In this document: piece by piece, positions 1 through 64,000 of the stretch
Numbering within the stretch: position 1 is the first letter of the stretch
How the letters are laid out: each line of letters starts with the position of its first letter
From: an uncultured Erysipelotrichaceae bacterium
GTDB lineage: Bacteria; Bacillota_I; Bacilli_A; RF39; UBA660
DNA: 64,000 bases
Direction of reading: 5' to 3'
Assembly: GCA_963535465.1 (NCBI GenBank)
Contig: CAUSWF010000003.1
Location: 38,112-102,111 of the forward strand
Notes under the pieces: generated by a model
The model's input: the letters and a program-made list of their open reading frames with translations, nothing else
What the model was told of the DNA's origin: nothing
Database searches by the model: none
Made by a program: the position numbers and the translations under genes

Positions 1-458
1 CTTCAAATATTCAAGATATGTCTCTTCCTCAAGCAGAAAAAGATAGTATTTTAAATAAGAAAATGAATTCAGATAAATTACTAACTTCTTATAAGAATAA
101 CCTTATTCAAGCAACAGAATTATTAAAGCAAAATCCAAATGGATTAAATATCGCAGCTGCAATAGTAATATATTATGACAATGCTGCTTATATCTTTGTA
201 GAAGGTATTGATGAAGAATATACTAATCTTAATGCTAGTTACCTATTAAAATGGCAACTAATAAATGATTGCTACGAAAAGAAAATGAAATATATCAATT
301 TAGATGGAATAGTTGGTGAACTAAATGAAGAAAATAAATATTCTGGACTTAATGAAATGAAATTAGGTTTTAATTCATTAATAACTGAATATATAGGAGA
401 GTTTGATTTAATAATAAATCAATTTAATTACAATTTATTTAAGAAGTTTAAAAAATAA
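1..458 (+). CDS. C-terminal part of FemAB-family peptidoglycan interpeptide-bridge aminoacyltransferase (gene start lies upstream of window)
   Basis: Reading frame is open to base 1. The C-terminal motifs NASYLLKWQLI...YINLDGIVG...NEMKLGFN resemble the FemABX C-terminus (xSYLLQW...YxFxGI...KxGFN). Stop at 456-458 is followed by a terminator hairpin. Confidence 0.5.
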   Translation, partial: SNIQDMSLPQAEKDSILNKKMNSDKLLTSYKNNLIQATELLKQNPNGLNIAAAIVIYYDNAAYIFVEGIDEEYTNLNASYLLKWQLINDCYEKKMKYINLDGIVGELNEENKYSGLNEMKLGFNSLITEYIGEFDLIINQFNYNLFKKFKK

Positions 459-481
459 GAGTTGGTATCAACTCTTTTTAT
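459..481 (+). terminator. rho-independent terminator of the fem-like gene
   Basis: Hairpin GAGTTGgtatCAACTC followed by TTTTTAT. Confidence 0.5.
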
Positions 482-494
482 CATAATTTCTCAA

Positions 495-520
495 TAAAAA
501 AACTTGAGTTTCCTCAAGCT
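495..520 (-). terminator. rho-independent terminator of tuf
   Basis: On the minus strand, hairpin CTTGAGgaaaCTCAAG is followed by TTTTTTT, which is the plus-strand A-run at 495-502. Confidence 0.5.
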
Positions 521-528
521 TTTTAATA

Positions 529-1713
529 TTATCCTTCGATTTCTGTAACGTTACCAGCACCAACTGTATGTCCACCTTCACGGATAGAGAACTTAGTTCC
601 TTGTTCCATAGCAATTGGGTGAATTAACTCTACTTCAAAAGTAATGTTATCTCCTGGCATTACCATTTCAGTTCCTTCAGGTAACTTGATTTCTCCAGTT
701 ACGTCTGTAGTTCTGAAATAGAATTGAGGACGATAGTTGTTGAAGAATGGAGTATGACGTCCACCTTCTTCTTTGCTTAGTACGTATACTGAAGCTTTGA
801 ACTTCTTATGAGGTGTAACTGTTCCAGGTTTAGCTAAAACTTGTCCACGTTCAACTTGTTCACGAGAAATACCACGTAATAGTACTCCAGCGTTATCTCC
901 AGCTTCTGCATAGTCTAATGACTTACGGAACATTTCAATTCCTGTTACAACTGTCTTTTGTGTAGGTCTAATACCAACGATTTCAACTTCATCATTTAGT
1001 CTTAATTGTCCACGTTCAACACGTCCAGTAACAACTGTTCCACGTCCTGTAATTGTGAATACATCTTCAATACTCATTAAGAAAGGTTTTTCATTATCTC
1101 TTTCTGGAGTTGGAATCCAACTGTCAACAGCAGCCATTAATTCATCAATCTTAGCACCCCAAGTTGGATCTCCTTCAAGAGCCTTAAGAGCAGATCCACG
1201 AATAATTGGAGTATTGTCTCCATCGAATCCATATTCTGATAATAGATCACGAATTTCAACTTCTACTAAGTCTAATAATTCTTCGTCATCTACCATATCA
1301 CACTTATTCATGAATACTACCATTTTTGGTACTCCAACTTGACGAGCAAGTAGGATATGTTCACGAGTTTGTGCCATAGGTCCATCTGTAGCAGCAATAA
1401 CTAAGATTGCTCCATCCATTTGTGCAGCACCAGTAATCATGTTCTTGATATAGTCTGCATGTCCTGGACAGTCAACGTGAGCATAGTGTCTGTTTTCTGT
1501 AGAATATTCAATGTGTGCTGTATTAATTGTAATACCACGTGCTCTTTCTTCTGGTGCCTTATCGATATCAGAGAATACAACTTCTTTGTTACCATTTTTT
1601 CCAGCTAAGTGCTTAGAAATAGCAGCAGTTAATGTAGTTTTACCGTGGTCTACGTGTCCTATTGTACCAATGTTAACATGTGGTTTAGAACGATCAAATT
1701 TTTCTTTTGCCAT
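529..1713 (-). CDS. tuf: Elongation factor Tu
   Basis: 394 aa. [17 protein letters not shown] and NKCD GTPase motifs present, with full-length similarity to EF-Tu. Confidence 0.97.
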
Positions 1714-1787
1714 ATTATAAATTTCCTCCTTTGTTTACAATACATATTTTATCTAATAATTGAAGTATTTTCAACTACTATTTTTAA

Positions 1788-3872
1788 TTAATTACCTGAT
1801 TTTTTAATTATATCTTCAGCAATACTCTTTGGAACTTCTTCATAATGATCAAATGTCATGTTAAATTGAGCTCTTCCTTGAGTATTAGATCTTAAGCTTG
1901 TAGCATATCCAAACATTTCAGATAGTGGAACCATAGCTTCTAACTTAGTAGCATTTCCTTGAGCCTCTTGACTAAGTGGTCTACCACGACGAGATGTTAA
2001 ATCTCCCATAACGTTACCAAAATATTCTTGAGGTGTAACAACAGAAACCTTCATAACTGGTTCTAATAGTACAGGCTTACATTTATTTTTAATTTCTTTA
2101 ACTGCTAAACTTGCAGCTACTTTGAATGACATTTCGTTTGAGTCTACTTCATGGTATGAACCATCATGTAATGTAGCCTTAACGTTTATCATAGGATATC
2201 CAGCAATAACACCTGATTGTAATGCTTCTTGAATTCCTTTATCTACAACTGGAATATATTCTCTAGGAACTACTCCACCTACCACTTCATCAACGAATTC
2301 ATAAATCTTCTTATCATCTTCATTATTTTCAAGTGGTTCAAATTTAATCCATACGTGACCATATTGTCCACGTCCACCAGATTGCTTAACATATTTACCT
2401 TCACAATCTCCCATTTGTTTGATTGTTTCACGATAAGCAACTTGTGGAGCTCCAACGTTAGCCTCAACATGGAATTCTCTCTTCATACGATCAACTAATA
2501 CATCTAAGTGTAATTCTCCCATACCAGCAATAACTGTTTGACCAGTTTCTTCATCTGTATGAACCTTAAATGTTGGATCTTCTTCTGCTAATTTTTGTAA
2601 TGCTAATCCCATCTTATCTTGGTCAGCTTTTGACTTAGGTTCAACAGCAAGTTGAATAACTGGTTCTGGAACTACTAAGCTTTCAAGTATGATAGGATTC
2701 TTTTCATCACATAAAGTATCTCCTGTTGCAGTATTCTTTAATCCTACTGTAGCAGCGATATCTCCTGTGTATACATCTGTAATTTCTTTTCTAGTATTAG
2801 CGTGCATTTGTACTATACGGCCAACTCTTTCTTTTGAGTCTTTAGAACTATTAAGTACATATGAACCTGCAGCTAAATGACCAGAATAAACTCTGAAGTA
2901 AGTTAAACGACCAACGAATGGATCAGTCATAATCTTAAATGCTAATGCAGCGAAAGGTTCATTATCTGAAGGCTTTCTAACAACAGCATTTCCTTTTAAA
3001 TCTGTTCCAGATACTGCTTCTATATCAATTGGACTTGGTAAGTAATAAGTGATAGCATCAAGTAATAACTTAATACCCTTATTCCCTAAAGCAGTTCCAC
3101 ACATAACTGGGAAGAATTCTGCTTTTAAAGTTCCCTTTCTGATAGCTCTTCTTAACATATCAGTAGTAACTTCTCCACCTTCTAAATAAACTTCCATTAC
3201 TTCATCATCAAATTCAGCAACAGCATCAATTAATTCATTTCTCTTAATTTCAACTATATCAGCTAAATCTGCTGGAATATCTATTAATTCTTCAGTTTCT
3301 TGTTGATCTCCTATAAACTTATAAGCTTGCATTGTAACTAAATCAACAACTCCATTGAAATCACTTTCCTTACCAATAGGCCATTCAATTGGTCTAGCAA
3401 GTACTCCTAAACGATCAGTGATAGTCTTTAAACTATATTCAAAGTCAGCTCCCATCTTATCCATCTTATTAGCGAATATGATTCTAGGAACTTTAAATTC
3501 AGATGCTTGTCTCCAAACTGTTTCAGTTTGAGGTTCAACACCTGCTTGTGCATCAAGTAGAGCAACTGCTCCATCAAGTACACGAAGTGAACGAGAAACT
3601 TCAATAGTGAAATCTACGTGTCCTGGAGTATCGATTATATTAAAACGATAACCCTTCCAATGGCATGTTGTAGCAGCAGAAGTAATTGTTATACCTCTTT
3701 CTTGCTCTTGAGCCATCCAGTCCATTTGAGATTCTCCATCATGAGTTTCACCAATTTTATGAGTAACACCAGTTAAAAATAGTACACGCTCAGTACAAGT
3801 AGTCTTACCTGCATCAATATGAGCCATGATACCAAGATTTCTAGTTTTCTCTAATGACGTATCTCTTTGCAT
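1788..3872 (-). CDS. fusA: Elongation factor G
   Basis: 694 aa. [17 protein letters not shown] and NKMD motifs present. Conserved str-operon order S12-S7-EF-G-EF-Tu. Confidence 0.97.
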
Positions 3873-3886
3873 ATATTACCTTTCTC

Positions 3887-4354
3887 TTACCATCTATAAT
3901 GAGCGAAAGCCTTATTAGCTTCTGCCATACGATGTGTATCATCTTTCTTCTTAATAGCAGCACCAGTATTATTAGATGCATCAACTATTTCATTAGCTAA
4001 ATTATCTGCCATACCTTTACCACCACGTTGTCTTGAATATCCAACTAACCATCTTAAAGCTAAAGCTAGACTTCTTGATGGAGTAACTTCAACTGGAACA
4101 GCATAGTTACCACCACCAACACGACGACTCTTAATTTCAAGTTGTGGTTTTAAATTTTCCATACAAGCATTAAACACTTCTAATGGTTCTTTTTTAGTTT
4201 TATCTTTTACCTTAGAAAATGCTTCATAAACTATAGTTTGAGCAGTACCTTTTTTACCATCTAACATAACAATGTTAATTAACTTAGCTACATCTTTAGA
4301 ACCGTATATAGGATCTGCTAAAATTTCTCTTTTTACCGCACGTCTTTTACGCAT
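3887..4354 (-). CDS. rpsG: 30S ribosomal protein S7
   Basis: S7 homolog. Start moved to internal Met7 (MRKRRAVK) because a GGAGG Shine-Dalgarno sequence lies inside the annotated N-terminal extension MEGGFT. Confidence 0.95.
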
Positions 4355-4396
4355 TGTAAATCCTCCTTCCAATAATATTTAATGTTTTTTATTTAT

Positions 4397-4810
4397 TTAA
4401 GCTTTAGGTCTTTTAGCACCGTATTTACTACGAGCTTGCTTACGATCCTTAACTCCAGCTGTATCAAGTGTTCCACGAACTACATGATAACGTACTCCGA
4501 TCAAGTCCTTAACACGACCACCACGTATTAATACTACGCTGTGTTCTTGTAAGTTGTGTCCAATACCAGGAATATAAGTATCAACTTCTCTTCCGTTAGT
4601 TAAACGAACACGTGCATATTTACGTAATGCTGAGTTAGGTTTCTTAGGAGTCTTTGTTCCAACACGAGTACATACTCCACGTTTTTGTGGTGCAGTAATT
4701 TCAGTTTGTTTATTCTTTAAAGAATTTAATCCAACTCTAAGAATTGGAGACTTACTCTTTCTAACCTTATCCTTACGACTATTATGAACTAATTGGTTAA
4801 TTGTAGGCAT
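4397..4810 (-). CDS. rpsL: 30S ribosomal protein S12
   Basis: MPTINQL...[19 protein letters not shown]...GGRVKDLPGVRYH pattern typical of Firmicute S12. Confidence 0.95.
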
Positions 4811-4984
4811 AAAATCTATCTCCTTTCTTTACACATATCCAGGTGTATCATTTTGCTGTTTAAATAAAACTTCGCATAAAAAAGCAAAGTAAATTTAATT
4901 ACATTAATAATAATATCACTATCAAAAATCAAAGTCAACCATTAATTAATCTAATAACAACTTTAATAAAAAAAATAAAAAAAT

Positions 4985-5007
4985 AACCCCAATTTGGGGT
5001 TATTTTA
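4985..5007 (-). terminator. rho-independent terminator of rpoC (overlaps stop codon)
   Basis: Minus strand reads AACCCCAAaTTGGGGTT followed by TTTTTTATTTTTTT. Confidence 0.6.
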
Positions 5008-8000
5008 TTCCATTATTTGACTTTCTAAATTTTCAAGTGGCTCATCAGCAAGAATTTGTGATTGTAAGTCATATTCTACATCAGCATATTGCTTGCAACC
5101 AGTACCAGCTGGTATTAATTTACCAATAATTACATTTTCTTTTAATCCTGCAAGTGGATCTACTTTTCCAGCAATTGCAGCATCAGTTAAGATTCTTGTA
5201 GTTTCTTGGAATGAAGCAGCTGATAAGAACGAATCAGTTCCTAAAGCAGCCTTAGTAATTCCTAATAGTATAGGTTTACCTTTAGCAGGCTTCTTACCAT
5301 TAATTACAGCTTCTTTATTACCATCTTTAAATTCATTAAAGCTTACTTGAGAGCCAGATATAAACTTAGTATCTCCACTATCAAGTATTCTAATCTTACT
5401 TATCATTCTCTTAGCAATGACTTCAACGTGTTTATCTGAAACATCAACACCTTGAGAACGATATGTATCTTGAATTTCTTTTAAGATATAATTTTGTGTA
5501 GTAATAGGATCTGTTACAGCAAGTAATTCCTTAGGAGCAATAGCACCATAAGTTAATTTATCTCCAGGCATAACATGATCACCTTTTTCAACTAATAACT
5601 TAGTACCATAGTTAGTAACATGTTCTTTAGTTTCAACTTTATTAGTAATACTAATCTTATATTTACCATGATCTTCTTTAATCTTAGAAACAGTTCCTTC
5701 AATTTCAGCAATAGTAGCTTTTCCTTTAGGATTACGTGCTTCAAATAACTCTTGAACACGAGGAAGACCTTGAGTAATATCTTCAACTCCAGCAACTCCT
5801 CCAGTATGGAAAGTACGCATTGTTAACTGAGTACCAGGTTCACCAATTGATTGAGCAGCCATAACTCCTACAGCTTCACCAATTTCAACTAAGTTACCTG
5901 TAGCTAAGTTCTTACCATAACATTTCTTACATAAACCATTATGTGTAGAACATGTAAGAACTGACCTAATTTCAACTTCTTTAACTCCTGCATCAACAAT
6001 CTTATCAGCTAAATTATCTGTAACATATGTTAACGCTTCGCAAATAACTTTTCCAGTTTCTGGATGAACAACTTTATTATTAGTATATCTACCAACAATA
6101 CGAGATCTTAAATTTTCGATTACAGTACCAGTTTTTTCATTTATGAAATCACGTACTACTAATCCTTGATCAGTACCACAATCATCTTCTTTAATAACTA
6201 TATCTTGAGATACATCTACTAAACGACGAGTTAAGTAGCCTGAATCAGCAGTCTTTAAGGCAGTATCCGCAAGACCCTTACGAGCAGCGTGTGTAGATAA
6301 GAAGAAGTCTGATACAGTCATTCCTTCTATAAAGTTAGAAAGTACTGGAATTTCAACCTCTTCACCACTAGGTTTCTTCATGACACCACGCATACCAGCA
6401 ACTTGTGAAAAGTTATTAATATTACCACGTGCTTTAGAATTCATCATCATGAATACTGGGTTATCTAAATTAGCAGCAGATACAGCTTTAAGTTCATCTT
6501 GTACTTCAGCTGTAGCTTTTAGCCAAGACTCAACTACTTTTTCATGTCTTTCTTGATCAGTAATTAATCCACGTGAATATTGTTTATTAACACTATCAAC
6601 TGCTAATTGTGTTTTAGCTACTATTTCTCCTTTATTCTTACTTGTAATAATATCTGACATAGATACAGTTAAACCACAAATTGTAGAATACTTAAATCCT
6701 AAATCTTTAATATTATCAAGCATTATAGAAGTTTCAGTAGTTTTAAATCTCTTAAATACTTCAGCAATTAATTTTTCCAAATCTCCCTTAGCAAAAGGTT
6801 TTGCAAGTGGCATATTCTTAATTGCTTCTCTAATATTTTCTCCACGCCCTATAAAGAACTTATCTGGAACAACATTAGATATATTTTCCATACTTGGTTC
6901 ATTAACATATGTAAATGAATCAGGTAATTGTTCATTTAATTTTAATTTACCAACAGTAGTAACTAAATACTTACCTTTTTGATTGTCAGTAAATACTTTA
7001 TGAGTAAATGAATCAACTGGTATAGCTATACGAGTATGTAAAGTTATTTCTTTTCTCTCATATGCCATAAGTGCTTCATTACTATTCTTAAATACTCTTC
7101 CTTCCCCTTCTTCTCCTGCTTTTTCCATAGTTATATAATAGTTACCTATAATAACGTCTTGAGATGGAGTAACAATAGGATCTCCACTCTTAGGGTGAAG
7201 AATATTATTAGAACCTAACATTAACATTCTAGCTTCAGCTTGTGCTTCTTCAGAAAGCGGAACGTGAATAGCCATTTGGTCTCCATCGAAGTCAGCATTA
7301 AATGCTGTACAAACAAGTGGATGAAGTCTAATAGCCTTACCACCAACTAATATAGGTTCAAATGCTTGAATTCCAAGTCTATGTAATGTAGGAGCACGGT
7401 TAAGTAGAACTGGATGTTCCTTAATAGCCTCCTCTACTATATCCCAAACAGCTGGATCTCTAGCAGCAATCTTCTTATTAGCTTCTTTTATATTACGAGC
7501 AATCTTATTCTCAACTAATCCATGTATAACATGTGGTTTAAACAATTCTAAAGCCATTTCTTTAGGAACTCCACATTGATACATCTTTAAAGAAGGTCCA
7601 ATTACGATAACACTACGTCCAGAATAGTCTACACGTTTTCCTAATAAATTTTGTCTAAATCTTCCTTGTTTTCCTTTTAACATGCTAGAAAGTGATTTTA
7701 AAGCACGATTTCCGGCACCTGTAACGCTTCTACCACGTCTACCATTATCAAATAATGCATCTACAGCTTCTTGAAGCATACGTTTCTCATTTTGAATAAT
7801 TATACTTGGAGCAGATAAATCAATAAGTTTCTTTAAACGATTATTACGATTTATTACACGTCTATATAAATCATTTAAATCACTAGTAGCAAATCTACCA
7901 CCATCTAATTGAATCATTGGTCTTAAATCTGGTGGAATAACAGGTATACAATCAAGTATCATCCACTCAGGTTTTTGATTACTTTCATAGAATGAATTAA

Positions 8001-8634
8001 GTACATCTAATCTCTTTAATAATCTTGTTCTCTTTTGACCTTGAGCATCTACTAATTCAGCACTTAAAGTATCGATTTCATGTTTTAAATCAACTCTCTT
8101 AAGAAGTTCTCTAATAGCTTCAGCTCCCATTCCAACTTTAAATGTATTACCATATTTTTCATAATAAGTTCTATATTCTTTTTCACTTAAAGTTTGCTTA
8201 TTTTCAAGAGGAGTATTTCCTTTATCTATAACAACATAGCTAACAAAGTATAATACTTCTTCTAGTTCTCTTGGACTAATATCAAGTACTAATGCCATAC
8301 GAGAAGGAACACCTTTGAAGAACCAAATATGAGATACAGGAGTGGCAAGTTCGATGTGGCCCATTCTTTCACGTCTAACTTTTGAACTAGTAACCTCAAC
8401 TCCACATCTATCACATATTATATTTTTATAACGAACTCTCTTATATTTTCCACAAGCACATTCGTAATCTTTTGTTGGTCCAAATATTTTTTCACAAAAT
8501 AATCCGTCTCTTTCAGGCCTTAAAGTACGATAATTAATTGTTTCAGGTTTAGTAACTTCTCCGTAAGACCATTCACGAATCTTATCTGGTGAAGCAATAC
8601 CAATCTTTAATCCATCAAATTTATTAATTTCCAT
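5005..8634 (-). CDS. rpoC: DNA-directed RNA polymerase subunit beta'
   Basis: 1209 aa. Zn-finger CDRCGVE and catalytic NADFDGD motifs present. Confidence 0.97.
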
Positions 8635-11600
8635 TATAGATCAGCTCCTTCTTCAAATTCTTCTTCATCAAAAGATTCACCAAAATCTTCTTCAAATTCT
8701 TCCTCATCAAGTTCTTCTTCATCTTGCTCAAAACTTGCTTCTAATACATCATTATTTGTACCATCTGACTTATTAATTTCATCAATACTCATAACTACAT
8801 CTGCTTTTGATTCTTCATCTTCAATTTGTCTTAAATCAATTGCTTGTCCTTCTTTATCTATTATAGATACATCAAGACCTAAAGCTTGGAATTCCTTCAT
8901 AAGAACTCTAAATGATTCTGGAATACCAGGTTTAGGTAATTCATCACCTTTAATAATTGCTCCATAAGTCTTGTCACGACCTACTCTATCATCTGACTTA
9001 ACAGTCATCATTTCTTGAAGTGTATGTGCAGCACCATATCCGTATAATGCCCAAACTTCCATTTCTCCAAATCTTTGACCACCAAGTTGTGCTTTACCAC
9101 CTAAAGGCTGTTGTGTTACTAATGAATAAGGTCCAGTAGCACGAGCATGTAACTTGTCATCAACCATGTGGTGTAGTTTAATCATATACATTACACCGAC
9201 CATTATCTTATGATCAAAAGCTTCTCCTGTACGACCATCATATAATGTCTGTTTGCCAGAAGGATCCATCTTAGCTTCAGCCATCATAGCTTTAATATCA
9301 TCAAGTTGTGCTCCATCAAATACTGGAGTAGCAACTCTAACACCTAATCTCTTCGCAGCCATACCTAAATGAGTTTCAAGTATTTGTCCAAAGTTCATAC
9401 GAGAAGGAACACCTTGTGGATTTAACATAATATCAACAGGAGTACCATCTTCCATATATGGCATATCTTCTTGTGGTAATATTAATGAAATAACTCCTTT
9501 ATTACCATGACGTCCTGATAATTTATCTCCAACTTGAATCTTTCTCTTTTGAATAATATATACACGTATTACTTTATTAACTCCAGCAGGTAATTCATCA
9601 TTATCTTTTCTGTCATATATCTTAATATCGTGTACAATACCATCTCCACCATGTGGAACACGAAGTGAAGTATCTCTTACTTCTCTAGTCTTCTCACCAA
9701 AGATAGCATGTAATAATTTTTCTTCAGCAGTAAGTTCTGCGATACCCTTAGGAGTAACTTTACCAACTAAAATATCTCCCTCTTTTACCTCAGTTCCTAT
9801 AGCTATAATACCTTGTGAATCTAAATTACGTCTAACATCTTCTCCTACATTAGGAATATCTCTTGTTATTTCTTCAGGACCTAACTTAGTTTCACGACAT
9901 TGTATCTCATAACTCTCTAAATTTAGAGAAGTTAACTTATCTTCTTTCACTAAATTTTCATTTAGTATAATAGCATCCTCAAAGTTATAGCCTTCAAAAG
10001 TCATGAATGCTACTGTGATATTTTTACCTAATGCAAGTTCTCCCTCATTTGTAGAGTTACCATCAGCTAAAACATCACCTACTTTTACTTTATCACCTAC
10101 TTGTACAATAGGTCTTTGATGTGAACAAATACTTGAGTTAGCTAATTCAAAATTAGTTAATCTATAAGTTACATCTTTATCACCATTCTTAGTTCTAATT
10201 ACAACCTTCTTAGCATCTACATATGTAACAATACCATCAACTTTAGAGATTAATTCTACTCCAGAGTCTTTAGCTGCTATATACTCAACACCAGTTCCTA
10301 CTAATGGAACTTCAGTCTTAATTAAAGGCATAGCTTGACGTTGCATGTTTGCTCCCATTAATGCACGGTGAGCATCATCATGTTCAACGAATGGAATACA
10401 ACTTGTTGTTACTGAAACAACTTGTTGTGGACTAACGTCTATAAAATCAACATCTTCTGGTTTAACTAATAAATTATCACCATGGAAACGTACATTTACT
10501 TTTTTATCAGTTATCTTATTATTTTCATCAGTATTAACTAATGATTCTGAAATCATATAATTTTCTTCTTCATCAGCAGTCATATATACAACTTCATCAA
10601 TAATCTTACCATCCACTACTTTTCTATATGGACTCATTATAAATCCATATTCATTAATCTTAGCATAACTTGCTAAAGTAGTAATAAGTCCGATATTTGG
10701 TCCTTCTGGAGATTCAATTGGACAAATTCTACCATAGTGAGAACGGTTAACGTCACGCACTTCTGCACCAGTTCTATCTCTATTTAATCCTCCTGGTCCT
10801 AAAGCTGATAAACGACGTTTATTAGTTAATTCTGCAATTGGATTAATTTGATCCATAAATTGAGATAATTGAGATGAACCAAAAAATTCTTTCATAGCAG
10901 CAGTAACTGGCCTAATATTAATTAATGTCTTAGGAGTTACTTCTTCCATTTCTTGAGTAGTCATTCTTTCTCTGATTACTCTTTCCATTCTAGATACACC
11001 AATTCTAAATTGGTTCATTAATAATTCCCCAACTTGTTTAATACGTCTATTACCTAAATGGTCTATTTCATCAAAATTACCAACTCCGTTAAGTAAGTTT
11101 AAATAATACGATACAGATGCATAAACATCAGATATAGTTAATCTCTTAATATCTAAGCTTTGATCATTTCCGATTACTAACATCTTTTTCTTTTTATCTG
11201 TTGGATCTACTATCTTAACTACTTGAATCTTACCATAAGTATCTAATTCATCATTGATTAGTGCTTCTTTAATACCAAATCCAGCTTCTAGAGCACGACG
11301 AGCTTCTTCGATATTAGCTTTTGTAACTTTAGTACCTTTTTCTAAATATACTGTACCATCTACTTTTAAATCTTCTGCTAATGTTTGATCTAATAATCGA
11401 TCAATAACATTAAGTTTTTTATTAAATTTATAACGTCCAACCTTAGCTAAATCATATCTAAATTCATCAAAGAAATGAGTAATAATATTATTCTTAGATG
11501 AGTTTAATGTAGCAGGTTCACCTGGTCTTAATTTTTCATAAATTTCAAGTAATGCTTCATCTGTATTCTTAGTAGAATCCTTAGCAATAGTATTCTTTAA

Positions 11601-12245
11601 ATATTCATTTTCACCAAATAAATTATAAATATCTTCATCACTTGATAAACCAAATGCACGTAATAATGTAGTTAATGCTACTTTTCTTGTTCTATCAATT
11701 CTTACATATAAAACATCTCTAGCATCTGTTTCAAATTCTAACCAAGTACCTCTAGTAGGTATTATTTGATTAGTTATAGAAACTCTACCGTTTTTATCTA
11801 CTTCTTTATTGAAGTAAACTGAAGGAGAACGTACTAATTGTGAAACTATTACACGCTCACCACCGTTAATAACAAATGTAGCAGAATCAGTCATCATAGG
11901 CATATCACCTAAAAATATTTCTTGTTCTTTAACTTCTCCACTTTCTCTGTTAAATAGACGAACCATTACTCTTAAAGGAGCAGAATATGTAGTTTTTCTA
12001 TCCTTACTTTCTTTAATAGAATAACGAGGTTCATCAAAATGATAATCACCAAATTCTAGTGATAATGTACCAGAAAAGTTTTCAACAGGAAATAAATCTG
12101 CGAACACTTCTTTGATACCTTCGTTAATAAACCAATCATATGATTTCTTTTGGATTTCTAGAAGATCCTTAAGTTCATATGTGTTTCTTATTTTTGAGAA
12201 ATTTCTTCTCTCGTGTCTTCCGTATTTTACTACTTTAAATGCCAC
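8634..12245 (-). CDS. rpoB: DNA-directed RNA polymerase subunit beta (with about 60-aa acidic C-terminal tail)
   Basis: 1203 aa with full-length RpoB similarity. C-terminus is extremely acidic ([25 protein letters not shown]). Confidence 0.97.
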
Positions 12246-12265
12246 TATTTTTCACCCCACGTAAA

Positions 12266-12853
12266 TTAATTTGAACATCTTATAATAAAGTATCCTTTAG
12301 ATTTAGCCAGAATCTCAACTTTATTATAATTGTCCGAAAGATCTTTCAATAATGATTTTGCTCCTTGTTCTTTGCGAATAACAAGTATTAAACTACCACC
12401 CTCAAGCAAATATTTAGAAGCATTCATTACTATGTCATATACAACTTTTTTACCAGCCCTTATAGGAGGATTAGTAACGATTGTATTGTATTTAGAAGTA
12501 ACTTTTTCATAAGCATTACTGCAAAAAGCATTAATATTAGAAACATTATTTTCTAATATATTCCTATTAGTCAAATGTAGTGCTCTTAAATTTACATCGA
12601 CCATATCTACACTTGCATTAGTAAGCTTAGAAAGTACAATTCCAAATACTCCGTAGCCACATCCCACATCAAGAATTTTGCCTCCAACCTCATCTAGCGG
12701 GATTACATCTAGAAGAAGTCTACTGCCAAAATCCAAACCGTTCTTAGAAAAAACACCATTATCAGTTAAAAAAGTAAATTTTTTACCCAAAACAAAGCAA
12801 TCCACTCTTTTTACATTGCTTGGTAGATTCTGATTTTCAAAATATTGCCCCAT
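12266..12853 (-). CDS. ybxB: Class I SAM-dependent methyltransferase, RsmC/ybxB-like (conserved position between rplL and rpoB)
   Basis: VGCGYG SAM motif and NPP motif (TNPPIRAG) present. Same position as B. subtilis ybxB. ATG at 12853 chosen because GGGGGA precedes it. The ORF-track start is a TTG. Confidence 0.75.
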   Translation of the reverse strand: MGQYFENQNLPSNVKRVDCFVLGKKFTFLTDNGVFSKNGLDFGSRLLLDVIPLDEVGGKILDVGCGYGVFGIVLSKLTNASVDMVDVNLRALHLTNRNILENNVSNINAFCSNAYEKVTSKYNTIVTNPPIRAGKKVVYDIVMNASKYLLEGGSLILVIRKEQGAKSLLKDLSDNYNKVEILAKSKGYFIIRCSN

Positions 12854-12981
12854 TTTATCCCCCAAAAAACAAAAAAAGAAGAAGAAAACTTTTAAATATA
12901 ACCGGTTTTCTTCCTTTCGTAAAGATATTCTACACTATTTTACATAATAAGTCAAACATTTTTAATAAAAAAGAGAAGTTA

Positions 12982-13350
12982 TTATTTAACTTCTACTTCA
13001 GCTCCAGCAGCTACTAATTTAGCTTTAATTTCTTCAGCTTCTGCCTTAGAAATATTTTCTTTAACTGCTCCACCGTTATCAACGATATCTTTAGATTCTT
13101 TTAATCCTAATCCTGTAATTTCTTTAACTACTTTGATTACTGCAACTTTAGCAGCTCCTCCATTAGTAATTACTACAGATACTGTAGAACTTTCTTCTTT
13201 TTCTTCTCCAGCAGCAACTGGTGCAGCAACTGCTACAGCACTTGGATCAACTCCAAATTCTTCTTTCATTCCATCTATTAGTTCTTTGATTTCTAATAAA
13301 TTCATTTCTTTAAGACTAGCAATAAAATTTTCTTTTGTTAATTTAGCCAT
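12982..13350 (-). CDS. rplL: 50S ribosomal protein L7/L12
   Basis: 122 aa. Ala/Glu-rich hinge and conserved C-terminal domain ([19 protein letters not shown]). Confidence 0.95.
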
Positions 13351-13370
13351 TTCTATTTCCTCCTATTTTT

Positions 13371-13871
13371 TTATTTATTTTCTTCTAATTGTTGACTATA
13401 TAAGTCTAAACTGATTGATAAATCTTTTACAATTCCAATCATACTTCCAGCTAGCATTGTTAATAATGCATCTCTTGAAGGTAGTGCAGCATACTCAGCC
13501 ATCTTAGCCTTGTCTGCTATTTCTCCATCAATTACTCCTACCTTAAGTGATAATGCTGGATGAGTCTTAGCAAATTTTGCTAATACTTTAACTGCAGCAA
13601 CTTGATCGTTACTGTAAGCTAATGCACTAGGTCCTGCTAAAGAATCTTCTAAGTTAATTCCTAAATCATTGAAAGCTCTAGACATTAAAGTATTTTTGTA
13701 AATCTTATAGTCAGATCCTTCATTCTTAAGAGCAATTCTTAATTCCTTAGCTTCAGCATCAGTCATTCCACGATAATCAAATAATATAATTGATTTAGAA
13801 TCAGATACATTATTTTTAATTTCATCAATAACTAATTGCTTCTTTTCTAATATTGCTTTACTTGCCATCAA
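13371..13871 (-). CDS. rplJ: 50S ribosomal protein L10
   Basis: 166 aa L10 homolog upstream of rplL. Confidence 0.95.
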   Translation of the reverse strand: MMASKAILEKKQLVIDEIKNNVSDSKSIILFDYRGMTDAEAKELRIALKNEGSDYKIYKNTLMSRAFNDLGINLEDSLAGPSALAYSNDQVAAVKVLAKFAKTHPALSLKVGVIDGEIADKAKMAEYAALPSRDALLTMLAGSMIGIVKDLSISLDLYSQQLEENK

Positions 13872-14015
13872 TACACCTCCTCATTTAGGAGTGCCATAAA
13901 AAAGGTTCTTCACGCGAAGAACCTCTTTATCTATAAAAAGTTCCTCGGTAGGATTTATTTATATACCTACTGTCTATGGCACCAATAAATTAAAACTATT
14001 ATATACAACTATTTT
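13872..14015 (-). promoter_or_regulatory. Probable L10 (rplJ) autoregulatory leader RNA
   Basis: 144-nt untranslated region upstream of rplJ. Contains a long-range stem GUGCCAUAG...CUAUGGCAC and a perfect internal hairpin GUUCUUCGCGUGAAGAAC, consistent with L10-leader architecture in Firmicutes. Confidence 0.45.
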
Positions 14016-14711
14016 CTATTTGTCAAAATTATTTTCAACTTTAATTCCAGGACCCATTGTAGAACAAATTGTTATGTTCTTAACGTATTCACCTTTTACT
14101 GTTGAAGGTTTAACTTTAAGAAGTTGAGCCATAAATGCATCTAAGTTTTCAATTAAATCTTCTGCACTAAATGAAACTCTACCAATTATACCATGTACAT
14201 TACCAAATGAATCAGTTCTATACTCTGCTCTTCCTGCTTTTACTTCTTTAACTGCTTTAGCAACATCTACTGTAACTGTACCAGTCTTAGGATTTGGCAT
14301 TAAACCTTTTGGTCCTAATACTTTACCTAACTTACCAAGTAAAGGCATCATTTCTGGACTAGCAATGATTGTATCGAATTCAAACCAATTTTCATTAGCT
14401 ATCTTATCGATTAAATCAACTTCTCCAACGTATTCAGCTCCAGCCTCACGTGCTTCAGCTGCCTTTGGTCCTTTAGTTAAAACTAAAACTCTAACTTCTT
14501 TTCCTGTTCCTTTTGGTAAAGCAACAGCTCCTCTTAATTGTTGGTCAGCTTTCTTAGTATCTAAGTTTAATCTAACTGCTACTTCAACTGATCCATCAAA
14601 AGAAGTTACAGAAGTTTCTTTAACTAATTTAGCTGCTTCTTCTTTAGTATAAACTTTACCTTTTTCTAATTTAGATAAAGCTTCTACATATTTTTTACTT
14701 CTTTTTTTCAT
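14016..14711 (-). CDS. rplA: 50S ribosomal protein L1
   Basis: 231 aa L1 homolog. Confidence 0.95.
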
Positions 14712-14780
14712 ATTTCCTCCTTATGTGGTTTAAGCGGATTTATTCCTTCCACTAGGTATTAACCATGTGTTTTATTTTAA

Positions 14781-15206
14781 TTAATCTTCTACTTCGATTC
14801 CCATGTTTTTAGCAGTACCCGCAACTATATTCATAGCAGCCTCTACTGTATAAGCATTTAAATCAGGTAACTTAGTTTCAGCTATTTCTTTTAATTGATC
14901 TTTAGTTAACTTACCAACAATCTTCTTAGAACCATTAGTTGAACCTTTAGTAACCTTAGCATATTTCTTAATTAAGAAACCTGCTGGTGGAGTTTTGATT
15001 ACGAAATCATAACTTCTATCATCATATAATTTAATTTCAACTGGTAAAATGTCACCCATCTTATCTTTAGTTGCATCATTATATCTAGAACAAAACTCTG
15101 ATAAATTAATTCCTGCTGGTCCTAATACTGTTCCTACTGGTGGAGCTGGATTAGCCTTTCCTGCTGGAATTTGTAACTTAATTATTTTTACTACTTCTTT
15201 TGCCAC
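14781..15206 (-). CDS. rplK: 50S ribosomal protein L11
   Basis: 141 aa L11 homolog (PPVGPALG-type motif present as [11 protein letters not shown]). Confidence 0.95.
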
Positions 15207-15351
15207 AAAAACACCTCCTATTTATAAGTTTTCGGGAGTGGTTCAAATAGCCGATTACCGCTCTTAATCGTTTCTCTGCTTCCCACTAATCTATATTAAA
15301 TTTAATATAGCGACTAAATAATACCATAAATTACTTATATAATCAAGCAAT

Positions 15352-15888
15352 TTATGCTTTTTGTATTTGATTTATTTCAACTTCTACTGAAGTTTCTTGT
15401 CCAAATAAATCTACTGATAAATTAACTTTATTATTAGCTAAATCAATATTAACAACTTTACCATACATTCCATTGAATGGTCCTGCAACAATCTTAACTT
15501 TAGAATCAACATCTAAGTCCTTAGAAACATCAACTCTACTAATTCCCATATTGTTAAGAATATTATCAACTTCATATGGTTGTAATGGAGTAGGTTTAGC
15601 ACCCTTACCACTAGAACCAATGAATCCTGTTACACCTGGAGTATTTCTAACTACATACCAAGCTTCATCACTCATAACCATTTCAACTAAAATATATCCT
15701 GGGAACATTTTCTTAATCTTTTCTTTTGTAACACCATCTTTTACTTCAATAACTTTTTCTTCAGGAATAACTACTCTAAAAATATAATCTTCCATCCCCA
15801 TAGACTCAGCCTTAGCAAGTAATTTTTCTTTTACCTTTGACTCATGTCCTGAATAAGTGTTAACTACATACCATTGTTTCTCTTCCAT
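15352..15888 (-). CDS. nusG: Transcription termination/antitermination factor NusG
   Basis: 178 aa. NGN domain and KOW domain (GPFNGMYGKVVNID). Confidence 0.93.
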   Translation of the reverse strand: MEEKQWYVVNTYSGHESKVKEKLLAKAESMGMEDYIFRVVIPEEKVIEVKDGVTKEKIKKMFPGYILVEMVMSDEAWYVVRNTPGVTGFIGSSGKGAKPTPLQPYEVDNILNNMGISRVDVSKDLDVDSKVKIVAGPFNGMYGKVVNIDLANNKVNLSVDLFGQETSVEVEINQIQKA

Positions 15889-15901
15889 AAATAACTCCTA
15901 A

Positions 15902-16228
15902 CTAAATTAATGATTGAACTAAAGCAAATAATATATTAATTAAATAGAAAAATAAAGAACAAAATATTACAAACATAATAGTTGCGATAGAATAACGAAT
16001 CATATCATTCTTACCTAACCAATGTATTTTATCAAATTCACCTTTAACTTCTCTAAAGAAATTCTTAACATTTTCTACAAAACTATTTTTATTATCTTTC
16101 TTAGTCTTATTCACTTTCGTATTCTTTTTTTCATTTACTTTTTTTACTTCTTTTTTACTTGATTTAGAAGTATTGATATTATCAATATCATATTTAGCAT
16201 TTTTCTTATTTTTTCTAACTTCAGCCAT
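15902..16228 (-). CDS. secE: Preprotein translocase subunit SecE (with long Lys-rich N-terminal extension)
   Basis: C-terminal FFREVKGEFDKIHWLGKNDMIRYSIATIMFVIF matches the SecE core. Start set to the ATG preceded by AAAGGTGAT (MAEVRK...). Confidence 0.85.
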   Translation of the reverse strand: MAEVRKNKKNAKYDIDNINTSKSSKKEVKKVNEKKNTKVNKTKKDNKNSFVENVKNFFREVKGEFDKIHWLGKNDMIRYSIATIMFVIFCSLFFYLINILFALVQSLI

Positions 16229-16248
16229 AATATCACCTTTCATTTAAC

Positions 16249-16271
16249 TAAAATAAAAACACTTTTAAGTG
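16249..16271 (-). terminator. terminator downstream of the sigH-like/16305 gene pair
   Basis: Minus strand reads CACTTaaaAGTG followed by TTTTTATTTT. Confidence 0.4.
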
Positions 16272-16304
16272 CTAGATATAAAATACCACAGCAACATAAA
16301 AATG

Positions 16305-16928
16305 TCAATTATTTATATATAGAATCATCATAAATGCCATAAGCATTGCTGTCATAATAAATATTATAGGATAAAATACTATATTTATATTAGCCCTTCT
16401 ATTTAAACTATTAAATTTATATATCTTTTCAAGTATAGCATTATTCTTATCATTTTTAATAATAGGACTATCTAAATTCAATTCTTCAGATAATTTATTA
16501 AGCTCACCCATTCTCTTAGCTTCAAAAAATTCTGATAAATAAACTGAAGCAGATGCAGTAATAACTCCTTTATAGTAAGGAATTACATCAACAGGAATCA
16601 TTGTTGCAAATAAATCAAAATTATTTTTCAAATAATTATAATCTAAAAGTTCTAAACAATCAGCATATAAACCTATTTGCAAAAAACATAATTTAGTTAT
16701 ATCACTCTTAACATCTTCATAACTATTTTTAGGAACAACTTCATATAAGGCAAAACCATTTTCATCAACAGATATACTGTCAATATTAAAATCAACAACT
16801 CTATAATCATTATCATGTACATATTTTAAACTGATATGCATTTTCTCAAATAATGAAGATAGTTCACTGTCATTTTTACATTTTTTTAAATATTCTGATA
16901 ATTTTGTATATCTATCCATACACTTCAC
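16305..16928 (-). CDS. Hypothetical tail-anchored protein (single C-terminal transmembrane helix), translationally coupled to the sigH-like gene
   Basis: 207-aa ORF starting 1 nt after the sigma gene stop. C-terminal segment IVFYPIIFIMTAMLMAFMMILYI is hydrophobic. No recognisable family. Confidence 0.55.
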   Translation of the reverse strand: MKCMDRYTKLSEYLKKCKNDSELSSLFEKMHISLKYVHDNDYRVVDFNIDSISVDENGFALYEVVPKNSYEDVKSDITKLCFLQIGLYADCLELLDYNYLKNNFDLFATMIPVDVIPYYKGVITASASVYLSEFFEAKRMGELNKLSEELNLDSPIIKNDKNNAILEKIYKFNSLNRRANINIVFYPIIFIMTAMLMAFMMILYINN

Positions 16929-17525
16929 CTATCTTAATTCTAATATATTAGTCTTAAAAAAACTAGACCTTTTAATTTGATTTCTAACTTTACGAATACT
17001 ATTTTCAATATATTTACTATTAGTGTCTAATAAATTAGCAATTTCTTTATTAGAAAAGCCATTATATTTAAGTTCAAATATTAAAGATAAATCATCAGGT
17101 AACATATTTATAATATCTCTAGTAAGACCACCATAATAATTATTTAAAAATTTATAATGACTTTCATCCATATAATCGTAATATGACAACATTTTTTCTT
17201 CTTTTAAGTATTCTAATCCCAATTTACTAATATAATTATAATTCTTCTTACAATAACTTATAAGCCTTCTATTTATACAAAGTACAGCATAAGTATAAAA
17301 TAAAGCACCAGAATCAGGATCATAATTTTTAATCGCATTATATAAAGCGATATTAGCTTCTTGCTTAATATCATCATAATCTATTTTCATATTATTACTC
17401 TTATTAAACTTATTAGTAACACTATTAATAATAGGAGTATATTTACTATATAAATTTAATATTGCATCTTCATTATTTTCTCTGACCTGGCTAATTAGTT
17501 CATAGTCGTTTATCTCATACTTCAT
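16929..17525 (-). CDS. sigH: SigH-like alternative sigma-70 family factor (short, Staphylococcus SigH/competence-sigma-like)
   Basis: 198 aa with sigma region 2 (DYDDIKQEANIALYNAIKNYDP) and region 4 HTH (NGFSNKEIANLLDTNSKYIENSIRKVRNQIK). Lies at the conserved cysS-mrnC-rlmB-sigH locus. Confidence 0.8.
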   Translation of the reverse strand: MKYEINDYELISQVRENNEDAILNLYSKYTPIINSVTNKFNKSNNMKIDYDDIKQEANIALYNAIKNYDPDSGALFYTYAVLCINRRLISYCKKNYNYISKLGLEYLKEEKMLSYYDYMDESHYKFLNNYYGGLTRDIINMLPDDLSLIFELKYNGFSNKEIANLLDTNSKYIENSIRKVRNQIKRSSFFKTNILELR

Positions 17526-17530
17526 AAATC

Positions 17531-18229
17531 CTACTTTCTATTCCTAATCACCTCATATATCATAATACCAGCAGCAACACTAGCATTTAAACTATTAGTA
17601 ACTCCATACATCGGTATCTTAACTAAGTAATCACAATTTTTTTGAACAAGATTCGACATCCCACTACCTTCATTTCCTATAATAAGACAAGTCTTCATAT
17701 CATAGTCAACACTTCTATAATCAACAGAATTATTTAAAGCAGTTCCTACTATCCAAAATCCTTCTTTCTTTAATTCTCTAATTGTATTACTTATATTAGT
17801 AACTTGAACTATATCCATATTATTTATAGTACCAACACTAGTCTTCATAACAGTAGCATTGACCTGAACCTGTCTATCTTTAGGTATTATAATTGCATCT
17901 ACTCCTGCAGCTTCACAAGTTCTAATAATAGCTCCTAAATTATGTGGATCTTCTATATGATCAAGAAGAACAATAAAATTAGGTTTTTTAGATAACACAT
18001 TTTCTAAACTCTTATATGAGTAATCAGGAATGTCTAATATTATACCTTGATTAACTCCGGGTGCCAAACGATCAATTTCTCTTTTTGAAACAATTATATA
18101 TTCAATTTTACTATTTTCAAGCATAGTTATAATATTTTGATCATTAAAACCTTCTTGTATATATATTTTATTAATTTTAGAATTATTTTCTAATAACTCT
18201 TTTGCTACATTTCTTCCATATACTAACAT
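17531..18229 (-). CDS. rlmB: TrmH-family 23S rRNA 2'-O-methyltransferase (RlmB/YacO)
   Basis: SpoU/TrmH motifs (LDHIEDPHNLGAIIRTCEAAGVDAIII, IGNEGSGMS). Conserved position after mrnC. Confidence 0.85.
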   Translation of the reverse strand: MLVYGRNVAKELLENNSKINKIYIQEGFNDQNIITMLENSKIEYIIVSKREIDRLAPGVNQGIILDIPDYSYKSLENVLSKKPNFIVLLDHIEDPHNLGAIIRTCEAAGVDAIIIPKDRQVQVNATVMKTSVGTINNMDIVQVTNISNTIRELKKEGFWIVGTALNNSVDYRSVDYDMKTCLIIGNEGSGMSNLVQKNCDYLVKIPMYGVTNSLNASVAAGIMIYEVIRNRK

Positions 18230-18604
18230 CTACTCACCTAATATGAAATCCATAATTTCATCTATTCTTTCTCTTTTACCATCTATTTCTAAATATCCAA
18301 TTAAAGATTCTAATCCAGTAGCCATCTTATAAGTAACAATATCAGTATTTTTAGGATGACTAGTAGTTTTATAATTTCTACCTCTCTTATATATTTCTAT
18401 TTCATCATCTGAAAGGAAATTAGATTCAAGCATCCTCTTAACATTAGCTGCTTGACTCTTTGCACTAACATATTTAATAGATTCTTTTTGTATCTCATTA
18501 ACATTTGAAAAAAATCTATTAACTAAATATTTCCTTACATAATTTTCATATATAGTATCTCCAAGATAAGCTAATATTAAAACATTATATTCACAAGTCT
18601 TCAT
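18230..18604 (-). CDS. mrnC: Mini-ribonuclease 3
   Basis: 124 aa. LAYLGDTIYENYVRKYL RNase III signature. Conserved cysS-mrnC order. Confidence 0.85.
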   Translation of the reverse strand: MKTCEYNVLILAYLGDTIYENYVRKYLVNRFFSNVNEIQKESIKYVSAKSQAANVKRMLESNFLSDDEIEIYKRGRNYKTTSHPKNTDIVTYKMATGLESLIGYLEIDGKRERIDEIMDFILGE

Positions 18605-18605
18605 A

Positions 18606-19988
18606 TTACACCATCTTGTAAGTAGTACCTTCTTTAGTATCTATAAGTTGAACTCCAAGTTTTAATAACTCATTTCTAATATCATCAGCTAAAGCATAAT
18701 CTTTATTTAACTTAGCAATTTTTCTCTCTTCAATTTTATTAATTATATAATCATGCTGGACAGCTTCACTCTTTTCTTTTATTAAATCAAGTCCTAACAC
18801 TTTATCAAAATCTTTAACCAACGCTAATTTAGTATGATCGTTTACTTCATTATCTTTTAGTAAAGAATATAAAACAGTCAATCCATTAGCAGTATTTAAA
18901 TCATTAGAAATTTCATCTATAAATAATTTTCTATATTTATCATAACTATCTTTTATAAGATTCCCATTATCTGTTAATAATTCTATTTTATTTCTAAGTT
19001 TCTTAAGTTGCTCACTTGCTTGATTTAAAGCCTCATACGTAAATAAAAGTTGTTTTCTATAATGAGAATTTATACACATAAATCTAAAAGCTAAAGGATC
19101 ATATCCTTTTTCTTCTAATACACTAACAGTAAGTATTGCTCCATTAGACTTACTCATCTTACCAGTAGAATCTAATAAATGCTCATTATGAAACCAATAA
19201 TTACACCACTTATGACCAAGAAAAGCTTCACTTTGAGCAATTTCATTAGTATGATGTGGAAATATATTATCTACTCCACCGCCATGAATATCTAATCTTT
19301 CACCTAAATATTTTAATGAAATACCAGAACACTCTATATGCCAACCTGGATATCCTCTACCATATGGAGAATCCCAAAGTAATTCATGATTTTCAAATTT
19401 ACTATTAGTAAACCATAAAGCAAAATCAGCTTGATTTCTCTTGTTACTATCTTCTCCTACACCTTCTCTAACACCAACTTTTAACTCTTTGTCATTAGTT
19501 AAAGTATAATAATGGTCAAGTTTAGAAACATCAAAATATACATTACCACCACTTTGATATGCATAACCATCTTTAATTAATTTATCTATAATTTTAATAT
19601 ATTCATCAATATTATTAGTAGCAGAACTAACTATCTCAGGCATTATACAATTAACTTTAGAATAATCTTTAAAAAAAGCATCAGTATAAAATTTAGCTAT
19701 TTCCATTGAAGTTTTACCTTCCCTTTTTTTAGCTATCTCCATTTTATCTTCGCCTTGATCACTATCACCACTTAAATGTCCTACATCTGTAATATTCATA
19801 GCTCTAGTAACTTCATATCCTAAATATTTTAATGTTCTATATAAAATATCATGGCCTATATAATTCCTAATATTACCAATATGAGCGTAATGATATACCG
19901 TAGGACCACATGTATACATTTTTACCTTTCCTTCTTCAAATGGCTTAAATTCTTCTATACTTCTAGTTAATGTATTATATATCTTCAT
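18606..19988 (-). CDS. cysS: Cysteine--tRNA ligase
   Basis: 460 aa. HIGN motif (HIGNIRNYI) and KMSKS motif. Confidence 0.95.
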   Translation of the reverse strand: MKIYNTLTRSIEEFKPFEEGKVKMYTCGPTVYHYAHIGNIRNYIGHDILYRTLKYLGYEVTRAMNITDVGHLSGDSDQGEDKMEIAKKREGKTSMEIAKFYTDAFFKDYSKVNCIMPEIVSSATNNIDEYIKIIDKLIKDGYAYQSGGNVYFDVSKLDHYYTLTNDKELKVGVREGVGEDSNKRNQADFALWFTNSKFENHELLWDSPYGRGYPGWHIECSGISLKYLGERLDIHGGGVDNIFPHHTNEIAQSEAFLGHKWCNYWFHNEHLLDSTGKMSKSNGAILTVSVLEEKGYDPLAFRFMCINSHYRKQLLFTYEALNQASEQLKKLRNKIELLTDNGNLIKDSYDKYRKLFIDEISNDLNTANGLTVLYSLLKDNEVNDHTKLALVKDFDKVLGLDLIKEKSEAVQHDYIINKIEERKIAKLNKDYALADDIRNELLKLGVQLIDTKEGTTYKMV

Positions 19989-20061
19989 AATTGCACCTCA
20001 GAATTAGTATAACATTTTATAACAAAAGAAAAAAGAATTAGATTTCTCTAATTCAATTTAA

Positions 20062-21771
20062 TTATATTAATGATACTAATACCAATATAATTAATACTAG
20101 TACTAATAATTCTAATACAATTTTCCAAACTGATTTAATCCAATCAGTATAATTAATTTCAAATTTACTTAATCCATATAATAAAACTACACTTGTTGGA
20201 GCAACAAACATAACTAATCCATAAATCATTTGTACAGTTAATGCGATTAATGGATTTAATTTTATATCAGCTGCCTTTAATGTAATTTGAGGTAATATAC
20301 TATAGAAAGTATATGTCATATCACCATTTAATACTGAACCTAATGCTGCGATTAATGAAGTAATTATTAATGAAAATCCTTTGTTTAAACCAAGTAATGC
20401 ATTATAAATATATGCTTGGAATGGATGTAAAGCATTAATTACTACAATTAGATAAACTAATCCAGTAAGTAAAGCAGGAACAACAGCCTTTGAAACTCCA
20501 TCGATAAATCCATCTATTAAGTCATCTAATTTAACTTTATAAATAAATGCTATTAATAATACAGTGAAGAATATTAATATATTTAAATTATTTAAACTCC
20601 ATCCACCGAATTCAACTATTCCACCTAATAATTTAGAGAATAATTTAAATCCAAATATTGAATATGATGAAATATCTTTTACTAAAACTTCAAAATATTT
20701 AACTCCAAATACTGTATTCCATGGCATAAATGCTATAACTGTAAGTACAGCAAGTAGTCCTAAAATAACTGCCAGTGGAATCAATGATTGTTTAACGTTT
20801 TCTGCTTTAAGCATAATTACATCTTGATCAATCAAATCAGCTTTATTTGGATTCTTCTTAGTAGTTTTCTTAGTAGTCTTCTTAGAAGATTTTGTTGTCT
20901 TTGAAGTCTTCTTAGTAACCTTAGTTTCTTTAGTTAATTTAGCTTCTTTTACATTGTCTTTCTTATTTTCTTCTTTTACTACAACTTTTTCTGTTACTTT
21001 TTTATTTGTTTCTACTAAATTATAAGCAAGTATAACTAAACCTAATAATAACACAATAAACTTATATACTACATTAGTATTGTAATTAGTAATATTAAGC
21101 ATTGAATATGCAGCATTCAAATTAGTTGACGCATAAGTAGTAGTCATAACTCCTAATAATATAGAAGATATAGTAGCAATAGCAACCTTCTTCTTATCAA
21201 TACCAGTTTTTATCATAACACTAACTACAAATGGTGCTAATAAGAACATAACCAATTGTAATCCTGCAACATTAACTAATGATGCAAATAGTGTCATTAC
21301 TAAAATCATAAATATGTACTTATTATCTAAAATCTTAGCTAGTAATGTTGCAACTGCTGACAATAACACAGCAACTAATACTACAGCAAGAATTCCATAT
21401 AATGTACCAACAAATTTAATAGCAGCTGGCATATAAACTAATGCTGTAAGAACAGCCATAGGTATTGCGTAGCATAATTCCTTTCCTGTTTCAATTTGCT
21501 TAGATGTCTTATTTATCAAAGCATGATATGCTGGAATATTATTTAAAATTCCATAAAAGCCACCAACAACAAGTACAAATACTACAACATATCCAAAATA
21601 TTGTAATAAAGGTTGTTGATAACTAAATAGGTTAAATAAACCTAATTGTGAACCATCTTTAATTACTTGAAATTTGCCTGGTTGAATACTACCACCAGGA
21701 ACTAACCAAGTTAATAATATAACAACACATAAAGTAATTAAAACAGCCTTTAATGTATTATGTTTTTTCAT
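20062..21771 (-). CDS. Polytopic membrane transporter, possibly YfcC/ArcD-like, with a Lys/Thr-rich low-complexity central loop
   Basis: 569 aa. N-terminal LTWLVPGG motif resembles the YfcC family. Two multi-helix halves are separated by about 70 aa of KT-rich sequence (TKKTSKTTKSSKKTTKKTTKK). GGGAGGG RBS present. Confidence 0.6.
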   Translation of the reverse strand: MKKHNTLKAVLITLCVVILLTWLVPGGSIQPGKFQVIKDGSQLGLFNLFSYQQPLLQYFGYVVVFVLVVGGFYGILNNIPAYHALINKTSKQIETGKELCYAIPMAVLTALVYMPAAIKFVGTLYGILAVVLVAVLLSAVATLLAKILDNKYIFMILVMTLFASLVNVAGLQLVMFLLAPFVVSVMIKTGIDKKKVAIATISSILLGVMTTTYASTNLNAAYSMLNITNYNTNVVYKFIVLLLGLVILAYNLVETNKKVTEKVVVKEENKKDNVKEAKLTKETKVTKKTSKTTKSSKKTTKKTTKKNPNKADLIDQDVIMLKAENVKQSLIPLAVILGLLAVLTVIAFMPWNTVFGVKYFEVLVKDISSYSIFGFKLFSKLLGGIVEFGGWSLNNLNILIFFTVLLIAFIYKVKLDDLIDGFIDGVSKAVVPALLTGLVYLIVVINALHPFQAYIYNALLGLNKGFSLIITSLIAALGSVLNGDMTYTFYSILPQITLKAADIKLNPLIALTVQMIYGLVMFVAPTSVVLLYGLSKFEINYTDWIKSVWKIVLELLVLVLIILVLVSLI

Positions 21772-21839
21772 AATTACCCTCCCATAATAATTATAGTATT
21801 AAAATAGTATATTTACAAGATTTTTAAGTGAAAATACTA

Positions 21840-21864
21840 TGAAAAAAGAAACTATTCAGTTTCT
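21840..21864 (-). terminator. lysS terminator overlapping the stop codon
   Basis: Minus strand reads AGAAACTgaatAGTTTCT followed by TTTTTT. Confidence 0.45.
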
Positions 21865-23357
21865 TTATTTTTATCTTTCAAATTTGGCTTCATAAGCGGG
21901 AATAATAATACATCTCTAATAGAATCTTGTTCAGTAAAGAACATACATAATCTATCTATTCCATATCCAATTCCACCTGCCGGAGGCATACCATATTCTA
22001 ATGCTTCAACGAAATCCATATCGATATCATTAGCCTCAGCATTTCCTAAATCTCTTTCTTTCAATTGATTTTCAAATCTTTCTAATTGATCTATAGGATC
22101 ATTTAATTCAGTATATGCATTAGCAAATTCTTTTCCTGCAATAAAGAATTCAAATCTTTGAGTAAATCTTGGATCTTCAGGATCTTTCTTAGTAAGTGGA
22201 GATATTTCAATTGGATGGCCATATAAGAATGTAGGTTGAATTAATGTCTCTTCAACATATTTTTCAAAGAATTTATTAATTATATGACCATATTGCTTCT
22301 CATGTTCCATAAGTTCAATATTATGTTCTTCAGCCACTTTTAAAGCCCCTTCTAAATCAAGTTTCTTGAAATCAATCCCTGTTTGTTCTTTAATAGCATC
22401 TGTCATACTAATCTTCTTAAATTCACCAGCTAAACTTATATCATGTCCATACCATCTGAATACTTCTTTACCAAATACTTCTTTAGCAATTGTCTTATAC
22501 ATATCCTCTGTCATAGACATCATACCATCTAAATCACTATAAGCAAGATATGCTTCCATTAAGGTAAATTCAGGATTATGTTTTAAATCCATTCCTTCAT
22601 TTCTAAATACTCTTCCAATTTCATAAACAGCTTCCATTCCACCTACTAATAATCTCTTAAGTGGTAATTCTAATGCTATTCTTAAATATAAATCTAAATC
22701 TTGTGCATTATGATGTGTTATAAATGGTCTAGCAGATGCTCCAGTTAATAAATTAGTTAAAACAGGATTTTCTACTTCAACAAATCCTCTGTTATCCATA
22801 AATCTTTGAATACATCTAATAATTTTAGGTCTAATAAAAGCTATATTTTTAGACTCTTGATTAACTATCAAATCAACATATCTTCTTCTATATCTTTCTT
22901 CTTTATCAGCAAGTCCATGAAATTTTTCAGGTAATGGTCTTAATGCTTTAACTAAATGTGTATATTCTAAACATTTAATAGTAACTTCTCCTGTCTTAGT
23001 CTTCATTAATTTACCATAAACTCCGACTATATCTCCTAAATCAGCACTCTTGAAAAATTCATAAGTATCTTCTCCTACATCATTTACTGATATATATACT
23101 TGTATAAAACCAGTCTTATCCTGAATACTAAAAAATGATGCTTTACCCATTCTTCTTATGAACATTATTCTTCCAGCTACTTTAGCATACGCATCTAACT
23201 TTTCAAAATCATCATGTTCTACATCTTTATATTTTTCTTTTAATTCACTAGCGTAACTATCTCTATCAAATCTTTGTCCAAACGGATCAATACCCATCTC
23301 AGCTATTCTCTTAGCTTTTTCTCTTCTTACTAACTCTTGCTCACTAAATTCTCTCAT
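21852..23357 (-). CDS. lysS: Lysine--tRNA ligase (class II)
   Basis: 501 aa. Class II aaRS motifs (FRNEGMDLKHNPEFT, GGGIGYGIDRL). Confidence 0.95.
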   Translation of the reverse strand: MREFSEQELVRREKAKRIAEMGIDPFGQRFDRDSYASELKEKYKDVEHDDFEKLDAYAKVAGRIMFIRRMGKASFFSIQDKTGFIQVYISVNDVGEDTYEFFKSADLGDIVGVYGKLMKTKTGEVTIKCLEYTHLVKALRPLPEKFHGLADKEERYRRRYVDLIVNQESKNIAFIRPKIIRCIQRFMDNRGFVEVENPVLTNLLTGASARPFITHHNAQDLDLYLRIALELPLKRLLVGGMEAVYEIGRVFRNEGMDLKHNPEFTLMEAYLAYSDLDGMMSMTEDMYKTIAKEVFGKEVFRWYGHDISLAGEFKKISMTDAIKEQTGIDFKKLDLEGALKVAEEHNIELMEHEKQYGHIINKFFEKYVEETLIQPTFLYGHPIEISPLTKKDPEDPRFTQRFEFFIAGKEFANAYTELNDPIDQLERFENQLKERDLGNAEANDIDMDFVEALEYGMPPAGGIGYGIDRLCMFFTEQDSIRDVLLFPLMKPNLKDKNKETE

Positions 23358-23953
23358 ACTTCTCCTCCTAAATCATTAACTACTTGAGTAGATGCAACTA
23401 AATCATGTAGACCTCTACCATCAAGCCTAAATATCATCATCAAACTTGAAATTATCATTATAATTCGATTAATAGTTGATATATAATCATCATATAATAG
23501 AAAATGTTTCTTATCTAATAATAAAAACAATGAAAATGAAATCAAATTATATAATATATAATTAATCATCAAACTTCTAATAATCATATCATTGATATTA
23601 ATCTTACCTTTATTAGAAATCACTTTCAATCTAAGAACTTTTTTACCTAACGTTCTACCACCTAAATAATATTGTAATAAACCATAATATGCTATAGATA
23701 CAAAAATTAAACTTACAGAAAATCCTCCATTGGCAACATTATTTTCATAAATCAAATCGTTATACATTTTATTAAATTCTTCATTACTTAAATTCTTATC
23801 TCTATAATGAGTAAGAAATTCACTAATTTTGCCATTATTCTTTTTTAAATTCTCTTGATTTGTAAAAGGTAATAATAAAATTGCTGCCAATAGTGCAACT
23901 ATTATAAAATCAAGTATATATGCAAATAATCTTTTAATAAATAGCGGTTTCAT
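23354..23953 (-). CDS. RDD-family membrane protein
   Basis: 199 aa. Transmembrane helices plus an R..D..D signature (FRLDGRGLHDLVASTQVV). Confidence 0.7.
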   Translation of the reverse strand: MKPLFIKRLFAYILDFIIVALLAAILLLPFTNQENLKKNNGKISEFLTHYRDKNLSNEEFNKMYNDLIYENNVANGGFSVSLIFVSIAYYGLLQYYLGGRTLGKKVLRLKVISNKGKININDMIIRSLMINYILYNLISFSLFLLLDKKHFLLYDDYISTINRIIMIISSLMMIFRLDGRGLHDLVASTQVVNDLGGEV

Positions 23954-24923
23954 CTAACTCCTCCAAATATTGATTTATAGCTAATATTATAGCATCTTTA
24001 TCATTAGTTTCATATATTTTATTTTTAATAATATTAGCTCCTGGTAATCCTTTTAAGTACCATGCAAGATGATTTCTAATTTCAAGTACAGCAACTTTAT
24101 CAGGTTTTATTTTCAAAAGATAATTAAAATGTTTCAAACACATATTAACTTTATCTTTATATGTTAGAGTCGGAATCTCTTTACCTTCTAACTTATAAAC
24201 AATATCTCTTATCAACCAAGGATTTCCTAAAACCCCTCTTCCAATCATTATCGCATCACAGTTAGTATCTTTTAACATTTTTAAAGCATCATCAACACTT
24301 CTTATATCTCCATTACCAATAACAGGTATAGAAACAGCTTCTTTCACATCTTTTATAATATTCCAATCAGCCTTACCACTGTATCCTTGAGATCTAGTTC
24401 TAGGATGAACAGTAATAGCACTAGCACCAGCCTGCTGACATACCTTAGCAATTTCTACTGCATTTATATGGTTATTGTCCCATCCACTTCTAATCTTAAC
24501 TGTAACAGGAATAGGTACAGCAGCAACAACAGACTTCACAATATCATATACTTTTTCAGGATTTTTTAATAAGGCAGAGCCTGCCTGAGCTCTAAGCGCA
24601 ACTTTAGGAACAGGACATCCCATATTAATATCTATAATATCTGGATGCATATTCTCATATATATACTTAGCAGCGACAACAAACGATGATACGTCACTAC
24701 CAAAAATTTGCTGAACAATAGGCCTTTCTGCCTCAGTCATATAAAGCATATCGATAGTCTTCTTATTATTATAAAATATAGCTTTATCACTAACCATCTC
24801 AGCAAAAATTAATCCTGCACCCATCTCCTTACAAATACGTCGAAAGGCCGAATTGCAAACTCCGGCCATCGGTGCTAATACAACCTGATTGTTAATTATA
24901 ACATCACGTATATTCCACTTCAT
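23934..24923 (-). CDS. dusB: tRNA-dihydrouridine synthase
   Basis: 329 aa. Dus TIM-barrel motifs (LAPMAGV, DINMGCP, KIR). Confidence 0.9.
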   Translation of the reverse strand: MKWNIRDVIINNQVVLAPMAGVCNSAFRRICKEMGAGLIFAEMVSDKAIFYNNKKTIDMLYMTEAERPIVQQIFGSDVSSFVVAAKYIYENMHPDIIDINMGCPVPKVALRAQAGSALLKNPEKVYDIVKSVVAAVPIPVTVKIRSGWDNNHINAVEIAKVCQQAGASAITVHPRTRSQGYSGKADWNIIKDVKEAVSIPVIGNGDIRSVDDALKMLKDTNCDAIMIGRGVLGNPWLIRDIVYKLEGKEIPTLTYKDKVNMCLKHFNYLLKIKPDKVAVLEIRNHLAWYLKGLPGANIIKNKIYETNDKDAIILAINQYLEELDETAIY

Positions 24924-25330
24924 TATTTAGTTTTTTTCTTTAATAGATCTCTTATTTCTTCAAGTAACTTAACATCTTCGCTCTTAACAACTGGTGCAGC
25001 CACTTCTTCTGCCTTATCATTTTTCTTTAATTTTTCAATTAATTTTATAATTACAAATATACAAGCAGCAATAATTAAAAAATCAACTATAGATTGAATA
25101 AATTGACCATACATAATTTTAGAACTACCAATATCAATTGATAACATACTAAAATTAAGTCCTCCTAATAATACCCCTATAACTGGCATTAAAATATCAT
25201 TAACTAAACTGCTAACTATTTTACCAAAAGCAGCTCCGATAATAACACCAACTGCCATATCAATAACATTTCCTTTTGATATAAATTCTTTGAATTCTAA
25301 CAATCCTTTTTTTAAATTTTCTTTTTTCAT
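24923..25330 (-). CDS. mscL: Large-conductance mechanosensitive channel
   Basis: 135 aa. [27 protein letters not shown] signature. Confidence 0.9.
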
Positions 25331-25405
25331 ATTTCCTCCTGCCTCAATTATATATTATTTTATCTATTTTGAAAAGAAAAATAGATTATTTTAATACAAA
25401 CAAAA

Positions 25406-25429
25406 AATAGATTGCATTTGCAATCTATT
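25406..25429 (-). terminator. ftsH terminator (perfect 11-bp inverted repeat overlapping the stop codon)
   Basis: AATAGATTGCAttTGCAATCTATT followed on the minus strand by TTTTGTTTG. Confidence 0.5.
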
Positions 25430-27395
25430 CCATAGCTTTTATTAATTCACTTTTACTCATTTTAGTATATTCTTTAATACCTTTTTTCTTAGCTAATTCT
25501 TTTAGCTTTGTTATAGACATACTTTCTAAATTAGTATCATCATCTTCTTCTGGCATTACTCCATTTTCAACTAAATAATCAATTTGTTCTTTAGTTAAAG
25601 TTTCATATTCTAATAAAGTCTCTGCAATTAAATTTAATAAATCTCTATTCTTTTTAATAATCTTAGTAGCCTCATCATGACAACCATTAATTATCTTTCT
25701 CATTTCCATATCTATTTCATTAGCAACTTCATTTGAAAAATGTTGTGGTTTATTATAATCTCTTCCTAAAAATACATTTCCAGAAACATCCTCAAATTGT
25801 AATGGACCTAAATCACTCATACCATACTCTGTAACCATAGCTCTAGCTATCTTAGTAGCTTTAGAAAAATCATTTGATGCACCTGTGGTTACTTGACCAA
25901 ATACTAATTCTTCAGCAGCTCTACCACCTAATAATCCAGTTATTTGTTGCAATAATTCTTCTTTTGTTGAACAAATCTTTTCTTCTCTTGGTGTCATCAT
26001 ATTATATCCACCAGCAGAACCTCTTGGAATAATAGTAACTTTTTGTACAACATTTGCACCTTCTAATTTTAATCCAATAACAGCATGACCTGCTTCATGG
26101 TAAGCAACTAATTTTCTATCATTTTCACTATATTTTCTAGTAACCTTAGCAGGACCCATCATAACTCTATCAGCAGCCTCATCTATCTCACTCATAGTAA
26201 TTACTTCTTTATTTCTTCTAACACTAAGTAGTGCAGCTTCATTAAGTAAGTTTTCTAAATCAGCTCCACTAAATCCAGAAGTTCTTTTAGCAATATTTTT
26301 TAATGTTATAGTTGGAGCAAGTTTCTTATCTCTAGCATGAACTTGAAGTATTTCTTCTCTTTCTCTAACATCTGGTAAATCAACAGTTATTTGTCTATCA
26401 AATCTTCCAGGTCTAAGTAAAGCTGGATCCAATACATCAGGTCTATTAGTAGCAGCAATTAATATAATTCCTTCATTTGTTCCAAAACCATCCATCTCAG
26501 TTAATAATTGATTTAAAGTTTGTTCCCTTTCATCATGACCGCCACCAAGACCAGTTCCTCTTTGTCTACCAACAGCATCAATTTCATCTATAAATATTAA
26601 ACAAGGTGCAGTTCTCTTAGCTTCTTTAAACATATCACGTACACGGCTAGCTCCAACACCTACAAATAATTCAACGAACTCAGAACCACTTATAAAGTAA
26701 AATGGAACATCAGCTTCTCCAGCAACCGCCTTAGCAAGCAATGTTTTTCCTGTTCCTGGAGGACCATATAGCATTACACCTTTAGGTATTCTAGCACCCA
26801 TTTTTTGAAACTTCTTAGGATTTTTTAAGAAATCAATTAATTCCTTAACTTCTTCCTTTTCTTCTTTTAAACCAGCAACATCTTTAAATGTAACTTTATT
26901 AGTATCATTTGATAACTTAGCTCTACTCTTACCAAAATCCATACTACCTTTATTACCAGCCATTTGTCTATTTAAAAACCATACAGCAAATACTGCTAAA
27001 ACTAAAATTGGCCCAACTTGTACTATTGTTATTAATAATAAATTACCATTAATATCAGAACCACTTTCTAATTTAAACTTATTTTCCTTATTTGCATCAG
27101 TTATTTGTTTCATAACAACTTCACTATAAGGTAACTTAGCAGTAAAACTTTCATTACTCTTATACTTTTTAAGTTTTCCATTAACTACATAGTTAGAAGC
27201 ACTAACCCTAGGATCAATCATAACTTCAGTTATATTGCCATTATTAAGTTCACTCATAAATTGATCATAAGTAAGTGTATGAACTTTAAGTTGTGCATAT
27301 CTCATGTAATACATTATCCCTAGCATTAATACAAAAAGTAATAAATAGGGAATTACACTCTTTTTAACATTATCTTTATTAATATTATTTTTCAT
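25425..27395 (-). CDS. ftsH: ATP-dependent zinc metalloprotease FtsH
   Basis: 656 aa. Walker [12 protein letters not shown] region and HEAGH zinc site. Confidence 0.97.
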
Positions 27396-28713
27396 TCTTT
27401 CCTCCTGTATATTTCAACATTATATCATAATTATCATCAATATTCTTATCAAATTTAGATTTAATAACACCAGGTATCCATACAATAGTACCACACGAAT
27501 CAACAACAATCGGCTGCAAATTTCGTTCTGTCTTACTAATCTTTTTATCTATAAAAATATCTTTAACTTTTTTTCTCCCGTTTAAACCCTTAACAGCTAT
27601 TTTATCTCCAACTTTCCTACTTCTAACACTAAGTGGTAATTTAATCTCTCTACTATTTAATCTACATACATAATTACTATTACTATTTTCATTAGTTACA
27701 CTACAGATAACTTTGCCATTAGGTAAAACTACTTTATCATTTATTAATATATCGTACAGAACAACTTCTCCTGCACTACGTTCTAATTTTAACATATTAT
27801 ATTCTTTTTTCGCAATAATATCATTAGGTAGATTTATATAACCATTACTCTTATTGCTGAAAATTAAATCATGTATTAAATCAATATGTTTATCAGAAAC
27901 TAAAAATAAATCATCGTTATAATATTTATTAATAATAGTATATAAAATTTCTCTTTGAATAAAAGAATCCTCTTTTATAAATTTATCAATAATAATACCA
28001 TTACTATAACAATTCTTAAGAGCTTTATTAACTATCCTATCAATATAACCACTAGTATTTAATAATACTTCATTATATTTCAAAAATTTCTTATGAACAT
28101 CACTATTTTCCTTCTTTAAAAAAGGTAAAATTACTTTTCTATATCTATTTCTAGTATGTATATCATCAAAATTAGTCGCATCCATATAATATTTTATATG
28201 TTTTTCTTCATCATACTTAATCAACTCATCCTTTGTATAATAAATAAGTGGTCTAACTATTTTATAATTGCCCATATCAACAATCATTCTAAAACCAGCA
28301 TACCCACTCAAATTAGAACCTCTAACTATTTTCATTAAAATTGTTTCAATTAAATCATCAGCATGATGAGCAGTCATAACATAATTAGCCTTATACTTAT
28401 CTACTAACTTATCAAAAAAACTATATCTCTTAACTCTTGCTTCATTTTCAAAATTATCATCACTATAATCTTCAATCTTAAGTAATTCAAATATCAAGTC
28501 ATTATCAGCACAAACTTTTTCAACATAATTAGCTTCTTCCAACGATTTATCTCTAACATTATGATCAACATGAGCAATAATTAGTTTTAATTTATATTTA
28601 TCTTTAATATTATTAAGCATGCTTAAAAGAGCCATTGAATCAGGCCCAGCAGAACAAGCAACAATTATGGTGTCACCTATATTAAATTTAAATTTATCAT
28701 CAATACTAATCAT
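27385..28713 (-). CDS. tilS: tRNA(Ile)-lysidine synthase
   Basis: 442 aa. N-terminal PP-loop SGGPDS. Conserved position just upstream of ftsH. Confidence 0.9.
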   Translation of the reverse strand: MISIDDKFKFNIGDTIIVACSAGPDSMALLSMLNNIKDKYKLKLIIAHVDHNVRDKSLEEANYVEKVCADNDLIFELLKIEDYSDDNFENEARVKRYSFFDKLVDKYKANYVMTAHHADDLIETILMKIVRGSNLSGYAGFRMIVDMGNYKIVRPLIYYTKDELIKYDEEKHIKYYMDATNFDDIHTRNRYRKVILPFLKKENSDVHKKFLKYNEVLLNTSGYIDRIVNKALKNCYSNGIIIDKFIKEDSFIQREILYTIINKYYNDDLFLVSDKHIDLIHDLIFSNKSNGYINLPNDIIAKKEYNMLKLERSAGEVVLYDILINDKVVLPNGKVICSVTNENSNSNYVCRLNSREIKLPLSVRSRKVGDKIAVKGLNGRKKVKDIFIDKKISKTERNLQPIVVDSCGTIVWIPGVIKSKFDKNIDDNYDIMLKYTGGKNEK

Positions 28714-28760
28714 TGTCTCTCCTGCAACATATTATAACACAATTAAAAGAAAAAGGAATA

Positions 28761-29051
28761 TTATTCCTTTGGCATTTGTATAATTATTTCTCCATCTTTA
28801 GAATATAAATAATTTTCTCTAGCATACCTAGCTATATAATCTGGATCTTGTAACTTAGAAGCATCTAACTTTAATTTATTCTCTTCTTCTTCTAATTTGC
28901 GCAATTCATTAACAAGGTGCTTTTTTTCTTTAATTTTATGATATATTTCAATAAAATATCTACCAGAAAAAAATGCAGTAAGTAAAAATACTGAAGAAAC
29001 AAATATTATAAACGTTAAAAATTTATGGTTTTTTTTCTTCTTAACTTTCAC
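28761..29051 (-). CDS. divIC: Septum formation initiator (DivIC/FtsB family)
   Basis: 96 aa. N-terminal transmembrane helix, coiled coil and the DPDYIARYARENYLYSKDGE motif. Confidence 0.7.
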   Translation of the reverse strand: MKVKKKKNHKFLTFIIFVSSVFLLTAFFSGRYFIEIYHKIKEKKHLVNELRKLEEEENKLKLDASKLQDPDYIARYARENYLYSKDGEIIIQMPKE

Positions 29052-29149
29052 TATATCACACCTTTCTAATATAAAAATAACATAATAAATATAAAAGAAA
29101 AATATAGAAATAATTAAATTTCTATATTTTACAAGATTTTACAAATATT

Positions 29150-29413
29150 TTATTCTTCTTCAGCATTATTATAGGCATCTATAACAGCATCATTTAAAGT
29201 AGCACGCATTTCAGAATTAATAGGATGAGCAATATCTTTATATTCTCCTAACGAATTTTTACTGTTTGGCATTGCAATAAACAATCCATCTTGCCCTTCT
29301 ATAATACGAATACTGTGAACTGCAAAACAATCATCAAAAACAACTGTCGCAAATCCTCTCACATGAGAATTCTCCTTATTAACCTTATGCACTTTTACTG
29401 ATGTAACTTTCAT
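29150..29413 (-). CDS. spoVG: Septation protein SpoVG
   Basis: 87 aa with strong SpoVG similarity (VHSIRIIEGQDGLFIAMPNSKNSLGEYKDIAHPINSEMR). Confidence 0.9.
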   Translation of the reverse strand: MKVTSVKVHKVNKENSHVRGFATVVFDDCFAVHSIRIIEGQDGLFIAMPNSKNSLGEYKDIAHPINSEMRATLNDAVIDAYNNAEEE

Positions 29414-29477
29414 ACGTCCTCCTTCTAAAGCATAATACTTCTAATAAAATTATATTAGAAAAACAAAGTAAAATCAA

Positions 29478-30269
29478 CTATAAAGAATTAGCAATATCAA
29501 CAAATATTGAATAATCTAACTCTTCAGCTCTAACATTTAAATCATAATCATATGTTGCTAAAACATTTCCAACTTTTTCTAAATCATATCCCCTCAAATT
29601 ATTACGAAGAGTTTTTCTTTTAAATTGAAAACTATCTCTAAGCAATTTCTCATACTTATCAAAATCTTTCAAATATATTCTATCTTTTGGAGTAAGAGAA
29701 ATAACTACACTATCAACATTAGGTATAGGTATAAATTCATTCCTACTAACTTTAAACTCTCTACGTATATCATATGAATAATTTAGTAAAGCTGTTATAG
29801 AAGAATACTCCTTACTACCAGGAACACTTGATAATCTATCTCCAAGTTCTTTCTGAACCATCATAACAATTTTATCAAACTTAATATTACTTCTAAGTAA
29901 CTTTATTATTATAGGAGTAGTTATATAATAAGGAACGTTACTAACAAAATATAATTTATCATAATCATATTTAGAAATATCACTTAAAATATCAGCATCT
30001 AAAAAATCTTTAAATATAATTTCATAATTATTATAATTATATAATTTTTCATTTAGTTCTTCTTCTAATTCATTATCTATCTCATAACAAATAACTCTAT
30101 TTGCAACCTCACATAAAGAACTAGTAAGTATAGCCCCACCAGGTCCTACTTCAATAACTAAACTTCTTCCATTTATTTCAGCAACTTTTATAATAGAATT
30201 AACAATTTTCTTATCTTTCAAAAAATTTTGACCAAATTTCTTTTTAAATTTAACATTATATTTTTCCAT
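29478..30269 (-). CDS. rsmA: 16S rRNA (adenine1518/1519-N6)-dimethyltransferase
   Basis: 263 aa. GQNFL and VIEVGPG motifs. Confidence 0.93.
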   Translation of the reverse strand: MEKYNVKFKKKFGQNFLKDKKIVNSIIKVAEINGRSLVIEVGPGGAILTSSLCEVANRVICYEIDNELEEELNEKLYNYNNYEIIFKDFLDADILSDISKYDYDKLYFVSNVPYYITTPIIIKLLRSNIKFDKIVMMVQKELGDRLSSVPGSKEYSSITALLNYSYDIRREFKVSRNEFIPIPNVDSVVISLTPKDRIYLKDFDKYEKLLRDSFQFKRKTLRNNLRGYDLEKVGNVLATYDYDLNVRAEELDYSIFVDIANSL

Positions 30270-30282
30270 AATTTCACCTTAC

Positions 30283-30903
30283 CTACTTCTTGTTAAAATA
30301 GATTAACTTTAAAACATAATAAACTATTATATATAAAGCTGGTAAAATTACAACTAAAATAAATCCAAAAGTAGTAGATATAAAATTTTGTAAAATCCCA
30401 ATATAAGGTATTTTAAAAACAACTTTACCATGCACCCTATTTTTAGGAACTAAATAATTATCATAATTATTATTATTGTCACCCTTAGTCTTATAAAATA
30501 CTAAACCGTCTTTTTCATATATCTTCATTATTCTATGAGTAATAACCAGACCAAAATTATAAGGATCAGCAGATGAAAAAGTAATAATGTCACCTATTTC
30601 TAATCCGTCATTTCCTCTCTTAACAACTATCGCATCAGAAACATTTATAGTAGGTTCCATAGATTTAGTTGCTACAACATAAGTTGTTATGCCATAAGTT
30701 TTATTCTTATATATATTAATAAAAAATAAAGTATATAAAATAATTACAAAAAATAAGGAAAACAAAAACACCATAATAGATATTTTCTTATTATAAACAA
30801 TATTACTTATATGTTTTCTAAAACTATTTACCATACTTAAATTATAACTACAAGAAATATAAAAAACTATTAAATACAATAAAAAAAGATGTATTTTACA
30901 CAT
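30283..30903 (-). CDS. sipW: SipW-type (ER/archaeal-type, Ser-His) signal peptidase I
   Basis: KSMEPT box with catalytic Ser. GDIITF...VITHRIM box with catalytic His. FYKTKGDNN box. C-terminal membrane anchor. Architecture matches B. subtilis SipW. True start may be an internal Met near 30834. Confidence 0.8.
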   Translation of the reverse strand: MCKIHLFLLYLIVFYISCSYNLSMVNSFRKHISNIVYNKKISIMVFLFSLFFVIILYTLFFINIYKNKTYGITTYVVATKSMEPTINVSDAIVVKRGNDGLEIGDIITFSSADPYNFGLVITHRIMKIYEKDGLVFYKTKGDNNNNYDNYLVPKNRVHGKVVFKIPYIGILQNFISTTFGFILVVILPALYIIVYYVLKLIYFNKK

Positions 30904-31447
30904 CTTTAGCTTGAATAGTAAATTTTAATACTTCATCATTTGAAAAATTAGTCACAGTTCCTTCATTCTTCCAAACTTTAACTCTATATTCCTGTTTTAC
31001 ATCATCAGATACCTTACTACTATATAAAATTAAATTTTTAACTTTATCTAATGTAATAGGTTTAACTACTTGTCTATAAGCACCATCTTCTAATTTTTCT
31101 AAAGATATTTTTATATTTTTATTATTAGATTTATCTTTCAATTTATATAAAATATTATATGTAATTTCTTTTCTATCTGCCCCTTTAAAATCAGCCTGTA
31201 TAGCAAAATTAAACACATTATTTCCATCTGACAATTTAAAAGCATCTTCATCGCTCATAGAATTAATAGAATTCATGACTATACCCTGTTTGTCATTATA
31301 ATAAAGAAAATCTATTTTCCCTCCATTTAAATTTTTATATACAACTTCTCTATCTCTATTTTTATATATATATAAACCTATTATTAGTAAACCTAATAAT
31401 ATTATTGAAATCATAACATTTATTAATATATTTCCCTTTTTATTCAT
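30896..31447 (-). CDS. Small secreted or membrane-anchored beta-rich protein, paralog A (candidate SipW substrate)
   Basis: 183 aa. N-terminal basic segment plus hydrophobic signal-like segment. Shares the C-terminal motif YRVKVWKNEG with the neighbouring paralog (YKLRVWVSEEEG). Stop overlaps the sipW start. Confidence 0.55.
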   Translation of the reverse strand: MNKKGNILINVMISIILLGLLIIGLYIYKNRDREVVYKNLNGGKIDFLYYNDKQGIVMNSINSMSDEDAFKLSDGNNVFNFAIQADFKGADRKEITYNILYKLKDKSNNKNIKISLEKLEDGAYRQVVKPITLDKVKNLILYSSKVSDDVKQEYRVKVWKNEGTVTNFSNDEVLKFTIQAKDV

Positions 31448-31456
31448 ATTATCTCC

Positions 31457-31978
31457 TTATAATGATTTTACATATATTGAAGAAGTAAATACCTTTAAAC
31501 TATTATTTATACCTTCTTCTTCTGAAACCCATACTCTTAATTTATATTTAGAACTGCCTAAACTAGGTAAATTACCCACAACTAATCTTTTGCCTTCAAT
31601 AACACTACTAGATATAAGCAGTTTAGCATAAGTTGTATTTAAAATAATCTTACCATCTTTAGACAAACTCAACTTAATATTCTGATCATTTATAGAATTA
31701 TCCATACTTGTCTTTACTAAATATATTTCATATTTTGCCTTACCTATATTATTATTCTTAACCTCTATATCAATCAAATTTTTCACATCACTATTACTAT
31801 CAATATTAATACCAGCATAATCTGAAATTGGTAATTTATTATTAACATTAATATCTCCACTTTTTTTATATGAAATTTGATAATTTTTTTTTGCAATAAA
31901 ATTAAGTAGCATCAAAGAAAACAAAGTAAAAAATAATATTATAAATAACATATATTTTATTTTCATTACCAACCCCAC
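31457..31978 (-). CDS. Small secreted or membrane-anchored beta-rich protein, paralog B (candidate SipW substrate)
   Basis: 173 aa with the same architecture as paralog A. Start could be Met5 at 31966. Confidence 0.55.
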   Translation of the reverse strand: MGLVMKIKYMLFIILFFTLFSLMLLNFIAKKNYQISYKKSGDINVNNKLPISDYAGINIDSNSDVKNLIDIEVKNNNIGKAKYEIYLVKTSMDNSINDQNIKLSLSKDGKIILNTTYAKLLISSSVIEGKRLVVGNLPSLGSSKYKLRVWVSEEEGINNSLKVFTSSIYVKSL

Positions 31979-32538
31979 CTAACTATACTGAATTTTACTC
32001 CTCTAACATTTCCAAAATCATTAGTCTCTTTTTCACTATTAAATAATAAATCAAGGTGTCCTTTCTTAATAGCTCCTCCTCTATCCATTACTATTGCTGG
32101 AAATTTATTACCATTAGGTAAATGAACATCAATTATAGTGCCACATGGTATATTTCTATCTGCCGCAACTACACGTATCTTTCCATATTCTTTATCTGGA
32201 AATAAGATGTTGCCATTTCTAAAATCTGTTCTTGGTCTACATCCGGAAAATCCTCCACAACCTTCACAATTAGGGCCATAACCAGTTAAATTTCCGCTAA
32301 ATGTTGATCCTACTTTTTTTATTAAAATATCGTTAAAACTATCAACAACTAAATTAGTATCATCAACTCTTAAATTCACATTACTAGATAAATTATCATA
32401 CTTTATAGATTTAACATAATTAGAATTGGATACATAAAGTACATTTTCTTTATTAAAAGTTGTTGCATATATAAGTAAAGCAAAAACAAGTATTACAAAA
32501 AATAAATATCTAAAATATACACCTATAATTTTCTTCAT
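31966..32538 (-). CDS. 3D-domain (RlpA/MltA-like) cell-wall protein with N-terminal membrane anchor, YabE-like
   Basis: C-terminal 3D-domain signature (GYGPNCEGCGG...CRPRT...VAADRNIPCGT...MDRGGAI). Start set to the internal Met (MKKIIGVYF) to avoid a 62-nt overlap with tatD. Confidence 0.65.
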   Translation of the reverse strand: MKKIIGVYFRYLFFVILVFALLIYATTFNKENVLYVSNSNYVKSIKYDNLSSNVNLRVDDTNLVVDSFNDILIKKVGSTFSGNLTGYGPNCEGCGGFSGCRPRTDFRNGNILFPDKEYGKIRVVAADRNIPCGTIIDVHLPNGNKFPAIVMDRGGAIKKGHLDLLFNSEKETNDFGNVRGVKFSIVRWGW

Positions 32539-32572
32539 AACTTCCTCAATTATTATAATAAGAATATCATTT

Positions 32573-33385
32573 TTATTTTTTGAAGTCAAACAAGAAGTTA
32601 GCATTATTACTAGTAATAGAATAAACATCTTCAACAGGTATTTTTAACAATTCCGCCAAATAAGAAGCTATATAAACTATATTTTTTGAAGTATTAACAC
32701 TCCCTCTAACAGGTACTGGTGCAAGATATGGACTATCAGTTTCTAAAACTATATTATCTAATCCAATTTCTTCAATCACTTTATGTAAATTACTATTTTT
32801 AAAAGTAACTACTCCACCTATTCCTAAATAAAATCCCATTTTTATATAAATTTTAGCTACTTCTAAACTACCTGAAAAGCAATGTATTGAACCTTTTACT
32901 TTATATTTAGATAGTATATCTATAGTATCTTTAACTGCATCACGACTATGTATTGAAACTGGTAAATTATATTTTTCTGCTAGTCTCAATTGATACTCAA
33001 ATAGCTCAAGTTGTTTATCTTTATCATCTTTACCATAATGATAATCCAGACCAATTTCACCTATCGCAACTACTTTATTATTCTTTAATAATTCTTCTAA
33101 CTTAATCAAATCTTCTTCAGTATAAATAGATGCTTGATCAGGATGATATCCAATCGCAGCATATATTCCACTATGGGAATTTGCTATTTCTAAAGCCTCC
33201 TTTATCATACCACTCGTACAACCTATTATTAAAATAGCAGAACATCCACTATCAAAATCATCTTTTATTACTTTATCTATATCCTCATAATCTTCTCTAG
33301 ATATATGACAATGTGTATCAATAAACATATAACCTCCATATAAAAACATTATACACCATGTATAATGTTTAATTCTATAAATCAA
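32573..33385 (-). CDS. tatD: TatD-family metal-dependent DNase/hydrolase
   Basis: FIDTHCH start, plus SIH and D.P motifs. Conserved position after metG. Confidence 0.9.
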   Translation of the reverse strand: MIYRIKHYTWCIMFLYGGYMFIDTHCHISREDYEDIDKVIKDDFDSGCSAILIIGCTSGMIKEALEIANSHSGIYAAIGYHPDQASIYTEEDLIKLEELLKNNKVVAIGEIGLDYHYGKDDKDKQLELFEYQLRLAEKYNLPVSIHSRDAVKDTIDILSKYKVKGSIHCFSGSLEVAKIYIKMGFYLGIGGVVTFKNSNLHKVIEEIGLDNIVLETDSPYLAPVPVRGSVNTSKNIVYIASYLAELLKIPVEDVYSITSNNANFLFDFKK

Positions 33386-34907
33386 ATTTTGTTTTATCTA
33401 TTCTTTGAAATAATGCTTTTGCTTCACCTAAATTATATTTATTATCATCTAAATATTTAGTTGAATTATCATAATTATTTATTTGATTAGAAATAGATAA
33501 ACTAGTATCAGGTATAAAAGGTCTAAGTATAACACCAGCTACTCTAATAGATTCTAATAAATTATATAGTACTGTCTCTAATCTATCAGTTGATTCAACT
33601 TCTTTTGCTAAAACCCAAGGAGTAGTATCATCAATATATTTATTAGATGCTCTAAGTAAATCAAATATATATCCAAGTGCATCACTTGCATGATATATGT
33701 CCATAGAAGAACTAACTAAATCATCTAATTTATTAATCTTACTAATAAAATCTTCATCTAAAGAGGTATTCAACTTCTTATTAATAATTACACCACTAAA
33801 ATATTTATGCCCCATTGATATAGTTCTTTGAACTAAGTTTCCAAGAACATTAGCTAAATCAGAATTTATTTTATCAATAAGCATTTCCATTGTAATATTA
33901 CCATCATTAGCAAAACTTATTTCAGATAATACATAATATCTAACAGCGTCTACTCCAAACTTTTCAACTAAATCATCTGCATATATAACATTTCCAACAC
34001 TCTTACTCATCTTATTATTATTCATAAGTAACCAAGGATGTCCATATACTTTTTTAGGTAATTCTAACCCCAAACTCCACAAGAAACATGGCCAATAAAT
34101 AGTATGGAATCTAATAATATCTTTACCTATTAAATGTAAATCAGCAGGCCATAATTTTTTAAATAAATCATTACTATTATTAACATCGTATCCAATATTA
34201 GTAATATAATTAGTTAATGCATCAAGCCAAACATAAACAACATGTTTTGGATCAAAATCTACTTTTATACCCCAATCAAAACTAGTTCTAGAAACACATA
34301 AATCCTGCACACCAGGTTTAATAAAATTATTATACATTTCATTTCTTCTTGAAACAGGTTCTATAAAACCATTATCTTCTGTAAATAACTTTTCTAACTT
34401 ATCTTGATAATTTGATAATTTAAAGAAATAAGCTTCTTCACTTTGCACTGTAACTTCTTTCCCACAATCTGGACATCTACCATCTACAAGTTGAGACTCA
34501 GTCCAAAAAGCTTCACAAGCAGTACAATAAAGACCTTCATACTTACCTTTATATATATCACCTTTTTTATACATATAATCAAATATATGTTGTACTACTT
34601 TTTCATGATTAGTATCTGTAGTTCTAACAAACTTATCATAACTTGTATTCATTAAATCCCAAATACCTTTAATTTGTTCAGCAACTTTATCAACATATTC
34701 TTGTGGACTAATATTAGCTTCTTCAGCTTTTTGTTGTATTTTTAAACCATGTTCATCTGTACCAGTTTGAAAATATACATCATATCCCTTACTTCTTTTA
34801 TATCTCGCAATTGCATCAGCAAGTATTATTTCATAAGTATTACCAATATGTGGTTTAGATGATGTATAAGCTATCGCTGTACTTATATAAAATTTTTCTT
34901 TTCCCAT
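33375..34907 (-). CDS. metG: Methionine--tRNA ligase (short form)
   Basis: HIGN (HIGNTY) and KMSKS motifs, and a Zn knuckle CPDCG. Start set to the Met preceded by GGAGG. Confidence 0.95.
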   Translation of the reverse strand: MGKEKFYISTAIAYTSSKPHIGNTYEIILADAIARYKRSKGYDVYFQTGTDEHGLKIQQKAEEANISPQEYVDKVAEQIKGIWDLMNTSYDKFVRTTDTNHEKVVQHIFDYMYKKGDIYKGKYEGLYCTACEAFWTESQLVDGRCPDCGKEVTVQSEEAYFFKLSNYQDKLEKLFTEDNGFIEPVSRRNEMYNNFIKPGVQDLCVSRTSFDWGIKVDFDPKHVVYVWLDALTNYITNIGYDVNNSNDLFKKLWPADLHLIGKDIIRFHTIYWPCFLWSLGLELPKKVYGHPWLLMNNNKMSKSVGNVIYADDLVEKFGVDAVRYYVLSEISFANDGNITMEMLIDKINSDLANVLGNLVQRTISMGHKYFSGVIINKKLNTSLDEDFISKINKLDDLVSSSMDIYHASDALGYIFDLLRASNKYIDDTTPWVLAKEVESTDRLETVLYNLLESIRVAGVILRPFIPDTSLSISNQINNYDNSTKYLDDNKYNLGEAKALFQRIDKTKFDL

Positions 34908-34917
34908 ATTTACCTCC

Positions 34918-35160
34918 AAAAAAAGACTATAACATAAGGACGAATAACCGCGGTACCACCTTATTTTATAGTCATACTATACACTCTTTAGTTAACGCCT
35001 ACCACGTCTATATCTACATATCGATATAGCAGTTCAAAAGCCATCCAAAATATTATCTAATATCCTTCTCACCAAACAGGACTCTCTTAAATTAAATTAA
35101 TATCTCTCTCTTTTTCAAAACATTTATACAAAAACTATAACTCATAATTTACCTAAATGC
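34918..35160 (-). promoter_or_regulatory. T-box riboswitch leader of metG
   Basis: The minus strand contains the canonical T-box sequence AAUAAGGUGGUACCGCGG (plus strand 34945-34966). It is followed by a terminator T-run immediately upstream of the metG RBS. Confidence 0.6.
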
Positions 35161-35164
35161 AAGA

Positions 35165-35809
35165 TTAATCTATCTTTAATAAACTATTTAAAGTCAATTT
35201 AAATCTATCTCCACTCTCTTTAACATTATTAATTAATGTTGTATCTTTAACTAAAAGTTTAACGTCAACAGACTCTAATATATTCTTAGTATATTCCTTA
35301 TTTATATATTTAATCATATCAGAAGAAAATTTATCATAAACAACATTATCTGTATTATCTAATAACTCCTTTATAGAACCTATTAAATACTTATCAGTAC
35401 ACTCATTAAGTTTTGTTTTTATCATATCTTTTATATTTTTATCTATAACATTTAATTCTTTTTTTAAAAATTTATATTCCTCCCCTTCAGAAACATTAGT
35501 CTTCTTCATTAACTTTTCTAAATTCTTAACTCTAAATTCAATAATCTTTAAATAATCTTTACTTATGTTATATCTATACTCATCAAGTATTACTTCTAAC
35601 TTTTCTATATCTAAAATAATCTTATTTTTCTTAGCTAAAGATATAAACTTAGTTTTTATTACATCCATTGAATCAAGAGGTGGCCTTGCAACTAATGACA
35701 TTAAATCCTCTTTTACTAATGTATTAGTATTGTTATTTATAATATCTAAGATAATATTCTTATAATTTTCTTGATGTTGTTTTATTACAACCTCTTTATC
35801 ATCTATCAT
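35165..35809 (-). CDS. Hypothetical Lys/Glu/Ile-rich, probably coiled-coil, protein
   Basis: 214-aa ORF between mfd and metG with no recognisable family. Confidence 0.5.
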   Translation of the reverse strand: MIDDKEVVIKQHQENYKNIILDIINNNTNTLVKEDLMSLVARPPLDSMDVIKTKFISLAKKNKIILDIEKLEVILDEYRYNISKDYLKIIEFRVKNLEKLMKKTNVSEGEEYKFLKKELNVIDKNIKDMIKTKLNECTDKYLIGSIKELLDNTDNVVYDKFSSDMIKYINKEYTKNILESVDVKLLVKDTTLINNVKESGDRFKLTLNSLLKID

Positions 35810-35821
35810 TTAATCCTCCCT

Positions 35822-38800
35822 TTATACTCTTAATTTAGAATTTATTTTATCAAACATTTCTGTAAGATAATATATAGGATGTTTATCCAGTCTTATTATA
35901 TCTAATAGTAAATATACATTATTGCCTCTAGATATAAATCTAAACATTCTAGATATCTTAAATGCATCCATAAAAACATCTTCCATATCTAATTTATCTA
36001 TTAATTCTTTAGGTAGTTTAATCTCAATTGAATTTTTACTCTCTCTTATACTATTAATACCTAATTTCTTAGCTATCTTCTCAAACCACTCTTCATACAT
36101 ATAGATAACTAAATTTTCATCATCAATTCCAAATCTATCTTTAATTTCTAGTTTAACTTCCTCAATTTGTTCTCTAGAAGCAATTTTATTAATTTTACGG
36201 TGAATTTCAATTCTTAAATCATCTTCACTAATATATTTATTATCTATATGTGTAGTAACAGATATTAAAGGCTTATTACTTTCTTCTTCTATCTCATCAT
36301 TATCATTCTTATTATTTATTTCTTCATTTAACATTTTCAAATAGAAGTCAATTCCTACACTATCTATAAAGCCAGCTTGTTCACTACCTAAAATATCTCC
36401 AGCTCCTCTTATACTTAAATCACGAGTAGCTATACTAAAACCACTACCAAGTTCAGTAAATTCTTTTATCACATTAAGTCTCTTAACTGCAACATCGGTA
36501 AGACTCTTATATGGCTTATACAAAAGATATGCATAAGCAAATTTCTCACTTCTGCCAACTCTTCCTCTTAACTGATAAAGTTGACTAAGACCAAACCTAT
36601 CTGCATCTACAACAATTAAAGTATTAACATTAGGCATATCTATTCCAGTCTCAATTATAGTAGTACATATTAAAATATCATATTTATAATTTATAAAATC
36701 CATTAAAGTTTTTTCTAATTTATCCTTATTCATCTTACCATGTATAATAGCAATTCTAGCATTTGGTATAAGACTAGCTATTTTATCTCTTTGTAATTCA
36801 ATAGTTTCTACCCTATTATACAAGACAAATACTTGTCCTCCTCTAGACATTTCTTTATATATAGCATCTTTTATTATTTGATTATTTTCTTCTATTACAT
36901 AAGTTTGAATAGGAAATCTATTCACAGGAGGTGTTTCAATTAAACTTAAACTTCTAATACCAGTAAGAGACATTTGTAATGTTCTAGGTATAGGAGTAGC
37001 ACTTAATGTAAGTACATCTACATTAGATTTCATTTCTTTTAATTTTTCTTTATGTGAAACTCCAAATCTTTGTTCCTCATCTATAATAAGTAATCCTAAA
37101 TCTTTAATATGTATATCATTACTAAGTAATCTATGTGTACCTATTACCATATTAACAGTCCCATCTGCTAATCCTTGTAATATTCTTTTCTCATCCTTTG
37201 GAGTAGTGAATCTATTAAGCAATCCAATATTAACAGGAAAATCCGCAAATCTATTTATTGCATTCTCATAATGCTGAGAAGACAATATGGTAGTAGGACA
37301 TAAAAATAATACTTGCTTATCATCATTTATTGCTTTAAATGCGGCATTAAATGCAACTTCCGTTTTTCCAAATCCAACGTCTCCACAAAGCAATCTATCC
37401 ATAGGTTTATCAGATTCCATATCAGCCTTTATTTGATTAATTGAATTTATCTGATCTTTAGTAAGTTGATATGAAAATCTTTCTTCAAATTGCTTTGTTA
37501 AATAGTCATCCTTAGAAAAAGCAAATCCTTTAGACTTCTCTCTCTCAGCATACAATTTAAGTAATTTATCCGCCATATCCGCAGCCTTCTGCTTAACTCT
37601 AGCCTTAGTCTTCTTCCAATCAACAGAATCTAATTTATTTATCTTAGGAGAATATCCATCTTTTCCAGAATATCTAACAAGTGTATCAATCTTCTCAACT
37701 GGAACATATATCTTATCTTCCCCTGCATATAATATTTCTAAATAATCTTTAGAAATATCTGCCATAGTTAATGTCTTTATACCATTATATATTCCTATAC
37801 CATGAGCACTATGAACAACATAATCACCAATACTAAGTTTAGATAAATCATCAATACTTGTTCCATATCTAAACTTAGTATTATATTTTTTATTAAAATT
37901 AGTTTTTACTTTAAATAATTCATTTTCTGTTAAAACAACTATATCGTTATATATAAATCCACTAGCTAAAGGTATAGAAACTAAATTTACTTTATTTGCA
38001 TGATAACTAACACCGTCACTATCGTAAAATATATTATTAAGTTTATTAGAAATATTTCTAAGTTGATAATCTTTTAAGCATATAAATACAGTCTTTGATA
38101 AACCAATCATTTTTGTAATAAAAGAAGAAATTAAATCTATATTATCATTAAATTTATCAATAGTTTTAACTTTATAATTTATAATATTATTTATACTAGA
38201 TGATATATTATCTATAGATAAATAATTAATAACAAAATTATTATTAATATCTCTTATACCATGCATATAATTACCCGTATAATTAAGATCTTGTTCACTT
38301 CTATATATTGCAGCTTCTTCCATTATCTTCAAATAAGATAATTCTAATTGATTGTAATCCTTGAAAATAGTATATCCATTCAAATAATCACTAATAGAAG
38401 AAACATTACCATACTTATATAAATTCTTATTATTAAAAGAATCATTATAATCATATTGACCCTTAACAATAAATTCAGAAACAGGTAATATTGTTGTTGT
38501 ATTAATATTAGCAATAGATTTCTGAGTACTAATATCAAAATTTCTAATAGAATCTATTTCATCTCCAAAAAATTCAAATCTAACAGGGTTATCACTACCA
38601 ATAGGAAATACATCTATTATAAATCCTCTAACAGCATAGTCTCCAGTTTTTGTAACTATAGTACTTTTCTCATAACCCATTATATTAAGTTTTTCTATAA
38701 ATTTAGTCATATCTATAGAATCACTAACAGAAATTTCAATAAAAGAATCTAAGTAAGTATTCTTAGTAGGAAGATATCTTAAATATCCCATTATATTAGT

Positions 38801-39115
38801 TATAACAATATATTTATCATCACTAAGTAACTTATTAATAGTTTCTAATCTAGTCATTTTTAAATCTGGGCTTATAGAGATAGCTTCACTTGTTAAAAAA
38901 TCGTCCATAGGAAATAAAAGAACTTTATCTGTAATAAAACTAAAGCTATTAAAAAGATTAGTAGCCTCATATAAACTATTTACAACAAGTAAAATATTTT
39001 CATTCTTTTCTTCATATAAATTATTTATTCCAACAGCAAAAAAATCATCGGTAACTCCAGTGATACCCATGTCTTTTTTTATATCAAATTTTATAAATTT
39101 ATCAAACAACTTCAT
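35822..39115 (-). CDS. mfd: Transcription-repair coupling factor
   Basis: 1097 aa. Superfamily-2 helicase motifs (GDVGFGKTE, DEEQRFG). RNAP-interacting and TRG domains present. Confidence 0.95.
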   Translation of the reverse strand: MKLFDKFIKFDIKKDMGITGVTDDFFAVGINNLYEEKNENILLVVNSLYEATNLFNSFSFITDKVLLFPMDDFLTSEAISISPDLKMTRLETINKLLSDDKYIVITNIMGYLRYLPTKNTYLDSFIEISVSDSIDMTKFIEKLNIMGYEKSTIVTKTGDYAVRGFIIDVFPIGSDNPVRFEFFGDEIDSIRNFDISTQKSIANINTTTILPVSEFIVKGQYDYNDSFNNKNLYKYGNVSSISDYLNGYTIFKDYNQLELSYLKIMEEAAIYRSEQDLNYTGNYMHGIRDINNNFVINYLSIDNISSSINNIINYKVKTIDKFNDNIDLISSFITKMIGLSKTVFICLKDYQLRNISNKLNNIFYDSDGVSYHANKVNLVSIPLASGFIYNDIVVLTENELFKVKTNFNKKYNTKFRYGTSIDDLSKLSIGDYVVHSAHGIGIYNGIKTLTMADISKDYLEILYAGEDKIYVPVEKIDTLVRYSGKDGYSPKINKLDSVDWKKTKARVKQKAADMADKLLKLYAEREKSKGFAFSKDDYLTKQFEERFSYQLTKDQINSINQIKADMESDKPMDRLLCGDVGFGKTEVAFNAAFKAINDDKQVLFLCPTTILSSQHYENAINRFADFPVNIGLLNRFTTPKDEKRILQGLADGTVNMVIGTHRLLSNDIHIKDLGLLIIDEEQRFGVSHKEKLKEMKSNVDVLTLSATPIPRTLQMSLTGIRSLSLIETPPVNRFPIQTYVIEENNQIIKDAIYKEMSRGGQVFVLYNRVETIELQRDKIASLIPNARIAIIHGKMNKDKLEKTLMDFINYKYDILICTTIIETGIDMPNVNTLIVVDADRFGLSQLYQLRGRVGRSEKFAYAYLLYKPYKSLTDVAVKRLNVIKEFTELGSGFSIATRDLSIRGAGDILGSEQAGFIDSVGIDFYLKMLNEEINNKNDNDEIEEESNKPLISVTTHIDNKYISEDDLRIEIHRKINKIASREQIEEVKLEIKDRFGIDDENLVIYMYEEWFEKIAKKLGINSIRESKNSIEIKLPKELIDKLDMEDVFMDAFKISRMFRFISRGNNVYLLLDIIRLDKHPIYYLTEMFDKINSKLRV

Positions 39116-39675
39116 TATTTATTCTTTCTATTATACTTAGACATCAATATATCAAAAGAAGTATTATAAAATCTATCTAATACATCAGATAATATATCAA
39201 ATACATCATAATAATCTTTAACAGAAATTTTACCTAATACATAATCTTTTACATCATAAGTTGTATTAGAAATACCAATTCTAAATCTCTTATAATTTTG
39301 TGTTCCTATATGTAACTCTATATTCTTAAGACCATTGTGTCCACCACTAGAGCCATTATTTTTAATTTTATAATTTCCTACTCCTAAATCTAAATCATCA
39401 ACAACAACTAATAAGTCAGATACATCAATCTTAAAATAATCTAAATATTTTCTAACAGCTTCTCCACTTAAATTCATATATGTTAAAGGTTTCATAAATA
39501 TTATCTTTTCTCCGCCAATAACGGTATCTAGATAAATTCCATTAAATTTTTCTTTCCATTCTAGCTTAATACCTTTTTTATTTAAATAATAATCTATGAA
39601 AAGATATCCCATATTATGTCTAGTATTTTCATACTCTTTTCCAGGATTTCCCAAACCTACTATCAATTTCATCAA
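39115..39675 (-). CDS. pth: Peptidyl-tRNA hydrolase
   Basis: 186 aa. GLGNPG...YENTRHN signature. Confidence 0.93.
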   Translation of the reverse strand: MMKLIVGLGNPGKEYENTRHNMGYLFIDYYLNKKGIKLEWKEKFNGIYLDTVIGGEKIIFMKPLTYMNLSGEAVRKYLDYFKIDVSDLLVVVDDLDLGVGNYKIKNNGSSGGHNGLKNIELHIGTQNYKRFRIGISNTTYDVKDYVLGKISVKDYYDVFDILSDVLDRFYNTSFDILMSKYNRKNK

Positions 39676-39676
39676 A

Positions 39677-40516
39677 TCACTTCCCTATATGATATTCTTT
39701 ATAAACTATTCCTTTGCTTATACCTCTATCCTTAGCCACAGACTTTATCGCATCCATTTCACTCATACCATCTTTAATATATAAGTTTACGTGTTCTAAA
39801 ATAGTTATAGCTGAATAATCTATTATCTCTTTATTACCATCAACTACTATAACAAATTCTCCCTTTAACGTATCAGCAATAGGAATAACATTACTAATGT
39901 TATCACGAATAACCTCTTCATGCAATTTAGATATTTCTCTAGATATTGCAATAAATCTATCTCCAAATATTTCGAGCATATTTTCTAAAGTATTTTTCAA
40001 GCGATGAACTGACTCATAAAATACTAAAGTATATTTAATATTTTTTAATGACTTTAACTCAGTCTTTTGTTTAGAATTATGACTATTTAAAAATCCATAA
40101 TATAAAAACGGACTAGGGTCTATACCAGATGATGTTATTGCTGGAACAAAAGCTGTTGCCCCAGGTAAACTAATAACATTATATCCAGAAGCAATAACTG
40201 CTTTAGAAATAATATATCCAGGATCACTAATTATAGGAGTTCCTTGGTCAGTAACAAGTCCTATATTTTGACCAGATTTTAAATAATCAATTACTTGATT
40301 AACTATTTTAGACTCATTCCACTGATGACTTGAAATTAATTTTTTTGATATATCATAATGCTTTAATAGTTTCATAGTTTCTCGAGTATCTTCACTCAAA
40401 ATAACATCTACTGTATTAAGGACATTTAAACTTCTTATCGTTATATCTTCTAAATTACCAATTGGAGTTGGTATTAAATATAAAGAAGCTGTATCATTAT
40501 AACTCTTTTGTCTCAT
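39677..40516 (-). CDS. rsmI: 16S rRNA (cytidine1402-2'-O)-methyltransferase
   Basis: Tetrapyrrole-methylase fold (LYLIPTPIGNLEDIT, SEDTR). Confidence 0.9.
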   Translation of the reverse strand: MRQKSYNDTASLYLIPTPIGNLEDITIRSLNVLNTVDVILSEDTRETMKLLKHYDISKKLISSHQWNESKIVNQVIDYLKSGQNIGLVTDQGTPIISDPGYIISKAVIASGYNVISLPGATAFVPAITSSGIDPSPFLYYGFLNSHNSKQKTELKSLKNIKYTLVFYESVHRLKNTLENMLEIFGDRFIAISREISKLHEEVIRDNISNVIPIADTLKGEFVIVVDGNKEIIDYSAITILEHVNLYIKDGMSEMDAIKSVAKDRGISKGIVYKEYHIGK

Positions 40517-41234
40517 TCGGTACCTCCTTTATTTTAGTGTATTCTAAAGTATCACAATCATTTTCTTTTAATATAAAAGGATTTTCTATTTTTAAACCAC
40601 TCTTACCATTCTTTTGACCTTCTAATAGAACTAAAGTACTCTCTTTATCAATAGTTTCATATACAAATCTCATTCTTTTAGGTTCTATTTTATATTTTTT
40701 CATATATTCTATCATTTCAACTAATCTATCAGGTCTATTAACAATAGCTAAATTACCATCATTTGAAAGTAACTTAGACGAAATAGAAATAACTTCTTCA
40801 AGTGTTATTTTAATTTCATGTCTTGCTATTGCTTTTTCATTTATTTCATTTAAAAACTTATCATAATTTTTAAAAAATGGTGGATTGCAAGTAATTAAAT
40901 CATACTGATTACAATTATTACTAGTTACAAAATCCTTCATATCTATATTATAAGGAACAATTCTATCATCCAAATTATTGTATTTAATAGATTTAATGGC
41001 CAATTCATATAAAGATTTCTGTATTTCAACACATTCAATTTTTTTATCACATCTAAGTGTCATAATTAAAGGAATAACACCATTTCCAGTACCTAAATCT
41101 AATATCTTCTTATCTCTTTTTCTTATAGTAGCAAAATTAGCTAACATAATACTGTCTAAAGAAAATAAAAAATAATCATCATTCTGATAAATTTTTCTAT
41201 TTTTATAACCAAGTATATCATTAATAACTTCCAT
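40497..41234 (-). CDS. tRNA1(Val) (adenine37-N6)-methyltransferase-like (YabB/TrmN6)
   Basis: DLGTGNG SAM motif and CNPPFF motif. Confidence 0.8.
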   Translation of the reverse strand: MEVINDILGYKNRKIYQNDDYFLFSLDSIMLANFATIRKRDKKILDLGTGNGVIPLIMTLRCDKKIECVEIQKSLYELAIKSIKYNNLDDRIVPYNIDMKDFVTSNNCNQYDLITCNPPFFKNYDKFLNEINEKAIARHEIKITLEEVISISSKLLSNDGNLAIVNRPDRLVEMIEYMKKYKIEPKRMRFVYETIDKESTLVLLEGQKNGKSGLKIENPFILKENDCDTLEYTKIKEVPNETKEL

Positions 41235-42022
41235 TATTTTTCATCCTTTTTAAATACAACAATTCCTTGTTCACCAAAATCAACAGAATATTCACCTTTT
41301 AAAACATCAACATTCACTACTTTTCCCGTACCTTTAGAAGTATTAACCATAAAACCAACTTTAGGTAATTCTTTCTTAAGTTCAAGATATGTATCATTTT
41401 CATAACCTAAACAACATAGCAATCTACCACACAAGCCATTAATTTTAGTAGGATTAAGTGCAATCAACTGATTCTTAGCCATACTTATAGATACAGAATT
41501 AAAATCAGTTAAAAATCTATTACAACATAATTGCATACCACAAGGTCCCAACCCACCAATTCTTCTTGCTTTATCTCTTATACCTATTTGAACAAGTTCT
41601 ATTCTAGTCTTATACTTATAAGCTAATTGCTTTACTAATTCTCTAAAATCTATTCTATTATCCGCAATAAAAGACAAATATAATTGAGAATTGTCAAAAT
41701 TATAATAAGCATCAACAAAACTCATTTCCAGATTTAATTTAGCACTAATTTCTTTAGCATCATACAAGGCCTTAGAAGCTTTAACTTTACTATCCTCATG
41801 TTTTTTAACATCTTCACTACTTGCCAAAGATAATATAGAAAATAGAGGCATAATTAAATTTTCTTTTTTTTCAGAATATTCTTCTCTAATAACCTTACCT
41901 ATCATTTTCCCAGAATCAGTGTTAAATAATACTAAATCATTCATTTTATATTTGGAATTTCCTTGAGACAAATAATAAATATTTAAATCAACTAAATTTT
42001 TAACAACTACTACATTAATCAT
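41234..42022 (-). CDS. ricT: PSP1-domain protein YaaT/RicT
   Basis: Conserved Cys cluster (GPCGMQLCCNRFL...LCGRLLCCLGYE). Conserved position after holB. Confidence 0.85.
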   Translation of the reverse strand: MINVVVVKNLVDLNIYYLSQGNSKYKMNDLVLFNTDSGKMIGKVIREEYSEKKENLIMPLFSILSLASSEDVKKHEDSKVKASKALYDAKEISAKLNLEMSFVDAYYNFDNSQLYLSFIADNRIDFRELVKQLAYKYKTRIELVQIGIRDKARRIGGLGPCGMQLCCNRFLTDFNSVSISMAKNQLIALNPTKINGLCGRLLCCLGYENDTYLELKKELPKVGFMVNTSKGTGKVVNVDVLKGEYSVDFGEQGIVVFKKDEK

Positions 42023-42791
42023 TTATTGCTCCTATAATTTTAGATAACATTTTATCTAAAAATAACTTCATATTAATATTATAATCTAAATTAGTTAATT
42101 CTTCCTCTAAAATAAGAATAATTTCAGAAGTTTTACAAATATTTAATTGACTATTATTTTCCAATAATCTAATTAAATTAGTAATTACTAACTTTGAATT
42201 TTCTCTATCAAAAAAATATTTTTCTAACAAATCATTAAATTTAATAAAAGATTCTTCTCCAGATAAAATAATATCTAGTACTTCATTATAATCATCCGAA
42301 ATTAATATATCACTCTTGATTTCTAGTAATTGGCATCTAGAAATTATAGTATCTTTGAGTAAATTAACATTTTTTGTAACCAAAAAAGCTATTATATTTT
42401 CTTCAGGTTCTTCTAAAAATTTCAAAATTGTATTTAAAGAATATTGATTCATTTTTTCCGCTTCTTTTATCAAATATATTTTTTTATTTTCATACACTGA
42501 TTTAGTCTTAAATTCTTCTTGTAAAAGCTTGATTTGTTGTTTTTTTATAACAGTTCCATCTGCCTCAACTATAATAAAATCAGGATAATCATTATTTTCT
42601 AATAAACAAAGTAATTTATCAACAGAAAAAAAGTGATTATATTTAATAAATATATTATTAATAAAACTTAATAATAATTGATAATCACTATCATAATTAG
42701 ATAACTCCACTAAATAAGCATGAGATAATTTATCATTAGTAAGAAAATTATCAGTTTCTTTTATAAATTTTTCATAAGATAAATTACACAT
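42015..42791 (-). CDS. holB: DNA polymerase III delta'-like subunit (divergent, P-loop degenerate)
   Basis: 258 aa with AAA-like clamp-loader topology (LSHAYLV, ...ISRCQ sensor motif). Conserved position between recR and yaaT. Confidence 0.6.
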   Translation of the reverse strand: MCNLSYEKFIKETDNFLTNDKLSHAYLVELSNYDSDYQLLLSFINNIFIKYNHFFSVDKLLCLLENNDYPDFIIVEADGTVIKKQQIKLLQEEFKTKSVYENKKIYLIKEAEKMNQYSLNTILKFLEEPEENIIAFLVTKNVNLLKDTIISRCQLLEIKSDILISDDYNEVLDIILSGEESFIKFNDLLEKYFFDRENSKLVITNLIRLLENNSQLNICKTSEIILILEEELTNLDYNINMKLFLDKMLSKIIGAIND

Positions 42792-42796
42792 AAAAT

Positions 42797-43390
42797 CTAC
42801 ATGATTTCCTTTCTATCACACATAGCTCTTTCCAAAGTTAAACCATCAACATATTCCATATCGGCACCCATTGGTAAACCACTGGCTAATCTAGTAATCT
42901 TAACATGCATACCATCTAATATTCTTTTTATATATAATGCCGTAGTCTCACCCTCAATACTCGGTTTAAAAGCAAATATTACTTCTTCAAATTTTTCTTT
43001 TGTTATCCTATCGATGAGTTTTTCTAAACCAATATCATCAGGATTAATACCATCAAGGGGACTAATTAATCCATTTAAAACATGATATTTACCATGAAAA
43101 ACCCCTAATTTTTCTAATAGAAAAACATTTTTTGAATCTTCAACAACTATTAAAGAATTATCTCTATTTTTATCATTACAAATATAACATAAATCTAAAT
43201 CAGTATAAGTAGAACAAACTGGACACTTATGTATATTTTCTGATACAGCAATAAGTGATTTTTCAAATAATTCAACTTGTTCTTCTTCTAAATCTAATAT
43301 AGAGTAAGCATACCTTTCAGCTGTTTTTTCCCCAACACCTGGTAAATATTTAAAAGATTCAATAAGTTTTTTTAAACTATCTGGATACAT
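42797..43390 (-). CDS. recR: Recombination protein RecR
   Basis: HhH motif (LPGVGEKTAERYAY), C4 zinc finger (CPVCS...CYIC) and Toprim domain. Confidence 0.95.
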   Translation of the reverse strand: MYPDSLKKLIESFKYLPGVGEKTAERYAYSILDLEEEQVELFEKSLIAVSENIHKCPVCSTYTDLDLCYICNDKNRDNSLIVVEDSKNVFLLEKLGVFHGKYHVLNGLISPLDGINPDDIGLEKLIDRITKEKFEEVIFAFKPSIEGETTALYIKRILDGMHVKITRLASGLPMGADMEYVDGLTLERAMCDRKEIM

Positions 43391-43392
43391 AA

Positions 43393-43686
43393 TTAAAATA
43401 ATCCTGGGATATTACCAAATTTACCCATTTTTGCAGATGTAGCTATATCAATCTTCTTATTTGCATCATTCACAGCAACCAAGATCATATCCTCTAGCAT
43501 TTCAATATCTTCTTTATCACAGCTATCTAATTTTATCTTAACAGATTTTAATTCTTTAGTTCCCAACATAACAACAGAAACAGCTGATGATTCTCCTGTA
43601 AATTCAGTATTATCTATCTCTTCCTTATCTTTTAGCATTTCCTTTTGTAAAGCTTGCGCTTGTTTCATCATAGCATTTAAATTCAT
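43393..43686 (-). CDS. ybaB: Nucleoid-associated protein YbaB/EbfC
   Basis: 97 aa. MMKQAQALQKEM...GNIPG pattern. Confidence 0.9.
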   Translation of the reverse strand: MNLNAMMKQAQALQKEMLKDKEEIDNTEFTGESSAVSVVMLGTKELKSVKIKLDSCDKEDIEMLEDMILVAVNDANKKIDIATSAKMGKFGNIPGLF

Positions 43687-43695
43687 ATTTTTCTC

Positions 43696-45375
43696 CTAAT
43701 CTATCTCTTCTACTATTTCATTCCCAAATACTTGCATGGGATTGTTATTTATTATATCACTATTTATTTCATATTCTACATCAGGTTCAATCATTCTATC
43801 AAAATTAAGATTCTGATTTTTTAATTCAATATACTTATTCTTTAAAATATTCCATTCACTGTCAGATATAAATGCAAATTTAAAATTACAATTATATTTA
43901 TCATTAAACAATTCATTTAACTCCAATATGTTAGTAAGAACATTTCTAAGTAAACCTTGTGTCTTAAAACTAAACAATAACGTATCACTAGATGCAACTC
44001 TTAATACAGAATCTTTAATACTACTATCTAAAAATGAATATTTTAAATCATTTTCAAACGATTTATTTGTTAGTTTTTCCTTCATATCTAATAATATCTT
44101 TTTATTAGCATCAATCATTAAATTATTTATTCTAGCACGCATAATATCATTAATATTTAATATATTTTTTTTATGATTACTATTATTTTTTATATTGTTT
44201 TTGTTAATTTCAGCTTTTTTATCACTATCAATATTTTTATCAACAACTGTATTTTCCTTTTTAATAGGATTATCTAAACTATTAGAAACTGATTTATTAT
44301 CATTTTCAGAAATTACATTGTATACAATCTTTTTATCACTTTCTACAATATTGCTCTTAATATATTTTATCAGCAACATTTCAAAATATACTTTTTGAGA
44401 TGAACTACGTTCTACATTTATAGTATTTTCACTTAAATATAGTAATAATTTTTCAATTAAATTAATATTATATTTAACATTTCTTTTTTTAATATAATTA
44501 TCAACAAGAATATTTTGTAAAAATTCAACATATTGTTTATAAACAAGCGATATATTTTTATTTTTATTATTAAAATCATTTAACTTAATCATTAAATTAG
44601 CTATGTCATTATTAAAAATAAAGTCTGTCATTTCTTCTAATTCCATATTGCTAATCATTCCATTTAACTCATAATAATCATCTAAGGTGATTTTCTGAGA
44701 TGTATATGAAGTAAGTTTATCAAGCATCCCTAAAGAATCTCTCATACCACCTTCTGATGACTTTGCGATTTCAGATAAAACTAAATTATCACAATCAATT
44801 TTTTCTTTATTGCAAACATATTTCAACCTGTCAGTTATTTGATCAACAGTAAGTCTTTTCAAAGAAAAAGTTTGACATCTAGAAACTATAGTCTCTGGAA
44901 CTTTTTGCCAATCAGTTGTAGCCAATATAAATATGACATGTTGTGGTGGTTCTTCTAAAGTCTTAAGCAAGGCATTAAAAGCGCCAATAGAAAGCATATG
45001 AACTTCATCAATAATATATATCTTATACTTAAGTTCAGTTGGTACTAACGATATTTTATCAATTATATTTCTAATTTCATCTACTCCATTATTAGAAGCC
45101 GCGTCCATTTCAATAATATCTACAGAATCTATGCTTCTAATACAATTTTCACATTTTCCACAAGGGTTACCATCTATTGGTTCTATACAATTTACCGCTC
45201 TAGCAAAAATTTTAGATAATGTCGTTTTTCCAATACCTCTAGGGCCAAAGAACATATATGCATGAGAAATATTATTATTTTTAATAGAATTTTTTAATAC
45301 TTTTACAACCGAATCCTGACCAACAACTGAATCAAAATCAACCGGTCTATATTTTCTATATAAAGCTTTATACAT
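43696..45375 (-). CDS. dnaX: DNA polymerase III subunits gamma/tau
   Basis: Walker A GPRGIGKTT, zinc module CGKCENC and SRC motif. Confidence 0.93.
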   Translation of the reverse strand: MYKALYRKYRPVDFDSVVGQDSVVKVLKNSIKNNNISHAYMFFGPRGIGKTTLSKIFARAVNCIEPIDGNPCGKCENCIRSIDSVDIIEMDAASNNGVDEIRNIIDKISLVPTELKYKIYIIDEVHMLSIGAFNALLKTLEEPPQHVIFILATTDWQKVPETIVSRCQTFSLKRLTVDQITDRLKYVCNKEKIDCDNLVLSEIAKSSEGGMRDSLGMLDKLTSYTSQKITLDDYYELNGMISNMELEEMTDFIFNNDIANLMIKLNDFNNKNKNISLVYKQYVEFLQNILVDNYIKKRNVKYNINLIEKLLLYLSENTINVERSSSQKVYFEMLLIKYIKSNIVESDKKIVYNVISENDNKSVSNSLDNPIKKENTVVDKNIDSDKKAEINKNNIKNNSNHKKNILNINDIMRARINNLMIDANKKILLDMKEKLTNKSFENDLKYSFLDSSIKDSVLRVASSDTLLFSFKTQGLLRNVLTNILELNELFNDKYNCNFKFAFISDSEWNILKNKYIELKNQNLNFDRMIEPDVEYEINSDIINNNPMQVFGNEIVEEID

Positions 45376-45427
45376 AAAAAAACCACTCCCATAAACATTA
45401 TAGCATATTTAGCCATATAAAAAATGT

Positions 45428-45874
45428 CTAATTTCTTTTATTTTCAAAGAATTTAGACATCAATTCAAAAGATTTATCCACAGCTAAATTTGTTTCAAAA
45501 TTTACTTTAGAATTTATATCATCGTTTAAAAAAATTTTATTAACAATAAAATTATTAAGTTCATTTTGACCATTAAGTGCAGAATAAACATTTTTTATTC
45601 TAGATTGTTTAATAGCACTAGCACACATAGGACATGGATCAAGAGTAACATATATATCACAATCATCTAGCCTCCAGTTATTTAACTTCTTAGAAGCTTC
45701 TGATATTGCTATTAGCTCAGCATGAGATAAAGAACACTTATTACTTTCCTTTAAATTATAAGCTTTAGCAATAATTTGATTGTTATAAACAATAACCGCA
45801 CCAACAGGTACTTCATTATTATTAAAAGCAATATAAGCTTGTTCAAAAGCAACATCCATAAACTCTTTTTTCAT
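45428..45874 (-). CDS. tadA: tRNA-specific adenosine deaminase
   Basis: HAE (SHAELIAI) and PCxxC (DPCPMCASAI) deaminase motifs. Start set to the internal Met (MKKEFMD) preceded by GGAGA. The 28-codon upstream extension in the ORF track overlaps a structured RNA. Confidence 0.9.
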   Translation of the reverse strand: MKKEFMDVAFEQAYIAFNNNEVPVGAVIVYNNQIIAKAYNLKESNKCSLSHAELIAISEASKKLNNWRLDDCDIYVTLDPCPMCASAIKQSRIKNVYSALNGQNELNNFIVNKIFLNDDINSKVNFETNLAVDKSFELMSKFFENKRN

Positions 45875-45884
45875 ATTATCTCCA

Positions 45885-45975
45885 TATAAAAAGTGCACAT
45901 GAAAGTTGAATTTTAAGGCTGCTGTCTTCCAACTCTGACCTGGTTCAATCGCTTTCATTGCACGATTAAATTATA
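45885..45975 (-). ncRNA. ffs: Signal recognition particle RNA (small 4.5S-type), probable
   Basis: Minus strand reads GUGCAAUGAAAG-CGA-UUGAA-CCAGGUCAGAGUUGGAAGACAGCAGCC-UUAAAA-UUCAA-CUUUCAUGUGCAC. Closing helices pair, and the apical part carries the conserved domain-IV signature (CAGGUC...GGAAG...AGCAGC). Synteny with B. subtilis tadA-scr-dnaX. Confidence 0.5.
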
Positions 45976-46009
45976 TATTATTATCCTCAGTTTGTAAAAT
46001 TATTATTCA

Positions 46010-46027
46010 ATGTTTCACGTGAAACAT
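46010..46027. promoter_or_regulatory. parS site 1 (perfect palindrome ATGTTTCACGTGAAACAT)
   Basis: 16-bp core TGTTTCACGTGAAACA equals the ParB/Spo0J parS consensus. Confidence 0.8.
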
Positions 46028-46160
46028 AATATCTATACTGAGAATAGTACAAAAATAAATAAACATAATATCAATATTTTAATCACATCAAACTAAATTA
46101 CAAAATATCATAATAAATATAATTAAAATTTTAACCAAAATTAATTTTATCTCTTTTAAA

Positions 46161-46178
46161 TTATTTCCCGGGAAATAA
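46161..46178. promoter_or_regulatory. NBS-type site 1 (perfect palindrome TTATTTCCCGGGAAATAA)
   Basis: Core ATTTCCCGGGAAAT equals the B. subtilis Noc-binding-site consensus. The perfect palindrome extends to 24 bp (AAATTATTTCCCGGGAAATAATTT, 46158-46181). Confidence 0.75.
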
Positions 46179-46197
46179 TTTAAGTTATAAATAAAGA

Positions 46198-46215
46198 ATG
46201 TTTCACGTGAAACAT
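46198..46215. promoter_or_regulatory. parS site 2 (perfect)
   Basis: ATGTTTCACGTGAAACAT. The perfect palindrome extends to 22 bp (GAATGTTTCACGTGAAACATTC, 46196-46217). Confidence 0.8.
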
Positions 46216-46308
46216 TCAGTTTACCAAATTAAAATAAAAATAATTCAAAAATAAGTATAATATATAAATTAAAAATTGATATTATTCTAACGGTTATTAA
46301 TTATAAAA

Positions 46309-46326
46309 TTATTTCCCGGGAAATAA
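46309..46326. promoter_or_regulatory. NBS-type site 2 (perfect)
   Basis: TTATTTCCCGGGAAATAA. Perfect 24-bp palindrome at 46306-46329. Confidence 0.75.
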
Positions 46327-46401
46327 TTTTAATAATAATATAGAAAAAAATTAAAAAATAATAATATTTGAAATTATATATAATTTTATTAATCAATATA
46401 T

Positions 46402-46419
46402 ATGTTTCACGTGAAACAT
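46402..46419. promoter_or_regulatory. parS site 3 (perfect)
   Basis: ATGTTTCACGTGAAACAT. Confidence 0.8.
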
Positions 46420-46553
46420 TAAATCCATACTGAGAGTGGTATGAAAATAAGTAAACATAATATTAATATTTTAATAATATCAAACTAAATTATAAAATAT
46501 CATAAATAAATATGATTAAAATTTTAATCAAAATTAATTTTACCTTCTTTAAA

Positions 46554-46571
46554 TTATTTTCCAGGAAATAA
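46554..46571. promoter_or_regulatory. Degenerate NBS-type site (TTATTTTCCAGGAAATAA)
   Basis: Positional homolog of NBS site 1 in repeat unit 2. Two substitutions destroy the CCCGGG core and the symmetry. Confidence 0.5.
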
Positions 46572-46590
46572 TTTAAACTATAAATAAAGA

Positions 46591-46608
46591 ATGTTTCACG
46601 TGAAACAT
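46591..46608. promoter_or_regulatory. parS site 4 (perfect)
   Basis: ATGTTTCACGTGAAACAT, flanked GAATG...CATTC as in site 2. Confidence 0.8.
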
Positions 46609-46700
46609 TCTGTTTGCTAAATTAAAATAAAGATAATTTAAGAATAAGTATAATATAGAAATTAAAAATTGATATTATTCTGCAGTTATTAAGTATAAAA

Positions 46701-46718
46701 TTATTTCCCGGGAAATAA
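46701..46718. promoter_or_regulatory. NBS-type site 3 (perfect)
   Basis: TTATTTCCCGGGAAATAA. Confidence 0.75.
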
Positions 46719-46790
46719 TTTTAATAATAATATAGAAAATCTAAAAATAATAATAAATTGAAATTAATATAATTTAATTAATCGATATAT

Positions 46791-46808
46791 ATGTTTCACG
46801 TGAAACAT
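46791..46808. promoter_or_regulatory. parS site 5 (perfect)
   Basis: ATGTTTCACGTGAAACAT. Confidence 0.8.
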
Positions 46809-46882
46809 AGTAAGGTTATATAACAATAAAAATATATAAATTAAAGATTTAACATAATAGTTAATAACTGTATCTTATTAAA

Positions 46883-46900
46883 TTATTTCCCGGGAAATAA
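46883..46900. promoter_or_regulatory. NBS-type site 4 (perfect)
   Basis: TTATTTCCCGGGAAATAA. Confidence 0.75.
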
Positions 46901-46917
46901 TTTAATATAATAAAATA

Positions 46918-46935
46918 ATGTTTCACGTGAAACAT
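46918..46935. promoter_or_regulatory. parS site 6 (perfect)
   Basis: ATGTTTCACGTGAAACAT. Confidence 0.8.
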
Positions 46936-46985
46936 TATAAAAAATATTCACAACTGATAAAAAGACTTTAAAACATTAATATTAA

Positions 46986-47011
46986 ATAAAAAAATGAAGC
47001 CTACGCTTCAT
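46986..47011 (-). terminator. gyrA terminator overlapping the stop codon
   Basis: ATGAAGCctacGCTTCAT hairpin. On the minus strand it is followed by TTTTTTT. Confidence 0.55.
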
Positions 47012-49445
47012 TTTCTTCTAAATTTCCTTCATCTGAATCTTTATCAACAATGGTTACACTAGCTACTTTTTGAGAATCTTTAAGATTAATTAACTTAACA
47101 CCCTGTGTTGCTCTGCGTAATGTAGGAACTTGTTCTAATGGCATTCGTATAACTATACCACTATCAGTAACAATAACCATATCATAATCACCAGTAACAA
47201 CTGATTTCAATGATACCATCATTCCATTCTTATCAGTAACATTATATGCCTTAACTCCTTTACTACCTCTATGAGTTAATCTATATTCATCAATCGAACT
47301 GATTTTACCATATCCATTTTCAGTAACTATTAATATAGTATCAGAAGAAGTTATTGATTCAGAACCTACAACATATGACCCATCAAGATCAATTCCCTTA
47401 ACTCCAGAAGTATTTCTTCCCATTACTCTTACTTCATCTTCAAGGAATCGAACCATACGGCCATTACTTGCCCCAATAACTATTTCATTTTTTCCACAAG
47501 TCTTTTTAACACTAATTAATTCATCATTTTCTTTAAGAAGTATAGCTATCTTACCAGTTTTTCTAATACTTTCAAACTCTTCAATAGCAGTTCTCTTAAT
47601 ATTTCCATTCTTAGTAGTAAATACTAAATATTTAGTATCTTCATCATCTTTAGATATTTTCAATATCGAACTAATGTTTTCATCTTTATCTAATTGTAAC
47701 AGATTTATAATTGGTAAACCTTTAGATTGTCTAGAATATTCCGGTATCTCATATCCCTTCATTCTATATACTTTACCTTTATTAGAAAAGAATAATACAT
47801 AATCATGTGTTTTTAATGAAATTAATTTATCCACAAAGTCTTTTTCATTTGTAGTCATACCTTTAATTCCTACTCCACCTCTATTTTGTGACTTGTATGT
47901 ATTACTTAATAATCTCTTAATATAACCATTTGATGTTAATGTAATAATAGCATCATCATTTGGTATTAATGACTCATCTTCTATGTAATCTATAGCAGTC
48001 ATATCAATATGTGTCTTTCTATTATCACCATATCTAGATTTAATTTCTAATAATTCATTCTTAATAACTTCTAACACAGCTTTATCACTAGCTAAAATAG
48101 CCTTTAAAGAATCAATTAACTTCATTAAGTCATTTAATTCAGATTCAATCTTATCTCTCTCTAAGCCTGTTAAACGACGTAATTTCATTTCAAGAATTGC
48201 ATTAGCTTGTGCTTCAGTTAAATTAAACCTATTGATAAGACCATTTCTAGCCTCTTCATCACTTTTAGAAGCTCTGATTAATTTGACAACTTCATCAATA
48301 TTATCTAATGCTATCATCAGACCTTGTAATATATGAACTCTCTTTTCAGCTACATCTAAGTCAAACTTTGTTCTTCTTACAATAACTTCTCTTTGGAAAT
48401 CAATATATTTAGCAATAATTTCTTTTAAACCTAATATCTTAGGTGTACGTCCATCTATCATTAAGAATATTATTCCAAAATTTGTTTGAAATGACGTATG
48501 TTTATATAATTGATTTAAAATAACTTGAGGATTTGCATCTCTTTTTAGAGTAATAGTAATTTTAATACCATTCTTTAAATCAGTATGATAATCTGTTATA
48601 CCATCTATTATCTTGTTATGTACAAGATCTGCTACCTTATTTTTTAAATCCATTGAATTTATAGCATATGGTATTTCATCAATAATAATTACATTCTTAC
48701 CATTCTCTTCTTGTATTGTTGCCCTACTTCGTATTGTAATGCTTCCTCTACCAGTCTCATAAGCTTCTTTAATACCTTTATTACCAAGTATTATTCCTCC
48801 AGTAGGAAAATCAGGGCCTTTAATATATTGCATCAATTCTTCTAATGTAATATCTTGATTATCAATATATGCCACACATCCATCTATTACTTCACTTAGA
48901 TTATGAGGAGGAATATTAGTAGCCATACCAACAGCTATACCAGTTGTACCATTTACTAAAATATTAGGTATTCTAGAAGGTAAAACCTCAGGTTCTCTTT
49001 CAGATGCATCAAAGTTATCAATAAAATTAACTGTATCTTTATTAATATTTCGAAGCATTTCTAATGATATTTTAGAAAGTCTAGATTCAGTATAACGCAT
49101 TGCAGCTGCACCATAACCTTCTATATTACCAAAGTTACCATGTCCATCAACTAACATATATCTGAATGAGAAATCTTGAGCCATTCTAACCATAGCTTCA
49201 TATATAGAAGTATCTCCATGTGGGTGATATTTACCCATAACATCTCCGACAATTCTAGCACTCTTCTTATGAGGTTTATCAGGAGTATAACCAGATTCAT
49301 ACATTGAATATAATATTCTTCTATGAACCGGTTTTAAACCATCTCTTAAATCAGGTAAAGCACGTGAAACAATTACACTCATTGAATATTCCAAAAAGGA
49401 ATCTCTTACTTCTTTTACTATATTATTTGATTCTAATCTATCCAT
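47001..49445 (-). CDS. gyrA: DNA gyrase subunit A
   Basis: 814 aa. Active-site region AAMRYTE and the C-terminal beta-pinwheel repeats. Confidence 0.97.
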
Positions 49446-49455
49446 AATTCACCTT

Positions 49456-51384
49456 CTATACGTCCAAATTCTTAACAAATACAGCATTTTGCTCAATAAA
49501 TTCTCTTCTAGGTGCAACTTCCTCACCCATTAACTGAGAAAATGCATCATCTGCTGCTATGGTATCTTCTACTGTTATCTTTCTAAGGACTCTAGTATTA
49601 ATATCCATAGTTGTTTCATTTAATTCTTCCGCATCCATTTCTCCTAAACCTTTCATTCTAGCTACATCATACTTTGTATTTGGAGAAAGTGTTGCTAAAT
49701 ATTCATCACGTTCTGATTCATTTAAAACATATTTTATAGTTTTACCATGTTTTATACAAAAAAGTGGTGGTTGTGCTGCATAGACATATCCTCCTTCTAC
49801 TAGAGGTTTAAAAAATCTATAAAATAGAGTTAATAATAGTACTCTAATATGTGCACCATCTACATCAGCATCTGTCATAATTATTATTTTATGATATCTT
49901 AACTTAGTAATATCAAATTCTTTATCAATACCAGTACCAAACGCTGTAATCATTGTTCTAATTTCTTCATTTGATAATGCTCTATCAAGTCTTGCCTTCT
50001 CAACATTCAATATTTTACCTCTTAAAGGTAATATTGCTTGAGTTATAGAATTTCTTCCTTTTACTGCTGATCCACCGGCAGAATCACCCTCGACTATAAA
50101 TATTTCAGAAATACTAGCATCTTTACTCTTACAATCAGACAACTTTCCATATGTATTTATAACATCTAAATCACCTTTACGACGAGTTAATTCTCTTGCT
50201 TTTTTCGCAGCTATTCTAGCTCTACCAGCAGTAAGTGCTTTTTCTACAACTGTTTTTGCTTCATCAGGATGTTCTAATAAAAATCTTTCTAATGATTCAG
50301 CAAAAATTTTATCCGCAATACCTCTAACTTCACTATTTCCTAATTTAGTCTTAGTTTGTCCTTCAAATTGTGGATTCGGATGTTTAGCAGAAATAATCAT
50401 TACTAATCCTTCTTGCACATCATCCCCTGTCATATTTTCATCTTTATCTTTTAATAAATTACTAGATCTAGCATATTTATTTAAAACTCTAACTAAAGCT
50501 CTTTTAACTCCATCCTCATGAGTTCCACCTTCTGGTGTAATAATATTATTAACAAAAGAATATATACTTGAATTATATGATTCATTATATTGAAAAGCTA
50601 TTTCTACAGATATATCTTTATCTCTTCCAGCTATATCAACTACTGTAGTATGTATTGGTTTTTTAGATTTGTTTAACATATTAACATATTCAACTAATCC
50701 ACCTTCATACATATAAGTATTAGTCTTATCAACTTCTCGTTCATCAGTTATAGTTATTCTTAAACCTTTATTTAAAAATGCTAACTCTTGTAATCTTGTT
50801 TTTAAAATATCATAGTCAAAAACTACTGTATCTGTAAATATGTTAGGATCTGGTTTGAAAGTTACTTCAGTACCTGTTTCTTCTATATTACAACTTCCAA
50901 TAATCTCTAAAGGTTTTTCAGTATGTCCACCATTAGAAAACTTAATATAATAAATTTTTCCGTTCTTATAAACCTTTACTTCTACCCAATCACTTAATGC
51001 ATTAACTACACTAGCTCCTACTCCGTGTAATCCACCAGAAACTTTATATCCGCCTCCGCCAAATTTACCTCCAGCGTGAAGTACAGTATAAACAGTTTCT
51101 ACAGTGCTTTTATTGGTTTTTGGATGTAAATCAACTGGAATTCCACGTCCATTATCTCTAACAGTAATGCTATTGTCTTTATGAACAACTACTTCTATAT
51201 GATTACAATAACCTGCTAATGCTTCATCTATTGCATTATCAACTATTTCCCACACTAAATGATGTAATCCTCTTGAACTAGTTGTACCAATGTACATTCC
51301 TGGTCTTTTTCTAACTGCTTCTAATCCTTCCAACACTTGAATTGATGAGGAATCATAATTACCTTTTACTTTTTCATCTTCCAT
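49456..51384 (-). CDS. gyrB: DNA gyrase subunit B
   Basis: 642 aa. GHKL ATPase ([22 protein letters not shown]), Toprim EGDSAGG and PLRGKILN motifs. Confidence 0.97.
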
Positions 51385-51391
51385 TATTTAC

Positions 51392-52504
51392 CTACTTTCC
51401 TACTATATTTCCATTTTTCACTTGATAAATATAAGTATTTTCTAAATTTTTTCTATTTATATTTTTGATATCGGTTGTTGTTAAAATACTTTGTAAATTT
51501 TCATTACTAATAAGTTTAAGCAACAAATTTCTCTTTTTTATATCTAATTCACTAAATATATCATCTAATAATAATATAGGAGTTGTATTAGTATATTCTT
51601 TAAATATAAATATTTCTGATAATTTAAATGCAATGATAGACATCTTTTGCTGTCCTTGTGAACCAAATAGCCCTAAATCTATATCATTAAGTAATATAGA
51701 AAAATCATCTCTATGCGGTCCAATATTAGTAGTTCCATACTTCAAATCTCTATCAAAACTCTTATCAAATTCATATTTTAAACTTTTTTTAATAGAATCA
51801 TCATCATTATTGATTATATTGATAGAAGGAATATAATTGATTAATATTTTTTTTTCATTAGTTAATTTATAATAATAGTTATTTATATTTAAATTAACTT
51901 TTTCTAAATATTCTTTCCTTTTCTTATATAAAATAACTGCATTTTCTATTAATTTATCAGTTAAAATATCTAAATATTTCTTATCTGCTAATCCATTACC
52001 ATACATTACTTTTAAATATTCATTTCTTGTTTTTAACAATTTATTATATTTTGTCAAAGCAATTAAATATGACTTTGATATTTGAGATAACTGTATATTG
52101 AGCAAATTACGTCTAATTGATGGTGATCCTTTAACTATATTTAAATCATCTGGAGTAAAATAAATAATATTTAAATATGATAAATAATCAATTGCTTTTC
52201 TTATTTGAGTTTTATTTATAAACATATTTTTATTTTTTTCATCTATTTCTATTGATATTTTATTAATTATTTTATTATTATCAATAACTCCACTAACTTT
52301 AGCTAATTTTTTATTAAATTTAATAAGATTCATATTTATATTATCTCTATAAGACTTAGTTAAAGCTAAAATTACTATAGATTCTAATATATTTGTCTTA
52401 CCAGAAGCATTATCTCCTATAAATATATTTAAATTCTTACAAAATTTAATTTCAATTTTAGTATAATTTCTAAAATTAACAAGATTTAATTTTTTTAAAA
52501 TCAT
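51392..52504 (-). CDS. recF: DNA replication and repair protein RecF
   Basis: 370 aa. Walker A GDNASGKTN, ABC signature region and Walker B LLLDDIFSELD. Confidence 0.9.
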   Translation of the reverse strand: MILKKLNLVNFRNYTKIEIKFCKNLNIFIGDNASGKTNILESIVILALTKSYRDNINMNLIKFNKKLAKVSGVIDNNKIINKISIEIDEKNKNMFINKTQIRKAIDYLSYLNIIYFTPDDLNIVKGSPSIRRNLLNIQLSQISKSYLIALTKYNKLLKTRNEYLKVMYGNGLADKKYLDILTDKLIENAVILYKKRKEYLEKVNLNINNYYYKLTNEKKILINYIPSINIINNDDDSIKKSLKYEFDKSFDRDLKYGTTNIGPHRDDFSILLNDIDLGLFGSQGQQKMSIIAFKLSEIFIFKEYTNTTPILLLDDIFSELDIKKRNLLLKLISNENLQSILTTTDIKNINRKNLENTYIYQVKNGNIVGK

Positions 52505-52621
52505 TTAAAAGTTATAAAATCCCATTCTAAATCACCTATCCCCTATCATAGTGCTCCTATACATACAATGATATTATACCATAATTTAGCCTTTATTTGC
52601 ACTATTTATGAAAAAAAGTAG

Positions 52622-53086
52622 CTAATTGCTACTTCTTTTATAGTTTTCTATTCTTGTTCTCATAATTAAGTCTAATCTTGATGCTCTATTGACTTGATTT
52701 TCTATAGATCTAAAGCTACATGGAACTATTAATTCCTTACCATTATCAAAATAAATTATAGTGTTTATAGCGTCAATTTTTTTAAAAGATTTAATTCTTT
52801 TTAAATTAATCCATATACAATCATCGGAAAAAGGCGAAGTTGTAGGAAAAACTATCAAATTATCTCTATCTTGTACTATTATAGGTACTTTATATTCTGC
52901 ACCTAACATTGCTTTTGCACTCTCCTTTCTTCCCGCATAAGTACTTCCAAAATATCTACAAGAATCTTCCATAATTTGATATGGTTTTTCTGAAATCATA
53001 TATCTAGTATCATCTTCATAAACCAAACTTGAATTATTATCTGTTGGAACTATTGCTAAAGTCCCATTATTAATTTCATATTTCAT
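52622..53086 (-). CDS. comK: Competence transcription factor ComK-family protein
   Basis: 154 aa. Colinear with the B. subtilis ComK core (IMEDSCRYFGSTYAGRK vs IVDRSCRFFGSSYAGRK, PIIVQDRDNLIVFPTTS vs PIMVDPSNQIFLFPTLS, FENQVNRASRL vs FENQVYRTAWL). Confidence 0.8.
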   Translation of the reverse strand: MKYEINNGTLAIVPTDNNSSLVYEDDTRYMISEKPYQIMEDSCRYFGSTYAGRKESAKAMLGAEYKVPIIVQDRDNLIVFPTTSPFSDDCIWINLKRIKSFKKIDAINTIIYFDNGKELIVPCSFRSIENQVNRASRLDLIMRTRIENYKRSSN

Positions 53087-53148
53087 CGATTACCCCCTTA
53101 TAAAATCTAGAAAATGCGCATTTCCAACAAAAGAATAACATATTAGAT

Positions 53149-53178
53149 TGTCGAAAACTGTCGATTTTTGTCGATTTT
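53149..53178. promoter_or_regulatory. Three direct TGTCGA repeats at exact 10-bp phasing upstream of comK
   Basis: TGTCGAaaacTGTCGAttttTGTCGAtttt at 53149, 53159 and 53169, lying 63-92 nt upstream of the comK start codon. Candidate operator. Confidence 0.3.
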
Positions 53179-53179
53179 A

Positions 53180-53217
53180 AATAAAAAAATAAAAATATCA
53201 ACAAAATTTGTTGATAT
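53180..53217 (-). terminator. dnaN rho-independent terminator
   Basis: Inverted repeat ATATCAACAAAaTTTGTTGATAT (53195-53217). On the minus strand it is followed by TTTATTTTTTTATTT. Confidence 0.55.
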
Positions 53218-53226
53218 TTTTAATAA

Positions 53227-54348
53227 TTACCAAGTTCTTATAGGTAATACTAATTGTGTTAATGTTGAATCTTCTGTTGATTTTATTAATATTGGTTTAA
53301 CTTCCCCAACAAAATGAATATCCACAGTTTCTGTTGAAAATGTTTTTAAAGCATCCATCATATATCTAGCACTAAAAGATATTTTAATATTTTGATCATT
53401 ATTTTTTGATACTTTCATTTTTTCTTCTACTTTACCAACTTCTAATGAACTACTCTTTAATATTAATAAATTATCATTAGTTTCTAAAGTAACAATATTT
53501 TTTTCTTTATCACTTGTAAGAATAGATACCCTATCAATAACATCATATAAATCATTTAAATTAGCTGTAACTATTAAAGCCGAATCTTCTGGCAATAAAT
53601 TTGATGTATTTGGATATGTTCCATTAATTAATCTTGATTGAAATTTTAAATTACCATACTTAAATAATATTTTATTACTAAAAATATGTAATTCCAATTC
53701 CTTATCATCATTTATTATTTTCGCAAATTCACTAATATTATGACTAGGAACTACAATATTATAATTTTCATCACTTACTTTTTCTAATTTAACAACTTTT
53801 CTCGCTAATCTATATGAATCTGTAGAATTACATTCTAATATATCCCCTACTATATTTAAATTAATACCAGTTAAAACAGGTTTCGTTTCTTCTGTAGAAG
53901 CTGCAAAAGCTGTTTGATTAACTAAATCTCTAAAAATATATGAATTTATTGATACTTTTTTCTTAGATTCATCTAAATCAATACTAGGATATTCTGATTC
54001 ATTTATACCATTTAAATTAAATTCACTATTTTCTGTAAATATAATAATTTTAGAATCGTCTAAGACTTCTATATTTAAAAACTTATCTGATAATTTTCTT
54101 ACTATATCTAATATATATTTACCTTGAATAATAATACTACCTTCTTCATCTATAATAAAATCATCGTTTAATGCTTCTATAAATGTTTGTATAGTAATAT
54201 CATTATCACTTGCTGTTAAAGTTAATTTATTCTTTTTTACTTCAAATTTTATTCCTGATAAACTAGGTATTAAGTTTTTAGTAGAAATAGCCTTTGATAC
54301 TTTATTTAATGCCTCTAATAATAATTCTCTTTTTATTTGTATTTTCAT
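53227..54348 (-). CDS. dnaN: DNA polymerase III beta sliding clamp
   Basis: 373 aa with three-domain beta-clamp topology. Conserved dnaA-dnaN order. Confidence 0.95.
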   Translation of the reverse strand: MKIQIKRELLLEALNKVSKAISTKNLIPSLSGIKFEVKKNKLTLTASDNDITIQTFIEALNDDFIIDEEGSIIIQGKYILDIVRKLSDKFLNIEVLDDSKIIIFTENSEFNLNGINESEYPSIDLDESKKKVSINSYIFRDLVNQTAFAASTEETKPVLTGINLNIVGDILECNSTDSYRLARKVVKLEKVSDENYNIVVPSHNISEFAKIINDDKELELHIFSNKILFKYGNLKFQSRLINGTYPNTSNLLPEDSALIVTANLNDLYDVIDRVSILTSDKEKNIVTLETNDNLLILKSSSLEVGKVEEKMKVSKNNDQNIKISFSARYMMDALKTFSTETVDIHFVGEVKPILIKSTEDSTLTQLVLPIRTW

Positions 54349-54384
54349 ATTCTTTCCTTCTTTCTATTTATAATATTATTAATA

Positions 54385-54465
54385 TATCTTGTGGAAACTG
54401 TTAATAACTTTGTTTTTTCCTTTTATAATATAGTTTTTAGCTTGTTAAAAAGCTGTGAATAACTT
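54385..54465. promoter_or_regulatory. oriC part (DnaA boxes between dnaA and dnaN)
   Basis: TGTGGAAA (54390-54397) and TGTGAATAA (54454-54462) are the reverse complements of TTTCCACA and TTATTCACA DnaA-box variants. Confidence 0.5.
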
Positions 54466-54472
54466 AGAAGTT

Positions 54473-55855
54473 TTAAACACCTCCTATACTATTTTTTAAT
54501 TCATCTATAATTTTAGCTAAATCTTTATTTATTTTTATCTCTTTATCAATCTTATCAACAGAATGCATAACAGTAGAATGGTCTTTACCACCAAATTCCA
54601 TTCCTATAGTAGGAAATGATTTATCAGTCATACATCTACATAAATACATTGCTACTTGCCTAGGAAATGCTATACTACTACTCCTCTTCTTACTTCTAAT
54701 ATCATCAAATGATATTTGAAAATAATCAGATACTATTTTTTGTATTCTCTGTATATCATCTTTTTGACTAAATCCTTTTTTAACATAATCTTTTAAAGCT
54801 TCTTGAGCAAGTGCTAAATTAATTGGAGCACCACCCATAACTGTAGAATATACACAAAGTCTGTTAATAGAACCTTCCAATTCTCTTACATTAGAACCTA
54901 TATTAGAAGCAATGAAATCAATAACTTCATCAGGTATAGGAATATCTTTATCCAATTCAGCACCTTTTATTTTACTTTTTAAAATATCTCTCCTTAAATC
55001 AAATCCAGGAGGATTAATAGGAATAGGCAATCCCCAAGAAAATCTTGTCTGTAATCTTTCTTCTAAAACCTTCAAATCATTCGGTGATCTATCAGAAGTA
55101 ATTACTATTTGTTTACTATTATCATATAAATTAGTAAAAGTATTAAAAAACTCTTGTTGAGATTGATTAGCTTTACCCAAAGCTTGGATATCATCTATCA
55201 TTAAAATATCTACATCTCTATATTTTTTCTTAAAAAAATCAATATAAGTAAAATTATTAGAATCGCCTGATTTTCTATGTGTTTTAACAAAATCATCAAT
55301 AAATTGTTCACTAGTAACATATAAAACTCTTTTATTGCTATTTTTAAATATATAATTACCAATTGCATGCATCAAATGAGTCTTCCCTAACCCACTATTA
55401 CCATATATAAATAGTGGATTGTATATTGTTCCAGGACTTTTTGCAACAGTCTTCGCTGCATTTTCAGCAAATTTATTTTGTTGTCCTACAACGAAATTTT
55501 CAAAAGTATAATCTTTGTTCAAATTAGTTGATTCATAAGAATATTCTTTTTTTTCCTCAACTTCATTATTATCAACTTTTAAAGTATTATGTATTTTCTC
55601 AGCTTCTAGTTCTTCTTGTAAATAATATTCTAAAGTATAAATATTTCCAGTTAGTGATTTTAATATATCAATAATAGTATTATTATACCTATCTTTTAAA
55701 GCATTTTTTTGTGATTGCATTTCAACTTGTATTATTAATACATCACCATTTTCCTTAATGAATTTAGTTTTTTCAAACCAATATCCATATAAAGCGGGAC
55801 TGGTAGTTTCTTTTATTTGTTCCAACATTTTAGTCCAAACAATATTCATATCCAT
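54473..55855 (-). CDS. dnaA: Chromosomal replication initiator DnaA
   Basis: 460 aa. AAA+ Walker A GNSGLGKTHL and box VII present. C-terminal DnaA signature region (FGGKDHSTVMHS). Confidence 0.97.
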   Translation of the reverse strand: MDMNIVWTKMLEQIKETTSPALYGYWFEKTKFIKENGDVLIIQVEMQSQKNALKDRYNNTIIDILKSLTGNIYTLEYYLQEELEAEKIHNTLKVDNNEVEEKKEYSYESTNLNKDYTFENFVVGQQNKFAENAAKTVAKSPGTIYNPLFIYGNSGLGKTHLMHAIGNYIFKNSNKRVLYVTSEQFIDDFVKTHRKSGDSNNFTYIDFFKKKYRDVDILMIDDIQALGKANQSQQEFFNTFTNLYDNSKQIVITSDRSPNDLKVLEERLQTRFSWGLPIPINPPGFDLRRDILKSKIKGAELDKDIPIPDEVIDFIASNIGSNVRELEGSINRLCVYSTVMGGAPINLALAQEALKDYVKKGFSQKDDIQRIQKIVSDYFQISFDDIRSKKRSSSIAFPRQVAMYLCRCMTDKSFPTIGMEFGGKDHSTVMHSVDKIDKEIKINKDLAKIIDELKNSIGGV

Positions 55856-55939
55856 TCTACCATCACCGCCCTTTTGATATAAGAATTACCCCTATTCTAC
55901 CCCAAACTTTTAAATAAATAAATACTTTTTTTAAGAAAA

Positions 55940-56160
55940 AAAATATTCCACAAAAAAAATCAAAGTTATCAACAACAACTTCGTTGATATATAAAGAAAA
56001 AATTAACTTTTCCACATTTTCCACAAATTTTTGTTTCAACATGTAATTGTTGACAGTTATATCAACATGTGGAAACTGTTAATAAATATTATTTTTCTTA
56101 AAATTTCTATATATAATAAAGAATAGTTACTAACAATATCTGTGGAAAATAATAATATTC
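55940..56160. promoter_or_regulatory. oriC main DnaA-box cluster with AT-rich unwinding region, upstream of dnaA
   Basis: TTATCAACA at 55966-55974. Two abutting TTTTCCACA boxes at 56008-56025. ATGTGGAAA at 56067-56075 and TGTGGAAAA at 56141-56149 on the opposite strand. AT-rich tracts lie between them. Confidence 0.65.
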
Positions 56161-56170
56161 ATAATATTTA

Positions 56171-56200
56171 TTGACAAAACTCTAATATTTTACTTATAAT
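56171..56200 (+). promoter_or_regulatory. Sigma-A promoter of rpmH-rnpA
   Basis: TTGACA at 56171-56176, 18-nt spacer, TATAAT at 56195-56200. Confidence 0.5.
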
Positions 56201-56232
56201 AGAGTAGATTTTATGTCTGGAGGTGGAGAAAC

Positions 56233-56355
56233 ATGAAAAGAACATATCAACCAAATAAGCGTAAGAGAGCAAAAGTTTTAGGATTTTTTGCACGCAAAAA
56301 AACAAATATATTAAATCGTCGTCGTCGTAAAGGACGCAAGAGACTTTGCAAATAA
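56233..56355 (+). CDS. rpmH: 50S ribosomal protein L34
   Basis: 40 aa ([24 protein letters not shown]...[12 protein letters not shown]). Missing from the ORF track because it is below the length cutoff. GGAGG RBS present. Confidence 0.9.
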
Positions 56356-56405
56356 AATACTACTGTTTTAATCCAGTGGTTTTTTACTATAAAAATAGGT
56401 GAAGC

Positions 56406-56747
56406 ATGAAAAAATTATACATAGTTAAAACAACAAGAGATTTTGAAAGAATTATTGCGAAAAAAGATAGTTATGCTAATAAAACATACGTAATATATAA
56501 AGAAAAAAACAATTTACAATATGATAGATTTGGTATATCTGTTGGAAAAAAAATAGGAAATGCAGTAACAAGAAATCTATATAAAAGAAGAATTAGAATG
56601 ATAATAGATACTTATAGAAAAGAAAAAAACAATAAAAATGATTATATAGTAATCTTAAGAGGAAATGCTAAAACCAGTGATTTCAAGAGACTTAGTGATG
56701 ACTTCATATCGTTAATGAAAAAGATAGAGGTAGACAATGAAAAATAA
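56406..56747 (+). CDS. rnpA: Ribonuclease P protein component
   Basis: 113-aa basic protein following rpmH. Confidence 0.9.
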   Translation: MKKLYIVKTTRDFERIIAKKDSYANKTYVIYKEKNNLQYDRFGISVGKKIGNAVTRNLYKRRIRMIIDTYRKEKNNKNDYIVILRGNAKTSDFKRLSDDFISLMKKIEVDNEK

Positions 56748-57648
56748 AAAACTAAAAATACTAATAATATTAGGACTTATAGTATTAACAACAACAGGAT
56801 GTACAAAAATACTAACAGATTCCAATAAAAAACAAGTAAAAAATGATGTAACAGGTCAAGTATTAACACAAAATATATTATGTAAACCAAAAGATAAAAA
56901 TTCAATAAAAAAATACATAAAAAATAAAGTAGATATAAATAAATTACCAGAATGTACAAAAATGAAAATAAATGATGGTAAATATGAAGGACTATGGACT
57001 GATTTATTAGTAAAACCATCAGCATTTATACTAATTAAAATAGGAATGATAGTAAAAAATTATGGATTATCATTAATAATAGTAGGTATATTAATAAGAT
57101 TATTAACACTACCATTAACAATAAAAGCAACTAAAAACGCTGAAATAATGAAAAAATTACAACCAGAAATGCTTAAAATAAGAACAAAATACGAAGGAAA
57201 AACAGATCAAGAATCTATAATGAAACAAAATCAAGAAATGATGATGTTATATCAAAAATATAATTTTAATCCTTTAAGTGGAATATTTGGATCATTTATA
57301 AATTTACCTATTTTCTTTGCATTCTTAGAAGCAGTACAAAGAACACCAGCAATATTTGAAGATAAATTTTTAGGCTTTCAATTAGGAACAACTCCATCAG
57401 TAGGATTAACAACACCATTTTGGTTCTTATATGTATTATTAGTTATATTAATTGGATTTACAACATATATATCATTTAAGAGTGCAGGATTAAATACATC
57501 AGATGAATCCACAAAAAATATGCCAAAAATATTCACAGGTATGATTATGTTAACAGGTTTATTCATGCCTTCTGCATTAGCACTATATTGGATAACATCA
57601 AATTTATTTGTAATTATACAATCAAGAATATTGAAGAAAGGTGAGTAA
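56737..57648 (+). CDS. yidC: Membrane protein insertase YidC (lipoprotein type)
   Basis: Lipobox LTTTGC, five transmembrane helices and the Firmicute YidC/SpoIIIJ core. Confidence 0.9.
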   Translation: MKNKKLKILIILGLIVLTTTGCTKILTDSNKKQVKNDVTGQVLTQNILCKPKDKNSIKKYIKNKVDINKLPECTKMKINDGKYEGLWTDLLVKPSAFILIKIGMIVKNYGLSLIIVGILIRLLTLPLTIKATKNAEIMKKLQPEMLKIRTKYEGKTDQESIMKQNQEMMMLYQKYNFNPLSGIFGSFINLPIFFAFLEAVQRTPAIFEDKFLGFQLGTTPSVGLTTPFWFLYVLLVILIGFTTYISFKSAGLNTSDESTKNMPKIFTGMIMLTGLFMPSALALYWITSNLFVIIQSRILKKGE

Positions 57649-58270
57649 TATGGAAAAACAAAAATTTATTGGAAAAACTTATGAAGAAGCAGTAAATAAT
57701 GCAATGATAAGTTTACAAGAAAGCGAAGAAAATTTAATAATTAAAAAATTATCAGAAGAAAAGGGTGGATTATTTAAAGCTTCTAAAGTAGAAATTGAAG
57801 TAATTGAAAAGAGAAATATATTGCCAGAAATAAAAAATTATATAGTTAATATTTTAAAATTATCAGGTTTTACAGTTAATATAGAAGTTAAAAATAAAGA
57901 AACAATTCCTACATTAACAATTTACTCAGATAATGATTCATTAATTATAGGTAGAAATGGTAAAAATTTACAAGCTCTATCAATAATAACAAATCAATAT
58001 ATTCAAAAGTTAATTGGTAAATCATATAAATTTATATTAGATGTAAATTCTTATAAAGAAAAAAGAGATGAACATTTAGAAAATTTAGCAAGAAAAATTG
58101 CAAGAGAAGTAGCAAAAACAAAAATAGAAGTTAAAATGGACTCAATGAATTCATATGAAAGAAGAGTAATACATAATGCTTTAACAAATAATAAAAAAGT
58201 ATATACTGAATCTGTAGGTGAAGAACCAAATAGATGTGTAGTAGTAAAACCAAAGAAAATAGAAGAATAA
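57641..58270 (+). CDS. khpB: Jag/KhpB RNA-binding protein (Jag_N, KH and R3H domains)
   Basis: 209 aa. R3H domain (SMNSYERRVIHNAL). Conserved position after yidC. Confidence 0.85.
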   Translation: MSNMEKQKFIGKTYEEAVNNAMISLQESEENLIIKKLSEEKGGLFKASKVEIEVIEKRNILPEIKNYIVNILKLSGFTVNIEVKNKETIPTLTIYSDNDSLIIGRNGKNLQALSIITNQYIQKLIGKSYKFILDVNSYKEKRDEHLENLARKIAREVAKTKIEVKMDSMNSYERRVIHNALTNNKKVYTESVGEEPNRCVVVKPKKIEE

Positions 58271-58273
58271 AAT

Positions 58274-58299
58274 ACCTCACATAATGAGGTGTTTTTTTT
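58274..58299 (+). terminator. rho-independent terminator after khpB
   Basis: ACCTCAcataaTGAGGT followed by TTTTTTTT. An extended -10 TGATATAAT (58309-58317) for mnmE follows. Confidence 0.6.
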
Positions 58300-58341
58300 A
58301 AAAAAAAATGATATAATATCGTAGAAAAAAGAGGAGGACTT

Positions 58342-59688
58342 ATGAATGATACTATAGTAGCAATTTCTACATCTTTAGGAGTAGGAGCAATATCAATAAT
58401 AAGATTAAGTGGAAAAGACTCAATAGAAATAGTTAATTCCTGCTTTAAAGGCAAAGACTTAAGAAAAGTAGATACTCATACAATAAATTATGGATATATT
58501 ATTTATAATAATGAAATCATAGATGAAGTACTAGTATCCGTTATGAGAGCTCCAAAAACATATACAACAGAAGATATAGTAGAAATAAATTGTCATGGAG
58601 GTATAACTTCAACAAATAAAATCCTAGAAATAATGCAACTAGAAGGTTGTAGACTTGCAGAACCAGGAGAATTTACCAAAAGAGCATTCTTAAATGGAAG
58701 AATAGATTTATTAGAAAGTGAATCCATTATGGATATGATAAACAGTAAAAGTGAAGAAGCAAGAAAATTAAGTATGAATGGTATCACTGGACATATTTCA
58801 AATAAAATAGAAAGTTTTAGAGAAAAATTAAAAAAAGTTTTATCGCAAATAGAGGTTAATATAGATTATCCAGAATATTATGATATAGAAGTAATAACAG
58901 AAGAAAAAATTAAAAATATAATAAAAAAATTAAAAGAAAAATTAATAGATTTAGTAAAAGATTCAGAAAATGGTATAACTATTAAAAATGGCATAAAGAC
59001 AGTTATAGTAGGAAGACCTAACGTAGGAAAATCATCAATTTTAAATAAACTATTAAAAGAAGAAAAAGCAATAGTTACTGATATAGAAGGAACAACTAGA
59101 GATACAGTAGAAGGGGAAATACTATTAGATGGAATTTTACTTAATATAATAGATACAGCTGGAATAAGAAAAACGGAAGATAAAGTAGAAAAAATAGGTG
59201 TGGAAAAGTCTTTATCTAAAATAGAAGAAGCAGACTTAGTAATATTAGTTATAAACGGAAGTGAAGAGTTGACTGAAACAGATAAAGAATTATTAGAAGA
59301 AACAAAAGACAAAACGAGAATTATAGTTATAAATAAGAATGATTTAAAAAATAAAGTAAATTTAAATAATAATAATATAGTATATACAAATACCCTAACA
59401 GATGAAGGAATTTTAACACTAGTAGAAAAAATTAAAGAATTATTTAATTTAGAACAAATAAAAACTAAAGACTATACATATTTATCAAACACTAGACAAA
59501 TAACACTAGCCAAACAAGCATTAAAAAATTTATTAGATGCAGAAAAAGGAATAGAAGAAAACTTACCAGTAGATATGGTAGAAATTGATTTAAAAAATTG
59601 TTTTGAAAATTTAGGTGAAATAATAGGTAAAAATTATAGTAATGAAATTATCGATAATTTATTCAAAAATTTTTGCGTAGGAAAATAG
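58342..59688 (+). CDS. mnmE: tRNA modification GTPase MnmE
   Basis: 448 aa. G-domain GRPNVGKSS and DTAG motifs, and the C-terminal CxGK motif (FCVGK). Confidence 0.95.
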   Translation: MNDTIVAISTSLGVGAISIIRLSGKDSIEIVNSCFKGKDLRKVDTHTINYGYIIYNNEIIDEVLVSVMRAPKTYTTEDIVEINCHGGITSTNKILEIMQLEGCRLAEPGEFTKRAFLNGRIDLLESESIMDMINSKSEEARKLSMNGITGHISNKIESFREKLKKVLSQIEVNIDYPEYYDIEVITEEKIKNIIKKLKEKLIDLVKDSENGITIKNGIKTVIVGRPNVGKSSILNKLLKEEKAIVTDIEGTTRDTVEGEILLDGILLNIIDTAGIRKTEDKVEKIGVEKSLSKIEEADLVILVINGSEELTETDKELLEETKDKTRIIVINKNDLKNKVNLNNNNIVYTNTLTDEGILTLVEKIKELFNLEQIKTKDYTYLSNTRQITLAKQALKNLLDAEKGIEENLPVDMVEIDLKNCFENLGEIIGKNYSNEIIDNLFKNFCVGK

Positions 59689-59700
59689 AAGGAGAATAAA

Positions 59701-61581
59701 ATGAAATATGAAATAATAGTAGTAGGAGGGGGTCATGCAGGATGCGAAGCATCACTTGCTTCTGCTAGAATGGGACATAAAACTTTACTAATAACTGGAA
59801 ATATAAAAAATATAGCAGACATGCCGTGTAATCCTTCTATAGGAGGACCTGCTAAAGGAGTAGTAGTTAGAGAAATAGATGCCTTAGGAGGAGAAATGGG
59901 GAGAAATGCTGATAAGGCATGTCTTCAAATTAAATTATTAAATACTAAAAAAGGGCCAGCTGTATGGGCATTAAGATCACAAGCAGATAAAATAATTTAT
60001 CCACAAGAAATGTTGAAAACTATTAATTCCACACAAAACTTAGAAGTAAAAGAAGGAATGGTAGAAGATTTAGTAGTAAAAAACAACAAAATTAAAGGAA
60101 TAATCCTATCAACAGGAGATTTAATAGAAGCTGATGCTGTAATACTTACAACAGGAACTTATTTAAAAGGAGCAATATTAGTAGGAGATAGTAAAACTCC
60201 AGGAGGACCACACGGAGAAAAAGAATCAAAATTCTTATCTAATAAATTAAAAGAATTAGGATTTAACATATTAAGATTAAAAACAGGAACACCACCAAGA
60301 ATAGACATAAATACAATAGATTTTTCAAAAACAACTATAGAAACTGGTGATGATAAGCCACTAACTTTTTCATTTGACAACAAAATTTACTATGATTATA
60401 AAAATCAAATACCATGCCATTTAATTTATACAAATGAAAAAACTCATCAATTAATACAAGACAATCTAGATAAATCTAGTATGTATAGCGGATTAGTAGA
60501 AGGAATAGGACCAAGATATTGTCCATCTATAGAAGATAAGGTAGTAAGATTTCAAGATAAAGAAAGACACCAATTATTCTTGGAACCAGAAAGTAAAATT
60601 ATAGATGATAAAACATATGGAAATACAATATATCTTCAAGGTTTTTCAACTTCTATGCCACATGATGTACAAGAAGAAATGGTACATTCATTAAAAGGAT
60701 TAGAAAATGCAAAAATATTAAAATATGCATATGCAATAGAATATGATGCCATAGATTCAAAACAATTAAAACAAACACTAGAAACAAAATTAGTAGAAAA
60801 TTTGTATACAGCTGGACAAATTAATGGAACAAGTGGATACGAAGAAGCAGCAGGTCAAGGATTATTAGCTGGTATAAATGCTTCACTAAAATTATCAGGA
60901 AAAGAACCCCTAATACTGAAAAGAAATGAATCATATATAGGAGTTCTAATAGATGATTTAGTAACTAAAGGTGTAAAAGATCCATATAGATTATTAACAT
61001 CACGTGCAGAATATCGTCTTCTTCTAAGAAATGATAACGCAGATTTGAGATTAAGAGAATACGGACATTTGGTAGGATTATTAGATGATGAAAGATATAA
61101 AAAATTTAAAACTAAAAAAGAAAATATTAAAAAATTAGAAGAAATTTTAAAAAATAATAGAATAACTCCTAAAAAAGAGATAAATGAATACTTAGAAAGT
61201 ATAAATACATCAAAATTACAAGATGGAATATCTTTATATGAATTATTAAAAAGACCAGAAATAAAAATAGACTCATTAACAAAATTTATAGATATCCCAT
61301 ATGATAAAGAAGTAAAAGAACAATTAGAAATACAAGCTAAATATGAAGGATATATTAAAAAAGAGGAAAGATTAGCAGAAAGGATGCTAGAACTAGAACA
61401 ACTTAAAATAAGAGAAAATATAGATTATAATAAAGTTGATAACTTAGCCAGTGAAGCAAGACAAAAACTGATTGAAATAATGCCAACAACTATAGGTCAG
61501 GCATCTCGTATATCGGGAGTTAATCCAGCTGATATTTCAATATTAACAGTATATTTAAGGAGGCATCCATCTCATGACTAA
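59701..61581 (+). CDS. mnmG: tRNA uridine 5-carboxymethylaminomethyl modification enzyme MnmG
   Basis: 626 aa. FAD motif VVGGGHAGCEA. Confidence 0.95.
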   Translation: MKYEIIVVGGGHAGCEASLASARMGHKTLLITGNIKNIADMPCNPSIGGPAKGVVVREIDALGGEMGRNADKACLQIKLLNTKKGPAVWALRSQADKIIYPQEMLKTINSTQNLEVKEGMVEDLVVKNNKIKGIILSTGDLIEADAVILTTGTYLKGAILVGDSKTPGGPHGEKESKFLSNKLKELGFNILRLKTGTPPRIDINTIDFSKTTIETGDDKPLTFSFDNKIYYDYKNQIPCHLIYTNEKTHQLIQDNLDKSSMYSGLVEGIGPRYCPSIEDKVVRFQDKERHQLFLEPESKIIDDKTYGNTIYLQGFSTSMPHDVQEEMVHSLKGLENAKILKYAYAIEYDAIDSKQLKQTLETKLVENLYTAGQINGTSGYEEAAGQGLLAGINASLKLSGKEPLILKRNESYIGVLIDDLVTKGVKDPYRLLTSRAEYRLLLRNDNADLRLREYGHLVGLLDDERYKKFKTKKENIKKLEEILKNNRITPKKEINEYLESINTSKLQDGISLYELLKRPEIKIDSLTKFIDIPYDKEVKEQLEIQAKYEGYIKKEERLAERMLELEQLKIRENIDYNKVDNLASEARQKLIEIMPTTIGQASRISGVNPADISILTVYLRRHPSHD

Positions 61582-62209
61582 TGAAGAGTTTATTTTTGAA
61601 CTAGAAAAATTAGGTATAGAAGTAAATAATGAAAAATTAGATAAATTAGAAAAATTTTATAATCTATTAATAGAGTGGAATAATAAAATAAATTTAACTA
61701 GAATAACTTCAAAACAAGATGTATATCTAAAACATTTCTATGATAGTTTAACACTAATAAAAGTAATAGACTTAAATAAAATATCTACACTTTGTGATGT
61801 TGGAACAGGAGCAGGATTTCCTGGGATAGTCCTAAAAATATTTTATCCAAATCTAAATATAACCTTAGTTGATTCTTTATTAAAAAGAGTAAAATATCTA
61901 AATACAGTAATAAAAGAACTAGACTTAGAAAATATAGTCGCAATTCATAGTAGAGCAGAAGATATAAAAGAAAAATATGATATCGTAACCGCAAGAGCAG
62001 TTGCTAATATAGAAAAATTATTAACGTATACAATGCATCTATTAAAAAAAGATGGTAAATTAATTGCTATGAAAGGCAACATAGAAGACGAAATGACTAA
62101 AGAGGTACAAGAAAAAATTTCTAAAAAATATAATATTGAAAATATATTAAGATTTTATTTACCAAAAGAAAATTCTAACAGATCTTTAGTAATAATAAAA
62201 AACAAATAA
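61574..62209 (+). CDS. rsmG: 16S rRNA (guanine527-N7)-methyltransferase
   Basis: 211 aa. DVGTGAGFPG SAM motif. Confidence 0.9.
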   Translation: MTNEEFIFELEKLGIEVNNEKLDKLEKFYNLLIEWNNKINLTRITSKQDVYLKHFYDSLTLIKVIDLNKISTLCDVGTGAGFPGIVLKIFYPNLNITLVDSLLKRVKYLNTVIKELDLENIVAIHSRAEDIKEKYDIVTARAVANIEKLLTYTMHLLKKDGKLIAMKGNIEDEMTKEVQEKISKKYNIENILRFYLPKENSNRSLVIIKNK

Positions 62210-62228
62210 ACTCCAACAGGAGTTTTTT
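62210..62228 (+). terminator. terminator after rsmG
   Basis: ACTCCaacaGGAGT followed by TTTTTT. Confidence 0.5.
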
Positions 62229-62264
62229 AAATGTAAATAAATTAACGTAAAGATAAATAAAATA

Positions 62265-62293
62265 TTGAAAGTATAAAAGCAATGTTCTATAAT
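62265..62293 (+). promoter_or_regulatory. Consensus sigma-A promoter of the noc-like gene
   Basis: TTGAAA, 17-nt spacer, TATAAT. Located 33 nt upstream of the start codon. Confidence 0.5.
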
Positions 62294-62325
62294 TAAGTAT
62301 AAGATAGAAAAGAATGGGGTAAAAT

Positions 62326-63477
62326 ATGAATGAAGTAAGAGATGAAATAACACAATTATATTTAGATGACATAATACCTAATAGATTTCAACCACGTGAA
62401 ATATTTGATGAAAAAGCATTAAAAGAATTAGCAGCATCTATAAAAGAACATGGTGTTATTCAACCAATTATAGTAAGAAATATAGGCGGGAAATATGAAA
62501 TTATCGCAGGAGAAAGAAGATATAAAGCAAGTGCCTTAGCAGGACTTACTAAAATACCAGCTATAATTAGAAATTTAGATGATAAAGAATCATCAAAAGT
62601 AGCCCTATTAGAAAACTTACAAAGAAAAGATTTAAATGCAATAGAAGAAGCAAGAACTTATCAAAAAATATTAGAACTAGATGAAATGACTCAAGAAGAA
62701 CTAGCAAAAACGATGGGTAAGAGTCAATCCGCAGTAGCTAATAAAATAAGATTATTATCTTTACCTGATGAAATTCAAACTGCACTTCTAAAAGAACAAA
62801 TATCAGAGCGTCATGCAAGATCACTATTAAATATTCCAAATTCAGCAGAACAAATTGAAATGTTGAAAAAAATAATAACTAACAAACTAAGTGTGAGACA
62901 ATTGGAGGCAGAATTGAAAGCAAAAGAAGAACCAAAAGAAATAGCATCATCAGCACAAATAAATACTAATCCATTAACACCAGATGCAAATCTATTAACA
63001 TCTTCTAATCCATTTGGAGAAATCAAAATAGCTCCTCCAACTGAAAATGAAGAAATAGAACCAATCGATTTTTCATCTGAAGAAGATGATGAAGAAGAAA
63101 ACGACGAAAAATTTAATGATATTTCTATCCCATCAATTGACGAAGTAAAAGCAAATACAGAAGATGTTGGAACACAAAATAATTTTAATCTAGATAGTTT
63201 ATTAAATATAAACACATTAAATCAACATAAAACAACTGCAGAAAAAATCATAGAAAATGATGACGAAAAACATAATGTAGTAGAAGAAAATTATTTTCAA
63301 AGTCCAGATTTTACAGTTATTCCAACGCCTAAAGAAGAACCAGTTTATACATTAGAAACAGGAAAAGAAAAATTATTAGAAGTAATAAACGAATTAAAAT
63401 CTAAAGGTTTAAGAATAGATGTTCAACAAATGGACTTAACAAATACATTCCAAATAATAATAAAACTAGAAAAGTAA
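62326..63477 (+). CDS. noc: ParB-family CTPase paralog at the noc position, with Noc-type specificity residues, no N-terminal membrane-targeting segment and a long acidic disordered C-terminal tail
   Basis: ParB N-domain motifs (IPNRFQPR, GERRYKA). HTH helix GKSQSAVANKIRLLSLP...ERHAR. At the four recognition positions 0, +6, +11 and +28 it has Q, K, S, R. As I recall the B. subtilis sequences, Noc has Q, K, K, R and Spo0J has R, H, T, G. The C-terminal 180 aa are low-complexity and acidic (SSEEDDEEENDE). Gene order is rsmG-noc-soj. Confidence 0.75.
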   Translation: MNEVRDEITQLYLDDIIPNRFQPREIFDEKALKELAASIKEHGVIQPIIVRNIGGKYEIIAGERRYKASALAGLTKIPAIIRNLDDKESSKVALLENLQRKDLNAIEEARTYQKILELDEMTQEELAKTMGKSQSAVANKIRLLSLPDEIQTALLKEQISERHARSLLNIPNSAEQIEMLKKIITNKLSVRQLEAELKAKEEPKEIASSAQINTNPLTPDANLLTSSNPFGEIKIAPPTENEEIEPIDFSSEEDDEEENDEKFNDISIPSIDEVKANTEDVGTQNNFNLDSLLNINTLNQHKTTAEKIIENDDEKHNVVEENYFQSPDFTVIPTPKEEPVYTLETGKEKLLEVINELKSKGLRIDVQQMDLTNTFQIIIKLEK

Positions 63478-63563
63478 AATATTTCTAGTTTTTCTTTCTT
63501 ATAAGTACAAAAATATCTAATAATTTGATACAATAATAAAGAAATAAGAAAATAGGTGAGAAA

Positions 63564-64000
63564 ATGGGAAAGATAATATCATTAGTAAATCAAAAAGGTG
63601 GAGTAGGAAAAACAACAACTAGTATAAATTTAGCAGCTTCACTAGGATATTATGGTAAAAAAGTATTATTAGTTGACCTAGATCCACAAGGTAATACGAC
63701 AACAGGAATAGGTATAAATAAAGGAAAAATAACATATAACTTGTATGATGTATTAATAGGAGCATGTAATATAAAAGATTCGATTATAGTTACAAAATTC
63801 AAAAACTTATCAGTATTACCAGCAAGTATTAATTTATCTTCATTAGAAGCAGACTTGAGAGATAAATCAGATATTATAGGGTTAAGAGGAGAACAACTAA
63901 AACATAATTTAAGTGAAGTAAAAGATGATTATGATTATATAATAGTTGATTGTCCACCAACACTATCAATATTGATAACAAATGCCTTAACAGCATCTGA
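63564..64000 (+). CDS. soj: ParA-family chromosome partitioning ATPase Soj (3' end beyond window)
   Basis: Deviant Walker A KGGVGKTT in MGKIISLVNQKGGVGKTTTSINLAA. Open to the end of the window. Confidence 0.9.
   Translation, partial: MGKIISLVNQKGGVGKTTTSINLAASLGYYGKKVLLVDLDPQGNTTTGIGINKGKITYNLYDVLIGACNIKDSIIVTKFKNLSVLPASINLSSLEADLRDKSDIIGLRGEQLKHNLSEVKDDYDYIIVDCPPTLSILITNALTAS

What the first reader, a model, noticed from the sequence alone, without database searches (positions are those of the whole stretch)
30283..32538. Inserted cassette: SipW-type signal peptidase with two paralogous small secreted proteins and a 3D-domain protein, where B. subtilis has rnmV
Between the yabE-like 3D-domain gene and ksgA(rsmA) lies a translationally coupled cassette. 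Two paralogous 173- and 183-aa proteins have a basic N-terminus plus hydrophobic signal-like segment and a beta-rich body ending in the shared motif Y(K/R)(L/V)(R/K)VW. They are followed by an ER/archaeal-type Ser-His signal peptidase (SMEP and THR boxes, C-terminal anchor), which is the SipW family. In Bacillus, SipW is dedicated to processing matrix fibre proteins (TasA, CalY) encoded next to it. The proteins here are much smaller than TasA and have no obvious homology to it. They may be an uncharacterised SipW-dependent fibre or surface-layer system embedded in a housekeeping operon of a streamlined genome.
Basis: partly seen in the sequence, partly recalled or inferred. Interest (0 to 1): 0.62.

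Follow-up and report, generated by a model that had tools for sequence, protein, structure and literature searches.

The report
SipW peptidase with new surface-protein family
A signal peptidase of the kind that Bacillus uses to release its biofilm fibre protein sits beside two copies of an unnamed small surface-protein family, a pairing kept at this spot in most uncultured RF39-type gut bacteria sampled; in this genome the two proteins have lost the usual cutting site.

Summary
On the minus strand, tightly packed between tatD and ksgA, lie four genes:
- a 190-aa 3D-domain protein
- two distant paralogues of 169 and 183 aa
- an ER/archaeal-type signal peptidase I (TIGR02228, 101.7 bits; Ser/His/Asp boxes intact)

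The paralogues belong to a real family with no match in Pfam or NCBIfam. It has 119 cluster representatives. Members have an N-terminal membrane helix and a beta jelly-roll domain (AlphaFold pLDDT 87).

The cassette is not a local insertion. About 70 GTDB species show tatD-[3D]-family x1-7-sipW-[family]-ksgA, as do 47 of 51 lineages retrieved independently through SipW.

Many relatives carry a conserved site, G-V-S-(F/Y)-A|A-F, which resembles the TasA site GGTWA|AF. As in TasA, the signal peptide is the most conserved segment.

Homology to TasA (PF12389) and to TIGR04088 was tested and not met.

Both window copies lack the site, so they are probably uncleaved membrane anchors.

SipW also persists without the family next to it in a few lineages. 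A general-peptidase role therefore remains open and could not be tested.

Verdict: a new variant of the SipW-plus-cognate-protein theme, of moderate interest.

The parts
31966..32538 (-). 3D-domain protein (190 aa): N-terminal hydrophobic segment, then a C-terminal 3D domain. Read here as a shortened yabE counterpart that neighbours the module rather than a core part of it.
   Evidence: PF06725 scores 30.6 bits against a cut-off of 23.8, and there are no DUF348 or G5 hits. It sits in the same slot after tatD in the 'elaborate' relatives. It is absent from about 45 relatives that keep the family genes and sipW. It directly precedes sipW in L104/L106/L107.
31457..31966 (-). Family protein 1 (169 aa; 'U1 type'). 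The hydrophobic helix YMLFIILFFTLFSLMLLNFIA lies at 31892-31954 and is followed by a beta-rich ectodomain. The family motif YKLRVW lies at 31529-31546. The ATG overlaps the 3D stop codon by one base.
   Evidence: Searches give the gene and coordinates. There is no Pfam or NCBIfam hit. The first cassette gene is of this type in 47 of 48 relatives with 2-3 copies. The relatives' cleavage motif is absent (PSSM -14.9).
30896..31447 (-). Family protein 2 (183 aa; 'U2 type'). The predicted membrane helix covers residues 3-29 (31361-31441), followed by a linker and a beta jelly-roll/sandwich. The family motif YRVKVW lies at 30971-30988. A GGAG ribosome-binding site sits 9 nt after the previous stop codon.
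   Evidence: AlphaFold2 run with the 86-sequence family alignment gave pLDDT 87.2 and pTM 0.72: a helix at 3-29 and ten strands between residues 37 and 181. The second cassette gene is of this type in 47 of 47 relatives. The cleavage motif is absent (PSSM -24.6).
30283..30903 (-). ER/archaeal-type signal peptidase I (SipW-like). It is 183 aa from the ATG at 30834, or 206 aa from the ATG at 30903, which overlaps the preceding stop codon. Catalytic boxes: SMEP 30652-30663, THR 30532-30540, GDNN 30472-30483. It has hydrophobic anchors at both the N- and C-termini.
   Evidence: TIGR02228 scores 101.7 bits (cut-off 51.85). NF046067 (Bacillus SipW) scores 88.9, below its 190 cut-off. TIGR02227 (bacterial type) scores 30.4, below its 47 cut-off. 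Residues S58, H100 and D119 are invariant in 44-70 orthologues that are only 31-43% identical to the window protein.
32573..33328 (-). tatD/yabD (251 aa). It forms the upstream boundary of the slot and is shown for context only.
   Evidence: PF01026 hits at 1.7e-77. It flanks the cassette in nearly all relatives.
29478..30269 (-). ksgA/rsmA. It forms the downstream boundary of the slot, starting 13 nt after the sipW stop codon. Shown for context only.
   Evidence: TIGR00755 scores 233 bits. It flanks the cassette in relatives.
34933..35127 (-). T-box leader ahead of metG. It is the likely start of the transcription unit that runs through the cassette. Shown for context only.
   Evidence: RF00230 scores 101.6 bits against a gathering threshold of 93. 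No convincing terminator lies between metG and ksgA.

Best explanation
What it is. The cassette is the reduced, two-copy form of a clade-wide cell-surface module of RF39-type uncultured gut Bacilli. The module consists of tandem genes for an unnamed family of roughly 190-aa proteins and, directly downstream, a SipW-type (ER/archaeal, Ser-His) signal peptidase I. Each family protein has a basic N-terminus, a hydrophobic helix of about 22 residues and a beta jelly-roll ectodomain. All of this sits inside a housekeeping operon (T-box-metG-tatD-...-ksgA) about 24 kb from oriC.

How it most likely works in fuller versions of the module (inferred). The family proteins are exported by Sec. SipW cuts them at a conserved site, G-(V/I)-(S/T)-(F/Y)-A | A-F-(T/S)-(Y/F). 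This site has aromatic residues at P2 and P2', as in TasA. Cleavage exposes a conserved N-terminal strand. The released ectodomains then build or decorate a surface structure. The same N-terminal module also heads giant adhesin-like proteins.

How it most likely works in this genome (inferred). Both copies belong to fixed orthologous types, U1 and U2, and both have lost that site. They most likely stay tethered to the membrane by the uncleaved helix, with the ectodomain outside, possibly as a U1/U2 pair. SipW remains catalytically intact, so it must act on something: these proteins at a non-canonical site, the neighbouring 3D protein (LIYA|TTF), or the wider secretome.

Shown versus inferred. 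Shown: gene content, family membership, fold class, synteny, the motif and its absence from the window proteins. Inferred: cleavage by SipW, membrane tethering, and any assembly into a structure.
For: Peptidase identity and intact active site.

The family is real and unnamed. There are 119 representatives at E<=1e-3 in 1.84 billion proteins. No Pfam or NCBIfam model covers it. None of the ten cluster representatives checked carries a source name.

Fold: confident AlphaFold model of a helix plus a beta jelly-roll.

Linkage:
- About 70 species-level genomes show tatD-[3D]-family x1-7-sipW-[family]-ksgA.
- In an independent retrieval through SipW, 60 of 67 informative loci and 47 of 51 distinct lineages have a family gene directly upstream.
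- The downstream divergent copy overlaps the sipW stop codon (L068).

Cleavage motif. In 102 relatives, P5 is G in 87%. P2 is F/Y in 92% and P2' is F in 86%, although both positions were partly pre-filtered by the selecting pattern. A PSSM built from the motif picks TasA's experimentally known site, GGGTWA|AFNDI, as TasA's best position. Aromatic P2' residues hinder LepB-type enzymes, and TasA needs SipW (PMC10269814).

Signal-peptide conservation. The h-region is the most conserved segment both in the family (entropy 1.42 against 1.7-2.5 for the mature part) and in true TasA proteins (0.55 against 1.1-2.3).

Similarity to TasA. hhalign aligns the signal peptide plus the first strand to the TasA family in register, at P=1e-3.

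Other support:
- Long family-headed proteins carry DUF285, Flg_new, BspA-type LRR and cadherin-like modules.
- U1 and U2 are fixed orthologous types.
- The window copies lack the motif.
Against: - No direct evidence of cleavage, surface location or assembly.
- Mature-domain profile comparison with TasA is not significant (E=0.27).
- TIGR04088 is not met.
- Roughly half of the genome loci (35 of 71), including the window's, carry only motif-less copies yet keep an intact SipW. That fits a broader role for the enzyme.
- SipW occurs without an adjacent family gene in L104/L106/L107, L140 and L155/L157.
- Synteny within a single clade can reflect vertical inheritance rather than functional coupling.
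Confidence: 0.55

Rival explanations
1. SipW here is the cell's general, possibly only, type I signal peptidase. It sits in a housekeeping operon, and its adjacency to the family genes is inherited gene order. On this reading the two window proteins are ordinary uncleaved bitopic membrane proteins, with a function unrelated to SipW.
For: - The window copies have no cleavage motif and have variable, anchor-like helices, as do all U1 and U2 orthologues.
- 35 of 71 genome loci have only such copies, yet the catalytic residues are invariant.
- SipW is kept without neighbouring family genes in L104/L106/L107 (tatD-3D-sipW-ksgA), L140 and L155/L157.
- The cassette is co-transcribed with metG, tatD and ksgA behind a T-box, with no internal terminator.
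- No bacterial-type peptidase was seen in the 64-kb window or in the held loci. This is weak evidence, because only a small part of each genome was examined.
Against: - The conserved TasA-like site with aromatic P2 and P2' residues, and the unusually conserved signal peptide in motif-bearing relatives, argue for a cognate enzyme-substrate pair.
- 47 of 51 SipW-ascertained lineages keep family genes immediately upstream even though copy number varies from 1 to 8.
- A family copy is translationally coupled to the end of sipW.
- The two roles are not mutually exclusive.
Confidence: 0.3
2. The family is a very divergent branch of the TasA/camelysin (PF12389) superfamily. The cassette would then be a true homologue of tapA-sipW-tasA, forming donor-strand-exchange fibres.
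For: - hhalign aligns the signal peptide, cleavage site and first strands in register: KqIlLSiLgvaILVVaVVGVSyAaF..NtItTGTItmsY against KKLSLGVASAALGLALVGGGTWAAF..ATFASGTLDLSA, at P=4e-4 to 1e-3.
- One or two members hit PF12389 or the TasA NCBIfam model at E of about 0.003-0.008.
- The TasA donor strand is residues 28-38, immediately after the cleavage site (PMC9674648). That corresponds to the conserved AF(T/S)Y... segment of the family.
Against: - With signal peptides removed, the profile-profile E-value is 0.27.
- Only 2 of 98 motif-bearing members touch PF12389, and both are below threshold.
- The window's U1 copy lacks the roughly 15-residue segment that would form a donor strand.
Confidence: 0.15
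3. The proteins are type IV-pilin-like (archaeal-style) subunits. Their conserved N-terminal helix would stay in the mature protein and form a filament core.
For: - The helix is the most conserved part of motif-bearing members.
- Weak profile matches to archaeal pilins 6nav_A and 8tib_A (E 0.12-0.8) span the helix and the first strands.
- Pfam Pilin_N hits 5 of 98 members and PilA4 hits 4 of 98, all below threshold.
Against: - There is no G/A at position -1 ahead of the helix, and no Glu at position +5.
- No prepilin peptidase, assembly ATPase or platform gene appears in any of about 150 loci.
- The adjacent enzyme is a type I peptidase that cuts after the helix, not before it.
- The same pattern of helix conservation is seen in true SipW substrates.
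- All the matches are non-significant and are driven largely by hydrophobic composition.
Confidence: 0.04

Closest known systems
tapA-sipW-tasA operon of Bacillus subtilis, and the sipW-tasA-calY locus of B. cereus
   Same: - An ER/archaeal-type signal peptidase I is encoded within a cluster of its presumed secreted substrates.
- The substrates have long, unusually conserved signal peptides.
- In relatives, the site reads small-aromatic-Ala | Ala-Phe.
- The ectodomain is a jelly-roll-class fold.
- A divergent paralogue sits on the other side of sipW, an arrangement reminiscent of tapA-sipW-tasA.
   Different: - The substrate family is not detectably homologous to TasA beyond the signal-peptide region. 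PF12389 and TIGR04088 are not met.
- The proteins are about 190 aa, against 261 aa for TasA.
- Copy number ranges from 1 to 8.
- Fuller versions include two extra membrane proteins of 229 aa and about 150 aa.
- The cluster is embedded in a housekeeping operon near oriC, whereas the Bacillus operon is, from general knowledge (not checked here), a separately regulated biofilm operon.
- The window's copies lack the cleavage site.
- The peptidase scores below the Bacillus SipW equivalog cut-off (88.9 against 190).
Archaeal TasA-like filaments: AbpA bundling pili of Pyrobaculum and CanA/CanX cannulae
   Same: - Small subunits exported by Sec and processed by a type I signal peptidase.
- Jelly-roll fold.
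   Different: - Those systems use the generic peptidase and have no dedicated sipW nearby (PMC9245690).
- AbpA matches PF12389 at 97% HHpred probability. This family gave no comparable match.
- No filament has been demonstrated here.
Clostridium perfringens SipW-dependent BsaA matrix polymer
   Same: A sipW gene encoded beside a secreted polymer-forming matrix protein in an anaerobic Firmicute. This comparison rests on the title and abstract of PMC11580942 and on general knowledge; it was not analysed here.
   Different: A different protein family. BsaA forms intermolecular isopeptide bonds and is linked to type IV pilus genes, and neither feature is seen here.
B. subtilis YabE (3D-domain protein downstream of yabD)
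   Same: - The same position after tatD/yabD.
- An N-terminal membrane segment.
- A C-terminal 3D domain.
   Different: It is only 190 aa, with no DUF348 or G5 domains detected. It has been lost from many relatives.

Membership tests
ER/archaeal-type signal peptidase I (S26B; TIGR02228) | Profile score above the curated cut-off | tested here: met
   101.7 bits against a cut-off of 51.85.
ER/archaeal-type signal peptidase I (S26B; TIGR02228) | Catalytic Ser and His (plus Asp) in the SM.P, THR and GD.N..D boxes, with no Lys general base | tested here: met
   SMEP, THR and GDNN are all present. S58, H100 and D119 are invariant across 44-70 orthologues. The bacterial-type model TIGR02227 scores 30.4, below its 47 cut-off.
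ER/archaeal-type signal peptidase I (S26B; TIGR02228) | Membrane anchors at both the N- and C-termini | tested here: met
   By inspection of the translation, hydrophobic stretches lie near residues 20-42 and 160-180 of the 183-aa form. No topology predictor was run.
Bacillus SipW equivalog (NF046067) | Score of at least 190 bits | tested here: not met
   88.9 bits. The protein is SipW-like in type but is not an orthologue by NCBI's criterion.
TasA/camelysin (Pfam PF12389) | Pfam model hit at the gathering threshold | tested here: not met
   The window proteins give no hit. 1 of 86 and 2 of 98 relatives hit at E=0.0048, below threshold.
TasA/camelysin (Pfam PF12389) | Profile-profile similarity over the mature jelly-roll domain | tested here: not met
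   hhalign of mature parts gives E=0.27. Only the signal peptide plus the first strand aligns, at P=1e-3 and probability 22-36%. The TasA profile was built from Bacillaceae sequences only, so it is narrow.
TasA/camelysin (Pfam PF12389) | TasA-like jelly-roll fold | tested here: inconclusive
TasA/camelysin (Pfam PF12389) | Polymerisation by N-terminal donor-strand exchange | not testable with these tools
   No multimer prediction was available and no model coordinates were returned.
SipW-cognate signal peptide (TIGR04088) | Domain score of at least 19 bits | tested here: not met
   The window proteins give no hit. The best relative scores 11.2 bits.
SipW-cognate signal peptide (functional resemblance) | Small residues at P3 and P1, aromatic residues at P2 and P2', and an h-region more conserved than the mature protein | tested here: met
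   This is met in motif-bearing relatives, and the PSSM recovers TasA's true cleavage site. It is NOT met by the window's two proteins, which score -14.9 and -24.6.
Type IV / archaeal pilin-like proteins | Class III signal peptide (G/A/S at -1 before the helix) and nearby prepilin peptidase, ATPase and platform genes | tested here: not met
   No such residues are seen at the N-termini. No such genes appear in about 150 loci. Only sub-threshold similarity to 6nav, 8tib and Pilin_N was found.
3D domain / YabE-like | PF06725 above threshold, and the DUF348 and G5 domains of full-length YabE | tested here: inconclusive
   The 3D domain is met (30.6 bits against 23.8), but DUF348 and G5 are absent. 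It is therefore a shortened relative. That full-length YabE has these domains comes from general knowledge.

The most novel reading that the evidence does not exclude
RF39-type gut Bacilli carry a previously unrecognised SipW-dependent surface-assembly system. Its parts would be: tandem subunits of a new jelly-roll family, released at a TasA-like site and polymerising or docking through their conserved N-terminal strand; a divergent subunit after sipW; and two dedicated membrane proteins. The same N-terminal module would graft BspA-LRR, DUF285 and cadherin-type adhesins onto the structure. That would amount to a sortase-independent way of displaying adhesins on thin-walled or wall-deficient cells. 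The window genome would hold a stripped-down, membrane-tethered remnant of this system.
Probability: 0.3. Interest if true: 0.75.

Novelty: new variant of a known kind. Interest (0 to 1): 0.55.

Why it matters
RF39 and related orders are common, uncultured members of human and animal gut communities, with small genomes and thin or missing cell walls. Almost nothing is known about their cell surface.

This locus defines a conserved protein family that matches no Pfam or NCBIfam model and carries no source name in the clusters checked. It ties that family to a specialised signal peptidase. It also shows that the same module heads large adhesin-like proteins.

If the TasA-like mechanism holds, SipW-dependent matrix or fibre biology would extend to a new protein family and a new branch of Firmicutes. 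It would also give concrete targets for metaproteomics and for heterologous reconstitution: the AF(T/S)Y... neo-N-termini, and SipW itself.

If SipW instead proves to be the sole signal peptidase, that would be a notable case of a bacterial lineage relying on the ER/archaeal-type enzyme for general secretion.

Tried and rejected
1. Word-indexed homologue searches with each paralogue found only same-species copies. The exhaustive profile search was needed to find the family.
2. The first AlphaFold run, with 5 near-identical sequences, gave a poor model (pLDDT 57.7). It was discarded in favour of the 86-sequence run.
3. The first genome scan, using the full 86-sequence alignment, failed because no stretch was conserved enough. 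It was redone with a 16-sequence sub-alignment. That pattern favours motif-less copies, so a second, SipW-based scan was run to remove this ascertainment bias.
5. The TIGR04088 signal-peptide model is not met.
6. The type IV pilin reading was rejected on signal type and gene content.
7. Recent horizontal insertion was rejected. The cassette occupies a clade-wide conserved position and shows only a modest dip in GC.
8. AFDB fold libraries were not available.
9. A remembered B. subtilis SipS sequence found no bacterial-type peptidase in the window or the first-batch loci, only weak hits to the sipW genes and two other ORFs. This is uninformative about whole genomes.
10. The two extra membrane proteins found in relatives have no Pfam match.
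Full report
**The locus**

All genes of interest lie on the minus strand of a roughly 27% GC window that spans the replication origin. dnaA is at 54473-55855, followed by dnaN, gyrB and gyrA, with rnpA, yidC, mnmE and mnmG on the other arm.

Downstream of a T-box leader (34933-35127) the gene order is:
- metG
- tatD (32573-33328)
- a 190-aa 3D-domain protein (31966-32538)
- a 169-aa protein (31457-31966)
- a 183-aa protein (30896-31447)
- a signal peptidase (30283-30834 or up to 30903)
- ksgA (29478-30269)
- then spoVG, divIC, tilS and ftsH

Gene junctions are overlaps or gaps of 9-13 nt. No convincing terminator lies inside the run.

**The peptidase**

It scores 101.7 bits on TIGR02228, the archaeal/ER-type signal peptidase I model, against a cut-off of 51.85. 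It fails the bacterial-type model (30.4 against 47). It also falls below the Bacillus SipW equivalog cut-off (88.9 against 190).

The SMEP, THR and GDNN boxes are present. Their Ser, His and Asp residues are invariant in 44-70 orthologues that share only 31-43% identity with the window protein. The enzyme is of SipW type and under purifying selection, but it is not a Bacillus SipW orthologue by NCBI's criterion.

**The two small proteins**

Pairwise similarity is marginal (E=0.006), and neither protein hits Pfam or NCBIfam. Word-indexed searches found only same-species copies.

A profile of the two, searched exhaustively against 1.84 billion cluster representatives, found 119 proteins at E<=1e-3. 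Most are 176-210 aa and match full length.

No Pfam or NCBIfam model covers the family. None of the ten clusters checked carries a name.

AlphaFold2 run with the family alignment gave a confident model of the 183-aa protein (pLDDT 87.2, pTM 0.72). It shows a helix at residues 3-29, a short linker and a beta sandwich/jelly-roll.

**Distribution and gene context**

A pattern from a sub-alignment retrieved 79 loci from GTDB species representatives. All are uncultured gut MAGs labelled Bacilli, Mollicutes, Tenericutes or Erysipelotrichaceae. One of them, Ca. Faecimonas gallistercoris, belongs to GTDB order RF39, family CAG-611, with a 1.4 Mb genome at 28% GC (PMC8035907).

Local annotation with phmmer and hmmsearch showed the same neighbourhood in about 70 of them:

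pth-mfd-(214-aa protein)-metG-tatD-[3D]-family x1-7-sipW-[family]-ksgA-...-spoVG-divIC-tilS-ftsH

Three architectures recur:
- Two motif-less copies plus sipW (31 loci, including the window's own species).
- The same plus a third copy carrying a cleavage motif (14 loci).
- 'Elaborate' versions with several motif-bearing copies, the 3D gene, and a divergent copy overlapping the sipW stop codon. These also carry two further coupled genes, for a 229-aa bitopic protein and a polytopic membrane protein of about 150 aa. Those two genes co-occur in 22 loci.

In relatives with 2-3 copies, the first gene is of the 169-aa type in 47 of 48 cases. The second is of the 183-aa type in 47 of 47. The window's pair therefore represents two old orthologous lineages in a fixed order.

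That first retrieval was ascertained through the family itself. I therefore ran a second scan of metagenome contigs with a SipW alignment. Of 67 loci with enough upstream sequence, 60 have a family gene directly upstream of sipW, which is 47 of 51 distinct SipW lineages.

The exceptions are informative:
- L104/L106/L107 read tatD-3D-sipW-ksgA, with no room for a family gene.
- L140 and L155/L157 have sipW in another context, near pheST. In L157 an insertion of about 5 kb with three long ORFs, which I read as mobile-element-like without scanning them, lies between tatD and sipW.
- In L137, sipW follows a 691-aa protein with a VAYA|TIY signal, repeats that look calcium-binding, and a weakly family-like C-terminal domain.

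**The cleavage site**

In 102 motif-bearing relatives, the hydrophobic segment ends in G-(V/I)-(S/T)-(F/Y)-A followed by (A/V/T)-F-(T/S)-(Y/F). Part of this pattern was imposed by the selecting expression. The unconstrained P5 Gly (87%) and the strong preference for F/Y at P2 and F at P2' were not.

TasA reads GGTWA|AFND. The mature TasA sequence I used was checked against PDB 8aur.

According to PMC10269814, aromatic P2' residues hinder LepB-type peptidases, and TasA is processed by the dedicated ER-type SipW. A PSSM built from the family's site picks the true TasA site as TasA's best-scoring position.

The signal-peptide h-region is the most conserved segment of motif-bearing family members (entropy 1.42 against 1.7-2.5 for the mature part). 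The same unusual profile holds for 79 non-redundant TasA-family proteins (0.55 against 1.1-2.3).

hhalign places the family's signal peptide, cleavage site and first strand in register with TasA's, at P=4e-4 to 1e-3. The aligned stretch includes the residues that form the TasA donor strand (28-38; PMC9674648).

**Limits of the TasA comparison**

- With signal peptides removed, the profile comparison is not significant (E=0.27).
- PF12389 and the TasA NCBIfam model are touched by only one or two members, below threshold.
- TIGR04088 reaches 11.2 bits in one relative, against a cut-off of 19.
- Foldseek finds only CBM6, CBM32 and DOC-type jelly-rolls, all above E=1e-3.

Taken together, membership in the TasA family is not demonstrated. 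The claim that survives is 'works like a SipW substrate'. It rests on the site, the conservation profile and the gene linkage.

**The window's own copies**

Both lack the site. The 169-aa protein ends its helix with ...LLNFIAKKNY, and the 183-aa protein with ...IIGLYIYKNRD. Their PSSM scores are -14.9 and -24.6. Unrelated proteins have a median of -15.5 and motif-bearing copies a median of +32.

All U1 and U2 orthologues have variable, anchor-like helices without a conserved small-residue pattern. Some U2 copies do show degenerate remnants, such as ISFS|SFF and VSFT|MFF. The U1 type also lacks the roughly 15 residues that follow the site in other members.

The most economical reading is that, in this lineage, the two proteins are tethered to the membrane by an uncleaved helix with the jelly-roll outside. 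SipW is nonetheless intact here, so it has some substrate. Candidates are these proteins at a non-canonical site, the 3D protein (LIYA|TTF), or the general secretome.

Whether the genome also has a LepB-type peptidase could not be tested.

**Other indications of a surface role**

Long proteins that begin with the family domain, usually with the cleavage motif, continue into DUF285, Listeria-Bacteroides repeat, BspA-type LRR or cadherin-like modules.

PMC10868615 predicts thin-walled or peptidoglycan-deficient envelopes in RF39, RFN20 and ML615J-28, and reports that sortases are missing from the latter two. A sortase-independent anchoring or display module would make sense in such cells. This link is inference.

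**Rivals**

- General-peptidase reading (0.3). It is the main rival and is compatible with part of the preferred account.
- True but very divergent TasA homology (0.15). This is a question of classification more than of mechanism.
- Type IV-pilin-like reading (0.04). It is suggested by sub-threshold matches to archaeal pilins. It is contradicted by the signal type, by the absence of any pilus machinery in about 150 loci, and by the fact that true SipW substrates show the same helix conservation.

**Novelty and score**

The theme of a SipW-type peptidase encoded among its own secreted structural proteins is known from Bacillus and Clostridium. Four things are new here:
- the substrate family
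- the host clade
- the variable tandem arrays with two extra membrane proteins
- the housekeeping-operon setting

I rate it a new variant of a known kind, with interest 0.55. The window itself holds the least informative, reduced form of the module.

Noticed in passing
window 45990-46940: A non-coding stretch of about 1 kb at 16% GC lies between tadA/SRP RNA and gyrA. It holds a unit of about 393 nt duplicated in tandem. Two perfect palindromes are found nowhere else in the window: TGTTTCACGTGAAACA (6 copies) alternates with TTATTTCCCGGGAAATAA (5 copies). Both are expected about 0 times by chance. There is no Rfam hit and no sizeable ORF. It may be an array of paired binding sites.
   Followed up: partly
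window 34933-35127: A T-box leader (RF00230, 101.6 bits) lies upstream of metG. With no evident terminator downstream, the surface-protein/SipW cassette may be co-transcribed with, and partly controlled by, a tRNA-sensing leader.
   Followed up: no
window 35165-35809 (minus strand): A 214-aa protein with no Pfam match lies between mfd and metG. It is conserved in this position in nearly all related loci.
   Followed up: no
L068 13478-14621; L073 11395-12520; 22 genome loci in all: Two translationally coupled genes follow the copy downstream of sipW in 'elaborate' relatives. One encodes a 229-aa protein with an N-terminal membrane segment, the other a polytopic membrane protein of about 145-150 aa. 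They always occur together, have no Pfam match, and are absent from the window.
   Followed up: partly
P0070, P0066, P0082; L062 7890-11456; L067 569-4180: Proteins of 500 to over 3000 aa begin with the family domain and then carry DUF285, Flg_new, BspA-type LRR or cadherin-like modules. Others have no recognisable domains after the family domain.
   Followed up: partly
L104, L106, L107 (for example L106 6255-7582): This lineage has tatD-3D-sipW-ksgA with no family gene. Its 3D protein closely resembles the window's (it ends ...ILRWGW), which raises the possibility that the 3D protein is itself a SipW substrate.
   Followed up: no
L137 3568-5643: A 691-aa protein lies directly upstream of sipW. 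It has a VAYA|TIY signal, many D.D.DG-type repeats and a C-terminal domain only weakly similar to the family (domain E=2.5e-4 against a single target).
   Followed up: partly
window 30834 versus 30903: The sipW start is ambiguous. The upstream ATG overlaps the preceding stop codon (ATGTGTAA) and would add a second N-terminal hydrophobic segment. Gene callers on L001 and L002 chose the downstream ATG, giving 183 aa.
   Followed up: no

What the first reader, a model, noticed from the sequence alone, without database searches (positions are those of the whole stretch)
46001..46940. Tandem-repeat array interleaving six perfect parS and four to five Noc-binding-site palindromes in a gene-free region 8.5 kb from oriC
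The intergenic region between SRP RNA/tadA and gyrA is a 2.4-copy tandem repeat of about 392 bp. Each unit carries two copies of ATGTTTCACGTGAAACAT, whose 16-bp core TGTTTCACGTGAAACA is the ParB/Spo0J parS consensus. Each unit also carries two copies of TTATTTCCCGGGAAATAA, whose core ATTTCCCGGGAAAT is the B. subtilis Noc-binding-site consensus. The sites alternate strictly (P-N-P-N-P-N'-P-N-P-N-P) with spacings of about 133, 19, 93 and 75 bp. In characterised Firmicutes, parS sites are dispersed and often lie inside genes, and NBS sites are scattered over the origin-proximal two-thirds of the chromosome. A dedicated, amplified, non-coding array carrying both site types in perfect-palindrome form is not something I know to be described. 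It would make two CTP-dependent ParB-family sliding clamps load at interdigitated sites, where each could be a roadblock or a cooperative partner for the other. It could act as a composite centromere and nucleoid-occlusion nucleation locus next to the origin. The GC-rich palindrome cores in a 28%-GC background and the 85-90% identity between units argue for selection or recent amplification rather than drift.
Basis: partly seen in the sequence, partly recalled or inferred. Interest (0 to 1): 0.92.

Follow-up and report, generated by a model that had tools for sequence, protein, structure and literature searches.

The report
Interleaved parS/NBS centromere array near oriC
About 9 kb from the replication origin, this uncultured gut bacterium has a non-coding repeat array that alternates the docking sites of two related DNA-clamp proteins (ParB and a Noc-like paralog). 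The same mixed array is conserved at the same spot in well over a hundred related species, and I found no published description of it.

Summary
The window holds six perfect parS and four perfect plus one degenerate Noc-binding site (NBS), strictly alternating in the 1-kb gyrA–SRP RNA gap. Neither motif occurs elsewhere in the 64 kb.

It is not a one-off. A scan for an NBS–parS pair hit at least 119 species-level genomes of uncultured low-GC Bacilli, nearly all at the same syntenic position. All 8 relatives chosen blind also have both site types there. Repeat units range from 64 to about 400 bp across species. Copy number varies between strains, yet every parS stays perfect.

The genome encodes rsmG–noc-like–soj–spo0J:
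- Spo0J has parS-reading residues (R173/G201) and a ParA-binding motif.
- The paralog has NBS-reading residues (Q173/K179/R201) and an intact GERR box.
- The paralog, like 145 of 150 family representatives, has too short an N-terminus for Noc's membrane helix. It carries an acidic, motif-bearing insert of about 140 aa.

In this clade NBS sites recur at a few fixed positions, most within about −17 to +5 kb of oriC.

Best reading: a dual-clamp centromere or origin domain, not classical nucleoid occlusion. Protein binding is inferred, not shown. An apparent helical phasing of the sites was not confirmed.

The parts
46010..46935 (.). Interleaved parS/NBS tandem array in the non-coding gyrA–ffs gap
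   Evidence: TRF finds a 393-bp period, 2.0 copies and 89% matches, plus a 198-bp sub-period. Repeat families are listed. No ORF exceeds 31 aa. GC is 15.9%.
46011..46026 (.). parS P1 (perfect). It lies 13 bp upstream of the -35 element of the SRP RNA promoter.
46163..46176 (.). NBS N1 (perfect core within a perfect 28-bp palindrome, 46156-46183)
46199..46214 (.). parS P2 (perfect), centre 37 bp from N1
46311..46324 (.). NBS N2 (perfect)
46403..46418 (.). parS P3 (perfect)
46556..46569 (.). Degenerate NBS (ATTTTCCAGGAAAT, 2 mismatches). The homologous copy is perfect in strain loci L130 and L131.
46592..46607 (.). parS P4 (perfect)
46703..46716 (.). NBS N4 (perfect)
46792..46807 (.). parS P5 (perfect)
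46885..46898 (.). NBS N5 (perfect core within a perfect 28-bp palindrome)
46919..46934 (.). parS P6 (perfect), centre 35 bp from N5
45878..45974 (-). SRP RNA gene (ffs), the left boundary of the array. ffs bounds the array in all 6 relatives tested.
   Evidence: Rfam RF00169 at 51.1 bits; relatives
45970..45998 (-). Near-consensus sigma-70-type promoter (TTTACA-17-TATAAT) for ffs
   Evidence: consensus match only
46988..47017 (-). Intrinsic-terminator-like hairpin after gyrA, the right boundary of the array
47001..49445 (-). gyrA, the syntenic landmark on the origin side of the array
   Evidence: NCBIfam NF004043 at 1139 bits. gyrA lies in 105 of 119 array loci.
45428..45874 (-). tadA, the syntenic landmark on the far side of the array
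   Evidence: tadA lies in 96 of 119 array loci.
55966..56149 (.). DnaA-box cluster and GC-skew switch: oriC, between dnaA and rpmH
62326..63477 (+). Noc-like ParB paralog, the predicted NBS reader. It has Q134/K140/S145/R162 (Caulobacter positions 173/179/184/201), a GERR box, no N-terminal amphipathic helix, no ParA-binding motif, and an acidic low-confidence insert at about residues 202-340.
63564..64000 (+). soj/parA, with its 5' part running off the window. spo0J (295 aa; R173/G201; LGRGL ParA-binding motif) follows just outside the window at L120:12008-12895.

Best explanation
The array is the chromosome's centromere. It is the only parS cluster in the roughly 85 kb I hold around oriC, and in this clade it is built as a two-reader loading platform.

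Proposed mechanism:
- ParB/Spo0J nucleates on the six parS sites.
- The Noc-like paralog nucleates on the interleaved NBS sites.
- Each closes into a CTP-bound sliding clamp and spreads, so both occupy the same origin-proximal domain.
- ParB keeps the canonical roles, namely ParA/Soj interaction through its LGRGL motif and, by analogy, SMC loading.
- The paralog cannot bind membrane through an N-terminal helix or bind ParA. It probably delivers an unknown partner to the origin domain through short conserved motifs in its acidic, disordered insert.
- This points to an origin-organising, replication-coupling or division-coupling role rather than chromosome-wide nucleoid occlusion.

Shown here:
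- the sites and their statistical significance
- conservation, synteny and non-random interleaving of the mixed cluster
- the specificity residues of the two proteins
- loss of the membrane helix
- the small number of recurrent NBS positions in the clade, most of them near oriC

Inferred:
- actual binding of each protein to its site
- CTP clamp behaviour
- co-occupancy of the origin domain
- the downstream function
For: Sites:
- Exact consensus matches are far above chance and confined to the array.

Conservation:
gyrA lies in 105 of the loci and tadA in 96.
- Site density inside the gyrA-tadA gap is 5.1 parS and 2.5 NBS per kb. Outside it is 0.075 and 0.10 per kb.
- All 8 relatives chosen blind through TadA homologs carry both site types in the gap.
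- Repeat units of 64 to about 400 bp indicate independent amplifications.
- Alternation exceeds permutation expectation, with z=4.2 and z=7.9.
- Strains with identical GyrA carry 4, 5 or 6 parS. All parS are perfect, and each strain keeps at least 2 perfect NBS.

Readers:
- The operon is rsmG-noc-like-soj-spo0J.
- Spo0J reads GKSRS...TMGHAR (R173/G201), has LGRGL, and its best solved relative is B. subtilis Spo0J.
- The paralog has Q173/K179/R201 and its best solved relatives are Noc structures.
- Jalal 2020 (PMC7383237) shows that Q173 reads A1 and R201 reads C6, given one permissive lysine at 179 or 184.
- All 150 family representatives keep Q, K/R and R/K at these positions, plus GERR.

Not classical Noc:
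- An in-frame stop lies just before the ATG.
- 145 of 150 representatives have only 9-21 residues before PNRFQPR.
- Adams 2015 and Jalal 2021 show the N-terminal helix is required for membrane binding and for function.
- The insert is acidic and has no basic amphipathic segment.

NBS distribution:
- A metagenome scan for NBS alone gave 75 of 120 loci at gyrA/tadA/dnaX.
- Most other hits map to recurrent positions: the last codon of recF, the DnaX linker, ybaB/recR, a methyltransferase, rsmI/pth, jag-mnmE and mnmE-mnmG.
- Six long loci map to the flanks of polA.
Against: - There are no binding data for either protein.
- Position 184 is S/N/T/A rather than lysine. NBS specificity therefore rests on a rule established in a Caulobacter ParB scaffold.
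- The clade's NBS has extended conserved flanks (a 22-28 bp palindrome) that are not part of the Bacillus consensus. These could reflect extra contacts or a different reader.
- Individual NBS copies decay in some strains while parS never does. NBS copies are therefore under weaker constraint.
- Alternation is partly an automatic result of duplicating a P-N unit.
Core-only NBS far from oriC could have been missed.
- Apart from one case within 71 kb of an array, the distance of the polA-flank NBS from oriC is unknown.
- The window species itself has none of the solitary flanking NBS seen in relatives.
- The helical-phasing signal that would have argued for simultaneous occupancy was not reproduced.
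Confidence: 0.6

Rival explanations
1. Roadblock or insulator model. NBS-bound Noc-like dimers act mainly as barriers that trap ParB-CTP clamps between neighbouring parS sites. This would give a compact, high-density partition complex and limit spreading into gyrA and ffs. The Noc-like protein would be an accessory of the centromere rather than an independent effector.
For: DNA-bound proteins block ParB-CTP sliding in vitro and in vivo (TetR roadblock, PMC7053999). KorA and TrbA lock the ParB-family clamp KorB at adjacent sites (PMC11790492, PMC13584720). Some arrays pack the two site types only 26-49 bp apart.
Against: By analogy with Noc, a CTP-bound Noc-like clamp should leave its NBS rather than sit on it. 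Solitary NBS exist at recurrent positions with no parS nearby. The conserved motif-rich insert suggests the paralog has partners of its own.
Confidence: 0.15
2. Classical nucleoid occlusion. The protein is an ordinary Noc, and the array is simply a strong origin-proximal nucleation point for a membrane-tethered complex that inhibits division.
For: The NBS core is identical to that of B. subtilis and S. aureus. The gene is the positional ortholog of noc, and Noc structures are its best solved relatives. Spo0J and Noc jointly prevent premature Z rings in B. subtilis (PMC6852036).
Against: There is no N-terminal amphipathic helix, nor room for one. NocNΔ10 is non-functional in B. subtilis. The insert is acidic and has no basic amphipathic segment. 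NBS sites recur at a few positions, most within about −17 to +5 kb of oriC. The NCBIfam Noc model scores below its curated cut-off (281 against 315).
Confidence: 0.08
3. Largely neutral by-product. One ancestral P-N pair in a recombination-prone AT-rich spacer keeps being amplified and contracted. Only parS is functional, and NBS copies hitch-hike.
For: Copy number changes by half and whole units between near-identical strains. NBS copies decay while parS does not. Alternation follows automatically from duplicating a unit.
Against: Perfect NBS persist in the gap in at least 119 selected species-level genomes and in all 8 blind-sampled relatives, although the spacers have diverged. The NBS flanks are conserved out to 22-28 bp. 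A matching reader protein is conserved across at least 150 clusters at 50% identity. Solitary NBS are maintained inside coding sequence at fixed positions.
Confidence: 0.1
4. The GC-rich palindromes serve something else, such as transcriptional control of ffs or gyrA, restriction-modification targets (CCCGGG, CACGTG), or binding by an unrelated factor.
For: A parS lies 44-70 bp upstream of the SRP RNA 5' end in the window and in 5 of 6 relatives. parS hairpins followed by T runs score as terminator-like sites.
Against: 6-bp restriction-modification sites cannot explain 16-28 bp of conservation. Both palindromes match the experimentally defined sites of proteins encoded 16 kb away. The module was not found on viral contigs, plasmids or phages.
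Confidence: 0.05

Closest known systems
Noc–NBS nucleoid occlusion system of Bacillus subtilis and Staphylococcus aureus
   Same: The 14/16-bp NBS core is identical. The protein is a ParB-family protein with the Q173 / K179-or-K184 / R201 specificity code and a GERR CTP box. The gene order is rsmG–noc–soj–spo0J. Solved Noc structures are the best PDB relatives.
   Different: The protein lacks the N-terminal amphipathic helix (α1) and α2 that are required for membrane binding and function. It has an acidic insert of about 140 to over 500 aa with conserved short motifs. NBS sites are few, recur at fixed positions mostly near oriC, and are interleaved with parS. [quoted passage not shown] The NBS palindrome extends to 22-28 bp.
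Chromosomal ParABS centromeres with clustered parS (for example Corynebacterium glutamicum, Pseudomonas aeruginosa, Caulobacter)
   Same: There are several consensus parS sites close to oriC. The cognate ParB carries a ParA-binding motif, and ParA is encoded nearby. Clustered parS are documented in PMC7083940 and PMC4368675.
   Different: Here all parS sit in one intergenic tandem-repeat array whose copy number varies between strains, and they alternate with sites for a second ParB-family paralog. In model Firmicutes the parS sites are separate and often lie inside genes (own knowledge).
Plasmid centromeres built of tandem repeats, such as F-plasmid sopC with twelve 43-bp repeats each holding a SopB site (own knowledge, not checked here)
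   Same: The array architecture is similar: short units (64-84 bp in L012, L074, L009) each carry a palindromic ParB-family site and are repeated head to tail.
   Different: This array is chromosomal, contains two alternating site types for two paralogous readers, and was not found on plasmids, phages or viral contigs.
KorB–KorA and KorB–TrbA on plasmid RK2 (PMC11790492, PMC13584720)
   Same: A ParB-family CTP clamp has its behaviour modified by a second DNA-binding protein whose operator lies next to the clamp's loading or target site.
   Different: The partner there is an unrelated small repressor that locks the clamp for gene silencing. Here the neighbour is itself a ParB-family clamp, and no interaction between the two has been shown.

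Membership tests
parS (chromosomal ParB/Spo0J centromere site) | 16-bp palindrome matching TGTTNCACGTGAAACA | tested here: met
   Six exact matches; 0 expected by chance.
parS (chromosomal ParB/Spo0J centromere site) | Origin-proximal location | tested here: met
   About 9 kb from the DnaA-box cluster and GC-skew switch.
parS (chromosomal ParB/Spo0J centromere site) | Cognate ParB with parS-type residues (R173, G201) and a ParA-binding motif, with ParA encoded in the genome | tested here: met
   The Spo0J at L120:12008-12895 reads GKSRS...TMGHAR and has LGRGL at residue 10. soj is adjacent. Its best solved relative is B. subtilis Spo0J.
parS (chromosomal ParB/Spo0J centromere site) | Specific ParB binding with CTP-dependent spreading from the site | not testable with these tools
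   Needs EMSA, BLI or ChIP.
NBS (Noc-binding site) | Palindrome matching ATTTCCCGGGAAAT (16-bp form TATTTCCCGGGAAATA) | tested here: met
   Four exact copies and one copy with 2 mismatches; 0.13 expected by chance. The 16-bp form is also matched.
NBS (Noc-binding site) | [quoted passage not shown] | tested here: not met
   There are none outside the array in about 85 kb of this species. Across the clade, NBS-bearing metagenome loci map to the array plus a few recurrent positions.
Noc (nucleoid occlusion protein, TIGR04285) | ParB_N plus HTH_ParB architecture with an intact CTP-binding GERR box | tested here: met
   Pfam PF02195 and PF17762. GERR is present in 150 of 150 family representatives. 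The model is confident for residues 7-200 and 343-382.
Noc (nucleoid occlusion protein, TIGR04285) | NBS-specificity residues: Q173, R201 and a lysine at 179 and/or 184 | tested here: met
   Q134, K140 and R162 in the window protein; position 184 is Ser. All 150 representatives have Q, K/R and R/K at the three positions.
Noc (nucleoid occlusion protein, TIGR04285) | Gene located between rsmG (gidB) and soj-spo0J | tested here: met
Noc (nucleoid occlusion protein, TIGR04285) | Conserved N-terminal amphipathic membrane-targeting helix, required for function | tested here: not met
   An in-frame stop lies immediately upstream of the ATG. Only 17 residues precede PNRFQPR. 145 of 150 representatives have 9-21 residues there. 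No basic amphipathic segment occurs elsewhere. The requirement comes from PMC4331003 and PMC8429893.
Noc (nucleoid occlusion protein, TIGR04285) | Score above the curated NCBIfam cut-off | tested here: not met
   281 bits against a cut-off of 315. The genome's own Spo0J scores 239.5.
Noc (nucleoid occlusion protein, TIGR04285) | Membrane recruitment of DNA and inhibition of division over the nucleoid | not testable with these tools
   Needs liposome co-sedimentation and in vivo assays.
Tandem-repeat array | Head-to-tail copies detected by Tandem Repeats Finder | tested here: met
   Period 393, 2.0 copies, 89% matches, score 1289. Strain variants differ by half and whole units.

The most novel reading that the evidence does not exclude
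A large clade of uncultured gut Bacilli runs a 'dual-clamp centromere'. Noc here is not a chromosome-wide, membrane-tethering division inhibitor. It is an origin-restricted partner of ParB that co-loads at an interleaved parS/NBS array and brings a new partner to the origin through its acidic insert.

A stronger form of this reading is that the clade preserves the ancestral intermediate of the ParB-to-Noc transition. In that scenario DNA specificity had already switched, with NBS arising from parS copies inside the centromere array. The membrane helix and the genome-wide dispersal of NBS would have evolved later.
Probability: 0.4. Interest if true: 0.9.

Novelty: new variant of a known kind. 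Interest (0 to 1): 0.78.

Why it matters
ParB and Noc are the textbook pair for how a duplicated DNA-binding protein acquires a new site and a new job. In the model organisms their sites are separate and their functions differ.

In this clade evolution has kept the two site types interleaved at the centromere across well over a hundred species. The Noc partner has lost the membrane anchor that defines its known mechanism and has gained a motif-rich insert.

This offers three things:
- a natural substrate for asking how two CTP-dependent sliding clamps behave when they load side by side, whether by cooperation, exclusion or roadblocking
- a candidate intermediate, or alternative outcome, in the ParB-to-Noc neofunctionalisation mapped by Jalal et al. 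2020
- a lead on origin organisation in abundant, uncultured, small-genome gut Bacilli

All of it can be tested in vitro with two recombinant proteins and a DNA fragment of 64-400 bp.

Tried and rejected
- **Helical phasing of neighbouring NBS and parS.** The genome set looked trimodal at about 26, 36 and 48 bp, roughly 2.5, 3.5 and 4.5 turns (jitter null p<0.0005). After collapsing related spacers and using a uniform null over the scan's 20-50 bp selection window, p=0.026. The metagenome set, which was not selected on N-P distance, gave p=0.12-0.29. I do not rely on it. Only a mode at 36-37 bp, the window's own spacing, is robust.
- **DnaA-box cluster in the array.** There is none. The boxes cluster at 55966-56149.
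- **Hidden gene or RNA in the array.** ORFs are at most 31 aa and there is no Rfam hit.
- **Mobile element.** The composite module is absent from viral contigs, and the array has no megablast match in plasmids or phages.
- **Relocated membrane anchor in the insert.** The insert is acidic (35 D/E against 10 K/R) and has no basic amphipathic segment. The model gives only two short helices at low confidence.
- **Naming the organism.** Record titles say Bacilli bacterium, Erysipelotrichaceae, Tenericutes, Mycoplasma sp. or Clostridium sp. CAG:710/1000/417. From my own knowledge these look like GTDB RF39-type lineages, but that was not verified. The NCBI taxonomy entry for 'Candidatus Scybalousia' is unhelpful. 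The source species itself was not among the 119 genome loci; the best gyrA DNA identity was 80%.
- **Whether the helix-less state is ancestral or derived.** The 150 best family representatives are all of the clade type, so canonical Noc proteins were not sampled and no rooted tree was built.
Full report
**Observation.** The region 46,010-46,935 holds six exact copies of the 16-bp parS consensus, four exact copies of the 14-bp Noc-binding-site (NBS) core, and one NBS copy with two mismatches. They alternate strictly. Neither motif occurs elsewhere in the 64-kb window even with two mismatches, and dinucleotide-preserving shuffles predict 0 and 0.13 matches. Tandem Repeats Finder reports a 393-bp unit (2.0 copies, 89% matches) and an older 198-bp sub-period. 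In this window the NBS is a perfect 28-bp palindrome. The stretch is non-coding, with ORFs of at most 31 aa and no Rfam family, and it is 15.9% GC. It is bounded by the gyrA terminator on one side and by the promoter and gene of the SRP RNA on the other. The gene order is dnaX-tadA-ffs-[array]-gyrA-gyrB-recF-comK-like-dnaN-dnaA-oriC-rpmH-rnpA-yidC-jag-mnmE-mnmG-rsmG-noc-like-soj. A GC-skew switch and a DnaA-box cluster lie at about 56,000, which puts the array about 9 kb from oriC.

**The two readers.** Directly after rsmG lies a 383-aa ParB-family gene (62326-63477), followed by soj. Contigs of the same species show that a 295-aa spo0J comes next. Spo0J reads GKSRS...TMGHAR, which corresponds to R173/G201 in Caulobacter numbering. 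It carries the ParA-binding motif LGRGL, and its best solved relative is B. subtilis Spo0J. The paralog reads GKSQS...ANK...RLLSLP...SERHAR, which corresponds to Q173, K179, S184 and R201. Its best solved relatives are Noc structures from Geobacillus and B. subtilis. Jalal et al. 2020 showed that Q173 reads adenine 1 and R201 reads cytosine 6 of NBS, provided one permissive lysine is present at 179 or 184 (PMC7383237). The prediction is therefore Spo0J on parS and the paralog on NBS. That is an inference from sequence, not a measurement.

**The paralog is not a standard Noc.** An in-frame stop lies immediately upstream of its ATG, so only 17 residues precede the PNRFQPR box. All 68 listed close homologs share that short N-terminus, as do 145 of 150 representatives of clusters at 50% identity. 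All 150 representatives keep Q173, K/R179 and R/K201 plus the GERR CTP box, and none has lysine at 184. Adams 2015 reported that every Noc homologue they examined has the conserved N-terminal amphipathic helix, and that removing ten residues abolishes membrane binding and function. Jalal 2021 confirmed the helix as the CTP-gated membrane anchor. The clade protein also lacks the ParA-binding motif. Between its DNA-binding domain and its C-terminal domain it carries an insert that is about 140 aa in the window protein; family members reach 798 aa in total. The insert is acidic (35 D/E against 10 K/R) and modelled at low confidence. It contains several short motifs that are invariant or nearly so across homologs of 55-60% identity. 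It scores 281 bits on the NCBIfam Noc model, below the curated cut-off of 315.

**Conservation of the array.** Almost all are MAGs labelled Bacilli, Erysipelotrichaceae, Tenericutes, Mycoplasma sp. or Clostridium sp. CAG, with 22-37% GC. Nearly every locus carries a cluster of several sites of both kinds. gyrA lies within the 8-kb locus in 105 cases, tadA in 96 and dnaX in 91, although the gyrA DNA is at most 80% identical to the window. In the 82 loci that hold both landmarks, the gap contains 314 parS and 157 NBS in 62 kb. The remaining 574 kb contains 43 parS and 59 NBS. All eight, representing about five species groups, have both site types in the gyrA-tadA gap. One has a second (N-P)x5 array between tadA and dnaX. 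The SRP RNA gene bounds the array in all six relatives tested. Unit lengths differ widely between species (64, 75, 76, 82-84, about 119, about 200 and about 400 bp), which implies repeated independent amplification of a P-N module. Alternation exceeds permutation expectation (z=4.2 for arrays not selected on adjacency, z=7.9 for the selected set), although duplication of a unit contributes to this automatically. Among ten strain loci of the window species with 100% identical GyrA, arrays carry 6, 5 or 4 parS and differ by half or whole units. Every parS is perfect in every strain. Individual NBS copies carry 1-2 mismatches at positions that vary between strains, and at least two perfect NBS always remain.

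**Where else the sites occur.**
- In the window species no other parS or NBS (up to 2 mismatches) occurs in the 64-kb window or in the next 10 kb of the right arm.
- In the flanks of the 119 genome loci there are 41 isolated perfect NBS, 33 of them inside coding sequence and most with the extended palindrome. Only 6 isolated parS were found.
- A metagenome scan for the extended NBS alone, with no parS requirement, returned 120 loci. Of these, 53 are arrays and 75 carry gyrA, tadA or dnaX.
- The solitary NBS map to a few recurrent positions: the last codon of recF, the variable linker of DnaX, ybaB/recR, residues 104-107 of a methyltransferase, rsmI/pth, jag-mnmE and mnmE-mnmG. All of these lie within about −17 to +5 kb of oriC in window coordinates.
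- The six long loci without window homologs all place the NBS next to polA. In one case the polA locus is on the same 71-kb contig as an array; for the others its distance from oriC is unknown.
- In this clade the NBS set therefore appears small, fixed in position and mostly close to the origin. [quoted passage not shown]

**Interpretation.** The array is best read as the centromere of these chromosomes, built to load two ParB-family clamps at the same place. ParB would do the usual partition work. The Noc-like protein has no membrane anchor, no ParA motif and a short list of recurrent NBS positions. It is better described as an origin-domain factor that brings an unknown partner through its insert than as a nucleoid-occlusion protein. 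Precedents make a functional link plausible. Spo0J and Noc act together on Z-ring timing in B. subtilis (PMC6852036). S. aureus Noc controls replication initiation through species-specific contacts (PMC5540599). Rival readings are listed separately: roadblock or insulator, classical nucleoid occlusion, neutral hitch-hiking of NBS, and another reader or another function. The roadblock idea has real precedent and is not excluded.

**Checks that came to nothing.** An apparent 10-11-bp phasing of N-P distances was significant in the selected genome set but weak under a conservative null (p=0.026), and it was not reproduced in the independent set. The array contains no DnaA-box cluster, gene or RNA. 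There is no sign of a mobile element, and no substitute membrane helix was found.

**Novelty.** Full-text searches for parS/Noc/NBS combinations, and a 2025 survey of the ParB-CTPase fold, gave no description of mixed parS/NBS arrays or of a helix-less, insert-bearing Noc. The components are known kinds. The arrangement, the altered reader and the short list of recurrent NBS positions make this a new variant of a known kind. It is directly testable with two recombinant proteins and a short DNA fragment.

Noticed in passing
window 52622-53086 (-): A 154-aa ComK-family protein (Pfam PF06338, E=2.3e-45; no NCBIfam hit) sits between recF and dnaN, inside the origin gene cluster. A ComK-family gene occupies the same position in all 8 blind-sampled relatives (L134-L141).
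   Followed up: partly
L137 9235-9525; L140 9231-9521: In two relatives a 96-aa ORF with a weak TfoX_N (PF04993) hit lies inside the gyrA-tadA gap and splits the parS/NBS cluster. This is a second competence-regulator-like gene next to the origin.
   Followed up: no
L141 10458-10969: A second, strictly alternating (NBS-parS)x5 array with a 119-bp period lies between tadA and dnaX, in addition to the array in the gyrA-tadA gap.
   Followed up: partly
L147, L179, L196, L228, L229, L235: Solitary NBS recur on one or both sides of polA (polC-polA and polA-fpg junctions). This is another fixed NBS position outside the region covered by the window. L196 is on the same 71-kb contig as an array locus (L167).
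   Followed up: partly
L005, L006, L013, L030, L038, L047, L057, L064; L042, L058: Records labelled Muribaculaceae, Bacteroides helcogenes or 'Candidatus Scybalousia' carry this low-GC composite module, and NCBI places the last genus in Bacteroidales. These are probably mis-binned or mislabelled MAG contigs.
   Followed up: no
window 46011-46026 and 45970-45998: The parS nearest to ffs lies 13 bp upstream of the -35 element of a near-consensus SRP RNA promoter. In 5 of 6 relatives a parS centre lies 44-70 bp upstream of the SRP RNA 5' end. A possible effect on ffs transcription was not examined.
   Followed up: partly
window 62326-63477 (residues about 202-340) and alignment A1: The acidic insert of the Noc-like protein holds short motifs that are invariant or nearly so across homologs of 55-60% identity (NPLxP, GKVxIAPP, FINYGE, LDxLLNI, TPAEKI, DYF). 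Their binding partners are unknown. Total length in the family ranges up to 798 aa.
   Followed up: partly
window 34933-35127 (-) and 13888-13997 (-): A T-box leader and a ribosomal protein L10 leader were found by Rfam. Both are ordinary and unrelated to the finding.
   Followed up: no

What the first reader, a model, noticed from the sequence alone, without database searches (positions are those of the whole stretch)
52505..53226. ComK homolog between recF and dnaN, with 10-bp-phased TGTCGA direct repeats upstream
In Firmicutes the dnaN-recF interval normally holds the small S4-domain gene yaaA. Here it holds a clear ComK-family competence regulator (154 aa) with its own terminator-insulated promoter region. 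In that region, 63-92 nt upstream of the start, TGTCGA recurs three times at exactly 10-bp spacing, one helical turn apart, which is typical of an operator for a face-of-helix binder. Together with the SigH-like competence-type sigma factor in this window, this suggests a natural-transformation regulon. Placing comK in the origin-proximal dnaA operon neighbourhood would couple its gene dosage to replication initiation.
Basis: partly seen in the sequence, partly recalled or inferred. Interest (0 to 1): 0.55.

Follow-up and report, generated by a model that had tools for sequence, protein, structure and literature searches.

The report
Spo0A-type boxes upstream of comK
A competence-regulator (ComK) gene sits between dnaN and recF in this uncultured gut bacterium and about 90 sampled relatives, and the three phased repeats in its promoter match the binding site of Spo0A, the sporulation master regulator, so Spo0A probably switches comK directly.

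Summary
ORF 52622-53086(-) is a full-length ComK-family protein (Pfam E=2e-45). TGTCGA occurs three times at exact 10-bp spacing (53149/53159/53169), nowhere else in that arrangement in the window and in 0 of 100 shuffles.

The organism belongs to the uncultured gut order RF39. All 80 related species genomes, and seven more distant lineages, keep dnaA-dnaN-comK-recF-gyrB.

Their comK promoters share one architecture:
- dnaN terminator
- three 10-bp units, consensus TT(C/T)GACAAA(A/T)
- 11 nt
- TG-extended -10, with no -35 at 16-18 bp
- a covarying hairpin at the predicted mRNA 5' end
- a strong ribosome-binding site

The unit is the reverse complement of the Spo0A "0A box" TGTCGAA, and 10-bp tandem spacing is how Spo0A binds. 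A metagenome scan found the same triple array next to two unrelated spo0A genes, orphan histidine kinases, spoVS, soj and five comK lineages.

Best reading (confidence about 0.6): Spo0A~P controls, and probably activates, an insulated single-gene comK unit. I could not verify spo0A in this genome. No competence-machinery genes lie in the window, and the gene-dosage idea is untested.

This is a new member of known kinds, of moderate interest.

The parts
53227..54348 (-). dnaN (DNA polymerase III beta clamp), the upstream neighbour
   Evidence: ORF list. 70-80% identical homologues lie immediately upstream of comK in the related loci whose held sequence reaches that far. Pfam DNA_pol3_beta at the same position in L201-L203.
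53190..53222 (-). dnaN intrinsic terminator: 15-bp A+T-rich stem, 3-nt loop, followed by a T-run (53176-53189)
   Evidence: RNA fold dG -13.4 kcal/mol, z -5.0, 0 of 200 shuffles as stable. Relatives have a hairpin plus T-run at the same place.
53169..53175 (-). Distal 0A-like box (+ strand TGTCGAT; gene sense ATCGACA), about -50 to -44 from the predicted start site
   Evidence: Unit 1 of the aligned promoters: 35 of 81 have at least 6/7 identity to TTCGACA in register, and unit 1 was not used to set the register.
53159..53165 (-). Middle 0A-like box (+ strand TGTCGAT; gene sense ATCGACA), about -40 to -34. It carries the only -35-like hexamer, 21 bp from the -10.
   Evidence: A TTGACA-like hexamer at 21-bp spacing occurs in 44 of 81 promoters; none occurs at 14-20 or 22-24 bp.
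53149..53155 (-). Proximal box, a perfect 0A box (+ strand TGTCGAA; gene sense TTCGACA), about -30 to -24. It ends 11 nt before the -10 hexamer.
   Evidence: Unit 3 is the best-conserved unit (47 of 81 at 6/7 or better; G 63, A 76, C 70, A 64 of the 77 best-anchored promoters).
53132..53140 (-). TG-extended -10 element TGTTATTCT (hexamer TATTCT at 53132-53137)
   Evidence: Read from the sequence. TG is present in 75 of 81 aligned promoters, and T at position 1 and A at position 2 of the hexamer in 81 of 81.
53107..53127 (-). Leader stem-loop starting at the predicted transcription start (about 53125, inferred, not mapped). It is weak in the window (7 bp with wobble pairs).
   Evidence: About 52 of 81 relatives have GAAAAC/GTTTTC-type stems starting 4-8 nt after the -10. 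Compensatory variants include GAAAGC/GCTTTC, GGAAAC/GTTTCC and GGAAGCC/GGCTTCC, and loop length varies.
53093..53097 (-). Ribosome-binding site GGGGG, 6 nt before the ATG
   Evidence: AGGGGGA is conserved in nearly all relatives.
52622..53086 (-). comK-family coding sequence, 154 aa
   Evidence: Pfam PF06338 E=2.3e-45. More than 1100 homologues, 70-77% identical for the best 120. 71 invariant columns among 21 sequences. Intact in all 80 related genomes.
52611..52639 (-). comK intrinsic terminator, overlapping the last codons and followed by a T-run
   Evidence: RNA fold dG -12.4, z -4.2. The hairpin was also picked up by the terminator scan on the opposite strand.
52573..52581 (-). recF's own extended -10 (TGGTATAAT), which shows that comK is a separate transcription unit
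   Evidence: Read from the sequence. This is inference from consensus only.
51392..52504 (-). recF, the downstream neighbour
   Evidence: It sits at the same position in all related loci that extend that far.

Best explanation
The dnaN-recF interval holds a self-contained, single-gene comK unit. Its promoter is a sigma-A type extended -10 promoter with no usable -35. In place of the -35, three head-to-tail 7-bp boxes sit at about -50 to -24, 10 bp apart, with the last one ending 11 nt before the -10. They read TTCGACA in gene sense, which is TGTCGAA on the other strand.

These are Spo0A '0A boxes'. Phosphorylated Spo0A, the master response regulator for stationary phase and sporulation in Firmicutes, binds them in tandem on one face of the helix and thereby sets comK transcription. 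The direction is most likely activation, by contacting or positioning RNA polymerase where a -35 is missing, as at the Spo0A-activated spoIIG and spoIIE promoters and at PhoB-dependent pho-box promoters. Repression by occlusion is the alternative.

The transcript starts with a small stem-loop, probably an mRNA-stabilising 5' hairpin, and has a strong ribosome-binding site.

Shown here: the anatomy, its conservation, the identity to the 0A-box consensus, and the association of the same array with spo0A and sporulation genes in other bacteria. Inferred: that Spo0A is the binder in this organism, the direction of control, the start site, and that this ComK controls DNA uptake.
For: 1. Motif identity. 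The window has one perfect TGTCGAA and two TGTCGAT boxes. The consensus of each unit across the 77 best-anchored of 81 promoters is TT(C/T)GACAAA(A/T). TGTCGAA is the published 0A box, and two boxes 3 bp apart (a 10-bp period) form a footprinted Spo0A site (PMC2731898). The G2, C4 and G5 contact bases (PMC3485338) are present in all three window boxes.

2. Conservation in register. At least 6/7 matches to TTCGACA occur in 35, 37 and 47 of 81 promoters at units 1, 2 and 3, against 0.18% per position in the flanking DNA. The spacing to the -10 is fixed.

3. Deep conservation. Lineages whose ComK is only 27-44% identical still have dnaN-[3x TTCGACA]-comK (recF follows in the three whose contig extends that far). 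Two of three sampled loci of a second ComK clade also keep the phased boxes.

4. Specificity. The site is unique in the 64-kb window. In about 670 kb of RF39 loci, 59 of 66 tandem hits lie at the comK promoter.

5. Guilt by association. A metagenome scan for TCGACA-N4-TCGACA-N4-TCGACA gave 59 non-satellite arrays. In 26 of them all three hexamers are preceded by T, against about 1.4% expected. They flank:
- two unrelated spo0A genes (L085/L136/L182 and L090; Pfam Spo0A_C)
- orphan histidine kinases (L131, L133, L189)
- spoVS, spoIIID, soj and a parB-like gene
- five comK lineages

6. Precedent. Spo0A~P acts directly at B. subtilis PcomK (PMC3297582).

7. Plausibility. RF39 is reported to retain many sporulation genes and is predicted able to sporulate, for which spo0A is required (PMC10868615).

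8. No -35. At 16-18 bp the mean match to TTGACA is 1.4/6 or less, and 0 of 81 promoters reach 5/6. At 21 bp, 44 of 81 do.
Against: - spo0A was not found or verified in this genome or in any RF39 sequence I could reach. The window has no spo0A and no sporulation-specific genes at the usual syntenic places (no spoIIE next to tilS, no yabP/yabQ next to divIC, no spoVT after mfd).
- One study scored RF39 genomes as non-sporulating (PMC12536801).
- In relatives the base equivalent to the G5 contact is conserved in only 39-58% of boxes (C or T), while the base equivalent to the 'N' of TGNCGAA is nearly invariant. The clade motif is therefore TGTC(G/A)AA rather than a textbook 0A box.
- A box at -30 to -24 lies inside the promoter spacer, which would also fit repression.
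- The register used for units 2 and 3 was chosen partly by their GACA matches, which inflates those two counts.
- There are no binding or expression data.
Confidence: 0.6

Rival explanations
1. The repeats are bound by a different tandem-binding regulator, for example an OmpR/PhoB-type or another orphan response regulator of RF39. The resemblance to the 0A box is then convergent, or inherited from a Spo0A that has since been replaced.
For: Direct repeats on one helical face that replace the -35 are typical of winged-helix response regulators (own knowledge). The clade motif has a strong GACA core and a variable G5-equivalent base. spo0A is unverified here, and RF39 was scored non-sporulating by one tool.
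Against: The period is exactly 10 bp in 81 promoters, not the 11 bp of PhoP, WalR or PhoB-type sites. The consensus is the 0A box to the base. The identical array flanks spo0A genes and sporulation genes in unrelated Firmicutes. No response regulator is encoded near the locus.
Confidence: 0.2
2. ComK binds its own promoter at the repeats (positive autoregulation, as in B. subtilis), having evolved direct-repeat specificity in this clade.
For: ComK autoregulates in B. subtilis (PMC3297582). The site is essentially specific to comK in the RF39 DNA that I hold.
Against: There is no canonical ComK box (a pair of AAAA-N5-TTTT) in the window promoter, and only 1 of 81 relatives has one. The same array occurs next to spo0A, kinase and spoV genes in high-GC Clostridia-like contigs that carry no comK on the held sequence.
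Confidence: 0.07
3. The boxes serve replication control rather than transcription. They would be Spo0A or DnaA sites belonging to the origin region next to dnaA-dnaN, as with the 0A boxes in B. subtilis oriC.
For: The location is origin-proximal. Spo0A~P can block replication initiation at 0A boxes in the origin (PMC2731898). DnaA-box-like TGTGGAWAA sequences lie just upstream of the repeats in about 10 relatives. A few tandem hits lie upstream of dnaA.
Against: The boxes keep a fixed 11-nt distance to the comK -10 in 81 promoters and travel with comK in distant lineages. The boxes match the DnaA box TTATCCACA at only 6-7 of 9 positions (by inspection of the consensus, no tool call). A dual role cannot be excluded.
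Confidence: 0.05
4. There is no specific binder: phased A/T tracts give intrinsic DNA curvature or an UP-like element, or the repeats are overlapping weak -35 hexamers.
For: The units alternate a GACA core with A/T tracts at helical phasing. TTGACA is the -35 consensus.
Against: The G, C and A bases of the core are the conserved part, not the A/T tracts. No hexamer sits at a usable 16-18 bp spacing. The identical 7-mer array recurs in GC-rich genomes.
Confidence: 0.03

Closest known systems
B. subtilis comK promoter with direct Spo0A~P sites (A1-A3, R1-R2; Mirouze et al. 2012, PMC3297582)
   Same: A ComK-family gene whose promoter carries several 0A-box-like sequences, so that Spo0A~P level gates competence. 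One site overlaps the -35 region.
   Different: In B. subtilis the five sites are dispersed and each has one or two mismatches. The promoter has a normal -35 and two ComK boxes, and is also governed by Rok, CodY, AbrB and DegU. Here there are three contiguous boxes at exact 10-bp phasing in place of the -35, no ComK box, and the gene sits between dnaN and recF.
Spo0A-activated sigma-A promoters spoIIG and spoIIE of B. subtilis (own knowledge; the primary papers are not held in the library)
   Same: 0A boxes overlap a -35-like hexamer that lies 21-22 bp from the -10 instead of 17 bp. Activation depends on Spo0A~P binding weak tandem boxes. Here the TTGACA-like hexamer lies 21 bp from the -10.
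   Different: Those promoters have additional upstream sites and no box in the spacer at -30 to -24. They drive sporulation genes, not comK.
Pho-box promoters (PhoB/PhoP) (own knowledge)
   Same: Tandem direct repeats replace the -35 and end about 10 bp upstream of the -10. The activator contacts sigma region 4.
   Different: The pho-box period is 11 bp and the core sequence differs (CTGTCAT / TTAACA). Here the period is 10 bp.
B. subtilis origin-proximal cluster dnaA-dnaN-yaaA(rlbA)-recF-yaaB(remB)-gyrB-gyrA (own knowledge)
   Same: The order of dnaA, dnaN, recF, gyrB and gyrA is the same.
   Different: The slot between dnaN and recF holds comK instead of the S4-domain gene, in all 80 RF39 genomes sampled and in more distant lineages. 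There is no gene between recF and gyrB.

Membership tests
ComK family (Pfam PF06338) | Full-length match to the ComK domain model above the curated threshold | tested here: met
   E=2.3e-45, 154.5 bits against a cut-off of 22.3, model positions 3-152 of 152. Homologues are named 'competence protein ComK' by NCBI. There is no NCBIfam model hit and no solved structure of a relative.
ComK family (functional definition from B. subtilis) | Autoregulation through a ComK box (two AAAA-N5-TTTT boxes 8, 18 or 31 bp apart) in its own promoter | tested here: not met
   None in the window promoter; 1 of 81 related promoters has one.
ComK family (functional definition from B. subtilis) | Controls late competence operons (comG, comE, comF, dprA, ssbB) present in the same genome | not testable with these tools
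   No such genes in the 64-kb window or in the +/-10 kb around comK in relatives.
Spo0A operator (0A boxes) | 7-bp core TGTCGAA with the contact bases G2, C4 and G5 | tested here: met
   Window boxes are TGTCGAA, TGTCGAT and TGTCGAT, all with G2, C4 and G5. Consensus and contacts come from PMC2731898 and PMC3485338. In relatives G5 is only 39-58% conserved.
Spo0A operator (0A boxes) | Tandem head-to-tail boxes separated by 3 bp (10-bp period) | tested here: met
   Exact 10-bp spacing in the window and the same register in the aligned relatives. A footprinted precedent is in PMC2731898.
Spo0A operator (0A boxes) | The same element occurs at bona fide Spo0A-regulon genes | tested here: met
   Triple arrays lie next to two unrelated spo0A genes, orphan histidine kinases, spoVS, spoIIID and soj in metagenome contigs. 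These are other organisms, not RF39.
Spo0A operator (0A boxes) | A spo0A gene in the same genome, and binding by Spo0A~P | not testable with these tools
   There is no spo0A in the window or in any held RF39 locus. The literature implies spo0A in RF39 (PMC10868615), but another study predicts RF39 does not sporulate.
OmpR/PhoB/WalR-type direct-repeat sites | Hexamer repeats with a 5-bp spacer (11-bp period) | tested here: not met
   The period is 10 bp in the window and in relatives.
DnaA box | 9-mer TTATCCACA with at most 1 mismatch | tested here: not met
   The repeat units match at only 6-7 of 9 positions (consensus compared by eye, not a tool result). Separate DnaA-box-like sequences occur further upstream in about 10 relatives.
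SigH (the window's sigma ORF 16929-17525) | Score above the NCBIfam SigH equivalog cut-off, and the sigH syntenic position | tested here: inconclusive
   The best hits are SigH models, but at 51.7 bits against a cut-off of 294.8. The position cysS-mrnC-rlmB-[sigma]-...-secE-nusG matches B. subtilis sigH (for cysS, mini-RNase III, rlmB and the sigma ORF; for secE; nusG and the rpl genes assigned by position from the ORF list; B. subtilis order from own knowledge).

The most novel reading that the evidence does not exclude
In RF39 and allied reduced-genome gut Bacilli, Spo0A may have been kept, even where sporulation is eroded or lost, mainly as the switch for a ComK-family regulator. That regulator has been fixed inside the replication and recombination gene cluster (dnaA-dnaN-comK-recF-gyrBA). 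On this reading the sporulation master regulator is repurposed as a competence or DNA-recombination switch. Alternatively, this ComK controls replication and repair genes rather than DNA uptake.
Probability: 0.15. Interest if true: 0.6.

Novelty: new member of a known kind. Interest (0 to 1): 0.4.

Why it matters
RF39 bacteria are abundant in gut samples but uncultured, and almost nothing is known about their gene regulation. A conserved, compact promoter that wires a Spo0A-type signal straight to a ComK-family regulator gives three things:
- a concrete, testable hint that these organisms still run a Spo0A pathway;
- a hint that they may become naturally transformable, which is useful for future genetics and relevant to gene flow in the gut;
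- a clean natural example of a three-box Spo0A promoter for mechanistic study.

The invariant placement of comK between dnaN and recF is also a handy synteny marker for the clade.

Tried and rejected
- Verifying spo0A in RF39. tblastn with two Spo0A sequences against all 1.4 Mb of held DNA found spo0A only in non-RF39 contigs. The supplements of PMC10868615 hold no spo0A or KO entries, and RF39 family names are absent from its text.
- My remembered extended consensus 'TTTGTCRAA' for Spo0A could not be confirmed in the library, so I did not use it as evidence.
- The primary spoIIG paper (PMC205050) is not held. The 21-22-bp spacer analogy therefore rests on my own knowledge.
- The fourth TGTCGA(A), at 17652-17658(-), lies inside the rlmB coding sequence in a conserved methylase motif. 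I treat it as chance.
- The ComK-box hypothesis is rejected for this promoter.
- The generic sigma-70 scan found no significant promoter (10 hits against 8.3 expected). The promoter call rests on the conserved extended -10 instead.
- A literature search for RF39 plus competence or ComK found nothing.
- About half of the metagenome hits were satellite-like tandem arrays, apparently from eukaryotes or other bacteria. I set them aside.

Full report
**What is at the coordinates.** The interval 52505-53226 lies between recF (51392-52504, minus strand) and dnaN (53227-54348, minus strand), with dnaA further up and gyrB and gyrA further down. It contains one ORF, 52622-53086 (-), of 154 aa. This ORF matches the Pfam ComK model over its whole length (E=2.3e-45). 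It has no NCBIfam hit and no relative of solved structure.

On the + strand, TGTCGA occurs at 53149, 53159 and 53169, exactly 10 bp apart. The hexamer occurs only once more in the 64-kb window, at 17653, inside the rlmB coding sequence. The triple pattern is unique in the window even with three mismatches and never arose in 100 shuffles.

**The unit is insulated.** A 15-bp hairpin followed by a T-run lies just after dnaN (53190-53222; dG -13.4 kcal/mol, z -5.0). A second hairpin overlaps the end of comK (52611-52639; dG -12.4, z -4.2). recF then has its own TGGTATAAT element (52573-52581, read). comK is therefore a single-gene transcription unit.

**Who carries it.** The protein has more than 1100 homologues; the best 120 are 70-77% identical, nearly all 148-152 aa, and come from uncultured 'Bacilli', 'Tenericutes' or 'Mycoplasmatota' gut genomes. 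A scan of one genome per species returned 80 loci. One of them is Candidatus Faecimonas intestinavium. Its genus Candidatus Faecimonas is the GTDB genus CAG-877, family CAG-611, order RF39 (PMC8035907).

Every one of the 80 loci has the order dnaA-dnaN-comK-recF-gyrB as far as its contig reaches, and comK is intact in all. Four metagenome contigs whose ComK is only 27-44% identical, and whose DnaN is 43-61% identical, also have comK directly after dnaN; recF follows in the three whose contig extends that far. So do three contigs of a second ComK clade. The placement is a deep, clade-wide trait, not a local accident.

**Promoter anatomy from comparison.** Aligning the 81 upstream regions on a conserved TG-extended -10 puts the repeats in one register. 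TG is present in 75 of 81 promoters, and T at position 1 and A at position 2 of the hexamer in 81 of 81. There are three 10-bp units with consensus TT(C/T)GACAAA(A/T), and the last GACA ends 8 nt before the TG, which is 11 nt before the -10 hexamer.

In-register matches of at least 6/7 to TTCGACA occur in 35, 37 and 47 of 81 promoters at units 1, 2 and 3. The rate in the flanking DNA is 0.18% per position. Unit 1 was not used to set the register; units 2 and 3 partly were, so their counts are somewhat inflated.

No -35-like hexamer exists at 16-18 bp: the mean match is 1.4/6 or less, and 0 of 81 promoters reach 5/6. A TTGACA-like hexamer sits 21 bp from the -10 in 44 of 81 promoters.

Downstream, starting 4-8 nt after the -10, about 52 of 81 leaders form a GAAAAC/GTTTTC-type stem-loop of 6-9 bp. 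That position is about where transcription should begin. The stems show compensatory changes (A-T to G-C at two stem positions, free covariation of the inner pairs), and loop length varies. This points to an RNA structure rather than a protein operator. The Faecimonas-like subgroup instead has AATTTCATGTTT. A strong AGGGGGA ribosome-binding site follows.

In the window these parts are:
- boxes at 53169-53175, 53159-53165 and 53149-53155
- extended -10 at 53132-53140
- hairpin at 53107-53127
- ribosome-binding site at 53093-53097

**What the repeats are.** Read on the + strand, the window boxes are TGTCGAA, TGTCGAT and TGTCGAT. TGTCGAA is the Spo0A 0A box, and two boxes separated by 3 bp form a footprinted Spo0A site (PMC2731898). 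Spo0A makes specific contacts with G2, C4 and G5 (PMC3485338), and all three bases are present in each window box.

To ask where such arrays occur in nature, I scanned metagenome contigs for TCGACA-N4-TCGACA-N4-TCGACA. About half of the 120 hits were satellite-like arrays. Among 59 non-satellite arrays, 26 had a T before all three hexamers, against about 1.4% expected. That T was not part of the search pattern and completes the 7-mer 0A box.

The flanking genes include:
- five ComK lineages, including the window's own species
- two mutually unrelated spo0A genes, one on L085/L136/L182 (Pfam Spo0A_C plus receiver domain) and one on L090
- cytoplasmic orphan histidine kinases (L131, L133, L189)
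- spoVS, spoIIID, soj/parA and a parB-like gene

The triple 10-bp-phased array therefore behaves as a Spo0A-type operator in endospore-forming Firmicutes. Spo0A~P is already known to act directly at the B. subtilis comK promoter (PMC3297582).

**Is Spo0A available in this organism?** I could not test this. A comparative study reports that RF39 retains a reduced set of sporulation genes. It calls spo0A an absolute requirement for sporulation and predicts that RF39 can form spores, while lacking spoIIE and spoIIAB (PMC10868615). Another tool scored RF39 genomes as non-sporulating (PMC12536801).

Consistent with a reduced programme, the window has SpoVG and a SigH-like sigma factor. That factor sits in the sigH syntenic slot but scores far below the SigH cut-offs. 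The window has no spoIIE, yabP/yabQ or spoVT at their usual positions.

**Mechanism.** I commit to Spo0A~P binding the three boxes in tandem and controlling an extended -10 promoter that lacks a -35. Activation seems more likely than repression, roughly 55:45 within this explanation, for three reasons. The distance to the -10 is fixed across very divergent lineages, which suggests a stereospecific contact with RNA polymerase. A -35-like hexamer lies at 21 bp, as at spoIIG and spoIIE. The site ends about 10 bp upstream of the -10, as at pho-box promoters. The last two points are from my own knowledge. Repression by occlusion remains possible because the proximal box lies in the spacer.

**Rivals.**
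- A different tandem-binding regulator is the main alternative (0.2). Against it: the period is 10 bp, not 11 bp, and the motif is the 0A box to the base.
- ComK autoregulation is unlikely, because no ComK box is present and the same array occurs on contigs without comK.
- A replication-control role is possible as an extra function only, because the boxes track the comK -10.
- Pure DNA curvature is unlikely, because the conserved bases are the G/C-containing core.

**Specificity.** With a weight matrix built from relatives only, the window site scores 29.3 bits, the next best 8.7, and the maxima of shuffled sequences averaged 12.1 +/- 2.2. In about 670 kb of RF39 loci, 59 tandem hits lie at the comK promoter, 7 lie upstream of dnaA and none lie elsewhere.

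**Verdict.** The competence-regulon and gene-dosage ideas remain untested. The gene is already annotated as ComK in public genomes, and the Spo0A-to-comK link is known in B. subtilis. The new points are the clade-wide dnaN-comK-recF placement and the compact three-box promoter in an uncultured gut order. This is a new member of known kinds, with interest 0.4.

Noticed in passing
window 45975-47000 (between gyrA and the SRP RNA/tadA): About 1 kb with no ORF of 40 aa or more, no tRNA and no Rfam hit. It holds six perfect copies of the palindrome TGTTTCACGTGAAACA (46011, 46199, 46403, 46592, 46792, 46919) interleaved with five copies of ATTTCCCGGGAAAT (46163, 46311, 46556 with 2 mismatches, 46703, 46885). 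From memory, these equal the B. subtilis parS (Spo0J/ParB) site and the Noc-binding site. An origin-proximal array mixing both looks unusual and deserves its own analysis.
   Followed up: partly
window 53107-53127 and the same position in L001-L080: A conserved stem-loop at the predicted 5' end of the comK mRNA (GAAAAC/GTTTTC type), with compensatory changes and variable loop length. The Faecimonas-like subgroup instead has AATTTCATGTTT, which can pair across the ribosome-binding site.
   Followed up: partly
L002-L075 (31 of 81 loci), upstream of the boxes; not seen in the window: A conserved element AATAATAT-WW-RT-RRR lies at about -49, -59, -69 or -79 from the TG of the -10, in steps of about 10 bp. 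This suggests a second, helically phased site or an upstream promoter. In some loci it overlaps the dnaN terminator.
   Followed up: partly
L004, L006, L013, L051, L076, L079, L080, L202 and others, between the dnaN stop and the boxes: DnaA-box-like sequences (TGTGGAAAA or TGTGGATAA; perfect in L202). In L020 and L036 the dnaN terminator stems are themselves built from ATCCACA/TGTGGAT. This hints at DnaA binding downstream of dnaN.
   Followed up: partly
window 16305-16928 (-): A 207-aa ORF with no Pfam or NCBIfam family sits directly after the SigH-like sigma gene (16929-17525), abutting it, and before secE. B. subtilis has rpmGB in this slot.
   Followed up: no
window 30283-31978 (-): A SipW-like (archaeal-type) signal peptidase I (30283-30903) is preceded by two ORFs with no family (30896-31447, 31457-31978). 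The arrangement recalls the B. subtilis tapA-sipW-tasA operon, which is under indirect Spo0A control (the operon comparison is from memory).
   Followed up: no
window 45428-45958 (-) and 45878-45974 (-): The listed tadA-like ORF overlaps the small SRP RNA at its 5' end. The true start is probably the internal Met (MKKEFMD...), so the first 28 or so codons are spurious.
   Followed up: no
L085/L136/L182 and L090 (metagenome contigs, GC 0.58-0.60): Two unrelated clostridial-type spo0A genes each have three 10-bp-phased TGTCGA boxes 140-185 nt upstream, in the sense orientation. This looks like a conserved autoregulatory array.
   Followed up: partly

What the first reader, a model, noticed from the sequence alone, without database searches (positions are those of the whole stretch)
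62326..63477. Noc-type ParB paralog lacking the membrane-targeting N-terminus and carrying a 180-aa acidic disordered tail
The ParB-family gene at the noc position (rsmG-noc-soj) has Q, K, S, R at the four DNA-specificity positions of the recognition helix and following loop (GKS-Q-SAVAN-K-IRLL-S-...-R-HAR). This is three of four Noc-type residues (Q, K, K, R, as I recall B. subtilis Noc) and none of the Spo0J-type set (R, H, T, G). That is consistent with recognition of the CCCGGG-core palindromes in the array. Two differences from B. subtilis Noc stand out. The protein starts only about 17 aa before the IPNRFQPR motif, so it lacks the N-terminal amphipathic membrane-binding segment. An in-frame stop lies 3 codons upstream, so no extension is possible. 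It also ends in a long acidic low-complexity region (EEDDEEENDE). A Noc-like DNA-binding clamp without membrane tethering would not perform classical nucleoid occlusion. It may instead cooperate or compete with ParB at the interleaved array.
Basis: partly seen in the sequence, partly recalled or inferred. Interest (0 to 1): 0.6.

Follow-up and report, generated by a model that had tools for sequence, protein, structure and literature searches.

The report
Noc variant without membrane anchor
This gene encodes a true relative of the bacterial "nucleoid occlusion" protein Noc that lacks Noc's membrane anchor and has a long acidic flexible linker, and its DNA sites alternate with chromosome-partition sites next to the replication origin, so it probably works differently from textbook Noc.

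Summary
The 383-aa ORF at 62326-63477 is real and sits in rsmG-noc-soj; identical contigs show a canonical spo0J/parB after soj. It belongs to the Noc lineage. PDB and NCBIfam matches favour Noc over ParB, and a tree groups it with Bacillaceae Noc against ParBs (97/100). The specificity residues are Q134, K140, S145, R162, a set published mutagenesis predicts to be NBS-specific. Four perfect 16-bp NBS sites lie in the window.

The missing N-terminal membrane-targeting helix is confirmed. No upstream extension is possible, and no cationic amphipathic segment replaces it.

The "180-aa acidic tail" is wrong. It is a ~135-aa acidic disordered linker (net charge -26) with five short conserved islands, followed by a folded Noc-type C-terminal dimerisation domain.

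This is not a one-off. At least 147 cluster representatives and 79 species genomes of uncultured low-GC Bacilli share the short N-terminus, the long linker (279-798 aa total) and Q-K-x-R with x never K.

In this clade, NBS and parS sites alternate in the gyrA-tadA spacer near oriC: the window, at least 120 metagenome contigs, and 5 of 5 relatives chosen blind.

Most likely it is an NBS-loaded CTP clamp in a mixed ParB/Noc origin complex, without direct membrane tethering. This is a new variant of a known kind.

The parts
62208..62225 (.). Hairpin (terminator-like) after rsmG. It separates rsmG from the noc-like gene.
62265..62293 (+). Sigma-70-like promoter TTGAAA-17-TATAAT (11 of 12 matches) about 30 bp upstream of the start codon.
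   Evidence: This is a consensus match only, not evidence of function.
62320..62322 (+). In-frame TAA two codons upstream of the ATG. An in-frame ATG at 62314 runs straight into it. No N-terminal extension is possible.
62326..63477 (+). Noc-lineage ParB/Noc-family gene, 383 aa plus stop.
62344..62622 (+). N-terminal CTPase domain (ParB_N, residues 7-99). It includes GERRYKA (62509-62529) and ENLQR (62611-62625), whose G62-E63-R64-R65 and E96, N97, Q99, R100 are invariant across the aligned Noc and ParB proteins (L98 varies).
   Evidence: pLDDT 80-91.
62626..62928 (+). HTH DNA-binding domain (residues 101-201). Specificity codons: Q134 at 62725-62727, K140 at 62743-62745, S145 at 62758-62760, R162 at 62809-62811.
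   Evidence: The fold matches the Noc DBD-NBS complex 6y93 (TM 0.88-0.89).
62929..63336 (+). Acidic disordered linker (residues 202-337): 34 D+E against 8 K+R. Short islands conserved in the near clade: N..PL.P, G....APP, LD.LLN.N, T.AEKI, YF..PD.
63337..63474 (+). Noc-type C-terminal dimerisation domain (residues 338-383): one helix and two strands.
   Evidence: pLDDT 85-92.
63564..64000 (+). soj/parA, cut by the window end. In contigs that encode the identical Noc-like protein with the same gene order it is followed by a 295-aa canonical spo0J/parB.
45975..47000 (.). Origin-proximal spacer between gyrA and the SRP RNA/tadA genes. It holds six perfect parS sites (46011, 46199, 46403, 46592, 46792, 46919). 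These alternate with four perfect NBS sites (46163, 46311, 46703, 46885) and one decayed NBS (46556). The NBS sites are the presumed loading sites of this protein.

Best explanation
The gene encodes a member of the Noc lineage of ParB-family CTPases. It belongs to a large, undescribed subfamily in uncultured low-GC Bacilli.

Shown here:
- It has the CTP-binding N-terminal domain and a Noc-type recognition helix (Q, K, S, R).
- It has a Noc-type C-terminal dimerisation domain.
- It has no N-terminal membrane-targeting helix.
- The DNA-binding and dimerisation domains are joined by a ~135-aa strongly acidic disordered linker.
- Perfect NBS sites alternate with perfect parS sites in the gyrA-tadA spacer about 8-10 kb from oriC.

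Inferred:
- Dimers nucleate on those NBS sites, bind CTP, close into sliding clamps and spread.
- The origin-proximal centromere therefore carries a mixed ParB/Noc nucleoprotein complex.
- The protein has no amphipathic anchor, so it does not tether DNA to the membrane by itself. It does not act by the classical Noc mechanism.
- Any coupling to division, replication or segregation would go through partners that bind the short conserved linker motifs. Alternatively the bulky acidic linker acts as a steric or electrostatic brush around the origin domain.
For: Family placement:
- The best PDB sequence matches are Noc (210 bits) rather than Spo0J (173 bits).
- TIGR04285 nucleoid_noc scores 281 bits, against 239.5 bits for the co-resident ParB.
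- The best structural matches are Noc 7nfu and the Noc-NBS complex 6y93.
- In an NJ tree with outgroup ParBs, subfamily plus canonical Noc form a clade in 97 of 100 bootstraps. B. subtilis Spo0J groups with the clade's own ParBs.
- Synteny is rsmG-noc-soj-spo0J.

DNA specificity:
- The residues are Q, K, S, R.
- Published data say Q173 and R201 plus one K at 179 or 184 suffice for NBS binding (PMC7383237).
- Four perfect NBS sites occur against 0.13 expected.
- Eleven perfect NBS sites occur in about 1 Mb of relatives' loci.

Clamp parts:
- The GERR residues and E, N, Q, R of the ENLQR motif are invariant.
- The CTD is folded.

No membrane anchor:
- The N-terminus is 17 acidic residues.
- No MTS-like peptide occurs in any frame.
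- The 20 strongest amphipathic 11-mers all lie in the folded domains, none in the linker.

Selection:
- The same architecture occurs in 147 representatives and 79 species loci.

Array link:
- They also occur in 5 of 5 relatives chosen only by DnaN similarity. Three of these show a complete short-N, long-linker Noc and one a partial long one.
Against: - No biochemistry was done. CTP binding, clamp closure, NBS preference and the absence of membrane binding are all inferred.
- Only about 72 kb of this genome was seen, so NBS sites may also be scattered around the chromosome as in B. subtilis.
- Some relatives have single NBS sites outside the array.
- The linker islands are conserved only in the near clade, in about 20% of subfamily representatives. 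A universal partner motif is therefore not supported.
- A partner protein could still supply membrane attachment.
Confidence: 0.6

Rival explanations
1. It still performs classical nucleoid occlusion. Membrane attachment comes from a partner protein or from a cryptic membrane-binding element in the linker, rather than from an N-terminal helix.
For: The gene is kept at the noc position with intact NBS specificity in hundreds of lineages. The linker carries conserved short motifs typical of docking sites. In B. subtilis a heterologous anchor can replace the native helix (PMC4331003), so the anchor need not be N-terminal or native.
Against: The linker has net charge -26 and none of the 20 strongest amphipathic 11-mers lies in it. 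The motifs are not conserved across the subfamily. In the 72 kb seen, NBS sites are concentrated at one origin-proximal spot rather than scattered.
Confidence: 0.2
2. Its main job is control of replication initiation or origin-region transcription. This would resemble the role reported for S. aureus Noc in restraining DnaA-dependent initiation.
For: The sites lie about 8-10 kb from dnaA/oriC. S. aureus Noc restrains initiation independently of simple site binding (PMC5540599). In about 10 relatives one NBS sits about 100 bp upstream of mnmG, near a promoter-like element.
Against: No NBS lies within the dnaA-dnaN or rpmH-dnaA intergenic regions of the window (up to 2 mismatches). Strict alternation with parS points to the partition complex rather than to DnaA boxes.
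Confidence: 0.12
3. It is a decaying, functionless Noc remnant: the N-terminus is truncated and the linker is drifting.
For: The defining helix is lost. The linker varies greatly in length and composition (279-798 aa total).
Against: The NTD and DBD are about 55-86% identical across 150 representatives, with invariant catalytic and specificity residues. The CTD is conserved. Among 47 near-identical variants there are no frameshifts, and only 7% of domain positions vary against 13% in the linker. Perfect cognate sites are maintained.
Confidence: 0.03
4. It is the organism's only ParB and serves as a bifunctional partition protein.
For: None beyond family membership.
Against: A 295-aa ParB follows soj in contigs that encode the identical Noc-like protein. 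It has the LGRGLEDLF ParA-interaction motif and R...G specificity residues. Six perfect parS sites are present.
Confidence: 0.01

Closest known systems
Nucleoid occlusion protein Noc of Bacillus subtilis and Geobacillus thermoleovorans (PDB 7nfu, 7ng0, 7ol9, 6y93; NCBIfam TIGR04285)
   Same: - Same gene position (rsmG-noc-soj-spo0J).
- Same CTPase N-terminal domain.
- Same HTH fold, with Q and R specificity residues and K at position 179.
- Same 16-bp NBS sequence, TATTTCCCGGGAAATA.
- Same type of C-terminal domain.
- Groups with it in a tree against ParBs (97/100).
   Different: - No membrane-targeting helix alpha-1, no helix alpha-2 and no spacer. The protein starts almost where the engineered NocN-delta-26 construct starts.
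- Position 184 is S (N, S, T, A or G across the subfamily), not K.
- The basic segment before the CTD (KPKPRRKAFSRDTR) is replaced by an acidic linker about 100 aa longer.
- It scores below the TIGR04285 cutoff (281 against 315).
- The NBS sites seen are clustered and alternate with parS, rather than scattered.
Chromosomal ParB/Spo0J (for example B. subtilis Spo0J, PDB 6sdk)
   Same: Same overall NTD-DBD-linker-CTD clamp architecture and CTP motifs. Its sites are origin-proximal and clustered, like parS.
   Different: The specificity residues are Noc-type, not R...G. There is no N-terminal LG(R/K)GL ParA-stimulating peptide. The CTD sequence differs. A genuine ParB is encoded two genes downstream.
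Engineered B. subtilis NocN-delta-10 and G. thermoleovorans NocN-delta-26 truncations (Adams et al. 2015; Jalal et al. 2021)
   Same: They lack the same N-terminal segment. NocN-delta-26-delta-CTD still adopts the NTD-engaged, ParB-CTP-like conformation (PMC8429893).
   Different: Those are laboratory constructs, and NocN-delta-10 is non-functional for nucleoid occlusion. This is a natural form under purifying selection, and it has an added long acidic linker.

Membership tests
Noc (nucleoid occlusion protein, ParB/Noc family) | ParB-type N-terminal CTPase domain with the GERRxRA and ENLQR motifs | tested here: met
   Pfam ParB_N at 1.5e-35. G62-R65 and E96, N97, Q99, R100 are invariant in the alignment with Noc and ParB.
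Noc (nucleoid occlusion protein, ParB/Noc family) | NBS-type specificity residues Q173, K179, K184, R201 (Jalal et al. 2020) | tested here: met
   Q134, K140 and R162 are present; position 184 is S145. The published rule, Q plus R plus at least one K at 179 or 184, is satisfied. The full four-residue signature is not: the subfamily never has K at 184.
Noc (nucleoid occlusion protein, ParB/Noc family) | N-terminal amphipathic membrane-targeting helix (about aa 1-15, MKHxFSRFFGLGEK). It is described as extremely conserved in all Noc examined and as necessary for function. | tested here: not met
   The helix is absent: the N-terminus is 17 aa with net charge about -4. It is absent in 147 representatives and 79 loci. 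There is no upstream coding potential. None of the 20 strongest amphipathic 11-mers lies in the linker.
Noc (nucleoid occlusion protein, ParB/Noc family) | Noc-type C-terminal dimerisation domain | tested here: met
   Residues 338-383 align with the B. subtilis Noc C-terminus. They are predicted as helix-strand-strand with pLDDT 85-92.
Noc (nucleoid occlusion protein, ParB/Noc family) | Gene position rsmG(gidB)-noc-soj-spo0J, with a separate ParB | tested here: met
Noc (nucleoid occlusion protein, ParB/Noc family) | Curated NCBIfam TIGR04285 score cutoff (315 bits) | tested here: not met
   The window protein scores 281 bits and B. subtilis Noc 373.7 bits. The shortfall arises because the long linker interrupts the match to the C-terminal 46 model positions. 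The model does not cover the MTS.
Noc (nucleoid occlusion protein, ParB/Noc family) | Descent from the Noc branch of the ParB duplication | tested here: met
   In the NJ tree of NTD+DBD with four outgroup ParBs, Noc monophyly has 97/100 support, the subfamily 99/100 and the canonical group 100/100. Canonical sampling was Bacillaceae only.
Noc (nucleoid occlusion protein, ParB/Noc family) | Cognate NBS sites in the genome, scattered over the chromosome except the terminus | tested here: inconclusive
   Perfect NBS sites are present and far above chance. All of them in the about 72 kb seen are clustered in one spacer. The genome-wide distribution cannot be seen with this window.
Noc (nucleoid occlusion protein, ParB/Noc family) | CTP-dependent membrane binding and inhibition of division over the nucleoid | not testable with these tools
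   This needs liposome co-sedimentation, localisation and genetics.
Chromosomal ParB/Spo0J | parS-type specificity residues (R173, G201) and the N-terminal LG(R/K)GL ParA-interaction peptide | tested here: not met
   The window protein has Q134 and R162 and no such peptide. The downstream 295-aa ParB has both features.

The most novel reading that the evidence does not exclude
This subfamily shows an alternative, possibly ancestral, way of being Noc. In this reading Noc is a second centromere-binding CTP clamp that co-assembles with ParB on alternating NBS and parS sites next to oriC. It has no membrane tether, and it uses a long acidic disordered linker as a brush or partner-docking arm. Membrane-tethered nucleoid occlusion would then be a later innovation of Bacillales-type Noc. 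The ParB-to-Noc transition would have passed through a centromere-associated paralogue.
Probability: 0.25. Interest if true: 0.8.

Novelty: new variant of a known kind. Interest (0 to 1): 0.62.

Why it matters
Noc is the textbook nucleoid-occlusion factor of Firmicutes. Its accepted mechanism rests on an N-terminal amphipathic helix reported as conserved in all homologues examined.

A large natural lineage of Noc proteins lacks that helix yet keeps NBS specificity, the CTPase fold and the dimerisation domain. This shows that membrane tethering is not a universal property of the family.

The conserved alternation of NBS and parS sites beside the origin gives a concrete, testable setting for several questions:
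- How do two paralogous CTP clamps share, block or reinforce each other on one stretch of DNA?
- What does a 100-500-aa disordered linker do to clamp function?
- How did Noc evolve from ParB?

There is also a practical point. These proteins fall below the curated Noc HMM cutoff and are annotated only as generic ParB.

Tried and rejected
- **Upstream exon, alternative start or frameshift giving a membrane helix.** Rejected: there are stops in all frames, the intergenic region carries a promoter and a hairpin, and no MKxxFSRFF-like peptide occurs anywhere in the window.
- **A relocated membrane-targeting helix in the linker or at the C-terminus.** A hydrophobic-moment scan found that the 20 strongest amphipathic 11-mers are all in folded domains. 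The linker is strongly anionic.
- **A universal linker motif across the subfamily.** LDxLL-type and YFxxPD-type motifs exceed shuffled controls, but they occur in only about 20% and about 5% of representatives respectively. They are clade-specific. My linker boundaries there were approximate.
- **Intramolecular docking of linker motifs.** A second AlphaFold run with a 76-sequence alignment still gave a disordered linker with three tiny helices.
- **First NJ tree.** It had only three groups and so could not show which were sisters. I repeated it with outgroup ParBs transcribed from PDB alignments.
- **Species identification.** The genome-contig scan did not return the window's own species; the best hit was 57% identical over the full length. 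The organism is known only as an uncultured low-GC Bacilli lineage related to Ca. Onthousia and Clostridium sp. CAG:417.
- **Sole bifunctional ParB.** Rejected.
- **L208.** The gene next to rsmG there is not noc, so that locus says nothing about Noc type.
Full report
**Setting.** The window is an origin region. GC skew changes sign near 56 kb. dnaA lies at 54473-55855 (-), followed by dnaN, a ComK homologue, recF, gyrB and gyrA on the minus strand. On the plus strand the order is rnpA, yidC, jag, mnmE, mnmG, rsmG, the gene in question, then soj. GC content is about 26%. The gene order mirrors the B. subtilis origin region.

**The observation.**
- The ORF 62326-63477 (+) encodes 383 aa. Pfam finds ParB_N (residues 7-99) and HTH_ParB (residues 101-200).
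- An in-frame TAA lies two codons upstream. An in-frame ATG at 62314 runs directly into it. The spacer to rsmG holds a hairpin (62208-62225) and an 11/12 sigma-70-like promoter (62265-62293).
- No frame upstream, and no place in the window, encodes a peptide resembling the Noc membrane-targeting sequence.
- So the short N-terminus is real.

**Family placement.**
- Sequence search of the PDB ranks Noc first (7nfu 210 bits, 7ng0 209, 7ol9 188), ahead of Spo0J/ParB (173 and below).
- NCBIfam TIGR04285 (nucleoid_noc) gives 281 bits, below its cutoff of 315. B. subtilis Noc scores 373.7 and the organism's own ParB 239.5. The match stops at model position 209 of 255 because the long linker interrupts it. 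The model starts at B. subtilis residue 29, so it does not test for the membrane helix.
- The AlphaFold model best matches Noc 7nfu (TM 0.75-0.78 on the target, 53% identity). Its DNA-binding domain matches the Noc-NBS co-crystal 6y93 (TM 0.88-0.89, rmsd 1.4-1.7).
- I built a neighbour-joining tree of the NTD+DBD region from 11 subfamily members, 6 Bacillaceae Nocs, 5 ParBs of the same clade and 4 ParBs from PDB alignments. Noc monophyly has 97/100 support. B. subtilis Spo0J groups with the clade's ParBs. The alternative groupings were found 0 times.
- The protein therefore descends from the Noc branch. It is not an independent ParB duplicate.

**Specificity residues.**
- Alignment with genuine B. 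subtilis Noc (P0271, retrieved) gives Q134, K140, S145, R162. Canonical Noc has Q, K, K, R, and the co-resident ParB has R, M, T, G.
- Jalal et al. 2020 (PMC7383237) showed that Q173 reads adenine 1 and R201 reads cytosine 6 of NBS. They also showed that a single lysine at 179 or 184 is sufficient to license binding. Q-K-S-R therefore satisfies the published rule for NBS preference.
- The DNA agrees. The window holds four perfect copies of ATTTCCCGGGAAAT, each a perfect 16-mer TATTTCCCGGGAAATA, where 0.13 are expected. These account for every CCCGGG in the 64 kb.

**The N-terminus.**
- Canonical Bacillaceae Nocs (118 sequences) begin MKHPFSRFFGLG and have 36-56 residues (median 47) before the PNRFQPR motif. 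The window protein has 17, and they are acidic (MNEVRDEITQLYLDDII).
- It begins within four residues of where the engineered G. thermoleovorans NocN-delta-26 construct begins.
- Adams et al. 2015 (PMC4331003) reported extremely high conservation of aa 1-15 in all Noc homologues examined. They also reported loss of membrane binding and of function in NocN-delta-10.
- Jalal et al. 2021 (PMC8429893) showed that the helix is the CTP-regulated membrane anchor.
- A hydrophobic-moment scan finds that the 20 strongest amphipathic 11-mers all lie in the folded domains, none in the linker.

**The "tail" is a linker.**
- Two AlphaFold runs (12 and 76 aligned sequences) agree. Residues 7-201 are folded (pLDDT about 80-93). 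Residues about 202-337 are disordered (pLDDT 35-64), with three tiny helices. Residues about 340-383 form a confident helix plus two strands (pLDDT 85-92).
- The last 46 residues align with the Noc C-terminal domain: GLRIDVQQMDLTNTFQIIIKLEK against GVKLNTEEEEFEEYIQLTIRIPK.
- The linker has 34 D+E against 8 K+R (net -26).
- It replaces the short basic segment KPKPRRKAFSRDTR that precedes the CTD in canonical Noc.
- Within the near clade the linker contains five conserved islands: N..PL.P, G....APP, LD.LLN.N, T.AEKI and YF..PD. Across the whole subfamily these motifs occur in only about 5-20% of representatives.

**It is a subfamily, not an oddity.**
- The exact protein and 98-99% variants occur on hundreds of metagenome contigs, including human oral and gut samples.
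- A full scan of 1.84 billion cluster representatives with residues 1-200 returned 150 best hits at 55-86% identity. Of these, 147 carry a recognisable motif.
- In those 147, the pre-motif length is 9-31 aa (median 16). The few longer ones look like over-extended start calls.
- Total length is 279-798 aa (median 466).
- The specificity pattern is Q-K-x-R in nearly all, with x = N, S, T, A, G, Q, V or M and never K.
- Seventy-nine species-level genomes show the same pattern. They are labelled uncultured Bacilli, Bacillales, Erysipelotrichaceae or Tenericutes, Ca. Onthousia, or Clostridium sp. CAG:417.
- Among 47 near-identical variants there are no frameshifts. Variable positions make up 7.5% of the NTD+DBD, 13% of the linker and 6.5% of the CTD.
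- This is purifying selection on the domains with a faster-evolving linker. It is not decay.

**A separate ParB exists.** In contigs that encode the identical Noc-like protein with the same gene order (L001-L004), soj is followed by a 295-aa ParB. That ParB has the N-terminal LGRGLEDLF ParA-interaction motif, R...G specificity residues and a ParB-type CTD. The refutation condition "only ParB homologue in the genome" is not met.

**The DNA sites.**
- The 1-kb spacer lies between gyrA (3' end at 47001) and the SRP RNA gene (45878-45974), followed by tadA and dnaX. It reads parS-NBS-parS-NBS-parS-nbs*-parS-NBS-parS-NBS-parS. There are six perfect 16-bp parS sites, four perfect NBS sites and one decayed copy, built from a duplicated unit of about 392 bp.
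- No other site with up to 1 (NBS) or 2 (parS) mismatches occurs in the window or in the 8.5 kb beyond it in L001-L004.
Nearly all are low-GC and place mixed clusters between gyrA and tadA/dnaX. Their gyrA is 52-81% identical to the window's, so many species are represented.
- That scan demands a pair by design, so I made an independent test. I took five relatives chosen only by DnaN similarity (76-80% identity across the listed relatives) and contig length. All five carry mixed parS/NBS clusters in the same spacer, and almost no sites elsewhere in 21 kb.
- Of those five, three encode a complete short-N, long-linker Noc (447-499 aa; QKGR, QKAR, QKSR). A fourth encodes a partial 491-aa one. In the fifth the gene next to rsmG is something else.
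- Across the 126 loci examined (the 125 fetched plus the window), adjacent sites alternate 378 times and repeat 113 times. After removing one forced pair per locus, alternation is still 69% against about 50% expected.

**Mechanism.**
- Shown: a Noc-lineage protein has all the clamp parts, lacks the anchor, and has cognate sites interleaved with parS next to oriC across a clade.
- Inferred from the established behaviour of ParB and Noc (PMC8429893, PMC7383237): it nucleates at NBS, binds CTP, closes at the NTD gate and slides. The origin-proximal centromere is then coated by both paralogues.
- Inferred from NocN-delta-10 (PMC4331003): it does not bind membrane by itself and does not act by the classical crowding-at-the-membrane mechanism.
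- What the acidic linker does is open. It may enlarge the clamp lumen, repel DNA or membrane, act as a steric brush, or display docking motifs.
- I put 0.6 on this overall picture. I would put higher (about 0.8) on the narrower claim that it is an NBS-binding Noc-lineage clamp without an intrinsic membrane anchor.

**Rivals.**
- Occlusion through a partner-supplied anchor: 0.2.
- Replication or transcription control at the origin, by analogy with S. aureus Noc (PMC5540599): 0.12.
- A decaying gene: 0.03.
- A sole bifunctional ParB: refuted.

**Literature.** Five full-text searches found the canonical Noc papers. They found no description of a Noc lineage without the N-terminal helix, or of alternating NBS/parS clusters. 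The library does not cover subscription journals, so absence there is not proof of novelty.

**Verdict.**
- The protein fails one defining Noc feature (the membrane helix) and the curated HMM cutoff. It meets the rest and belongs phylogenetically to Noc.
- It is best filed as a new variant of a known kind.
- It is of real interest to the ParB/Noc field, mainly because the variant is widespread and comes with a conserved composite NBS/parS centromere.

Noticed in passing
window 45975-47000; also L084-L208: Perfect parS and perfect NBS sites alternate in the gyrA-tadA/dnaX spacer. This holds in the window, in at least 120 metagenome contigs, and in 5 of 5 relatives chosen only by DnaN similarity. 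Adjacent sites alternate 378 times and repeat 113 times. Centre-to-centre spacing peaks at 25-29 and 35-38 bp, roughly 2.5 and 3.5 helical turns. The window's array is built from a duplicated unit of about 392 bp.
   Followed up: partly
L042-L066, for example L043 3231-3244: In about 10 relatives with shorter-linker Noc, a single perfect NBS lies about 100 bp upstream of mnmG. It sits in a ~1-kb mnmE-mnmG spacer, just upstream of a TATAAT-like element of the mnmG-rsmG(-noc) unit. It could be a loading site or an autoregulatory site.
   Followed up: partly
window 45878-45974 (-): A bacterial small SRP RNA gene (Rfam RF00169, 51 bits) overlaps the 5' end of the mechanically listed tadA ORF (45428-45958). 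The true tadA start is probably further downstream. The SRP RNA gene forms one boundary of the array.
   Followed up: no
window 52622-53086 (-); L001-L003 and L204-L208: A ComK-family protein (about 150 aa) is encoded between dnaN and recF in this organism and in all relatives examined. This is an unusual insertion into the otherwise conserved dnaA-dnaN-recF-gyrB block.
   Followed up: no
window 63190-63213 (residues 289-296) and relatives: The most conserved linker island, (A)DLDxLLNIN, loosely resembles the ParB N-terminal LG(R/K)GLExLF ParA-interaction motif. It lacks the preceding basic residues. This is an idea only and was not tested.
   Followed up: no
NCBIfam TIGR04285, compared with P0271: The curated Noc HMM starts at B. 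subtilis Noc residue 29, so it does not cover the membrane-targeting helix. All subfamily members tested score 274-293 bits, below the 315 cutoff. Public annotation therefore calls them generic ParB/RepB/Spo0J proteins.
   Followed up: yes
P0185, P0253, P0270 (subfamily representatives): Some subfamily members have linkers of about 500-550 aa. These are low-complexity sequences (N-rich, or P/Q/T/S-rich) lying between intact DBD and CTD, and total length reaches 798 aa.
   Followed up: partly
window 34933-35127 (-) and 13888-13997 (-): A T-box leader lies upstream of metS, and an L10 leader lies upstream of rplJ. Both are ordinary.
   Followed up: no
L137 and L189: Two metagenome loci with NBS-parS pairs have a much higher GC content (0.38 and 0.48) than the rest. 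L189 has the pair upstream of tadA-dnaX. Paired sites may therefore extend beyond the low-GC clade.
   Followed up: no
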